Under the pieces are notes generated by a model that saw only the letters and a list, made by a program, of their open reading frames with translations, was not told where the DNA came from and did no database searches. Shown one piece after another: positions 1 to 33,462 of a stretch of DNA of 33,462 nucleotides. Source of the stretch: a virus (taxonomy: Duplodnaviria; Heunggongvirae; Uroviricota; Caudoviricetes); the IMG/VR virus record IMGVR_UViG_638341087_000016. One strand, 5' to 3'. Both the position numbers and the translations under genes were made by a program. Positions within the stretch are counted from its first letter, which is position 1; the number at the start of each line of letters is the position of its first letter.

Positions 1-966
1 ATGAAGCTATACATCATCGGGAATGGGTTTGATCTGCATCACGAACTTGACACGAGCTATTTCTCATTTGGGGATTATCTTCGGAAGAAAGACCAAGACA
101 TTTACGATCACTTGGTTGATTTTATGGGATTTACTGACTTACCCCCTAAACTTTCCGCAGTTGATAAGTCAAAACATTTTCTTTGGTCTGATTTCGAAAA
201 CAGCTTAGCGGGTCTGGATACAGAGTCAGTGCTCGAAGAGTTTTGCTATCTTTTACCCCAAATTAGCAGCCCTGATTTTCGTGACAAGGACTGGGGCTCA
301 TTAAGCATTGAAATGGAACGTATACTAAAAAATTTAACCGAAGGGCTTTTAACACAATTCAAGTCATTTATATTGCAGGTTAACTACCCCGAACTTAATT
401 TAAATAAAAGATTGCGTATCGATTCTGACTCTATCTTTATCAGTTTTAATTATACTGAGACTCTTCAGAAATACTATGGTATTGATGATAGACAAATTTT
501 ATATATCCATGGAAAAGCATCATCAGATCAACAGTTGATTTTAGGTCATGGTATTGACCCTATCAACTTTGAAGAAAAGGAAGCAGTCCCGCCCGAAAAT
601 GCAACCGATGAAGAACTTGAAGAGTGGCGTCAGTGTATGGCTGATAATTACGATCACTCTTATGAAATGGGAAAGCAGACTATTAATAAATACTTCACTT
701 GTTCTTTTAAGAATACTGAAAAAGTCATTGCTGACAGCGCTAAATTTTTTAAAAATCTCAGCAACGTAGACGAAATCATCATCATCGGCCATTCGTTATC
801 ATCTGTAGATGTTCCCTACTTTTCTTTTATACATAGCATTGTTAGTGAAAATACGGAATGGATAGCCACCTATTATCAGGAAACTGAGCGTGAAGCACAT
901 CATACAACATTATGTGAGATTGGCATTAAATCTCCCAAACTGATTTCAGTAAGTAAACTTCTATAA
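1..966 (+). CDS. AbiH-like abortive infection protein
   Basis: 321-aa ORF beginning MKLYIIGNGFDLHHEL, the N-terminal signature I associate with the AbiH family; AT-rich relative to the phage core. Confidence 0.55.
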   Translation: MKLYIIGNGFDLHHELDTSYFSFGDYLRKKDQDIYDHLVDFMGFTDLPPKLSAVDKSKHFLWSDFENSLAGLDTESVLEEFCYLLPQISSPDFRDKDWGSLSIEMERILKNLTEGLLTQFKSFILQVNYPELNLNKRLRIDSDSIFISFNYTETLQKYYGIDDRQILYIHGKASSDQQLILGHGIDPINFEEKEAVPPENATDEELEEWRQCMADNYDHSYEMGKQTINKYFTCSFKNTEKVIADSAKFFKNLSNVDEIIIIGHSLSSVDVPYFSFIHSIVSENTEWIATYYQETEREAHHTTLCEIGIKSPKLISVSKLL

Positions 967-1550
967 ATAGAACAAAATATCACCCAGAGGGCGGGGGTTT
1001 TTATACGTTCCCCTCCCCCTTAGCTAGAGATCCTTTTATCAAAACTTCGTGCATCATTTTGCAAAACCCAAATCAAAGCAAACTAGCCGCCAGCCCTCAC
1101 CGCACAAGGCTTCACGATATCCGCCCCCGAAAACCATCGGATACCACCTAATCATTTTGATCGTCACGGAAACCAAAACGATCCTTTTAAAAACATCATG
1201 TTATCCAGTCAGTTAGTAGCTGGCGGCGCGATGACTTTTGCAAAGTGCTGCAAATCTTTGCGCAGAGTGCAACGCCCGCAGGATGCAAAAGCCCAGCAGC
1301 GGCGCAGGCTGGCGGGGTGCTTTGCACAAAATTTCTTTTGCAAAATTTTTATGATCCAAACTGCGCAGGCGGGTGCGGTGTAGCGCCGTTTCCGTCCTGG
1401 ATCCGCTTCCGTTTGCCTGCTGTCGCTTACGCTGTGGGCCGCTGTTGAACGAACGAAAGAAAGGCCGCACGGTGGCGACCTTTAATCTTTGCGCCTGCTG
1501 TGGCGCGTTCTGTGGTGTCTGGTGAGGTGTGCGGTTATGCCGCTTTTTTG

Positions 1551-3275
1551 TCAGGCTATCAGGGGGCCGTATTTGCTTTTCAATGTGCCGGTTTTATTGG
1601 CCGTTGCGGTGAACTGCGCCGCCTGCCCACTGGCCCCCGTATTGGGGTGAGTATGTGATGCGGCAGTCTCTGCCAGCTCCCTCACCACGTCCAGGGTGTC
1701 GGTGAGCAGTGTCAGGACGTTAATCTCTTCGCTTCCCAGCTTTACCACCGGGGCAATCAGTTGTTGCGCCTGGGCCACACTTCGGCGAATGCCGCTGATT
1801 TTTTCAGTCAGTGCGCCGCTGACGTTTGACGTGACATCCCCTTTCACGTCGTCTGTAACATTGCCCGCGACATCCCGTTTCACGTTCCGGCCAACACTGA
1901 CGGAATTGTCCTTGCTGCAGGTTACTGTCAGGTTGCCGGATGTGCCGACGCTGTAATCCCCCTCGCTGATATGAACGACCGCCCCGGCCAGAAGTGTGGC
2001 CGTGCCAAGCACGGTTGTTTTATCTGTTGCCTGGACCGTAGTTTCACGGGCAACCACTTTGCGGATCTCTTCGTCGGTGGTGACTTCGCGAGTCATGGAG
2101 TTTTCGCGGATTGTCTGATCCGTCTGGCGTTCCCAGTCTCCGGCAACCGTCACGCGCTGCGATACACCATCGCGCTGTTGCTGCAACTGCTCACCGGGTT
2201 TAACCGCTGGCAGGTTATGACCCTCCGCCATAATCTGACGCACAAAGGGCTTATCCTGCCGCCCCTCAGTGAACCCAACTTCAACCAGCGTGCCAGGGGG
2301 CGGAAACTGAAACATTCCTGACTCGCTGCCCGCCATTGGCACAGGTAGTGGAACGGCAGAATAGATCGGCGTATTTGCGGCTGGCTTGCCGTCTTCGTCA
2401 AGCAGCTGGAGATCCACGGCATAGCGTGGGCGGAATGGATCGGCAATATCCCCCCCTGAAACATCCTCGCTTGGCGCTTCCACCCTAGCGAATCTTGGAA
2501 GATGCAGGCCGCTTGCCAGCTCCGGGAATGCGTTTTCAATCTGCCGCTGAATGGGTGATTTTTGCAATGGCTGGCCGTTGGCTTTGTTGCGGGGCTGCCA
2601 GGTAATTGCCATGTCATCGTTATTTAGCCGGACCTGGTTCAGCCGCTGGCCGTTTACCTCCGCACCCGGGCGCAGGCTCTGAATCATTGGCACAACCATT
2701 GAATTTCCGCCTGCCGATTCCTGGCTAAATTCGTGCGGGATCTCCACTGGTTTTCCCGCAAAAAGACTATGCTCCGCAGCGCCGACGAAGACATCCCCGT
2801 CCGGCAACTGATACCAAAGATAATCCGTCACTGAAAATGCACGGCCCAGACTGGCAAAAAGCTGATAGCCCGTGCCGCTGTGCGTAAAGTGGGGGATCGG
2901 TTTATCTGCATAAGCAGCGCCGACCGGCGTTGTGACGGTCAGCCCGCTTTGCTCACTTATCCAGTCAGTAATCTGGCGCAACGTTGGATGCTGGAAAGAA
3001 CACGGCCACAATTTATCAAAGATGCCGACCAGCTCACGCACGAACAACCGGCATGTTCCATTATCAGCAGGCTGTGACCGTTCGACGTACCCGGTAAACC
3101 AGCGCAGGACCAGACCATCATAACCAACATCGATACGCACCATTTTGCCGGTGTAATCTGTCTCTGTCCCTGCCGTAATAAACCCCCGACCGCACGCGTT
3201 CAGCTCCAGCACGATATTGCAGTCAATCAGATGGACCGGATCAGAGGAAAGGTACAGGCGTTTAATTGGTTTCAT
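1551..3275 (-). CDS. D: Late control gene D-like baseplate hub protein with a C-terminal spike-like extension
   Basis: 574 aa; N-terminal region has the gpD-type VGYDG...FTGYVE pattern; C-terminal region has short repeats and an SHTHPNTG motif resembling spike apex HxH motifs; ATG start and TGA stop verified. Confidence 0.65.
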   Translation of the reverse strand: MKPIKRLYLSSDPVHLIDCNIVLELNACGRGFITAGTETDYTGKMVRIDVGYDGLVLRWFTGYVERSQPADNGTCRLFVRELVGIFDKLWPCSFQHPTLRQITDWISEQSGLTVTTPVGAAYADKPIPHFTHSGTGYQLFASLGRAFSVTDYLWYQLPDGDVFVGAAEHSLFAGKPVEIPHEFSQESAGGNSMVVPMIQSLRPGAEVNGQRLNQVRLNNDDMAITWQPRNKANGQPLQKSPIQRQIENAFPELASGLHLPRFARVEAPSEDVSGGDIADPFRPRYAVDLQLLDEDGKPAANTPIYSAVPLPVPMAGSESGMFQFPPPGTLVEVGFTEGRQDKPFVRQIMAEGHNLPAVKPGEQLQQQRDGVSQRVTVAGDWERQTDQTIRENSMTREVTTDEEIRKVVARETTVQATDKTTVLGTATLLAGAVVHISEGDYSVGTSGNLTVTCSKDNSVSVGRNVKRDVAGNVTDDVKGDVTSNVSGALTEKISGIRRSVAQAQQLIAPVVKLGSEEINVLTLLTDTLDVVRELAETAASHTHPNTGASGQAAQFTATANKTGTLKSKYGPLIA

Positions 3276-3282
3276 CGTTTAA

Positions 3283-3825
3283 TTACCCCAGCGCATCGTT
3301 GACCGGCTTTAAGACCTTTTCTTCAAACCAGCTCATTTTGTCGGCTGGCTCATCAGCTCCGGCAGCCGGACCCGCGCCCTTTGCCCCTGTTTGCTTGGTG
3401 CTGGCCGTCGCGTTGCCTTTTCGGGCCTGTCGTTTTTCCGGGACGCTGCCTTTTTCACGCAGGGTGAAACTTACCTGCCAGGCAAGGCGATCCTCCTGCG
3501 GTACGGCATCAATCTGACCGGTAAACGTGGCTTCACGAAGGTTGATAGCCGTCGCCGTCGCATTGGCGACGCGGTACTTTTTCAGTGCGCCGCTGGCTTC
3601 GGTCGCGGATGCCAGCTGGAAAAGCCGCTGTAAGACGGCTTCGTCGTCGAATGTCACCAGACCCGATACGCGCAGCTCTTTGGCCTTGATACCCTGTTCA
3701 GCATTGGCCGTGCTCGATGTCTGGCCCGACTGGTCCTTTTCCTGAAACTGCATGGAAGGTGAAACCAGCATGTTCTGCATGGCGATCCCTTCACCATCAA
3801 GCGCGAGTAATGCGGTCTGGCTCAT
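3283..3825 (-). CDS. Hypothetical phage tail/baseplate-associated protein
   Basis: 180-aa ORF in the tail operon, GC-rich like the phage core, Ala/Gly/Thr-rich; overlaps the upstream gene by 29 nt unless an internal Met is used. Confidence 0.4.
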   Translation of the reverse strand: MSQTALLALDGEGIAMQNMLVSPSMQFQEKDQSGQTSSTANAEQGIKAKELRVSGLVTFDDEAVLQRLFQLASATEASGALKKYRVANATATAINLREATFTGQIDAVPQEDRLAWQVSFTLREKGSVPEKRQARKGNATASTKQTGAKGAGPAAGADEPADKMSWFEEKVLKPVNDALG

Positions 3826-4531
3826 GTAGCATCTTCCCTAAGTCAGATAACGAATCCCCGATAAACATCATCGCGGCGGTATGCACTGCCGTTGTTTGCG
3901 GGATGCCTTTCAGCAATTCTGCGGCAGCAACGGCATAACTCCCGCTGTAACTGAATGCAAAAATATTCGCACTGGCGGCTTTCAGGTCGTCCAGTCCCTG
4001 GCTGAGCGAGGACAGCAAACCGGCCCGTTCCTGAATAAATCCCGTCACCTGGTTTTTTAGATCTGTTGTGGTGGTACTGACTGCGGCGGCCAGCTGCGCG
4101 GCGGCAACACGCTGGGCATTCAGCGCCAGCCGGTTGGTTGAGACTGATAACGGCGCACTGGCTGGCAATACATCGGCTTTAACCGGCAACTGCATTTTTA
4201 CCGTGCTGAGTTCTGCGGCGGCTGCGGCCATACGGCTTACCTGCGTAAATACCGGGGCCGGAAATACGGTGGACAGTTTATTCAGTCCCTGCATAAAAGC
4301 ATCGTGGGTATTCTCCGCCACCATCATGACGATGACATCACCGCTACCGCTACCGCTACCGCCACCGGATAACAGCTTTTTAGCAAGGTATCCCAGCGCA
4401 TTGGCCGGACTGAGATAACCGCCTGAATCGGTGTTCTGTCCCAGACCGTAAACCCAGGGATGCGCTGGCACAATTGAACAGGCCAGCGCCCCCATATCAT
4501 CAGCAATCTTTATAACCGACTCACGCCACAT
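3797..4531 (-). CDS. Hypothetical phage protein with a Gly/Ser linker
   Basis: ORF in the tail operon; start moved to the ATG at 4529-4531, which has a GGAGG about 9 nt upstream; contains SGGGSGSGSGD. Confidence 0.4.
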   Translation of the reverse strand: MWRESVIKIADDMGALACSIVPAHPWVYGLGQNTDSGGYLSPANALGYLAKKLLSGGGSGSGSGDVIVMMVAENTHDAFMQGLNKLSTVFPAPVFTQVSRMAAAAAELSTVKMQLPVKADVLPASAPLSVSTNRLALNAQRVAAAQLAAAVSTTTTDLKNQVTGFIQERAGLLSSLSQGLDDLKAASANIFAFSYSGSYAVAAAELLKGIPQTTAVHTAAMMFIGDSLSDLGKMLHEPDRITRA

Positions 4532-5108
4532 CGCCCGGAACCTCCGGCCAGTCAATATCTGGCGCATCTTCTGGCTTAATACGATTAATCAAAACCCTGT
4601 ATTTTTTCCACGCCAGCAAAAGCGCTGTTTCCTCTTCCGTTGCAATATCCAGATCAACAGCATCCTGTAATGGGGCAATTTTTGATGCAGCCAGCGCCAG
4701 AAGACTGTCTTTTTGCTGTGTAGCCTGTGTAATCTGTGCCGTTTTTTCTGCGTCAGCATCATGCACCCATTTTTTACCATTCCATTTAACAAAATGGCCT
4801 TCCGGCGCAACGGAAACAACGTCGTCAGGTAACTGACCTAATTCATCAATCGTGATGGATTTCCCGGTGAGAATGTCGTAAACAATTTTCCCGCGATGGT
4901 CTTCAACAAGTGACCATTTTTCTGACGCAGAATTAAATACAGCGACAAAACCGGCTTTCATCGGCGGTGGCGCAATATTGGTACTGTTAGCAGGCAAACC
5001 GGTATTAGCAGGGATAAACCCATCACTTTTCCCGATAAATTCATTTGTATCAGCACGCAGGTTATAGATGGTAATTGTCCGGTTTTCTCCGGTCATTTCA
5101 AAAGTCAT
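4521..5108 (-). CDS. Tail fibre assembly protein (Tfa / gpG-like)
   Basis: 195 aa beginning [48 protein letters not shown], a typical Tfa N-terminus; directly downstream of the fibre gene. Confidence 0.8.
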   Translation of the reverse strand: MTFEMTGENRTITIYNLRADTNEFIGKSDGFIPANTGLPANSTNIAPPPMKAGFVAVFNSASEKWSLVEDHRGKIVYDILTGKSITIDELGQLPDDVVSVAPEGHFVKWNGKKWVHDADAEKTAQITQATQQKDSLLALAASKIAPLQDAVDLDIATEEETALLLAWKKYRVLINRIKPEDAPDIDWPEVPGDVA

Positions 5109-7072
5109 CAGGCAAGCCTCACAATGTAGTTAAACGCAATATTTTTAACGGTATTTTCCGCATTTCCTGCGGCATGAACGGTCGCTGTATGTCCGTGATA
5201 GCCCATAACCACATAATGGTTATGCGCACCAATACCCACCCAGTGATCATGAGGGCCGATCCATGTCACATGAGCATGATTACCGCTTCCCTCAATGCGA
5301 TCTCCCGCCGCCCATGAAACATTAGACGAATGCATCCCCAGCCCCTGACCGGGGGTATCCCGGTATGCAGACGTTGCGCAATAACGAAAGTTATGTGCGT
5401 GCCACCCACCCTCAGTGGAGGATTTATTGCCGTAGTCAAAACTGGTTGTTGGTTTTGAACCATAATCAAAAGAGCTGGTGTATTTCGTCCCCAAATCGGT
5501 ATCGGAAATACTGGCTCCGTGGGTATGCGATATAACACCATCCTGTTCATACGAGAGTACCGCGCGACCGTTCGGTTTACCCTTAATCGTCTGGCCTCGC
5601 ATGTCCGGGATAATCCCCGCAGGATAGGCAATCGCTAGCAATGGATAGACCGCTTTATCAAAGGGCTGCCCCTGCATTAAGGCGTACCCTGTCGGGGTAA
5701 CATCCGATGGCCAGGGGATAGGTGCGCCGACAGGGTAAGAATCTTCTGGCATCCACGGCGTCCATGCCAGCGTTGAATACTTGCTGCGCGAATAACTGCG
5801 CGAGCTGTTGTACACACGATAAACCTGAGTGACTCCGGCACCTCTCAGTACCATCAGAGAACCCGCGCTATTCTCCGGGTAATTCATTGCTGCACTGGTA
5901 TTGTTGTTCGCTTCCTGAAAATAAAGCCCCGGTACCTGGTAATCATCCAGATTCTTATTTGCACCAATCGCTATAACCTGGCCGTCAAAAATATCCCGTG
6001 AAGTGACATTGATATCTCCATTCAGGGCATGGCCGTTCACTTTTCGTGATGCCGGAACGCGGCCATTTGCATTCTCATTCACCGCTTTTAATGCTTTTGG
6101 CGTGACGGCCATCGCTTCGGAATCACTGTTCGTTTCACTGCTTAACCGCACAAAACCCTTTTCACTGGTTGATGCATCAGGGTGATTTCGGGATTGTTCA
6201 TGCTTTTTCAGCGCATCGCTGGCCGCCTGGTCATTTAGCGTGCCTTTCGGGCGCAGGTCAGTGATATTTCCGGCAGCATCAATACTCGCCACCGCAAAGA
6301 CATAATGCTGCACACCGCCCAGCACATAATCGGCAAGATCTGCAGCAACAGTAATTTTGCTCTGTACAGCCCATTCGCTTGTTAACGTCCCGGTCCAGCT
6401 CACATCAAGCCAGATTTTTGTCGGTTTCGCGGATACTGTGATATTGAAGTTTGCGGGCAATTCGGCACGCAATCCGGCGACATATCCCGCCCCCTTTGTG
6501 ACAAAAAACTGATTGCCGGACTTTGCGACCAGATAGCCCGAATCAAAAAATGCCGCTGCGCCATACAGATCGATATTTTCCCGGCGCTGGCGTTCATCCA
6601 TTCCCACCAGTCGGGCAGTAAAATCAATCTGCCATGTCTCTGCCGGAGTGTTAATTTCGGTCGCTTCCCTGGCTCCGCTGTATTCCATCAGCATGGAACG
6701 AACAAGAACGTTTCCCTGCTGACCGTCTGCGTTTTTAATTTTTCGTTGGGTCGGGGCGTGAATAATCATCGCCAGTGTACCCGTTGCCTTATTTGCCAGC
6801 CCGATCCAGTTGAAATCAAAATCGCCCACATCCGCCCCCAGGGTAACGGAATAAACGACAGAGTTTTCATTCACAACACCGGCTTTATTCACCGCCTGAC
6901 GACAAACTATTTTATCTTCCGCTGGCGTTGTTTCAGTATTATTAATCGGCTTGTCAGCATCCAGCCCCGGAATATAAGCAAAAATAAACTCATCCAGCGT
7001 GACGGGCTGGTTATTAATTGCCTGCTGGGCTTTCCACTCTGCAAATGCTTTTGTAATGACGGCCTGTGACAT
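5108..7072 (-). CDS. Tail fibre protein (gpH-like N-terminus, His-rich C-terminal tip)
   Basis: 654 aa; conserved N-terminus and a C-terminal region with [30 protein letters not shown] histidine motifs typical of distal fibre tips. Confidence 0.8.
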
Positions 7073-7083
7073 TAATATTCCCT

Positions 7084-7683
7084 CTACTTCAAACTTGCGC
7101 TATATGTTGCTTCTGACTGGTTATTCACATCGCCCAGGGTGGCAGGCCAGCAAATATATTCCCCCTGATACCAGCCAATATTGATATTCAGTGGCAGGGT
7201 GTCGATTACTTCAAACTGGTAACGGCGGCATGTGCGCCCATATTTGCGAATGATTTCCAGCAGGAGATCGCCATTTTCCGCAACCTGGCTGCTTGTCACT
7301 CGAACGACAATCACGTCCCAGTCGAGTCCGTCCTGCCGTTCCAGTAATTCAACGTAACCAATCCCCAGTCGCTCAAAAATGGCAATAAAGCCCGCCACCT
7401 CTCCGGCCTGCTGCGCATTGATAAATGCGTAACTCACCCGCTTGCGGAAGATGTCGAGCGGCTCCCCCTTAAACCGATCGATGTCGCGCTCCCAGGCAAT
7501 CAGGTTCAACAGCGGCTCAGGGCAAACCAGCGGGTCAAACTGCTTTAACGGCCAGGTGATCCACCCGTACACCTGCGACCAGAACTTCACGCTGCCACGC
7601 AACAGCCTGGCGGGGTCGCCTTTGTTCAGCCACGACGGCAATTTCAGACCGGAAAGCAACTTCGAAAACTCAGTCATTTTCAA
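7084..7683 (-). CDS. Tail protein I-like (Mu gp48 / DUF2313-type)
   Basis: 199-aa ORF between the baseplate J-like gene and the fibre gene, the conserved position of this family. Confidence 0.6.
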
Positions 7684-8854
7684 TCTCCACCGTTAACCCT
7701 GACAGGCGCGGGACCGACAGTTCGCTGACAATATCCGTTAGTGAAAAATGCAGTGAATCGACAACCGGAAAAGCCTTGTGGATCTCGCGGCCCAGATTCG
7801 AAAAGGAATAGCGCGAATAGGGCTGCGTCTTTTTAACGTCGTAATTGGCGTTCTCGCGAAACGCGCAACGAATCAGGTCGGTAATACCGGTTTTTAACGC
7901 GCTCAGGTCTTCCGCTTCCATGTTTTCCACGCTTTTGACATAGACAGTAACCGCCAGGGTGTGACTGGTTTCCGGCATGGCATAACACTGCAGATCATCA
8001 CCGTGTCCGTGGTGGCCCTGGGTATTCACATAATCGTTAACCGCATCAATAAAGGGCTGTGATATTTCGCCGCTGTCCAGTAACAGATAAGCATTTGCCG
8101 TACCCGGCCCACGCGGGGCATCGTGCAAAAAGTAGATGCGATCAATGCTCAGGCCCAGCACGCTGGCAATCATGCTGCGGTAGATAGCGTCAGAGTGGTA
8201 ATTCCCCACCAGATTAAACTGGTTGCGGGTGCGGTCGCGCAGCTCGTCGTCGCTTTCCTCGTTAGCCCCTGGCGTAATCAGCCATTCGTCCTCATTGACC
8301 GCGCTGGCGATTCCAGCTACTGCAACAGGTAAGATCCGGTAATAGCCTGGCGCAAGGTTATAGCCGCTGCCGGTGCCGGTCGCCGTGACGGGAACCAGCC
8401 CGCTTTCAACCCCGGCAGGCAGTGTCACGTCTTCATTCACGGCCAGCACGTAAACCACGCCGTTAATGCGCTCTGTTTGCACCAGTGTTCCGGCAGGCAC
8501 GACGACCACATCCGCCGCATTCAGCTTGAAGAATCGCAGCACGCCAGCGGCAGCACTGGCCGGTTTAGGCTCGATATGAACCGCCCAGGCCAGCAGGCGC
8601 AGCATGGGACCGGTGGCAGTCGCAACAAACATATTGCGCAGAACCACATCGATCAGCGCCGCACGCAGCCATAACACCGGCGTGGTGACAATCTTCGAAA
8701 TCAGCCGCCAGAAAGGTGACATTCTCGACGTGTTTGTGACGAACCCTTCCGCCTGCACGGTGGCTTTAAATGCCGCCGTAATTTCGGCCTCTGTCGCGGG
8801 CATCCCGCTGTCATTCAGTACCTTTTCGAAATCAACGTCGGGTTTCTCAGTCAT
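7670..8854 (-). CDS. Baseplate J-like protein
   Basis: 394-aa ORF with a baseplate J-like sequence character; overlaps neighbours on both sides. Confidence 0.75.
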   Translation of the reverse strand: MTEKPDVDFEKVLNDSGMPATEAEITAAFKATVQAEGFVTNTSRMSPFWRLISKIVTTPVLWLRAALIDVVLRNMFVATATGPMLRLLAWAVHIEPKPASAAAGVLRFFKLNAADVVVVPAGTLVQTERINGVVYVLAVNEDVTLPAGVESGLVPVTATGTGSGYNLAPGYYRILPVAVAGIASAVNEDEWLITPGANEESDDELRDRTRNQFNLVGNYHSDAIYRSMIASVLGLSIDRIYFLHDAPRGPGTANAYLLLDSGEISQPFIDAVNDYVNTQGHHGHGDDLQCYAMPETSHTLAVTVYVKSVENMEAEDLSALKTGITDLIRCAFRENANYDVKKTQPYSRYSFSNLGREIHKAFPVVDSLHFSLTDIVSELSVPRLSGLTVEIEND

Positions 8855-9182
8855 AGTTAACCTCTGTACTGACAGGGCCGAAATCGTAGGTTTCCGCCGT
8901 GATATACAACCTCGAAAGGGTTTCTTCGGTGATCACTATGGTTCCTGGGACCAGACGTTCGTCGCTTTCCACCAGTAAGGACAGTTGCGTCAGCACGTCA
9001 CCGCGCATTGTCGGGCTGCGTTCACCGATCAGGCGGGTGGTGATACCGCTTTCCAGAATGCTGTGAATAATGTCCTGGGTGATGCTGTCGCGGTTATCGC
9101 AACGGCGCGGCTCGTTGCCGCTGTCCAGCGTGAAATCGCCGTCAGTGATCAAAAGGTCGATGTATAACGGTTCGGTACTCAT
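8847..9182 (-). CDS. Small baseplate protein (gpW/gp25-like or Mu gp46-like)
   Basis: 111-aa ORF immediately upstream of the J-like gene with start/stop overlaps. Confidence 0.5.
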   Translation of the reverse strand: MSTEPLYIDLLITDGDFTLDSGNEPRRCDNRDSITQDIIHSILESGITTRLIGERSPTMRGDVLTQLSLLVESDERLVPGTIVITEETLSRLYITAETYDFGPVSTEVNYD

Positions 9183-10570
9183 CCTGCGTTAAGCTCCTGC
9201 CATTCAGCCAGCTGGGCCGGGGTGATTCCATTGGGGGCGTTGATGTAGGTATCGCCCCACGTTTTACGGTTATCAACAGCGGTTTTGCTGTCGTTTTTAA
9301 CCTGACTCATCAGGCCGCCGCGTGGGATGCCTGCATTAATTCGGTTCCCCGTCAGCACGGACGGGCTGTTTAGCTTCGATGAACCTGCAGCACTGTCAGG
9401 AATGACCGCATTTGCCGGAACGGCAGCCGCTGCCGGTGGCGAAACGGTTTTCAGGTCGATGTTTACGCCGGGGATCTTGTTTAACTTCTCGACAATCCAG
9501 TTATAGGTAGACGCAAAGGTATTTTTGAGGACGTCAAAAAGTTTGCTGAATACCCCGCCGATGGTTTGTGCGAACCCTTCAAAGGTGGCAAGCGGGGAAA
9601 GACCGGCAAAGAAATCAACCACCACGGCCCAGCCGTCTGTGATGGACTGCCAGACCTGCGCAAACACCTGGCCTACCTGTTCAGCGACCGACATCACCCA
9701 GGCAAAAGCCGACGTATCCATGATTGCTGCCGCCAGTTCTTCCCAGTGGGTGATGACATACCAGACCCCCACGGCCAGAAGTGCCAGCCCGGCAACGATC
9801 AGAGTGATCGGACTCATCAGGAGTTGCATTGCCGCCCCGGCAAACATGGTCGCCGCACCGTAAACCCGCATGGCAATGGCTCCGGCCTTTAACGCGATAT
9901 TCCATGCAGCAAGCGCGATGCGGCAGACGCCCGTCCACAGCGCCAGTAATTTTGACTGGATCCACAATGCAGCCAGACCGATGCGCGTCGTCAGCAGGAA
10001 CGGACGCAACAGGTTGAGCGTCCATAACAGGAGTTTCCATGCCCCGCCCAGCACTTTTGCAATTGCGGCCAGCCCTGTCATGGTGAAGCCAAAGACCCCC
10101 ATCACGATATTGACCGCCGCCCCAGCCAACCCGAAGGACAGCACGCCCAGGGTGATGTAACCCAGCCAGCGGGCAATATTCGGGAACATATCCAGCCAGC
10201 GGGCAAATTTTGTCCCTACGTCGGCAATACGGTTCATCAGCGGCGACAGGATAGGGAACAGCGTGTTACCAATCGCCACGCGAATGGCAAAGAATGTCGC
10301 TTTGATACGTTCCCACGGCTCAGCCATTCGTTCGGCCATTTCCTGGGCGCGTTTCATCCCGTCATTTCGGCCCAGCTCGGTGATGCTGCGGTTTAATTTA
10401 TCCTGCTGGCCGTACAGCTTTTTGATAACGTCAGCACCACCACCGAACGCGGCATCCAGCGCCTGTTGTGCCTTGACGTTCCCTTCAATGCTCTGCCCGT
10501 ATTTGTTCTGGAGTTTTTGCAGAATGTCGCCCATCGGCAGCATTTTTCCGGTGGCATCGACAAAGCTCAT
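9179..10570 (-). CDS. Tail tape measure protein, C-terminal portion (downstream of the in-frame TAG)
   Basis: 463 aa with hydrophobic Gly/Ala-rich segments typical of tape measure proteins; the frame stays open upstream from 10570 to 10732. Confidence 0.7.
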   Translation of the reverse strand: MSFVDATGKMLPMGDILQKLQNKYGQSIEGNVKAQQALDAAFGGGADVIKKLYGQQDKLNRSITELGRNDGMKRAQEMAERMAEPWERIKATFFAIRVAIGNTLFPILSPLMNRIADVGTKFARWLDMFPNIARWLGYITLGVLSFGLAGAAVNIVMGVFGFTMTGLAAIAKVLGGAWKLLLWTLNLLRPFLLTTRIGLAALWIQSKLLALWTGVCRIALAAWNIALKAGAIAMRVYGAATMFAGAAMQLLMSPITLIVAGLALLAVGVWYVITHWEELAAAIMDTSAFAWVMSVAEQVGQVFAQVWQSITDGWAVVVDFFAGLSPLATFEGFAQTIGGVFSKLFDVLKNTFASTYNWIVEKLNKIPGVNIDLKTVSPPAAAAVPANAVIPDSAAGSSKLNSPSVLTGNRINAGIPRGGLMSQVKNDSKTAVDNRKTWGDTYINAPNGITPAQLAEWQELNAG

Positions 10571-10732
10571 ACCCAGCTTTTCAGCGGCAGCCGGGGCGCT
10601 GCGTAAAAACTGCTCGTAGATCCCGCTGGCCTCAGTACCCAGCGTGCGCGAAAGCGTACCCAGTACGGCGAACTGTTCATCCAGGCTGACGCCAAAGTCA
10701 GCACCGGCGCTTTTCGTCCCCTCGATAAGCTC

Positions 10733-11293
10733 CTACATGGTCTGCATTTTCACGCCGAAGTTTTGCACCATGTACGCCGTTTTTCCTGCCAGCTCTTCGG
10801 CAAAACGCACATGCCCCAGACTGGACAATTCCGCGTTGAAACGTGACGCCATCGCGCCGATGTATTCGCCTGCCTCTTCGCCGCTGGCCTTGACGCCTGC
10901 GGCCAGGGTATTGGCCGCGATGGTAACGCGGGGCAGGTCCAGATCGGACAGGCCCGCCATTGCGCCTTTCATCGCGTAGCTTGACCGGACCACATCAACG
11001 GCCCCTTTGCCGTAGCGCATACTGAATCGCATGGCTTCGCCGGACATACGCTTCAGCGCGTCCTCTGCTACGCCTTTGGAACCCACTTCTGCAAGCGCGG
11101 CGTTCATCTCATACGCCGGACCCACCACGCCCGCGATGGACTGCGCCACGCCCCAGACAGCCGCCGCACCAATCCCGATTTTTGTAAAAGACTCCTGCGA
11201 TTTTTCAGCAAAGCCAGACAGCGAAGACTGGGCCGTCTTTAATGGCCGCGTCAGCTTATCGATCAGGCTCAGGGTAAAATCCAGGTGGCTCAT
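10733..11293 (-). CDS. Tail tape measure protein, N-terminal portion ending at an in-frame TAG
   Basis: 186 aa in the same frame as 9179-10570; TAG at 10733-10735 verified from the sequence; ATG at 11291-11293. Confidence 0.7.
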   Translation of the reverse strand: MSHLDFTLSLIDKLTRPLKTAQSSLSGFAEKSQESFTKIGIGAAAVWGVAQSIAGVVGPAYEMNAALAEVGSKGVAEDALKRMSGEAMRFSMRYGKGAVDVVRSSYAMKGAMAGLSDLDLPRVTIAANTLAAGVKASGEEAGEYIGAMASRFNAELSSLGHVRFAEELAGKTAYMVQNFGVKMQTM

Positions 11294-11294
11294 A

Positions 11295-11492
11295 TCAGTT
11301 TCCGTTAAATGCGATTGCTATCCCTTCCGCCGTCTTACTGGCGCGGGTCTGGGCGAAATATTCATCCAGCCACAGGGCGCGGGCGATGCTTTCTTCGTCG
11401 TCGTCTTCGTGCGGGAGGTAATAGCGGCGCAAGGCAAGGTATTGCTCCAGGGCATTCGTGCGAATGGCCGCTACCCGCGCCGTCAGTTTTTT
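11295..11492 (-). other. Candidate -1 programmed frameshift extension of the tail assembly chaperone
   Basis: mRNA reads GUA AAA AAC UGA at the chaperone end (slippery A_AAA_AAC at 11486-11492); the -1 frame is open for 63 codons to a TGA at 11295-11297; the +1 frame is also open across this gap, so the direction rests on the slippery heptamer. Confidence 0.55.
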
Positions 11493-11752
11493 ACTTCGAT
11501 CTCAAGTTTTGGGGAGTAAATTTCGTTAACCTTCTCGACGATCTGCATTTCGCAGCCCGGATAATCTTCCATCAGCTTGTTGAGCGCCTCTTTACACTCG
11601 GCATCAACAATGCGGCCCAGATACGTCACCATTGGGGCAACTTTATTGGTCATGGTCATTTCGTTAAGCAGGTTGTTGAACGCGGTTTTATTCGGCTCAA
11701 AGCTCAGATTTACGCCCGCCACGGTCATGGCGATTTTTTTCGATTTGCTCAT
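11483..11752 (-). CDS. Tail assembly chaperone
   Basis: 89-aa ORF immediately upstream of the tape measure gene, ending in a slippery heptamer. Confidence 0.6.
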   Translation of the reverse strand: MSKSKKIAMTVAGVNLSFEPNKTAFNNLLNEMTMTNKVAPMVTYLGRIVDAECKEALNKLMEDYPGCEMQIVEKVNEIYSPKLEIEVKN

Positions 11753-12045
11753 TGTGCTAATTCCTTACGTTGTCGAATGATGCCCACCAGGGCGTTATGT
11801 CGGGCGGCGCAGTCGGTATACATCAGCCGGTAGGCTTTCAGCGCCGCGTCAAAGTCACTTCCGGTCGGTCCGGCCAGACGTGGCAACGTGACCGGGCAAA
11901 GTGCCAGCTGGTTTTCCTGATAATTTTCGTTCGGCTTGATCTGCACTTTCGTTGAACAACCGGACGTAATCATCAGAAGCACAAACATTGCTAAAAACCG
12001 ATTTAATGGTTTCCGTGCGGATAACCCGTTCCGTATGAATTTCAT
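11749..12045 (-). CDS. o-spanin (Rz1-like outer-membrane lipoprotein)
   Basis: 98 aa with a positively charged N-region, hydrophobic core and MITSGC lipobox; starts inside the i-spanin gene and extends past its end. Confidence 0.6.
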   Translation of the reverse strand: MKFIRNGLSARKPLNRFLAMFVLLMITSGCSTKVQIKPNENYQENQLALCPVTLPRLAGPTGSDFDAALKAYRLMYTDCAARHNALVGIIRQRKELAQ

Positions 12046-12238
12046 TGGCCCTCAGCTCCGCGAGTTTTGCTTCCAGCGCTTCACCAGACTGCTGTGTCAC
12101 CTCAACAACAATCTGGCGCGTTTGTTCTGCCGCTTCACTGGCAGCGAGTTTCAGCTTTGCGTCGTGCCAGTCATGCGCCTGCCAGCCCGCTGACATTGCA
12201 GCTGCCAGAATCAGCAAAAGACCCAGCAAATTGCGCAT
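11855..12238 (-). CDS. i-spanin (Rz-like)
   Basis: 127 aa with an N-terminal TM helix (LLGLLLILAAAMSAGW) and a charged helical periplasmic region; follows the endolysin gene. Confidence 0.6.
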   Translation of the reverse strand: MRNLLGLLLILAAAMSAGWQAHDWHDAKLKLAASEAAEQTRQIVVEVTQQSGEALEAKLAELRANEIHTERVIRTETIKSVFSNVCASDDYVRLFNESADQAERKLSGKPAGTLPGHVATSGRTDRK

Positions 12239-12576
12239 CAGCGAACCCCGTTATGCTCAAGACTGAAATGGTTCCCGTCCGGCTTACTGAAACGTCCACC
12301 CCACGATCCGCCGATAGATTCCCAGTATTCGCCCAGGGGGCGATATGCGGCGCTGTCGGTCTGGTATTCGCCGTTAATAAACAGGTTAAAATCCACCGCA
12401 AGGCGCTGGGTATGCAGGCTGTTAGTAATGCCGCTCCCTTTTTTTGCGTTAAGCGCGGCCTGTTCCGGCGTGCGGTACGCTTCGCCAAACGTCAGGCGAT
12501 AGCCTTTTTCCTGGGCAAAATGAATCAGGCTGGCGATCATCACCGTAAAAAGTTGCTGTTTTTCACTCAGTTTCAT
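12238..12576 (-). CDS. Endolysin, peptidase M15-type
   Basis: 112 aa with Zn-ligand spacing H-x6-D (SLHTQRLAVD) and a second His (DGNHFSLEH), characteristic of M15 peptidoglycan peptidases. Confidence 0.75.
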   Translation of the reverse strand: MKLSEKQQLFTVMIASLIHFAQEKGYRLTFGEAYRTPEQAALNAKKGSGITNSLHTQRLAVDFNLFINGEYQTDSAAYRPLGEYWESIGGSWGGRFSKPDGNHFSLEHNGVR

Positions 12577-12874
12577 TGCGCTTGCTCCCCCATCGCTTGA
12601 TATACATGTCCAGGCAGCGCTTTAGCCCCGCCTCAATAAACGCACTTCCCAGAATGCCCAGGGCGCAGGCCAGCCCAATGACGACCAGTTCCGGCATATC
12701 GGGGAATTTCAGCAGCGGGATTGCGGCCAGCGGTGCGACTGCAGATCCCAGAATCATCCGCCCGACCAGCAGACGGGTTGTGATTCGCTCATTGCTGACC
12801 ATCAGTTGCCCCAGGCCGATCACGGCCCCGATAAGCAACAGCTTTTCAAGCAGTGACGTTTCTCCGTTCATCAT
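12563..12874 (-). CDS. Holin (P2 gpY-like)
   Basis: 103-aa membrane protein resembling the P2 Y holin (TTRLLVGRM, LLKFPDMPEL); directly upstream of the endolysin. Confidence 0.65.
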   Translation of the reverse strand: MMNGETSLLEKLLLIGAVIGLGQLMVSNERITTRLLVGRMILGSAVAPLAAIPLLKFPDMPELVVIGLACALGILGSAFIEAGLKRCLDMYIKRWGSKRNETE

Positions 12875-12878
12875 CGTG

Positions 12879-13334
12879 TCAGCCTTTCAGATCTCGAGTG
12901 TCACGGGCTGACAGGTACGGCACGCCGTCAATCGCGACAAAGTCCGGGCTTGTCACCATGAATTTAATTTTTTTCGTGGTTTTGCTGGCCTCGTTGGGGT
13001 TGATGTTGACGATGTCGGACAGCGTCGGAACACAGCCAAACACCTCGATTTTTTCTTCGTCATCCCCCGCATTGGCATAGAACAAAAAGTCCTTTGCCGG
13101 AATGGCTCGCCAGGAACCTGCGGCACGGGCAACGGCGGTAAACTTTTTAAAGCTCTGGGAATCGACTTCGACTTCCACATCCGCCGAAACTGACCCTTTC
13201 GTGTGGCCGTTCGGGATGCCACGCGACTGCGCAACGGCGCTGTTATCCGTAATGGTGACGGTGGCGTTTTCGACGTGAATCATGATGCTGTCGTAGTTCA
13301 CATCGAACGATCCGCCGCTAATACGTTCAGTCAT
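12879..13334 (-). CDS. Tail tube protein
   Basis: 151-aa ORF immediately downstream of the sheath gene; size and position fit a contractile-tail tube. Confidence 0.65.
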   Translation of the reverse strand: MTERISGGSFDVNYDSIMIHVENATVTITDNSAVAQSRGIPNGHTKGSVSADVEVEVDSQSFKKFTAVARAAGSWRAIPAKDFLFYANAGDDEEKIEVFGCVPTLSDIVNINPNEASKTTKKIKFMVTSPDFVAIDGVPYLSARDTRDLKG

Positions 13335-13337
13335 TGA

Positions 13338-14480
13338 TTAGCTCTCCAGTGAGGTGTCCAGTTCGATGCTGACGCTGATTTCTTTCGCGCTCTCATACGG
13401 TCGAACCACAAGGTAAATCTGTACCGCTTCGCTACTGGTCCAGGTGATGGTGATGTCTCCGTCCTTTGGTGGCTTCACTTCGCCCGGAAATTCGACGCCA
13501 TTGATCTGGGTTGAAATCGCCATTTCACGCAGCGGCTTGCCGAAATAGGTTTCATGCGCGGCAATGCTGCCCGGTGTGCTGTTCAGTGAACGATCGGCAA
13601 TTTTGGGGATAGCACGCAGACGGACGCGTCGGGATGCTTTATCAACCACGCGCACGTTTTCAATGACCTGATAATCGCCGCCTTCAACGTCCAGGGTGCG
13701 ACCGTCAGCCCAGTAGATGCCGTCATAGTCGTGATACCACATCGGCACGCTGTAGCGGTTCACCTGCAGGGACTGCAACACGGACAGATCAATTTCGGCT
13801 CCCGTCCCGTCAACCGGCAGTTTGTCACGCCCCAGCGCGGTGACTGCGCCGGTTGCAACGCGGGCGGGGCTGTCTGCCACCGTCACCGAACGGTTACACA
13901 AGCGACCGGCCAGGACGCCGGGTTCATTGCCCCACAGACGCGGGACCAGTTGCACACCCGGTGACGCAATACCGTCCTGGAGTTGTGCCAGGCGCGTCAC
14001 ATAATCGGCCCATGCTTCGCCCTGTTTCGGCCCGCCTATCGCAAGGCCAAACCAGATAAATCGCCCATAATTAGCCTGCAAGGTGATACGCATTTCCGTT
14101 GCACGGTTGATGGTTGCCACTTCGTCGGTATCAAATACCAGGAAAACCCCTTCCACGGATGCCACGCTCTGGGCCATCTTGACCGCGTTCATCCAGTCTT
14201 CATCTGGTTTATAGCCCTCGGCTTCCTTGTCTGGTTCTGCCAGCACATGCACGTAAGCAAACCAGTTCTGACCGGCGTTATTGGCCGCTGCGGCCACCAT
14301 ATTTTTTAACGGGCTGTCTTTGTCGCCCAGGGCTTTATCCAGATCGCTGCCGGTATTCAGCGACTGGGTTTTCCCGATGTTAGTGTCGCCGTAACCCACA
14401 AAGAGGATGACGCGCTCGACGTCGTTCGTTGTGCCGTTGAAGCGGTTGTTCTGACTGACGTTGACATTCGGCCAGGTCAT
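13338..14480 (-). CDS. Tail sheath protein (non-P2 type)
   Basis: 380-aa ORF preceding the tube gene; does not resemble P2 FI as I recall it; assigned by position and size. Confidence 0.65.
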   Translation of the reverse strand: MTWPNVNVSQNNRFNGTTNDVERVILFVGYGDTNIGKTQSLNTGSDLDKALGDKDSPLKNMVAAAANNAGQNWFAYVHVLAEPDKEAEGYKPDEDWMNAVKMAQSVASVEGVFLVFDTDEVATINRATEMRITLQANYGRFIWFGLAIGGPKQGEAWADYVTRLAQLQDGIASPGVQLVPRLWGNEPGVLAGRLCNRSVTVADSPARVATGAVTALGRDKLPVDGTGAEIDLSVLQSLQVNRYSVPMWYHDYDGIYWADGRTLDVEGGDYQVIENVRVVDKASRRVRLRAIPKIADRSLNSTPGSIAAHETYFGKPLREMAISTQINGVEFPGEVKPPKDGDITITWTSSEAVQIYLVVRPYESAKEISVSIELDTSLES

Positions 14481-14482
14481 TT

Positions 14483-15178
14483 TTACCCCCTGATTTGCTG
14501 CGCGTTGACGTCCCAGCCGAAGCCGATTGCCTGCATTTGCCGCGCAATAATTTGGTTAAATTCGTCGTTGCTCACCCCCAGAAAAACGCGCCCAGGAATA
14601 TCAATGGTCCATGTGCGTTTTGAGGGTGTGCCTTTCAGTTTTCGAATCAGTAATCCCGCCTGGGCCATGCTCATGGTTTCCATGATTTGCTTGCTGGACG
14701 GCTTAACCCAGCGTTTGCCCTTGCGGGTTTTGTAACCCAGCGCCCGCAGACGCTTGGCCTGTCGCGGTAGCGCTGGCTTGTCAGCCTGCGGCTTACGCGG
14801 GGCGTTACTGGCTTTCATCTGGATCCGTGCGCCGTCCTGCTGGACCGCGCCGACCAGACCCGCCGCGATGGGCTTCGTCCCGTTCCGGTAGTTCCCGCCC
14901 TTGAGGTAAATTCTTACCCCCTGAATCTCCGGCATTTCGCGCACGGCCAACAGCTTGGGCAGCCCTTTTAACATCTTCCCTTTGCCACGCTTGCGCGGCT
15001 CCCACGGCGTACCGTCCGGGGCCGCCTGCTGGCGCTGGTGACGTTTTGCCGCTGCGACAATGCCCAGCTTTGCAATACGCCATAAAAGGCGCTGGCGCTT
15101 ACGCGGGGGAAGGTCAGCTTTTGCCAGCGTTTCCCGCATCTGCTTTAGCTGTTGCTGGTTCAGCTCCCCACGGATCAC
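14483..15178 (-). CDS. Virion morphogenesis protein (gpS-like)
   Basis: 231 aa; N-terminal RKRQRLLWRIAKLGIVAAAKRHQRQQAAPDGTPW resembles the P2 gpS pattern. Confidence 0.6.
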   Translation of the reverse strand: MIRGELNQQQLKQMRETLAKADLPPRKRQRLLWRIAKLGIVAAAKRHQRQQAAPDGTPWEPRKRGKGKMLKGLPKLLAVREMPEIQGVRIYLKGGNYRNGTKPIAAGLVGAVQQDGARIQMKASNAPRKPQADKPALPRQAKRLRALGYKTRKGKRWVKPSSKQIMETMSMAQAGLLIRKLKGTPSKRTWTIDIPGRVFLGVSNDEFNQIIARQMQAIGFGWDVNAQQIRG

Positions 15179-15651
15179 GACGCGTCACCACGCTGGACAA
15201 TAAATTCCAGTTGCGACGCCTCCCAGATTTCGGGGTTTACGATGTCCCATTTCTTGCCCTTGAAAGGGATCGGCCCTTTTTCCACTTCACGCAGGACCAG
15301 CGGATCAACCAGCGGGACAACCACATCCAGAATGCATGACCCTTCGTCGTCGAACTCCGGGTCCACGGTGGGATCGGCTAACTTCAGTTCGTCGCGCAGC
15401 TCGTTGGCGAACTCATCCACCCAGGCCAGCACCAGGGCATAAATCAGCCCCGGCGAATATTTGCGGTAGGGGAAGTCATCCCACGACAAACGGGCGGTGT
15501 AAGTCAGCACTCCGATCCGGCGCTGGTTGTTTCCCAGCGCTTTGGCGTTGCGTACCAGCTCGCAATCCTCCATTGAACTGGAAAACATCTGCATGGCATC
15601 AGGCGGCAGATTTGCCGTAATAAACGCCGTCAGGCTTTCAAGCTGGCTCAT
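15175..15651 (-). CDS. Tail completion protein (gpR-like)
   Basis: 158 aa containing a LVLAW motif as in P2 gpR; overlaps L and the S-like gene. Confidence 0.6.
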   Translation of the reverse strand: MSQLESLTAFITANLPPDAMQMFSSSMEDCELVRNAKALGNNQRRIGVLTYTARLSWDDFPYRKYSPGLIYALVLAWVDEFANELRDELKLADPTVDPEFDDEGSCILDVVVPLVDPLVLREVEKGPIPFKGKKWDIVNPEIWEASQLEFIVQRGDAS

Positions 15652-16121
15652 ATCAGATGCACCCCCACGCGTGGTTGCCGCAGCATGTTTCGCATCACGT
15701 TGGCCGCCTCGGCCAGCAGGCTGGCGCGGGTGTCCTGGCTTTCCTGCCCCGGATGCGATTCACGCCGCCCGATGGTGGCGAACTCCCCCAGCAAATCGGC
15801 CTTTGCGCGGGCGTAGACCGCTTTTTTGTACTGGGCTGTTAACTGGGTTTCGTCGCCCATCTTTGCACCCGGTACATCTGCAGCCCGCTCGCAGGCTTTC
15901 GCGTTCCAGTACGTCACCACGTCGGCCAGCGCGTCGTTTACTTCCGCAATAGCAGCCAGCAGGGCCACGCCTGCGGTTTCTGGCGGCAGATCGGCGGGTA
16001 GCGTGCGCACCTTCTGAAACTCGGCCAGATCGAGATCGGGCCAGAATGTCACGCCGTTGGTGATCGCTGTTGGCGTCACCGTCACCGGCTTGCCGCTGAT
16101 ACTGAAACTTGGGCCACTCAT
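15648..16121 (-). CDS. L: Head completion/stabilisation protein L
   Basis: Follows M as in P2; start set to the ATG at 16119-16121, which has GAGG 7 nt upstream, rather than the longer ORF start at 16181. Confidence 0.75.
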   Translation of the reverse strand: MSGPSFSISGKPVTVTPTAITNGVTFWPDLDLAEFQKVRTLPADLPPETAGVALLAAIAEVNDALADVVTYWNAKACERAADVPGAKMGDETQLTAQYKKAVYARAKADLLGEFATIGRRESHPGQESQDTRASLLAEAANVMRNMLRQPRVGVHLI

Positions 16122-16223
16122 TGGCGCACCTCGGTTTTGCAATAGAAATGGGCTAACGGGTTCCACGGCCAACAACCGCATGGTTGATGCCTCCCCCGCG
16201 CCCGTCCCGGCTTGCGGGAGTCG

Positions 16224-16925
16224 TTAAAGCTGGGTCAGGCCGTTAATCCGGGCGCGGATTTTTTCGCGCATGGTCTTAACTCCGGCGTTTTTGTTGTACG
16301 CCGCCGCCTGGGCCAAAAGGGCGTCGGCCTGCTCCAGCGTGTTCACATCATCCACGGCAGTGGCACGCGGCTGCCCCTTCTCGTCGCGCAGCAGGTAAAG
16401 ACCGGCGAACTTGAACCACTTCGCGTTAATGTCTTCGTGCAAACGCCACTTTTCGCGGATGTTTTCAAACGTGCGGCTGAAATAGGGTTCGATGCTGTGA
16501 CCGGCTTCCGCCTGCATGATCGCCCACTCCAGCACCGTGTCGGCCACAAAGGCAGGCAGGTTGCTTTTGAAGTTTTCCGGCGTGGCCTGGCTCTCACTGA
16601 TAGCCACGTCAGCCCAGTCCAGCGCCTTGCCCATTTCCCCCGTATCGAACAGCCAGATCACGCAGTAAACCAGGGCCGGATTGGCAAAGCGGGCATCACC
16701 GGCGAGATATGCCTCGACGGTCGGCATCCAGCGCGGCAAAAGAACGTCGCGCTTCATGTCCATGCGTTCTGCACGCGTCAGACTGCGAAGCCGTTCAACA
16801 TCCCTTTCCAGCTCCAGCATTTGAATGTGAAAGCTGACCGGCGATGCCGTCAGGGCTTCGCACTTATCCAGCGCCTTTGTGGCTTTCACGCGTGCTCGGT
16901 GTCGCTGACACGGGGTCATGGCCAT
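16224..16925 (-). CDS. M: Terminase small (endonuclease) subunit M
   Basis: 233 aa with the P2 gpM pattern; position between N and L. Confidence 0.8.
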   Translation of the reverse strand: MAMTPCQRHRARVKATKALDKCEALTASPVSFHIQMLELERDVERLRSLTRAERMDMKRDVLLPRWMPTVEAYLAGDARFANPALVYCVIWLFDTGEMGKALDWADVAISESQATPENFKSNLPAFVADTVLEWAIMQAEAGHSIEPYFSRTFENIREKWRLHEDINAKWFKFAGLYLLRDEKGQPRATAVDDVNTLEQADALLAQAAAYNKNAGVKTMREKIRARINGLTQL

Positions 16926-16927
16926 TT

Positions 16928-17950
16928 TTACGCGCCCCCTCCCGGTGCAACTTCGCCGGTCGCAAGGGTGATTTTGTCGAATGCCGCATACAGCTCGTCA
17001 TGCTCGACGCCGTAACCTTCCATGCGCAGATAGTTATTCTCGAAGCGCTTGCGGTCGTCGTTCCATTCCGCTTTACGCTTACGTGTGCCCTGCTGGGTAT
17101 AGATATGCAGGTTGTCCAGCGTGGTGACGATAAGGCGCCCCTCCGGCATAAACGGCGGGGTGTACACGGTACGGCCAGCAATCTGGCGGCCAATAAGCTG
17201 CGCGGCGACTTTCTCAGTCGGGCGATCAATCTTATTCATCATGGTGGTGGCGTCGTTGCCGATAAGGTCAGCGGAAGCCAGCACAACCAGGCGCGGGTCA
17301 TTGCGGAATGGCTCATAAATGCAGGTGTGCACCAGGTCAGTGACTGCCGCATCCAGACCAATAAAGTCAGCACCCGACGCGCCGATAGTGACGGCATCAG
17401 AAATAATCTGCTCAGATGAACGGTCTTTAACGATTTTGTGCCAGCCGATGTTGACGTCTTCGCCATTCGGGTTGGCTTCCGGGTCTGTATCTTCTGCAAC
17501 ACTCGTTCCGTTGAACGCCACGCGCAGCATATCCAGCGCGAAAGATTCGTTGCTGAATGCCTGAATACGCTGGAAGAACTCCTCTTCGCTGCCCGCGTTC
17601 GCCCAGACAACCAGCAGGGAGTAAGGCAGATACGAACCGGAATCCGTTTCTACCAGCTTGTACTCGTTACCGGACACGCCCAGGGCGCGGGAGAAACGAC
17701 CATCTTTTTTACGCCCGGTGTAAATACCCGGTTTACCGGTGCTGACCACCTGGCCGGTGATCTGGTCCACATCCAGCACATTGGGCAGCAGGCGCAGGAA
17801 CTCAGAACTTTGCAGCAGGGCATTGCGCAGCTGGGTTTCTTTCGGATTTGTCAGCGAGAAGTAGCGCGACGTGTCCACCTGGCCGTTAGCTTTCGCCAGG
17901 CCTGCGGCAAACTTACGCAGCATCTGCTCTGCTTTTGGGGTTAATTGCAT
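16928..17950 (-). CDS. N: Major capsid protein N
   Basis: 340 aa, P2 gpN-like; position between O and M. Confidence 0.85.
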   Translation of the reverse strand: MQLTPKAEQMLRKFAAGLAKANGQVDTSRYFSLTNPKETQLRNALLQSSEFLRLLPNVLDVDQITGQVVSTGKPGIYTGRKKDGRFSRALGVSGNEYKLVETDSGSYLPYSLLVVWANAGSEEEFFQRIQAFSNESFALDMLRVAFNGTSVAEDTDPEANPNGEDVNIGWHKIVKDRSSEQIISDAVTIGASGADFIGLDAAVTDLVHTCIYEPFRNDPRLVVLASADLIGNDATTMMNKIDRPTEKVAAQLIGRQIAGRTVYTPPFMPEGRLIVTTLDNLHIYTQQGTRKRKAEWNDDRKRFENNYLRMEGYGVEHDELYAAFDKITLATGEVAPGGGA

Positions 17951-17978
17951 AATCTTTTATTCCTGAAAAGAATGGCTG

Positions 17979-19040
17979 TTAAACAAACTCAAACGGTTCT
18001 TTGCTTCCGCCTGGCGCACTGCCAGGGCGGCGCGTATTGCCGTTTTCCATCGCTGACAACTTAGTCAGGACGGTAGTCAGCTGCGTGGTAAGGTTGTCCA
18101 TCTGGTTGCCAGCTGGCTGGCGACGGGCGGAAAAGTCACGGCGACGGCTGGCGCGTGGGCGCTTCGCTGGCGTCACATTGAATGACTTCATGACTTTTGC
18201 CAGGTTGGCTTTGGCGGCGCTGAATTCTTCCGCTTTGACTTCGTCTTCCGGGTTTTCGATAACGTCCTGCGCCAGCTCGGCCACCTCGTCGGCAGCATCA
18301 GCGATCTGGGCGGCAACATCTGCCACCACATCAGCGGCCTGTTCAGGGGTATCAACCGTGTCAGCATCACCCGTTGCGGCGTCTTTACCGCTTTTAAGCA
18401 GATCCAGCATTTGCTGAATGAGCGCTTTTAATTCTTCCATTTTTTCTCCGTCGCCCTCGGTGGGCTTGTCAGTGTTTGGCTCTGGGGTTGGCGTAAAATC
18501 TTTACTGGCCGAAAATAAACGCGACCAGAAAGAATTTTTTTTATCCGGTTTACTTGTCTGTAATTTTCCTAAACTGAATGTTTCCAGACTCCCGCGTTCG
18601 GCGTCCTTTTCTTCACCGGCTAAAACGAATTTAAGTTTTTCCGTTCCCAGACTTGCCGGAATATCCGTCACAGCCAGCCCAAAAAGATATTCACGACCAC
18701 TGCCTGCAAAATCAGTGACAAATTCTGCTGACGTAAATAACTTTTGCCCCTGCCGATTGGCATCAATTAAAAATTGATTTGGGATTAACTGGGCATATAA
18801 CTTCGTGACATCACCTTCCGTTTCCACTTTCAGCGCGTCCACTTCCCCCAGATTGCAGGTAAATTCACGTTCGCTGATATCGCATTGCGGATGGTGCGGC
18901 CAAATCATGGCCGTGTAGGTTTTGCGGGTGTAGGTTTCTGCCGCATCAATCAACCATTGCGGTTCAATGGTGCGACCGTCCACAGCCTTTCCAGATGTGG
19001 CAATACATAGCCAATCCGTGCGGTAATGAGATTGCGGCAT
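17979..19040 (-). CDS. O: Capsid scaffold protein O
   Basis: 353 aa; DGR.I...AET pattern and GLAVTD.PASLGTE motif as in P2 gpO; divergent from P. Confidence 0.8.
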   Translation of the reverse strand: MPQSHYRTDWLCIATSGKAVDGRTIEPQWLIDAAETYTRKTYTAMIWPHHPQCDISEREFTCNLGEVDALKVETEGDVTKLYAQLIPNQFLIDANRQGQKLFTSAEFVTDFAGSGREYLFGLAVTDIPASLGTEKLKFVLAGEEKDAERGSLETFSLGKLQTSKPDKKNSFWSRLFSASKDFTPTPEPNTDKPTEGDGEKMEELKALIQQMLDLLKSGKDAATGDADTVDTPEQAADVVADVAAQIADAADEVAELAQDVIENPEDEVKAEEFSAAKANLAKVMKSFNVTPAKRPRASRRRDFSARRQPAGNQMDNLTTQLTTVLTKLSAMENGNTRRPGSAPGGSKEPFEFV

Positions 19041-19216
19041 AACTGACCTTTAATAATGAATTTAATAACAATGATTCGTTTGTGGTGGTCAGTATTGCGA
19101 ATTGATTAAAACAGCGCGACCGCTTTATTTCTTATGTATTCGGTTATAAATACATAGCCACTTTTTACCGATATTTAATTATCAATTCTGCAAAATAATC
19201 CCGCCATAATAGCCGC
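19041..19216. promoter_or_regulatory. Divergent late promoter region between O and P with a dyad element
   Basis: 176-bp AT-rich gap between divergent head operons; dyad TTATGTAT...ATACATA at about 19133-19158 (TGT-N14-ACA). Confidence 0.4.
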
Positions 19217-21028
19217 ATGGCTAAATATTCCGATGAATTAAAAGAAGCGGCCCGCACGCTTTATATGAAAAGCTGGACGCCGAAAGATATTGCGCAGGAA
19301 CTGAATATTCCACCGCGTACAATTTACCACTGGGCTGATGTCGGGAAGTGGGCATCACTGCTGCCTGTTGAATCGGTGGAAAATGTCATCGCCCGCCGTA
19401 TCGACCAGCTCTCCCGCCGCGAGAAAAAAACAGCGCTGGAACTGGAAGAACTGCGCGATCTGATTGCTCACCATGTGAAACTCATGGCGCAGCGCAACAA
19501 ACACGCCGAAAAGCTGGCAGAAATTCAGGCCCAGAAAGCGGCTTATGATGGTGAAGGGTACTGCCTCAGCAGCGCAGGCGGGGAACCAGAGGAAAGAAAG
19601 CGCCGGTATAAGAAAAACGACGTTTCCGGTATTACACCGGAAATGCTCGACACCTGGGCGCGGGAACATCTCTTCGAGTACCAGCTGCACTGCCGCGAAC
19701 ATAAAGGCGAAGACTGGCGCTTCATTCTGAAAAGCCGACAGGTCGGCATGACCTATTATTTCGCCTGGGAGGCATTCGAAGATGCTGTCATTACCGGTGA
19801 TAACCAGGTCTTTTTCTCTGCAAGCCGCTCCCAGTCTGAAATCTTCCGTGAATACATCGTCCAGATCGCCCAGAACCATTTCGGCGTGACGCTGACGGGT
19901 AAAAATATCCGCCTCAGCAACGGCGCAATACTGCGCTTTTTGTCCACGAACGCCAGCACCGCGCAGGGCTTTAACGGCCACCTGTATGGCGATGAGGTTT
20001 TCTGGATCCCGAAATTCACGCGCCTGCACGAAGTTGCCAGCGCAATGGCAACGCATAACAAATACCGGACGACCTACTTTTCGACGCCCAGCGCGAAAAC
20101 GCACCAGGCTTACCCGGTATGGACTGGCGAAGCCTGGCGCGGGGACGACCCGAAACGCAAAGGTGTGGCGTTCCCGACAGAAAGCGAAATGCGCCAGGGT
20201 ATTCTCTGCCCGGACCAGATCTGGCGCTACATCATAACGATGGAAGACGCTATCGAAGGTGGCCTCGGTGCGCTTGTCGATATTGAACGGCTGCGCAACA
20301 AATACAGCCCGACCGCGTTCGCCATGCTCTACATGTGCCAGTTTGTTGACAGTAAGGACGCGGTGTTCAAGTTCTCCGCGCTTGTCGGCTGCGAAGTGGA
20401 CCGGGCCACATGGGGCGACTTTGATCTGACCGCTGCGCGGCCCTTCGGCAATCGCGAAGTATGGGCAGGCTTTGACCCGTCACGATCCGGCGACAACTCC
20501 ACCTTTGTGTTAATCGCGCCCCCCATAGAGGACGGCGAGCGCTTCCGCGTGCTGGCCGTCTGGCAATGGCAGGGCTTTAACTTCAGCTGGCAGGCCGACC
20601 AGATAAAGCAGCTTATGCGCCGCTTTAACATCACTTACATCGGGATCGATACAACCGGCATTGGTAAGGGCGTTTATGACCTGGTCAGCAAGTTTGCACC
20701 GCGCGAAGCCACACCCATTCTTTACAGCGTCGAAAGCAAAAACCGTCTGGTAATGAAGATGATCGACGTTGTCGAGCGTAAGCGCATCGAATGGGCAAAA
20801 GACGCCGTAGACGAAACGAACAAAGAGCGCGTCGAAATTCCGGCCAGCTTTATGGCTATCCGGCGCACGACAACCAACAGCGGCAACGCGCTGACGTTTG
20901 TTGCCGAACGTTCAGACGCGACCGGCCATGCAGATGTTTTCTTCGCTATCTCGCACGCCGTAATTAACGAACCTATCGATCACGAATATGACCGCCCATC
21001 GGGCTGGTACTTTGGGAAAGCAGCATGA
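19217..21028 (+). CDS. P: Terminase large (ATPase) subunit P
   Basis: 603 aa, P2 gpP-like; stop overlaps the Q start in ATGA. Confidence 0.85.
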   Translation: MAKYSDELKEAARTLYMKSWTPKDIAQELNIPPRTIYHWADVGKWASLLPVESVENVIARRIDQLSRREKKTALELEELRDLIAHHVKLMAQRNKHAEKLAEIQAQKAAYDGEGYCLSSAGGEPEERKRRYKKNDVSGITPEMLDTWAREHLFEYQLHCREHKGEDWRFILKSRQVGMTYYFAWEAFEDAVITGDNQVFFSASRSQSEIFREYIVQIAQNHFGVTLTGKNIRLSNGAILRFLSTNASTAQGFNGHLYGDEVFWIPKFTRLHEVASAMATHNKYRTTYFSTPSAKTHQAYPVWTGEAWRGDDPKRKGVAFPTESEMRQGILCPDQIWRYIITMEDAIEGGLGALVDIERLRNKYSPTAFAMLYMCQFVDSKDAVFKFSALVGCEVDRATWGDFDLTAARPFGNREVWAGFDPSRSGDNSTFVLIAPPIEDGERFRVLAVWQWQGFNFSWQADQIKQLMRRFNITYIGIDTTGIGKGVYDLVSKFAPREATPILYSVESKNRLVMKMIDVVERKRIEWAKDAVDETNKERVEIPASFMAIRRTTTNSGNALTFVAERSDATGHADVFFAISHAVINEPIDHEYDRPSGWYFGKAA

Positions 21029-22086
21029 CAAAGAAACAGCGTAATAATAAAAAATTCAGGTCCATGACCGGCAGCAAGGTTGAATCCTTCACGCCAGGGC
21101 GCGGAAGCGTGATCACATTTGGCGAACCCGAACCCATCCTGACGACCGGCACTGATTATCACAATATCTGGTATGACAATGAGTATGACCACTGGCGACT
21201 CCCGATTGATCGCCTGGCGCTGGCCCAGTTGCCGAACCTTAACGGCCAGCACGGTGGGGTACTGTATGCGCGGCGCAATATGGTTGCCGGTGGCTACATC
21301 GGCGGCGGCCTGACGCCTGACCAGGTCGAACAGGCTGTCTTTGATTACCTGCTGTTTGGTGACGTCGCTATCCTGAAAATTCGTAACGTATTCGGGGAAG
21401 TGATCGACCTGCTGCCGCTGCCGTCGCTGTATCTGCGCTGCCGAAAAGACGGGGCGTTTGCTGTTTTGCAGGAAGGGCCAGCACTTATCTATGAACCGGA
21501 AGACATCGTCTTTTTTAAAATGTACGACCCGCGCCAGCAGGTGTACGGCCTGCCTGACTATATCGGCGGCATCCATTCGGTGTTACTCAACAGTGAGGCA
21601 ACCATCTTCCGACGCCGTTACTACAATAATGGGGCACATATGGGCTTTATTCTCTATACCAGCGATCCGAATCTTACGCTGGAAATGGAAAATGAAATCA
21701 AAGAGAAGATCGCCCAGTCCAAAGGGCTGGGTAACTTCCGAAATATGTTTATCAACATCCCGAAGGGCGACCCGGAAGGGGTTAAAATCATGCCAGTGGG
21801 TGAAGTCAGCGCAAAGGATGAATTTGCCAACATCAAAGGGATAACCGCGCAGGATATCTTTACCGCCCACCGTTTCCCCGCTGGCCTGGCGGGTATCATC
21901 CCGACCAACGGCGCGGTAATGGGCAACCCTGAAACCGCCCGCACAACCTATCGCAAGGATGAAGTTATCCCCTTGCAGCGCAAGCTAATGAACGGCGTCA
22001 ATAATGACCCGGAGATCCCCGCACACTTGCACCTGGTTTTTGACGTGGATATCCCGGCAATTGCCACCGAAAAGGGCGAAAAATGA
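21025..22086 (+). CDS. Q: Portal protein Q
   Basis: 353 aa, P2 gpQ-like, downstream of P with an ATGA overlap. Confidence 0.85.
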   Translation: MTKKQRNNKKFRSMTGSKVESFTPGRGSVITFGEPEPILTTGTDYHNIWYDNEYDHWRLPIDRLALAQLPNLNGQHGGVLYARRNMVAGGYIGGGLTPDQVEQAVFDYLLFGDVAILKIRNVFGEVIDLLPLPSLYLRCRKDGAFAVLQEGPALIYEPEDIVFFKMYDPRQQVYGLPDYIGGIHSVLLNSEATIFRRRYYNNGAHMGFILYTSDPNLTLEMENEIKEKIAQSKGLGNFRNMFINIPKGDPEGVKIMPVGEVSAKDEFANIKGITAQDIFTAHRFPAGLAGIIPTNGAVMGNPETARTTYRKDEVIPLQRKLMNGVNNDPEIPAHLHLVFDVDIPAIATEKGEK

Positions 22087-22409
22087 GCGCAGTTAAGTTA
22101 AAATCCCCCCCATTATTAGCAATGGCGTGCGGGATGGTGAACATGCGAGTTTTTAAAATTAAATGTCCTGAATGCGGCTCACCGGCCATCATTCGCAAAT
22201 CTGACTGGAAAGATAAAAAACTGGCGTCTTTATACTGTGGCTGCACAGAAGTGGAATGTGGTCATACATTTGTTTATAGCGTTGAGTTTTCACATACCCT
22301 CAGCCCCAGCGGGCTGACCGGCAACAAGCTGGTTAAATTCCTGATTGACCGGCTCAAGCCGGAAGAACGTCAATTCGCGCTGGACCTGCTCAGTGGGCAA
22401 ACTACATAA
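22083..22409 (+). CDS. ogr: Ogr/Delta-family zinc-finger late transcription activator (candidate)
   Basis: KCPECG...YCGCTEVECGHTF Cys motif resembling P2 Ogr; start overlaps the Q stop in ATGA; the short form would start at ATG 22143. Confidence 0.6.
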   Translation: MSAVKLKSPPLLAMACGMVNMRVFKIKCPECGSPAIIRKSDWKDKKLASLYCGCTEVECGHTFVYSVEFSHTLSPSGLTGNKLVKFLIDRLKPEERQFALDLLSGQTT

Positions 22410-22480
22410 ATCCCACTGCTACACATAGATGTACGGCGCAAGCATCAATCCTTTGAACACCTAATGTACATTACATCCCT

Positions 22481-22509
22481 CCGCCGCACATTCAAATTGC
22501 GGCGGTTTT
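22481..22509 (+). terminator. Rho-independent terminator after the P-Q-ogr operon
   Basis: 8-bp GC stem ccgccgca/tgcggcgg with a 9-nt loop followed by TTTT. Confidence 0.6.
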
Positions 22510-22671
22510 CAAATAAGTAAAGGATTGCCCTATCCAGCCCATTGCCTACACATTATAAAATCATACTTTTACGCACTATCAATATCCTATATAAACAACA
22601 TAGAAACAATCCTTAGTGAATAAACGCGTTCAAACACTGTAAGAATAAATCTCTACAATGATACATTACAT

Positions 22672-25464
22672 TTAATCTGAAAGTTCACCAATATCATCCA
22701 TTGGTTTTTTATCATTAAAAGATAGACGAAGTTTTTGTTCATGTAATGCAGTGATTTTTTTACAACTATCTACAGAAATATAATAAAACGACAAGCCATC
22801 GTTATTAATAAATTCCAAATTAATCCTAATAGACATCAGCGCGTACATCAATGGATTTTCATCCTTGAAATTATACAACCCCTTAACTAAGGAAATATTC
22901 TCATCAGAAATACTTTCAATTTTCAAATCAAATAAATTAGTATTCCGCAGACAGGAAAATACGCTCAAAAAATCCATGTAGTAAAGACCAGGAGACCCCA
23001 AACCCAAAACTCCTTTTGAATCTGTTATTCTCATACCTTTTGAGTAACGGTAAACACTTGCCTCTCCTTTAACCATGTAATGAATTGTTATAAGCTTATC
23101 GGAAGGTAGTTCACTTACATCTTCGATCTCATTTACATCTTTATATTGGCCTTTAATTCCATCAAGCATTTTATGAAGCCAAGCATAGACAAACACTTCA
23201 GCATGATGTGAACTATTCATTGAATAATGCACTTTATCAATTGACTGCAAGACTTCTCTCTTATTAATCAATGAATAGAATGGATTGCAGACAACTGAAT
23301 TTGACACAGGAATAGAATCAATATCTACGAATTTATTAAAATACCCACCTAATGATATTGATACTTTATCTATGTATTTATTAACCAGAACCTTATCAAG
23401 GTCAGAAGAAACAATAGAATTTGCGATTAATTCATTTTTTACAGAAATTATACTTTCAAGATGCTCTGCAACCTCCATCCGATTTGTTTCTTGAGAAGAT
23501 CCTTCATTAATCAACTCTAATAAAGCTGAAAATTCATCACCTTTCAAATATGATATAAGTGATTGCAGTTCATGAGTTGTTATTTTTGTATTTTTAATAA
23601 ACTCTTTTTTATTACGTATAAAAATAGGATTGAGGTTGTTTTTATTAAATAATGTTTGAGTCATTAAAAGGGATACTGCTTTGAAAGCATCGTTATTTAT
23701 TGAAAAGGTTGCAACCTCATAATCAGGTATATCTCTTAAAGTTCTACTTGCATCAAAATCAGGTTCAGATGGGACTGTAAATATAACATCATACACGCCA
23801 CTCTTATAAAAAAGATCTTCTAGGAATGAAGGTGCTAACCATTTCATTAAATTCTGTTTTATTATTCTCAATTCCTCCTGATGCCCATCACTTTTTTCAG
23901 ATAAATAGCACAGCCTAATAATCAGTAAAGTTATAACCTGTCTTACACACGATACCATCTTGTTCTCAATGATACTAAGGGTTTCGCCATCATCAGATGA
24001 CTCTGGATAACGAAATTTCTCAGTCAAGAATCGAGTATTCAGGCTAAATGCCAAATAATTCTTTGACAAGATGTTGTCTCTCACCGTTGACATATATAAA
24101 TCAAAAAAACGATATTCTGGATCACCTAAACTATATTGAGCACGATGTTCCAATGACGGTGATATCAATTTATAAAATTCATCATATTGCTCATTATCAT
24201 AAATATACCTTCCCAAATCCATAATCGATCGAAGAGCATCACACACTATATTATAGTTTTTATACCCACTCACTTCAGAACTAACCTTCATATAAAAAGC
24301 AGCAAAAATTGAATACTCTATATTATTTTTTTTGTTAGTATAACCAAAAGAGTGATTGAGGTTATGTATTACTTTAACTAATTCAGTTTCACTAACTAAT
24401 GTGAAGATAGCTCTTATGCTAAAATCTAACGCTAACTCATTACCACTAAAAAGACTATTTCTTAAGCTAATAACTACTGCATCTTCATACTTACCGTAAT
24501 TCAAGAAGCTTTCAGGAGCTGAACTGAACACCAATCCTTTTTTCAATAGTTTTGTAACATTACTAATTAATAGCTCATCGATCGACGCTCCATCTTGCAC
24601 TTCAATATGAACCGATGAGGTTGATAGTGGATATATAAAGTTAAGATTCACGCGTAAATCAGTACGTACCACTTTCGAAAAACGCTCTAGCTCATTGTTA
24701 ATTTCTTTAAAGCAAATTGGACAAAAATCATTAATAATGACATTTTGATTATTTTGGAAAATATTTAACTTACGTTGTTCTTTATTGATAAAATCGGAAT
24801 CCCACCCATAATGAATATATTCAAAATCATTAATCATGTTTAAAAATTTATTTTCTATAGTTCTTCTACGTTCGTCAATCAATAAATAATCATTTTTAGC
24901 CTTATCAAGCTCAAAAAATAAACGATCAGTTATTATAGTTGGATTCTCAGTAACATTATATAATTTCAGATACATTGAACCATAATTAAAAATAAAGTAT
25001 AACGATACAAAAATGGATATAGCATAAGTAATCATGCCGCCACCACATGAAAGCAATACGATACCACTTAAAAGACTAAAAATAGAATTTAAACTAAACT
25101 TTAAAAAACTAGTTTTCCGCAACAACATCGACTTACAAATATTTTCAAAGCCATGTTCAGAATAATTAGAAACCTGACTAACAAACATTCCCATAAATGT
25201 AATTGATAGTGCAGCAATAGTTCCATGTATGCCTAAAACTCCCGCCCAAACACTAGTAGTCCAATTCAATGGGGAATTATTGAGAAAAGATGGTGTTACA
25301 AGTAAATACTTTACCCCTTCATCAACATATCTAGAGTAGATTACACCGGAAATACCCAACCCGACCAGAATAAAGTAGATCAAGAAGATAATTATAACTT
25401 CCCTATTTATACTTAAAAAACCATTATTAAAAATAATTTTTCTTTCCAAAATCAGACCCCACAT
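22672..25464 (-). CDS. Large membrane-anchored protein of unknown function; candidate single-gene anti-phage cargo
   Basis: 930-aa ORF with ATG start; about four N-terminal hydrophobic helices in residues 20-160 and a roughly 770-aa soluble region; very AT-rich coding sequence; no Walker A or other motif recognised by eye. Confidence 0.8.
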   Translation of the reverse strand: MWGLILERKIIFNNGFLSINREVIIIFLIYFILVGLGISGVIYSRYVDEGVKYLLVTPSFLNNSPLNWTTSVWAGVLGIHGTIAALSITFMGMFVSQVSNYSEHGFENICKSMLLRKTSFLKFSLNSIFSLLSGIVLLSCGGGMITYAISIFVSLYFIFNYGSMYLKLYNVTENPTIITDRLFFELDKAKNDYLLIDERRRTIENKFLNMINDFEYIHYGWDSDFINKEQRKLNIFQNNQNVIINDFCPICFKEINNELERFSKVVRTDLRVNLNFIYPLSTSSVHIEVQDGASIDELLISNVTKLLKKGLVFSSAPESFLNYGKYEDAVVISLRNSLFSGNELALDFSIRAIFTLVSETELVKVIHNLNHSFGYTNKKNNIEYSIFAAFYMKVSSEVSGYKNYNIVCDALRSIMDLGRYIYDNEQYDEFYKLISPSLEHRAQYSLGDPEYRFFDLYMSTVRDNILSKNYLAFSLNTRFLTEKFRYPESSDDGETLSIIENKMVSCVRQVITLLIIRLCYLSEKSDGHQEELRIIKQNLMKWLAPSFLEDLFYKSGVYDVIFTVPSEPDFDASRTLRDIPDYEVATFSINNDAFKAVSLLMTQTLFNKNNLNPIFIRNKKEFIKNTKITTHELQSLISYLKGDEFSALLELINEGSSQETNRMEVAEHLESIISVKNELIANSIVSSDLDKVLVNKYIDKVSISLGGYFNKFVDIDSIPVSNSVVCNPFYSLINKREVLQSIDKVHYSMNSSHHAEVFVYAWLHKMLDGIKGQYKDVNEIEDVSELPSDKLITIHYMVKGEASVYRYSKGMRITDSKGVLGLGSPGLYYMDFLSVFSCLRNTNLFDLKIESISDENISLVKGLYNFKDENPLMYALMSIRINLEFINNDGLSFYYISVDSCKKITALHEQKLRLSFNDKKPMDDIGELSD

Positions 25465-25756
25465 TTAATAAGACAACATGATTTATTAATTATCTAAAAA
25501 TCTCTGCAATGATATTGTATTACATAAATCTTCAAATAACATTAATCATTCTATCTTGAAACTTGTCTTAAACAAGATTACCTCTTTACTCTGCTGAGTC
25601 AAACAGCCTAGCCCACTCACTTGTATCACTCATCTTTAACATCGCAGCGTAGTTTCTAACTGGAGCATACCGAATATGACCGCTATTAACATTATGCCGT
25701 AACTGCATATTTAGATATTGGATTAGGGGCATCGCGCTGACAGAACTCAAATGCGG

Positions 25757-25778
25757 GCTCTTTGCCGCCCGCCCCCGC
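25757..25778. other. cos-like GC-rich element (candidate cohesive-end site)
   Basis: Minus strand reads GCGGGGGCGGGCGGCAAAGAGC, similar in composition and orientation to the P2 cos end as I recall it (GGCGAGGCGGGGAAAGCAC). Confidence 0.3.
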
Positions 25779-25828
25779 AGAATCACGCTATCCGACGCAA
25801 CCAGCTGCGACGGATAGCGTGATTTAAT

Positions 25829-28441
25829 TCATTCTTTAGGGTAGCGACCTTCCGCACCCGCCAGCATTTTTTGATATTCCCAGACCGGATCAAACCGCAG
25901 GTGCGTGGCATCAATGCCGTGGTTATCCCGTAAATGTTCCCATAATTTATTCACCGTCCGTGACTCATTAGGTAATTGACGCGTTATCAACTGGCCGCCA
26001 GCACTGGCTTGATAAAATTTCCCGCCAATCTCCAGACGGCTCCCCATTAACAGCGAAACGGCCTGAATCTCTGAAATCTCAACCAAACACAACGCCGCAT
26101 CAGCCAGCAGACTGGCAACCGCAGGGGCAAGCGCTGCCCGCCTGGCTTTATCAGCCACCGATCTGGCCTCGGTTTTTTCCACGGCAGAACGCCAGGCAAC
26201 ATCTAATTCGCTCCCTGGTTCATAAGGTGATCCGCTGTGCCGCCTTTTGAATGGTGCTTCACGTAGTCGCCGTATCAATTTGCGCCGCGTTGGCTGGTCC
26301 ATATTTTCAAAATCGACGATTTCCTCTTCTGATTCTTCTGTAATACCCTCCACACCAGGCGAAAAATCGGTGATTTTTTCGTCTTCCGTAGAGTTATTGA
26401 CAGAACTCCAAGCGTCGCCGGTTGGCGACGGCAAAAGGTCAACCCCCAAACCGGGGCCGCTTTTGGCCCCAGTGACGGTTTTGGATTTGGCTCGAATTTT
26501 CCACTTAACCAGACGGGTGCAAATACGGGAGGCATCCCCCAGACGCGGCGACCAGACCCCGAAAACCTTTTCGGGGATCTCACAATAAGCATTCATTTCA
26601 TCAGCGGGCTGATAGGCCAGACGGACGACATAGTTTTCTCGCGGGATCAAAACACCACCCTGGCGGATGATGTAAGTAGCAAAGCATCCGACATCGGCAG
26701 CGGCGCAAACCGCATCCATTGCAGGATCCACAAGCAATGGCGCACCACGTTTGAAGGTACTGTCAATTTTCTGTCGGGTCGTGATCTGATTACTAAGTTT
26801 GCGCAGCTCGCGGTAAACCGATATGGGCGGCTGTCCGATGGGCTGAAACTGGCGGATACGGTGAAGCGATGCCCAGGCCATTGCATATTTGGCGCTTTCA
26901 TTCAGCGGCTTGCCGCTTTCGTCGTCCAGTTCACCGGCCAGCGCGTGGCCGTCGATATTCTTCGAAATGTATTTAGCGATGTATGCCGTTGCTGACCCTT
27001 TCCGTGGGTCCATTTTTTTTGACTTGAAACGAGCGCCGGTATTGCGGCCCAGCTCGTCGCGGTCTTCCGCAATGAAGTAGGTGCGAAGGATCGCAACCGT
27101 GGCTTTGACTTGCTCTTGTGGCATAAACAGCAACGCGTGCCAGTGTGGTGTCCCATCGTGATGCGGCTCGGCGACACGGAAGCCATAAGGGCGCAAATCT
27201 TCGCGTTTCAGTTTGGCGGTTGCCCGGTTCCACACACGGCATAAATAGCACTGCGCCTGGGCGACGGTGGAATGATTCCATTTGGCGTTATGGTGGCCGG
27301 ATGCAATATTACTGTGATATTTCGACGGGCAAGTGATTGTCAGGAAGATGCCAACATCGCCGCGACTTTGGGCAACAAGCTCAACCCCAGCCATTCGGGC
27401 CATAAGCTCATGGCGACGAATAGCCGGGTTTGACGTGGATTTATTAATCATGTCCTCAAGTGAGGAAACGTTGCCGTCTTCGTCTACCAGTTCATGACTT
27501 TTGAAAAAATCCCGGTTTTTACGGCGCTGTTCCTGCCACTCGATCAGGCTGGAAGCGCTAACGTATGCGTGCGCTTTTTTATTTACCGCGCCAACGGCTC
27601 GCAGCTGGTTTTCGCGCCAGTCACAACGCAGGCGCCAGATTTTGCGCCCCCACCAGTCAGGCGAAGCCATACGCAAAATGGCCGTACATATCCGATCACG
27701 TTCCCACGGCGCATACCATGCAGGCGGCACAATGCGAAGCGCCAGCATTTCGCGGCCCAGATGACAATAAAGCCAGTCCAGTTCTTCGACGTTCATGTCG
27801 GAAACATTCTGTCCCAGGGCTTCGCATTCCGTCCCCAGCATTTCAGCCATGCGGCTGGCGATCTCATTAGCGGCGCTTAGTGCTTCCCGCTTTGTGAAAT
27901 CAGCCAGCCGTTGCCAGCGCCCGAACCAGTACGCGGCCAGTTCGCCGGTGATATCAGGCGAAACACCTTGCCTTGTGCGCACAACATCAAGACGCAGCAA
28001 TGATTTTTTCACTGTCCCCATAAGAAAATCATTGGTGTGTCTGGTTTCACGGTTGACCCGTAACCACTCAATTTTTTTACGCCAGACTTCACGAATGAAG
28101 AACGGCTCTGATAATAAACGTGCTTCGACACCTTCTGGCGTATTGGCCCAGGCTGCCGCCGTGGCTTTAGCGGCTTCCATTTCTTGCCGGATTATATTTT
28201 GATGGGCGGCCAGTGGCAGGCCGCATGGTTCGTACCTGTCCAGCGCCTGGATGAGCGCATCACGGTCACGAACTTCGGCGGGATTGTAACCGGCACGTTT
28301 GAAGATGTGATCGATATGTTTTTTTACGGCAGGATGATGCGCCACCGCCCCAGCAAGCGGGGCGATTTTTTTCGGTTCATAGATGTACGGGCCAACAGCT
28401 GGACGCGGTGCGTTCCAAGGCCATGCGAAAGCGTTAGTCAT
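25829..28441 (-). CDS. A: Replication initiation protein A (rolling-circle nickase)
   Basis: 870 aa containing ATAYIAKYISKNIDG, the active-site tyrosine motif of P2 gpA-type initiators. Confidence 0.85.
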   Translation of the reverse strand: MTNAFAWPWNAPRPAVGPYIYEPKKIAPLAGAVAHHPAVKKHIDHIFKRAGYNPAEVRDRDALIQALDRYEPCGLPLAAHQNIIRQEMEAAKATAAAWANTPEGVEARLLSEPFFIREVWRKKIEWLRVNRETRHTNDFLMGTVKKSLLRLDVVRTRQGVSPDITGELAAYWFGRWQRLADFTKREALSAANEIASRMAEMLGTECEALGQNVSDMNVEELDWLYCHLGREMLALRIVPPAWYAPWERDRICTAILRMASPDWWGRKIWRLRCDWRENQLRAVGAVNKKAHAYVSASSLIEWQEQRRKNRDFFKSHELVDEDGNVSSLEDMINKSTSNPAIRRHELMARMAGVELVAQSRGDVGIFLTITCPSKYHSNIASGHHNAKWNHSTVAQAQCYLCRVWNRATAKLKREDLRPYGFRVAEPHHDGTPHWHALLFMPQEQVKATVAILRTYFIAEDRDELGRNTGARFKSKKMDPRKGSATAYIAKYISKNIDGHALAGELDDESGKPLNESAKYAMAWASLHRIRQFQPIGQPPISVYRELRKLSNQITTRQKIDSTFKRGAPLLVDPAMDAVCAAADVGCFATYIIRQGGVLIPRENYVVRLAYQPADEMNAYCEIPEKVFGVWSPRLGDASRICTRLVKWKIRAKSKTVTGAKSGPGLGVDLLPSPTGDAWSSVNNSTEDEKITDFSPGVEGITEESEEEIVDFENMDQPTRRKLIRRLREAPFKRRHSGSPYEPGSELDVAWRSAVEKTEARSVADKARRAALAPAVASLLADAALCLVEISEIQAVSLLMGSRLEIGGKFYQASAGGQLITRQLPNESRTVNKLWEHLRDNHGIDATHLRFDPVWEYQKMLAGAEGRYPKE

Positions 28442-29328
28442 TCACATATGCCCGTAGAAGTCGCAACCTTGAGAATACCGATCACCTCACTGGCGGCCCC
28501 TCGGGTAATGGCGTTCGCGCTGACAGAACGGTTAACGCTAATTTCCTGGAAGTTGAAAGAGCGATAAATCTCGCAGGTGGCTGGGGTGTCGCTATTGGAC
28601 AGGATCACCGGCGAACCAGTAAGGCGGTTAATATCCAGCAGAGCGGCAGCTAACTGGCGATGCTCTTTAATCCCAAACGGGGCGGTGTGGTATTGGGTGA
28701 AATTAGCGGTTTCGCTTGTTGGCAGGTATGGCGGATCGCAATAGATAACCGCGTCACTACCAATCATGATTTTTAACGTGCTCTGGAAATCGCAGCACAC
28801 GAAAATAGCTTTCGTGTCGTTAGCTTTTTCAGAGAATAAACGGATTTGTTCTTCCGGGAAGTAAGGCGGGGTTTTGTGACGCCCAAAGGGAACGTTATAT
28901 CCACCCTGTTGGTTGTAGCGTACTACGCCGTTATATCCGTGACGGTTCAGGTAAAGAAATTGTGCTGCACGAAGAATCTTGCCCGCGTCCGGCCCATCTT
29001 CAAACACACTGCGCAATGACAGTAGGTCACGGGCGCGGGCGTTGAAATCATCGCGGATCCACTTATAGCCGTCTTTATCGCCGTACACTTTAAACAGTGG
29101 GCGAGCAGCGTCGATCACCGCATCAGGCCAGCGGGTTATCTGGCGATACAGGTTAATTAAATCTGGGTTGATATCACCCAGGATATAACGGCGATATTCA
29201 GTATTGAGGAAAACAGAAGCACCGCCGACAAACGGTTCCACCAGGCAATCGGCTTTCGGCAGAATCGGCAGCAAATCAGGCATAACGCGGCCTTTACCAC
29301 CGGGCCATTTAACGAGAGATCGAATCAT
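28438..29328 (-). CDS. dam: DNA adenine methyltransferase (Dam-like)
   Basis: 296 aa with KWPGGK near the N-terminus and a DPPY catalytic motif; stop overlaps the A start in ATGA. Confidence 0.85.
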   Translation of the reverse strand: MIRSLVKWPGGKGRVMPDLLPILPKADCLVEPFVGGASVFLNTEYRRYILGDINPDLINLYRQITRWPDAVIDAARPLFKVYGDKDGYKWIRDDFNARARDLLSLRSVFEDGPDAGKILRAAQFLYLNRHGYNGVVRYNQQGGYNVPFGRHKTPPYFPEEQIRLFSEKANDTKAIFVCCDFQSTLKIMIGSDAVIYCDPPYLPTSETANFTQYHTAPFGIKEHRQLAAALLDINRLTGSPVILSNSDTPATCEIYRSFNFQEISVNRSVSANAITRGAASEVIGILKVATSTGICE

Positions 29329-29398
29329 TTTTACTTTCTCCAGGGTGCAAGAAGCCCGACGCGTTAGCGCCTGTTTCTTTTTTGTGGGTAGTTAGTTG

Positions 29399-29788
29399 TT
29401 AATTTACTGCGTTATCTGGCGCGGGTGGTTTGTCGCGTATCGCCTGAATTTCGGCGCGTGGTGCGGCGTAGTCCTCAAATTCCCACGGCATTGATGCTGC
29501 AAATTCGGAAAGGCGCTTAATGCCCATCAAAAGGCACGTTTGCTCCTTTTCGGTTAGATTTTCGTAAGTACAACCCAGCTGTTTGGCGGTCAGCTTCGGC
29601 ATTCCGGCTATGTATCTGGACGCATCGTTTGCCAGGATGAAAATCACCTTTTTACAGGCATCATCCAGGCGGTTAAAACGGGTTGCAGTGTCGTTCACGC
29701 GTGAGACGTTCAAACTTGCTTGCAGTCGAGCCCGTTGCTCTAAGAACTGGCGACGGCCTGGCTGTTGTCCTGTCTTATCCATCAACAT
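29399..29788 (-). CDS. Hypothetical early-region protein
   Basis: ORF in the early operon; start placed at ATG 29786-29788, 5 nt downstream of GGGGAGG. Confidence 0.45.
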   Translation of the reverse strand: MLMDKTGQQPGRRQFLEQRARLQASLNVSRVNDTATRFNRLDDACKKVIFILANDASRYIAGMPKLTAKQLGCTYENLTEKEQTCLLMGIKRLSEFAASMPWEFEDYAAPRAEIQAIRDKPPAPDNAVN

Positions 29789-29803
29789 AACCACCTCCCC
29801 GAA

Positions 29804-30025
29804 CTACGCAAAGATGCCCATTAAGCGGGAAAACCAGCGGCGCTTATTACGCGGGCGCGACATAAACGGTACACGGCAGTTTTTAACAAATTGAACATCT
29901 GCCGCTTTAGGCTGGAAGAACCGCCCGTCCGGGGTTTCAATCCAGCCGCGTTGATGCTGACGGTGGGTGATCTGCTGGCCGTGGGTGAGCAGGCTGGCGA
30001 GTGAAGGGCACTGTGTTAAGTCCAT
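29804..30025 (-). CDS. Hypothetical small early-region protein
   Basis: Start placed at ATG 30023-30025 with GGAG 6 nt upstream; 73 aa. Confidence 0.35.
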   Translation of the reverse strand: MDLTQCPSLASLLTHGQQITHRQHQRGWIETPDGRFFQPKAADVQFVKNCRVPFMSRPRNKRRWFSRLMGIFA

Positions 30026-30163
30026 GTTGATCTCCGTCATATTGAAAAGATGCCGGGATATAACCCCACGCCCGGCACGTGTTTCCTGTGATAACATCGC
30101 TATGCCTGTGTAACTTTGAGCAGTGAATCAGGCATAACAATCACCAACACAGAAGGAGTTGTA

Positions 30164-30643
30164 ATGAAATTCAATGTGTTTTTTAAAAAAGACCACGGAT
30201 CACACTGGGTACTTTCCGATGGTTCCCCCCTCTTTGAAAGTCCACTATTTGAAACAAGACCTAAAGCCATTGATGACCTTGAGAACTTTGTAGGCCTTAT
30301 GGAATCGCCAATTTTTATTAAGGCTGGTGACGATATTAATTCTGGCGATACAGAAAACTGTCCATCTGTAGTTATTTCTTTAAAACAGCATGAATCGCTA
30401 TGGGGCTGGGAGTTATTTATCTCAAAAAATGGACAACTGTCTAAAGTTACCGAAAGTTCAGGTAATGGCTTTGACTCATTAGAATTAGCAAAGCAAAGTG
30501 CCCAGTTTTTTATTAATGCCATTATCGACGCTCCTATTCTGGATCAAGCCGATGTCGCTATCCCCGGTATGCACTTCTCAAAATCTTTCGAGGAAACGCA
30601 CCACATTGGTGACATTCACCCATCCAGTAAATGGTTCAAATAA
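30164..30643 (+). CDS. Tandem YegP-like (DUF1508-like) protein, AT-rich moron
   Basis: ATG at 30164 preceded by AGGAG; two repeats matching the YegP pattern as I recall it; opposite strand to the surrounding early operon. Confidence 0.45.
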   Translation: MKFNVFFKKDHGSHWVLSDGSPLFESPLFETRPKAIDDLENFVGLMESPIFIKAGDDINSGDTENCPSVVISLKQHESLWGWELFISKNGQLSKVTESSGNGFDSLELAKQSAQFFINAIIDAPILDQADVAIPGMHFSKSFEETHHIGDIHPSSKWFK

Positions 30644-30647
30644 TCCA

Positions 30648-30995
30648 TCACTGCGGCGTTATCGTTTTTCTTGTGCGAGGTGGAACATCTCGCACGGTTT
30701 CTTCATCAACCATCAACTCATAAATTCTGATGCTGTTATCACCGTTTGATACGTCATCAAATACCTGAAAAAGAAAACTCATGAACTGCTCATAAGTGAC
30801 GCTGGGTTCAACATACCCACCAGTAACCTCAATTAACGGTGTTAGCCCTGAATTATCTGCTAAAGAAACGCAGTCCAACTTATCCAAACGGAAAAAGTAA
30901 TTACCGCAAGGCGTTCTTTTGTCCTTAATCCGTATAAATACATTTGATAACGCTGTATGACTATCTGAGAGCTTAAAGATTTTTGCCGTGTCCAT
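30648..30995 (-). CDS. Hypothetical protein, AT-rich, immediately downstream of cox
   Basis: 115-aa ORF convergent with the YegP-like gene; no recognisable motif. Confidence 0.45.
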   Translation of the reverse strand: MDTAKIFKLSDSHTALSNVFIRIKDKRTPCGNYFFRLDKLDCVSLADNSGLTPLIEVTGGYVEPSVTYEQFMSFLFQVFDDVSNGDNSIRIYELMVDEETVRDVPPRTRKTITPQ

Positions 30996-31017
30996 TTTAT
31001 TCAGCCCTGTAAGTTGC

Positions 31018-31293
31018 TTATGATGGATTGCCCAGACCCAACCACATTAACCACCCTTCCCTAATTTCCTTGGGACGACTCTCATACGCCATTTTCATTC
31101 CGTTGTTCCAGGCTGGGAGGTAGACCCAGTACTCACCTGCCCGCCCTGAAGTTGATTGCGGATCAGTCATCTCAACTACGGGTAGCTTTCCTTTTTCAAT
31201 CATTCCCCTTACTGCTGCCGGTGTTTTGCCGATCAGTTTTGCAAACTCCTGGTACGGGACAGCATCACTAATACTGACAACTTGTTTGCTCAT
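31018..31293 (-). CDS. cox: Cox (excisionase / early repressor of Pc)
   Basis: 91 aa closely matching P2 Cox (MSKQV...PYQEFAKLIGK...GRAGEYWVYLPAWNNG...WLMWLGLG); GAGG upstream. Confidence 0.9.
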   Translation of the reverse strand: MSKQVVSISDAVPYQEFAKLIGKTPAAVRGMIEKGKLPVVEMTDPQSTSGRAGEYWVYLPAWNNGMKMAYESRPKEIREGWLMWLGLGNPS

Positions 31294-31416
31294 CTGCTAA
31301 CCTCGTATCTAGATCTAACCAATGGGTTTCAAAGTTCTTTAATGGGCTTTGATGCACATTGACAACATCTAAAACCACATTAGAGAGTTTCGATAATATT
31401 AGAGGATCTTGATAAC
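31294..31416. promoter_or_regulatory. C/cox lysogeny-lysis switch region with divergent promoters and direct-repeat operator candidates
   Basis: Direct repeats AATGGGYTT at 31321-31329 and 31341-31349; consensus TTGACA at 31359-31364 on the plus strand; AGATCT palindrome near 31309-31316. Confidence 0.6.
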
Positions 31417-31716
31417 ATGTCAACGCCCATAAGCGAAAAACTAGCGTTAGTTCGTGAGTCTGAGCGACTAAACCGGAAGCAATTCGCTGAAATAACAGGA
31501 GTTCCTTACAGTTCTCTAACTTATTATGAGAGCGGAAGAACTACGCCCCCCACTGACGTAACAATGAAAATTCTCCAGCACCCCAGATTTAGCAAATACA
31601 CGTTGTGGTTTATGACCGATCAGGTTGCTCCCGAAGCCGGTCAGATAGCACCGGCCCTCGCACACTTTGGGCAAGATGTAACAACATCGCAGCACTCAGA
31701 CCAAAAGATTGGTTAA
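31417..31716 (+). CDS. C: Immunity repressor C
   Basis: 99 aa closely matching P2 C (GVPY..L.YYESGR.TPPTDV...YTLWFMT.Q.APE.GQIAPALAHFGQ); AGAGGA upstream. Confidence 0.9.
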   Translation: MSTPISEKLALVRESERLNRKQFAEITGVPYSSLTYYESGRTTPPTDVTMKILQHPRFSKYTLWFMTDQVAPEAGQIAPALAHFGQDVTTSQHSDQKIG

Positions 31717-31861
31717 CCATTCACCAGGCGCATCTTTATTACAAAATTTGTTTACTTGTTGCCAAATACAACAAGCACAACAAGTTTGTGAAATCTAAGC
31801 GCAAGGGAAAATTAACAGCAGCAAAGAAAACACAACCTAGCACCATTCATTTGGGGGTCTT

Positions 31862-32875
31862 ATGACAATTAAGAAACTCGATGATGGTCGTTATGAAGTG
31901 GACATCAGACCTGCAGGGCGCAACGGAAAGCGCATCCGCAGGAAATTTGACAAGAAAAGTGAGGCTGTAGCTTTTGAGAAACACACTCAATACAACCATC
32001 ACGATAAAGAATGGTTGGCTAAACCGACAGATAAGCGGCATCTGTCTGAATTAACGAAAGTCTGGTGGGATCTGAAAGGCAAGCATGAAGAACACGGAAA
32101 ATCTAATTTGGGTAAGATTGAAATCTTTACCCGGATCACTGATGACCCTTGCGCGTTCCAGATAACCAAAGCGCTTATTAGCCAGTACAGCATGACTCGC
32201 AGAGGGCAAGGCATAAAACCGACCAGTATTAACCGCGATCTTACCTGCCTGAGTGGTATGTTTACTGCGCTAATTGATGCGGAATTGTTCTTTGGTGAAC
32301 ATCCTTTCAGAGGGATGAAAAAGCTCAAGGAGCAGAAACCAGAAACCGGCTATCTGACGCAGGAAGAAATAACATTGTTGCTTGCCAATCTTGACGGGGA
32401 CAACAAGAAAATCGCGATTCTCTGTTTAAGTACCGGCGCTCGATGGGGTGAGGCCGCGAAACTGAAAGCTGAGAACGTAATACAGAATCGGGTGACGTTC
32501 GTTAAAACAAAGACGAACAAACCGCGTACTGTCCCTATCTCTGAGGAAGTGGCTGTAATGATTGCGGGTAAAGGTTATCTGTTCCCTGATGCCTCATACC
32601 CGAAGTTCAGGCGAACAATGAAAGATGTAAAACCAGATCTACCGGACGGGCAAGCAACTCACGCATTGCGTCACAGTTTTGCTACCCACTTTATGATTAA
32701 CGGCGGGAGTATCATCACCTTGCAGAGAATACTGGGACATTCACGGATAGAGCAGACAATGGTTTATGCGCACTTTGCCCCGGAGTATCTTCAGGATGCT
32801 GTTTCACTCAATCCGCTACGTGGTGGTGTTGACTCCCAGAGTGTCCACACTGTGTCCACACTGTGTCCACAGTAG
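31862..32875 (+). CDS. int: Tyrosine integrase (P2 Int-like)
   Basis: 337 aa with near-identity to P2 Int over long stretches (KKLDDGRYEVDIRP.GRNGKRIRRKFDKKSEAVAFEK; HALRHSFATHFMINGGSIITLQRILGH.RIEQTMVYAHFAPEYLQDA). Confidence 0.95.
   Translation: MTIKKLDDGRYEVDIRPAGRNGKRIRRKFDKKSEAVAFEKHTQYNHHDKEWLAKPTDKRHLSELTKVWWDLKGKHEEHGKSNLGKIEIFTRITDDPCAFQITKALISQYSMTRRGQGIKPTSINRDLTCLSGMFTALIDAELFFGEHPFRGMKKLKEQKPETGYLTQEEITLLLANLDGDNKKIAILCLSTGARWGEAAKLKAENVIQNRVTFVKTKTNKPRTVPISEEVAVMIAGKGYLFPDASYPKFRRTMKDVKPDLPDGQATHALRHSFATHFMINGGSIITLQRILGHSRIEQTMVYAHFAPEYLQDAVSLNPLRGGVDSQSVHTVSTLCPQ
32841..32872 (+). repeat. 11-bp tandem direct repeat (gtgtccacact, about 2.9 copies) at the 3-prime end of int
   Basis: gtgtccacact gtgtccacact gtgtccacag, immediately before the int stop codon. 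Confidence 0.8.
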
Positions 32876-32964
32876 GGTAGTTTATTATGGCTTTCAGTGG
32901 TCTTGCGTGCCGCACAAACCCGCATTGCACCGCTGAAAGCCCATGTTACCTACCCTGAAAAACG

Positions 32965-32986
32965 CCCTTACACGGGCTTATTTTTT
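32965..32986 (+). other. Prophage attachment-site core (P2 locI / cyaR 3-prime terminator type)
   Basis: CCCTTACACGGGCTTATTTTTT matches the 3-prime end of the P2 att core / cyaR terminator as I recall it; lies about 90 bp downstream of int. Confidence 0.65.
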
Positions 32987-33144
32987 ATGCATAAGCCCTA
33001 TCCCTGGTCACCGTCTTCCATTGACCACATCGATAGAATCTCCCTTCATAGCACGATGCCTTTCACGTAACGGCATCGTGCTCGCACAGGTTCCGGCTAA
33101 GCACAACCAGAACGCGCATGTTTGACGCTTACCAAAAAATATTC

Positions 33145-33462
33145 TCACTCTCCACATTTGAATGTCAGACGAGCGACGCCATGTAATCCTGCACCTTCTG
33201 TCTTCAGGTCAACTATCTGCATTTTTTTGCCCTGAGTAACACAGAAATGGGCTGCATCATTTTTTACTATATTTTCTGCACCAGATATTCTGCCCCTGGC
33301 TAAAGAAGCTTCGGCTTCGGTGTAGTATTGGTTATCGAGTTTACGCTGAATATTACTTTTATATGCAAGACCAAATTTACCGATACTTGTCTCATCATTA
33401 TGCACAGCACAACCAGACATAATAAAAATACTAATTAATGATATAGCAGCTATCTTTTTCAT
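33145..33462 (-). CDS. yegR: Host lipoprotein of unknown function (probably yegR)
   Basis: 105 aa with a signal peptide and MSGC lipobox; outside the att core; size and locus context fit E. coli yegR next to the P2 locI site. Confidence 0.5.
   Translation of the reverse strand: MKKIAAISLISIFIMSGCAVHNDETSIGKFGLAYKSNIQRKLDNQYYTEAEASLARGRISGAENIVKNDAAHFCVTQGKKMQIVDLKTEGAGLHGVARLTFKCGE

Follow-up and report, generated by a model that had tools for sequence, protein, structure and literature searches.

A co-inherited convergent gene pair in the early operon of a P2-like prophage, with a possible role in superinfection exclusion

Our analyses of a 33,462-nucleotide window (the whole stretch of viral DNA analysed; IMG/VR record IMGVR_UViG_638341087_000016) indicate that two small genes in the early region of a P2-like prophage, whose integration site adjoins yegR, are a co-inherited convergent accessory module, and that the pair exemplifies a slot that is far more widespread in P2-like early operons. 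One of the genes, ORF159, runs antisense to the early operon, and the other, ORF115, is transcribed together with cox from the C-repressed early promoter. We tentatively propose, with rather less than even confidence, that the module would comprise a lysogen-expressed exclusion protein (ORF159) and its cognate early-expressed neutraliser (ORF115). The features of the locus are as follows.

29804–30025, - strand: fil (Phage_186_Fil, 4e-12), from a family of cell-division inhibitors; follows the module as the next downstream early gene
30051–30077, + or - strand: hairpin 1, TGCCGGG-N13-CCCGGCA, covering the -35 region of the ORF159 promoter and kept in 15 lineages
30087–30097, + strand: predicted sigma-70 extended -10, TGTG-a-TAACAT (TG 30089–30090, hexamer 30092–30097), with a predicted transcription start at ~30102–30105
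30102–30135, + or - strand: hairpin 2, ATGCCTG-N20-CAGGCAT, where the ORF159 mRNA is predicted to begin; 12 bp on the - strand
30136–30152, + strand: CA-rich leader, directly before the Shine-Dalgarno sequence
30153–30158, + strand: Shine-Dalgarno AAGGAG, 5 nt upstream of the start codon and conserved across the aligned related loci
30164–30643, + strand: ORF159, 159 aa, acidic (pI 5.0), with two YegP/UPF0339-like domains (residues 1–53 and 68–127)
30648–30995, - strand: ORF115, 115 aa, acidic, the second early-operon gene after cox, with no recognisable domain
30671–30707, + strand: intrinsic-terminator-like hairpin of 12 bp (6 GC), followed by TTTCTTCATC, 28 nt after the ORF159 stop
31018–31293, - strand: cox (Pfam Phage_Cox, 5e-43), the first early-operon gene
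31423–31395, - strand: predicted Pe-like promoter, TTGACA-16/17-TAATAT, upstream of cox

An AT-rich patch had been described at this locus, and the base composition bears this out, GC being 0.38–0.43 over 30000–31000 as against 0.50–0.58 at 27000–30000. Two convergent ORFs lie where the first-pass annotation had placed them, and both CDS are also annotated in RefSeq, under hypothetical proteins WP_000671519.1 and WP_000379073.1. Their claimed position between cox and the replication side also holds, with cox on one flank and fil on the other, the order past fil being a 131-aa gene without known role, dam and gpA, all on the - strand. Since the flanking early genes are all on the - strand, ORF159 is indeed antisense to the early operon, and early transcripts reach fil only by crossing it in antisense. 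The two ORFs meet tail-to-tail, with 4 bp between the ORF159 stop and ORF115. Both are genuine genes rather than chance frames, because each has a family of homologues (~20–30 clusters each) and a dN/dS of 0.08–0.20, indicative of purifying selection. The length of 160 aa previously given for ORF159 needs correction to 159 aa plus stop.

The two genes had been regarded as a pair of morons, a view that can be retained for ORF159 but not for ORF115, which comes immediately after cox and points the same way as the early operon. The predicted anatomy of ORF159 is of the moron type, consisting of a conserved extended -10, a leader, its own Shine-Dalgarno sequence (as already annotated) and its own terminator. 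Flanked in this way by a predicted promoter and terminator of its own, as is expected of morons, ORF159 looks like an independent transcription unit, and we infer that it is expressed in lysogens. The extended -10 motif occurs once in the window, and the T, G, T-12, A-11 and T-7 of its consensus (TGTGnTAnnnT) are invariant in 15 of 15 lineages, which were picked by protein homology and not by promoter motif. The terminator-like hairpin (-17.9 kcal/mol, z -2.2) falls within the codons for ETVRDVPPRT, the conserved C-terminal motif of ORF115, and its element, GTGCGRG...CTCGCAC plus GTTTC(T/A)TCAT, is also found in loci L003, L009 and L014–L020.

The two upstream hairpins show covariation. In hairpin 1 the compensatory changes include GCCGAG/CTCGGC, ACCGAT/ATCGGA and GCCGTG/AACGGC, and in hairpin 2 five of the seven pairs are changed on both sides, with pairing in 92% of alignment cells, compared with 25–44% when the partner columns are slid. 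Taken together, the two hairpins are 92% paired, with changes on both sides in 7 of 14 pairs. Hairpin 1, which folds at -15 kcal/mol on the - strand and was flagged as a terminator-like site of that strand, looks like a candidate terminator for the early transcript just before fil, because AUCUUUUC comes next on the - strand. A comparison with Rfam matched no family, a weak mir-5429 match at 31319–31402 being far below the gathering score. A second promoter based on a TTGAnn motif in the hairpin 2 loop was dropped, as it has no -10 at workable spacing, and so was a P2 late-promoter element (TGT-N12-ACA), which is wrongly positioned.

The ORF159 protein is small, acidic and devoid of enzymatic domains. 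Two YegP/DUF1508-like repeats had been reported in it, and here the fold and the sequence give different answers. In the AF2 model (pLDDT 85, pTM 0.80) the protein consists of two beta-beta-beta-alpha-beta repeats, with predicted elements E2–8, E12–18, E22–25, H32–46 and E50–53 in domain 1 and E68–76, E79–88, E91–97, H106–121 and E125–127 in domain 2. Each domain of ~50 aa forms a three-stranded antiparallel sheet plus helix, matching solved UPF0339 structures (the family includes E. coli YegP, PDB 2K8E; SO_3888, 2K49; HVO_2922, 6Q2Z; and NMB1088, 3BID), and the tandem two-domain chain is as in YegP. At the sequence level, the DUF1508 HMM search that the first-pass annotation had suggested gave no match: the Pfam PF07411 profile failed to match ORF159 or eight distant family members at E<=1, with YegP as positive control scoring 4.7e-45. 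An hhalign comparison of the ORF159-family alignment A1 with YegP as a single-sequence template was not significant (probability 0.3%, E 0.2) and fell in the expected register (beta3 plus helix start), and self-similarity between the halves of ORF159 was not significant either, 69 of 500 shuffles scoring as high. A Foldseek search of the model against the PDB returned no significant match, and PDB sequence searches with the ORF159 and ORF115 family profiles gave nothing meaningful.

ORF159 further differs from YegP in having an extra beta strand after the helix of each repeat, a linker of 14 residues, and a conserved 35-residue C-terminal D-x-H-P tail (~128–159; D150 and P153 invariant, H152 near-invariant) that YegP lacks. 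Its invariant residues hold across relatives of 23–34% identity, and its family, unlike UPF0339/DUF1508, is confined to the early regions of P2/186-like prophages. Neither ORF159 nor ORF115 has a match in Pfam, NCBIfam or PADLOC (PADLOC-DB 2.0, E<=1), which places neither in a known anti-phage defence system; in PHROGs they match only the unknown-function families phrog_9021 and phrog_10410, and a literature search on both protein accessions and these PHROG ids found nothing. Two long proteins from the representative search (P0063 and P0064) are cadherin-repeat proteins and were discarded as spurious family members. DUF1508 domains are found at sensor positions of defence proteins (PMC12065111), and YegP itself is reported to be stress-induced and uncharacterised (10.1101/2024.11.21.623966; PMC13373217). 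Nucleic-acid binding by ORF159, along the lines of the sPC4/Whirly idea (PMC12065111), seems unlikely because most family members are acidic, net charges running from -10 to +2.

The predicted structure of ORF115 is poor (pLDDT 59) and its model has no structural match. It is not a truncated copy of ORF159, since hhalign against the ORF159 family finds no relation, and HMM and hhalign comparisons of both families with all 144 ORFs of the prophage revealed no similarity, so that ORF115 cannot be recognised as a piece of another protein of the prophage. Among the 19 E. coli genomes that carry the module, ORF115 is disrupted by IS3 in seven (two independent events) and ORF159 is intact in all 19; we list this tolerated loss among the points for the exclusion and neutraliser proposal. 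The dN is lower for ORF115 (0.14–0.17) than for ORF159 (0.26–0.29).

The earlier description of the patch as accessory is supported by its distribution, and so is horizontal exchange. The module is rare, being present in 19 of 5,426 complete E. coli genomes; strains with an intact copy include E. coli GN06156 and O103:H2 strain 129. Neither ORF159 nor ORF115 had a match when 50,697 GenBank phage records were searched at the DNA level and with tblastn, and scans of GTDB species-representative genomes found no relatives. An ORF115 homologue is the convergent partner in 10 of 13 ORF159 lineages, down to ~30% identity, with a gap of 4–20 bp or an overlap of 4–8 bp, and it stays homologous while cox, C and int diverge to 27–55% identity and the surrounding gene order changes. 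The coupling is incomplete: the ORF159 homologues in L028/L029, L030 and L040 have no detectable ORF115 partner, and in Citrobacter braakii (C. braakii) the ORF115 domain is kept without ORF159. In the Salmonella locus L003 the backbone is 96–100% identical to that of the window and the coding sequences of ORF159 and ORF115 only 49–87%; dS relative to this locus is 0.7–1.5 for the two genes, compared with 0–0.1 for fil and the 131-aa gene. A diverged allele pair in a near-identical backbone leads us to conclude that the module is exchanged as a cassette. The locus also shows the atypical base composition and the replacement among close relatives that are usual for morons. Divergence from both the Salmonella locus and C. 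braakii begins right after the promoter cassette, and it is only this boundary that points to cassette recombination. Co-inheritance alone is no proof of interaction, because linked genes co-vary through shared ancestry.

The promoter cassette is not limited to ORF159. We found 108 instances of it in IMG/VR, and among the 86 whose cargo could be called the cargos, which are unrelated small proteins, fall into ~30 clusters. The cassette occurs in at least 93 P2-like contigs, and all 93 instances accompanied by P2 markers run against the early genes, at positions between gpA and C/int. Among the partners in these sibling modules are fragments of the portal protein, gpQ (BLASTP E 7e-5 to residues 186–230 of the portal of the window), and the PHROG portal profile independently matches the Serratia partner (E 2.5e-6). 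In C. braakii a 91-aa cargo stands in place of ORF159, and ORF115 gains the portal-like partner domain of that cargo, cargo and partner domain having been swapped together. The 91-aa cargo of the sibling module belongs to phrog_32592, and its portal-like partner is 74 aa long. Some partners are long and carry extra domains (viz. Serratia, 214 aa; C. braakii, 183 aa; L039, 290 aa) for which Pfam offered no hint, and this build-up of domains fits antidotes better than toxins.

The portal-fragment partners, the joint swap of cargo and partner, and the extra partner domains suggest that the partner acts as a neutraliser. The decoy logic of the sibling modules could extend to ORF115 only by analogy, because ORF115 is no recognisable fragment of a prophage protein. 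According to the mechanism that we envisage, the C repressor would close Pe in the lysogen and only ORF159 would be made; it would exclude superinfecting phages, or serve in defence, through stoichiometric binding, and related P2-like phages are the most plausible ones to be affected. Upon lytic entry Pe would fire, producing head-on transcription through ORF159 and a full-length antisense RNA, and ORF115, among the first lytic proteins, would neutralise pre-existing ORF159 in an allele-specific manner, providing self-immunity to the prophage. The module would move between phages as a unit, within a general slot antisense to the early genes of P2-like phages, and the promoter cassette of that slot would carry many other cargo and partner pairs. 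Counting against this proposal are the lack of Pfam, NCBIfam and PADLOC matches, the incomplete coupling and the poor model of ORF115.

The same observations can be read with the polarity reversed, which we consider unlikely. ORF115 would then be a host-takeover or toxic early protein like fil, and ORF159 a lysogen-expressed, antitoxin-like immunity protein that neutralises ORF115 from leaky expression or from a superinfecting relative, until strong Pe silences ORF159 by antisense collision and frees ORF115. The placement of ORF115 among early host-directed genes (cox, ORF115, fil), its stronger conservation, as is often seen in effectors relative to inhibitors, the tolerated IS loss of ORF115 with ORF159 intact, and a convergent layout that would make expression mutually exclusive are all in keeping with this polarity. 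However, the phage depends on its own portal, which makes the portal fragments among the sibling partners sensible as decoys and not as toxins; partner proteins combine several domains, the C. braakii lineage retains the ORF115 domain without ORF159, and neither protein matches a toxin or antitoxin family. A type II toxin-antitoxin system was rejected on this last ground and in view of the convergent genes and the disruption of ORF115 in 7 of 19 genomes with ORF159 intact.

It is rather improbable, in our judgement, that the genes are independent, with ORF159 an ordinary lysogenic-conversion or stress protein, as the stress-induced and uncharacterised YegP might suggest, and ORF115 an unrelated early gene that travels with it only by virtue of the embedded terminator and a compact insertion. 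Cases of decoupling in both directions and the position of the ORF159 terminator inside the ORF115 coding sequence favour such independence, but a homologous partner is maintained in most lineages despite strong divergence of cox, C and int and altered gene order, the two genes have been exchanged jointly within a backbone that is otherwise identical, and the new cargo of C. braakii comes with its own partner domain. A role at the RNA level appears very unlikely as the main function: the constitutive promoter opposing Pe, with ~600 nt of full antisense overlap, would serve in lysogens as a brake that holds back leaky early transcripts on their way to fil and gpA, the cox-ORF115 RNA would be terminated or stabilised by the hairpins, and the proteins would be secondary. 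Conservation of the cassette with unrelated cargo and in a constantly antisense orientation within the early operon, the terminator-like character of hairpin 1 on the - strand, and the strong - strand fold of 30036–30140 (-36.7 kcal/mol, z -3.3) are all as such a brake would predict; yet both proteins are under purifying selection, ORF159 retains its invariant residues in very distant relatives, and cargo proteins would not form conserved families if transcription alone mattered. The brake is compatible with an exclusion protein and its neutraliser, and probably part of that arrangement.

Exclusion systems with built-in self-immunity have precedents, one of which is SieB/Esc of phage P22 with the sas antisense RNA, where Esc is an internal translation product. 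BstA with its aba DNA element is another (10.1101/2020.07.13.199331). The likeness of our module to both would be one of logic only, in that a prophage factor blocking its own lytic cycle is paired with a cognate escape determinant active at lytic entry, and the involvement of antisense RNA would be a further analogy with SieB/Esc; ORF159 and ORF115 have no homology to SieB or BstA, and the escape determinant proposed here, unlike Esc and aba, is a protein in its own right, whose gene lies in the early operon on the other strand. With the P2 morons old, tin and fun(Z) and the P2-like defence hotspots, the module shares its nature as accessory genes, its atypical base composition and its presence/absence variation, and with these morons the presumed expression from a repressed prophage and exclusion of other phages (PMC9122126; PMC13586616). 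In contrast to the known locations (viz. gpA-portal, Z/fun and att-int; the integrase-primase interval of P2 is a minor defence hotspot, PMC13586616), it lies antisense inside the early operon, in the cox-fil interval, with a co-inherited early-operon partner, a conserved promoter-leader cassette and no PADLOC match. The PeSL cassettes of T4-type phages, in which a stem-loop and a sigma-70 promoter precede highly variable small ORFs (PMC2839356; PMC4122927), offer a further parallel: here too a conserved stem-loop and sigma-70 motif stand before unrelated, variable small ORFs of unknown function and are tied to modular ORF replacement. The present cassette differs in usually occurring once per genome (one copy in the window; two in 2 loci), in being antisense to a temperate-phage operon, and in having an additional 5'-leader hairpin and CA-rich leader.

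As a generalisation that we hold to be possible but doubtful, P2-like phages may possess a third kind of accessory locus that has so far escaped recognition, viz. a portable antisense slot in the early operon (hairpin, extended -10, leader hairpin and CA-rich leader) carrying dozens of unrelated small lysogen-made exclusion proteins, each with a cognate early antidote, in some cases a piece of the target itself (e.g. portal) serving as decoy. ORF159/ORF115 would be one such pair, with a YegP-fold effector, and, by mediating allele-specific competition between related temperate phages, such pairs would add a second immunity layer to that of the C repressor. Temperate phages of the P2-like group form a major source of anti-phage genes, but it is the gpA-portal and Z/fun hotspots that have so far received attention. 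Irrespective of whether the proposed mechanism is correct, the covarying regulatory cassette and the portal-fragment genes in early operons remain, and they are new as far as the searched literature shows. If the mechanism is correct, the early operon would hide a further and mechanistically different reservoir, made up of very small proteins that are not enzymes, are expressed counter to lytic transcription and each have a neutraliser matched to them, an arrangement that would explain how prophages carry weapons aimed at their own kind without disabling themselves. It would also provide a simple genomic rule for recognising new exclusion/anti-exclusion pairs, namely to look for a convergent partner behind a conserved promoter cassette, and a testable function, as a first functional handle, for the widespread uncharacterised YegP/DUF1508 fold.

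The window corresponds to the right arm of an E. coli prophage that is P2-like and inserted beside yegR and yegS. Its early operon runs leftwards from the switch region, all on the - strand, in the order cox, ORF115, fil, a 131-aa gene (orf131), a Dam-type methylase gene and gpA. ORF159, encoded on the + strand, separates ORF115 from fil, so that early transcripts reaching fil or gpA cross it antisense. The relevant genes are:

25829-28441, - strand: gpA
29399-29794, - strand: orf131, between fil and dam (phrog_7428 only)
29804-30025, - strand: fil
30164-30643, + strand: ORF159
30648-30995, - strand: ORF115
31018-31293, - strand: cox (Pfam Phage_Cox, 5e-43)
31417-31716, + strand: C repressor
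31862-32875, + strand: integrase

A counterpart of P2 gene B was not noticed among these early genes. In P2, the old/tin defence hotspot classically occupies the interval from gpA to the portal and terminase genes; here this interval contains a 930-aa ORF (22672-25464, - strand; hypothetical protein in RefSeq), a candidate uncharacterised defence gene for which neither Pfam nor PADLOC gave a match. An AbiH abortive-infection protein is encoded at the left window edge (1-966, + strand; Pfam 2.4e-60, PADLOC AbiH 2e-29).

The first-pass annotation had described ORF159 and ORF115 as a convergent pair in an AT-rich patch, and their coordinates and orientation agree with our analysis, as does the patch itself (GC 0.38-0.43 over 30000-31000 vs 0.50-0.58 in the replication genes). 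The Shine-Dalgarno sequence that it gave ORF159 is present (AAGGAG, 30153-30158, 5 nt upstream of the ATG), and the protein length of 160 aa is corrected to 159 aa. An upstream TTG start at 30116 was excluded, as MKFNV begins all homologues. Both are real genes, each with a small family of homologues in Enterobacterales (viz. Citrobacter, Kluyvera, Salmonella, Serratia, and Moellerella) and dN/dS values of 0.08-0.20.

The proposal that ORF159 is a tandem YegP-like protein holds at the level of fold, and membership of the Pfam family was not established. No Pfam entry, DUF1508 included, matched ORF159 at E<=1, and a true YegP scored 4.7e-45 in the same scan; neither an hhalign comparison with YegP nor the similarity between the two halves of ORF159 was significant. 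The AlphaFold model (18 homologues; pLDDT 85, pTM 0.80) consists of two beta-beta-beta-alpha-beta units with a linker of low confidence between them, and a Foldseek search with it missed YegP-like structures. On this model ORF159 is YegP-like in structure; in sequence it is not, and the assignment is structural only. The best-conserved features among relatives of 23-34% identity are W15, W80, W82, and D150-x-H152-P153, the last located in a C-terminal tail that YegP lacks; most family members are acidic. When 1.84 billion representatives were searched exhaustively with a profile, only 24 matched, 2 of them spuriously. DUF1508/YegP proteins have been described as uncharacterised, with tandem copies reported as pseudo-dimers, and they recur in defence-related contexts (10.1101/2024.11.21.623966; PMC12065111; PMC13373217). 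Both ORF159 and ORF115 are rare and uncharacterised proteins.

Comparison of genomic context across the whole family indicates that ORF159 relatives always lie within early regions of P2- or 186-like type, with cox/apl on one side and the replication gene on the other, and are invariably encoded antisense to the early genes. An iterative HMM search over 2,140 six-frame ORFs identified an ORF115 homologue as the convergent gene in 10 of 13 ORF159 lineages, even where ORF159 identity falls to ~30%, and the two genes are separated by 4-20 bp or overlap by 4-8 bp. No ORF115 partner was detected in the other three (the 186-like phage L028/L029, L030, and L040). In the surrounding region, identity drops to 27-55% for cox, C and int and gene order is altered; the Serratia locus, for example, has fil upstream of both genes.

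The 125 nt upstream of ORF159 were aligned for 15 lineages selected only by protein homology, and they share a fixed order of hairpin 1, extended -10, hairpin 2, CA-rich leader and Shine-Dalgarno sequence:

30051-30077: hairpin 1
30087-30097: predicted extended -10, TGTGnTAnnnT (TG, T-12, A-11 and T-7 invariant in all 15 lineages)
30102-30135: hairpin 2

The TGTGnTAnnnT motif is predicted to be a textbook extended -10 promoter element. In the two hairpins 92% of alignment cells pair, vs 25-44% when partner columns are slid, and 7 of 14 helix pairs (5/7 in hairpin 2) have changed on both sides; no Rfam family matched either hairpin. G-U and A-C cells do not discriminate between RNAs of either strand. 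Hairpin 1 was flagged as terminator-like on the - strand, where AUCUUUUC follows it; on this strand the predicted folding energy of both hairpins combined is -36.7 kcal/mol (z -3.3). A 12-bp GC-rich hairpin 28 nt past the ORF159 stop, with TTTCTTCATC after it, is a predicted terminator; it is embedded in codons of the conserved C-terminal end of ORF115 and is kept in relatives. Since no T tract follows it on the - strand, this hairpin should act on the + strand only.

A strict search of IMG/VR for hairpin 1 plus the extended -10 identified at least 108 instances of this cassette (30036-30163 in the window; L043-L148 elsewhere). All 93 instances accompanied by P2 markers are located between gpA and C/int, antisense to the early genes, at variable positions (before cox, or in the cox-fil or fil-dam interval), and two loci carry two copies. 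The ORFs that it drives fall into ~30 unrelated clusters of 35-174 aa, of which ORF159 is one. The cassette is also found in isolated phages (Salmonella SEN4/SEN5, Yersinia vB_YenM_42.18 and vB_YpM_115/117); in SEN5 it drives the 60-aa SEN5_34, convergent with the early gene SEN5_33. The closest described parallel is provided by the PeSL promoter/stem-loop cassettes of T4-type phages (PMC2839356; PMC4122927). Papers on P2 hotspots cover the gpA-portal, Z/fun and att-int loci, and one lists the integrase-primase interval as a minor hotspot (PMC13586616); we found no description of this antisense early-operon slot there.

Cargo and partner can be exchanged behind the cassette. Citrobacter braakii has an intact cassette as far as the Shine-Dalgarno sequence, an unrelated 91-aa helical protein (phrog_32592) replaces ORF159, and ORF115 retains residues 1-112 followed by a new 70-residue C-terminus. 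The same 70-residue domain occurs in L048 as a separate 74-aa gene convergent with the same 91-aa cargo; hence, this cargo and its partner domain are transferred together. Homology links the domain with residues 186-230 of P2-type portals (BLASTP against the window portal, E 7e-5 in a single comparison), and an iterative search with it recovers dozens of portals. Independently, the PHROG portal profile matches the N-terminus of a 214-aa ORF115-type partner from Serratia (E 2.5e-6). The portal-homologous domain of sibling partners contains the motif HGAHAGNV. The segments concerned are:

21025-22086, residues 186-230: window portal, homologous to the partner domain
L048:4064-4288, - strand: portal-like partner
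L006:4001-4552, residues 113-178: portal-like partner
L009:4501-5145, residues 14-45: portal-like partner

These homologies suggest that portal fragments made early by sibling modules are decoys of the structural protein. It makes sense that such a fragment would serve as decoy for a portal-binding factor, and the co-transferred cargo is the obvious candidate for that binder. The early operons of two related prophages also encode proteins of 141-155 aa with the capsid scaffold N-terminal domain Phage_GPO_N (L009:5632-6057 and L040:5042-5509, both - strand), a further piece of a structural protein where none would be expected.

The window and the Salmonella prophage L003 are 96-100% identical in DNA from dam to int except for two islands. 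One is the immunity region (31250-31600), with identity of only 44-61% across the Pe/Pc operator region and the N-terminal portion of C; L003 and the window prophage probably represent one phage in two heteroimmune variants. The other comprises the ORF159 and ORF115 coding sequences (49-87% identical); the conserved promoter and leader precede it, and divergence runs from just inside ORF159 to the ORF115 start. The dS of the pair is saturated (0.7-1.5), vs 0-0.1 for fil and orf131. Judging from these sequences, the difference is an allelic replacement by recombination and not fast local evolution.

The whole C-cox-pair-fil block is present in 19 of 5,426 complete E. coli genomes, and 8 of the 19 carry insertion sequences in the early operon from three independent events: IS3 in the ORF115 3' end/terminator hairpin (6 STEC genomes), IS3 near ORF115 codon 22 (RM13322) and IS1 in orf131 (SW071610). 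Insertions map to window ~30686 and ~30930 in L002 and L042, and are also seen in L041. As two of these events interrupt ORF115 in 7/19 genomes and ORF159 is intact in 19/19, ORF115 is ruled out as a continuously required antitoxin.

From the fold, conservation, co-inheritance, orientation, cassette anatomy and cassette exchange of the module, we tentatively propose that ORF159 may be an exclusion factor and the early-made ORF115 its neutraliser. As long as C represses Pe, ORF159 would be expressed from a promoter of its own, and the protein would act by binding. On lytic entry, Pe transcription would collide with that of ORF159, antisense RNA would cover ORF159 mRNA, and ORF115, made right after Cox, would neutralise the ORF159 protein already present. 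The insertion pattern, with ORF115 struck and ORF159 intact, is consistent with this mechanism. The reverse polarity, with ORF115 as effector and ORF159 as immunity protein, is unlikely; partners that stack two domains (Serratia, C. braakii, and L039) fit antidotes better than toxins. That the two proteins function independently is quite improbable, the three lineages with no detected partner standing beside ten that have one. A role mainly at the RNA level is very doubtful.

Precedents exist for this kind of system, in which a moron comes with a partner for self-immunity and with a mobile promoter cassette. To judge from the literature searched, the antisense early-operon slot, its covarying leader and the decoy-like partners are undescribed.

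Follow-up and report, generated by a model that had tools for sequence, protein, structure and literature searches.

The right-hand end of the window, by which we mean the whole stretch of viral DNA that was analyzed (33,462 nucleotides, IMG/VR record IMGVR_UViG_638341087_000016), raises the question of where the phage stops and the bacterial chromosome begins, and whether the chromosomal side still carries traces of earlier integrations. Both ends of the window coincide with start codons, that of an AbiH gene at position 1 and that of yegR, on the minus strand, at position 33462, and a preliminary description made from its letters had proposed a P2 locI-type att core at a prophage-host junction, together with a possible scar of an older integration. 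We conclude, with a probability of roughly 0.93, that a P2-family prophage integrated in the 3' end of cyaR, at locI, meets the chromosome here, and that the junction is its int-proximal one, attR. Lying between yegQ/trhP and yegR, this cyaR 3' end is the classical P2 site of that name. The right boundary of the prophage is at position 32986, and cyaR is left undisrupted. The first features needed for this argument are the following.

32960 to 32986, plus strand: att core region of attR, delimited by a four-way alignment of attB, attL, attR, and P2 attP.
32987 to 33144, no strand assigned: chromosomal cyaR-yegR spacer (the B' side of attB), 100% colinear with prophage-free E. coli E2865.
33145 to 33462, minus strand: yegR, the flanking host gene, encoding a 105-aa predicted lipoprotein (RefSeq; homologs in Pfam PF27694 YegR).

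In the P2 genome (GenBank AF063097), the attP core is annotated as a 27-nt sequence, AATCTCCCTTACACGGGCTTATTTTTT, and Int arm sites, a Cox region, and an IHF site lie to its sides. The 22-mer CCCTTACACGGGCTTATTTTTT at 32965-32986, which is the exact 22-bp duplicated core, was identical to positions 6-27 of this P2 sequence (22 of 22 contiguous bases) and also to the 3' end of cyaR, matching the 3' half of its terminator exactly, as the preliminary description had proposed. Over the full P2 core, 25 of 27 positions agreed, the leftmost five letters being AAACG in place of AATCT. The 22-mer was unique in the window even with up to three mismatches allowed (expected matches, 0). Its target could be seen in prophage-free E. 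coli E2865, in which the genes follow the order yegQ-cyaR-yegR, cyaR is recognized by Rfam RF00112 with 100.7 bits, the 27-nt core consists of the terminator loop, the 3' stem, and the T-run of that gene, and ATGCATAAGCCCTATCC comes directly after the core, as it does in the window from 32987. Moreover, a synthetic empty site composed of cyaR and the window flank was retrieved as one 321-nt piece with 100% identity from many complete genomes. The alignments with the prophage-free yegQ-cyaR-yegR region (flank 100% colinear) and with P2 attP (core 25/27), the P2-type int 90 bp upstream, and the empty site in prophage-free strains all upheld the proposed locI-type core at a prophage-host junction. 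The window itself holds just the 3' half of the cyaR terminator stem and the T-run, and an Rfam search of the whole window returned no family at the gathering score, so no full CyaR/RyeE (RF00112) is present. That ryeE/cyaR is a phage target has been published (PMC3603311), and the biology of an att-core junction at cyaR is already known. In a side observation, the attB core of E. coli S10EC (locus L138, 2980-2990) was found to read ACACAGGC versus ACACGGGC, one mismatch to the P2 core, which gives the cyaR terminator stem a Watson-Crick pair where it otherwise has G-U.

The phage side of the junction is made up of three further elements.

31862 to 32875, plus strand: int, P2-type tyrosine integrase of 337 aa (tblastn, Pfam).
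32841 to 32873, plus strand: P' arm with three tandem 11-nt repeats, GTGTCCACA(C/G)T, overlapping the 3' end of int (repeat search).
32874 to 32956, no strand assigned: spacer separating the P' arm from the core and containing a 28-nt imperfect inverted repeat.

The integrase shared 86.3% amino acid identity with P2 Int over 99% of its length (tblastn) and contained the Int_N and Phage_integrase domains (Pfam); its gene is transcribed toward the core, with 90 bp separating the int stop codon from the 22-mer. The P' arm consists of two copies of GTGTCCACACT and one of GTGTCCACAGT, which are putative Int arm-type sites, and the equivalent position in P2, with two repeats, is annotated as the "Int P' arm". 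The consensus reported for P2-type arm sites, tgTGGaCa (PMC3448106), is the reverse complement of TGTCCACA. Two repeats were also present in near-identical prophages, including those of strains 2011C-4251 and 129, and the best complete-genome matches listed for the junction were 11 bp shorter at the P' arm, consistent with two copies. The third repeat (+11 bp) alters the C terminus of Int (ending in STLCPQ vs. STVG) and brings in a further turn of the helix together with an additional Int arm site. The imperfect 28-nt inverted repeat between the int stop codon and the core (GGCTTTCAGTGGT ... ACCGCTGAAAGCC) is also conserved in P2, the annotation of which assigns Cox binding to the region (24399-24472); by its position, the spacer at 32874-32956 would be the equivalent of that region. 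In the int transcript, the repeat might in addition fold into a 3' structure.

No second copy of the core was found in the window, again with up to three mismatches allowed, since the left junction lies outside it, and about 165 bp of prophage precede the first letter of the window. The structure of attL was, therefore, deduced from near-identical prophages of other genomes, cyaR and the second core being absent from the window. The prophage of E. coli O103:H2 strain 129, which is 99.9% identical to the window over all 33,462 bp, was found to carry exactly two copies of the 22-mer (locus L004, 10118 and 43252), 33.1 kb apart; the second core that the preliminary description expected at the other prophage end was thus missing from the window and found in this strain. 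There, the left copy completes an intact cyaR of 100.7 bits, equal to that of the empty site, and is followed by phage DNA (GCGTGTAATCTACTGAAATAAATGGATTTATTT...GTCCACACATTGACCACATC), in which an IHF-like site and two arm repeats GTCCACACATTGACCACATC make up a typical P arm of the P2 type, all of it outside the window. The 22-bp identity block is common to phage and host, and it was left at both ends of the strain 129 prophage. Since attL retains the host letters AATCT and attR retains the phage letters AAACG, the strands were exchanged within the 22-bp block, rightward of core position 5; the likeliest place is around TTACAC, which is flanked by the dyad-symmetric half-sites AAAAACGCCC and GGGCTTATTT. 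The cyaR gene is intact at attL because the 3' half of its terminator is replaced there by a phage-borne copy, as seen in strain 129.

By analogy with P2, Int would act as a heterobivalent tyrosine recombinase that binds the TGTCCACA arm repeats at 32841-32873, the P-arm repeats at the other end, and the core, thereby bridging the arm repeats to the inverted core half-sites, while IHF would bend the P arm. Integration was a recombination of attP (...AAACG-CCCTTACACGGGCTTATTTTTT-GCGTGTAATC...) with attB (...AATCT-CCCTTACACGGGCTTATTTTTT-ATGCATAAGC...), and excision would presumably require Cox, Int, and IHF, with Cox setting the direction, as in P2. This scheme predicts that the left end in the source genome reads cyaR, the 22-bp core, and then GCGTGTAATCTACTG, and that the circle junction attP formed after excision reads ...CTGAAAAACGCCCTTACACGGGCTTATTTTTTGCGTGTAATC.... 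We also observed that the phage DNA following the core at attL of strain 129 (L004, 10140-10152) reads GCGTGTAATCTAC and is like the 5' half-stem and loop start of the cyaR terminator (GCCTGTGTAATCTCC); therefore, in attP, TTACACG is followed by a T-run and then by the inverted repeat CGTGTAA. Citrobacter-type phages have a matching variant, GCCTGCAATC, with the host core ACGCAGGC.

The remainder of the window showed what kind of prophage this is, and four of its genes are relevant.

1 to 966, plus strand: AbiH abortive-infection gene (Pfam, 2.4e-60; PADLOC AbiH).
22083 to 22409, plus strand: Ogr/Delta-like zinc-finger gene, adjoining the portal gene.
22672 to 25464, minus strand: hypothetical 930-aa ORF between the ogr-like gene and the replication gene.
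31018 to 31293, no strand assigned: cox homolog, from the RefSeq annotation of near-identical prophages.

Apart from strain 129, 18 further complete genomes matched the first 3.3 kb of the window with at least 99% identity, and in the RefSeq annotation of near-identical prophages the cox and C genes adjoin int. The AbiH gene lies beside the P arm, in the att-proximal slot held by ogr in P2, and the tail module (DUF2586, DUF2590, and a tape measure protein) is unlike that of P2. Because the tail module and the position of ogr differ from P2, this is a P2-family phage and not P2 itself, and because the tail module is non-P2-like, the prophage is a mosaic in which the integration, immunity, replication, and head modules are of P2 type. 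The 930-aa ORF occupies roughly the slot where P2 carries its old/tin defense cargo. A PADLOC search gave no match for this ORF, nor for three other ORFs of the prophage.

Turning to the chromosomal side, of 5426 complete E. coli genomes, 5372 had the 158-nt cyaR-yegR spacer, with 90-100% identity, and only about 808 had an integrase adjoining the yegR flank. Everything to the right of 32986 is chromosomal DNA identical to that of prophage-free strains, including the following elements, which the preliminary description had in part ascribed to the junction.

32974 to 32981 and 32991 to 32998, no strand assigned: 8-bp perfect inverted repeat, GGGCTTAT/ATAAGCCC, spanning the core-host boundary, of which the right-hand partner is chromosomal.
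33004 to 33033, plus strand: P2-type P-arm relic, CTGGTCACCGTCTTCCATTGACCACATCGA versus CTGGTCACGTCCACACATTGACCACATCGA of P2 (annotated Int arm sites).
33037 to 33046, plus strand: decamer AATCTCCCTT, a polymorphic chromosomal sequence.
33050 to 33060 and 33072 to 33082, no strand assigned: 11-bp perfect inverted repeat, AGCACGATGCC / GGCATCGTGCT, with an 11-nt loop.

The relic at 33004-33033 lies 34-47 bp from the core and retains one arm-type site, GACCACA, intact. Its local alignment with the P2 P arm scored 38, compared with 14.7 ± 2.3 for shuffled sequences (0 of 3000 as high), and none of 4000 natural enterobacterial windows reached its score under any of three scoring schemes. When aligned with the P arms of 11 P2-like elements, it showed a 16-nt loss in the region of the IHF site and a mutated first repeat. 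The same similarity might be explained the other way round, that is, by P2 having captured host DNA through imprecise excision, and one feature fits with this, since the sub-motif CTGGTCAC is common to the E. coli flank, P2, and the K-12 remnant only, among the P arms compared. We consider such a capture very improbable, though, because the arm-site block GTCCACACATTGACCACATCGA is kept in P2-like prophages of Citrobacter, Buttiauxella, Trabulsiella, and Enterobacter, the chromosomes of which are without the flank, and because the block is a repeated functional element that is also found in the P' arm. Moreover, the mutated first repeat of the E. coli copy and its 16-nt gap over the IHF-site region form a pattern of decay, not that of a source sequence.

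A gene-order scan with a cyaR pattern, one genome per species, returned 120 Enterobacteriaceae loci. In most of them yegS started no more than about 110 nt past the end of cyaR (yegS was found there in about 65), and in Escherichia sp. E1V33, the sole non-coli Escherichia with an empty site that was sampled, yegS came directly after cyaR; among the loci scanned, yegR was present in E. coli only. The E. coli-specific segment is about 800 bp long, has a GC content of 40% versus 50-54% in its flanks, and starts exactly where the core ends. At its right end, homology to the cyaR-yegS spacer of E1V33 resumes at TTTTTATCCTCCGACTTTCATCC. In register with this point, upstream of yegS and beyond the right end of the window, we found a degenerate second core, AATCCTCCATACTTGAACTGACTTTTT, which agrees with the P2 core at 18 of 27 positions, and the 57 nt that end at its right T-run are colinear with the P'-proximal sequence and core of P2. 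As compared with null windows, this right-hand relic was equaled or exceeded by 0 of 4000 in two scoring schemes and by 81 of 4000 in a stringent one. A BLAST comparison of the 0.8-kb spacer with P2 and the window prophage detected the core and the P arm only, and no protein-level remnants; the right-hand relic was missed because it offers no 7-mer seed.

The segment thus combines the marks of a decayed prophage, namely a lineage-specific insertion, att-derived bounds, of which the right one is tentative, and residual phage homology. It seems probable that the cyaR-yegR spacer and yegR are together a species-wide fossil of a much older P2-type prophage. The order of the fossil would be cyaR core, decayed P arm, hairpin, yegR, decayed P'-proximal sequence, degenerate core, and yegS, and its left core would have survived because it is the cyaR terminator. 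Somewhat less firmly, though still on the favorable side of even, we suggest that "empty" locI (the cyaR-yegS spacer with yegR, the decamer, and the hairpin) is a fixed fossil that hosts modern P2-family integration and excision beside a partial P arm.

A phage origin of yegR itself can be put forward tentatively. A tblastn search of phage genomes with YegR returned just two records labeled as phage, and no free-phage homolog. The first, "Phage TP" (GenBank AY639599, with Ogr and a putative protease), was ruled out as a yegR-bearing phage, since it is 99.9% identical to the K-12 chromosome; it is the P2 remnant of K-12, comprising the yegQ 3' end, cyaR, PR-X, and yegR, and its "protease" is yegQ/trhP. 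The second, Escherichia phage vB_EcoM-720R8 (GenBank ON470606), carries the YegR gene at 32335-32649, just past the integrase; since this is the arrangement of the window junction, the record probably includes host flank. Two distant YegR homologs (P0069 and P0076) were considered as P2 cargo and rejected, as their contexts, an IS-rich island and a mug-proximal site, are not P2-like. Two structural variants of the flank were also observed: E. coli S10EC has a 174-bp AT-rich insert (3155-3328) between the spacer and the yegR stop codon, and strain PU-1 departs from the spacer at the point of this insert. In E. albertii NBRC 107761 (locus L074), a P2-type P arm follows cyaR and is broken inside the first arm repeat (...TTTCTGATCGCGTCCAC|TGTAAGT...), and none of ogr, int, yegR, and yegS lies within 3 kb. 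It represents a further P2-type remnant at the cyaR site, independent of the others.

The preliminary description had placed a possible scar of an older integration elsewhere, at the decamer AATCTCCCTT, the idea being that an earlier P2-type integration or excision had left a second att core there, of which the decamer would be the left half. The resemblance that it noted is real: the decamer is identical to core positions 1-10 (10/10), that is, to the cyaR terminator loop, and by a rough estimate the probability that any 10-mer of the 27-nt core occurs in the 160-nt flank is about 0.005. The spacer also holds P2 arm homology, so the neighborhood is phage derived, and independent P2-type remnants occupy the site in K-12 (PR-X) and in E. 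albertii. Nevertheless, the decamer is found in prophage-free strains, its exact 40-nt context being present in 2618 of 5426 complete E. coli genomes (48%), while the K-12 variant AATCCTCCTT takes its place in 1940 of the 5426 (36%). The remainder of the core is absent, as the downstream sequence CATAGCACG departs from it; the decamer is on the far side of the P-arm relic, a place that holds a core in no canonical att layout; and the degenerate core upstream of yegS (18/27, in register with the insertion boundary) is a better candidate. Furthermore, a single 10-mer match is within chance over the whole window, in which the decamer occurs once and in shuffled versions of which at least one copy was seen in 6 of 100 cases. 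E. coli ECMA0423 was tried as an outgroup to polarize the decamer and dropped because its differences were homopolymer-indel-like in a low-accuracy assembly. Since the preliminary description had itself named ordinary occurrence in prophage-free strains as the observation that would speak against a scar, we regard the decamer as polymorphic chromosomal sequence and a core-derived origin as unlikely. The broader idea of an older integration scar probably holds, with the P-arm relic and the degenerate core upstream of yegS in the place of the decamer. Nor did the suggested likeness to the K-12 remnant stand, as PR-X is built differently, from ogrK and a D fragment, a truncated core TACACGGGCTTATTTTTTT, and then host flank.

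Two hairpins had also been proposed at the junction. For the one formed by the core with downstream sequence, the 8-bp repeat is perfect and is present in empty attB sites too, but its fold was no better than chance (z = -1.6; 14 of 200 shuffles as good). The perfect 11-bp inverted repeat at 33050-33082 was present as described, and its fold was far more stable than that of shuffled sequences (-24.6 kcal/mol, z = -4.8 on the minus strand; z = -5.3 on the plus strand). It is located 62 nt downstream of the yegR stop codon on the minus strand, and we find it most likely that it is a 3' stem-loop of the convergent yegR transcript. A scan of 32700-33462 on both strands gave no terminator-like sites, and, read in the direction of transcription, both hairpins lack the subsequent T-run of a Rho-independent terminator. 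Across eight E. coli lineages, the stem of the 11-bp hairpin was largely kept and its loop was variable, and the two stem changes seen were non-compensatory.

A more elaborate proposal would be that the decamer and the 11-bp hairpin together form a functional RNA element of the yegR 3' region, in which the hairpin stabilizes or ends the yegR transcript and the decamer, read on the minus strand as AAGGGAGAUU, is complementary to the CyaR terminator loop and is also like a Shine-Dalgarno sequence 9 nt upstream of the AUG opening a 10-codon ORF. The stability of the hairpin (z about -5), a distance of 62 nt from the yegR stop codon that suits a 3'-end structure, the conserved stem with its variable loop among the eight lineages, and the purine-rich character of both decamer variants on the minus strand would all fit. 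On the other hand, there is no U-tract and no terminator-like site in the scan, the stem changes do not compensate each other, no Rfam family matches, and the mini-ORF is merely the reverse complement of the arm-site relic. We hold such an element to be slightly less likely even than a scar at the decamer, and retain the reading of the decamer as polymorphic host sequence.

The main finding is primarily of annotation value, as it fixes where, at a textbook attachment site, a P2-family prophage ends on the right. If the fossil reading is true, the consequences are wider: the reference "empty" attB of P2 would be an old att junction of the P2 type that retains an Int arm site, which could contribute to locI being a preferred site of P2, and yegR, a species-wide gene of unknown function, would be cargo left by an ancient phage. 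The locus would then exemplify the repeated use and decay of one att site in an sRNA terminator, in layers that comprise the species-wide fossil, PR-X of K-12, the E. albertii remnant, and the current prophages, which occupy the site in at least 15% of complete E. coli genomes.

The closest known system is P2 attP at locI, with which the window phage shares the target (the cyaR 3' end between yegQ and yegR), the succession of TGTCCACA repeats overlapping the int 3' end, spacer, and core, and the placement of cox and C beside int. Unlike in P2, the core of the window agrees with the P2 sequence at 25 instead of 27 of 27 positions, and AAACG in place of AATCT brings the left half-site closer to symmetry with the right one than it is in P2; there are three P' arm repeats rather than two, the P arm lies beside an AbiH gene rather than ogr, and the tail module is non-P2-like. 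The cryptic K-12 prophage PR-X (ogrK, yegZ) occupies the same locus, has the same right host flank bar a few substitutions, with AATCCTCCTT at the position of the decamer, and likewise ends at core-derived sequence abutting ATGCATAAGCCC. PR-X is, however, a 629-bp ogr-proximal remnant composed of the cyaR core, the P arm, ogrK, and a D fragment, the right end of which is the truncated core TACACGGGCTTATTTTTTT made by deletion and followed by host flank, whereas in the window the prophage is of full length, its 22-bp core is complete, and its int end takes up that position. More generally, temperate phages insert in the 3' ends of tRNA and sRNA genes, as exemplified by phage 186, HP1, and the Salmonella phages at ryeB/sdsR. 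The window phage differs from such integrators in that its target is the stem of an sRNA Rho-independent terminator, and not a tRNA T-arm or acceptor stem, and in that its identity block is short (22 bp), but it resembles them in that the phage-borne gene end restores the gene at attL and the displaced 3' half is found at attR.
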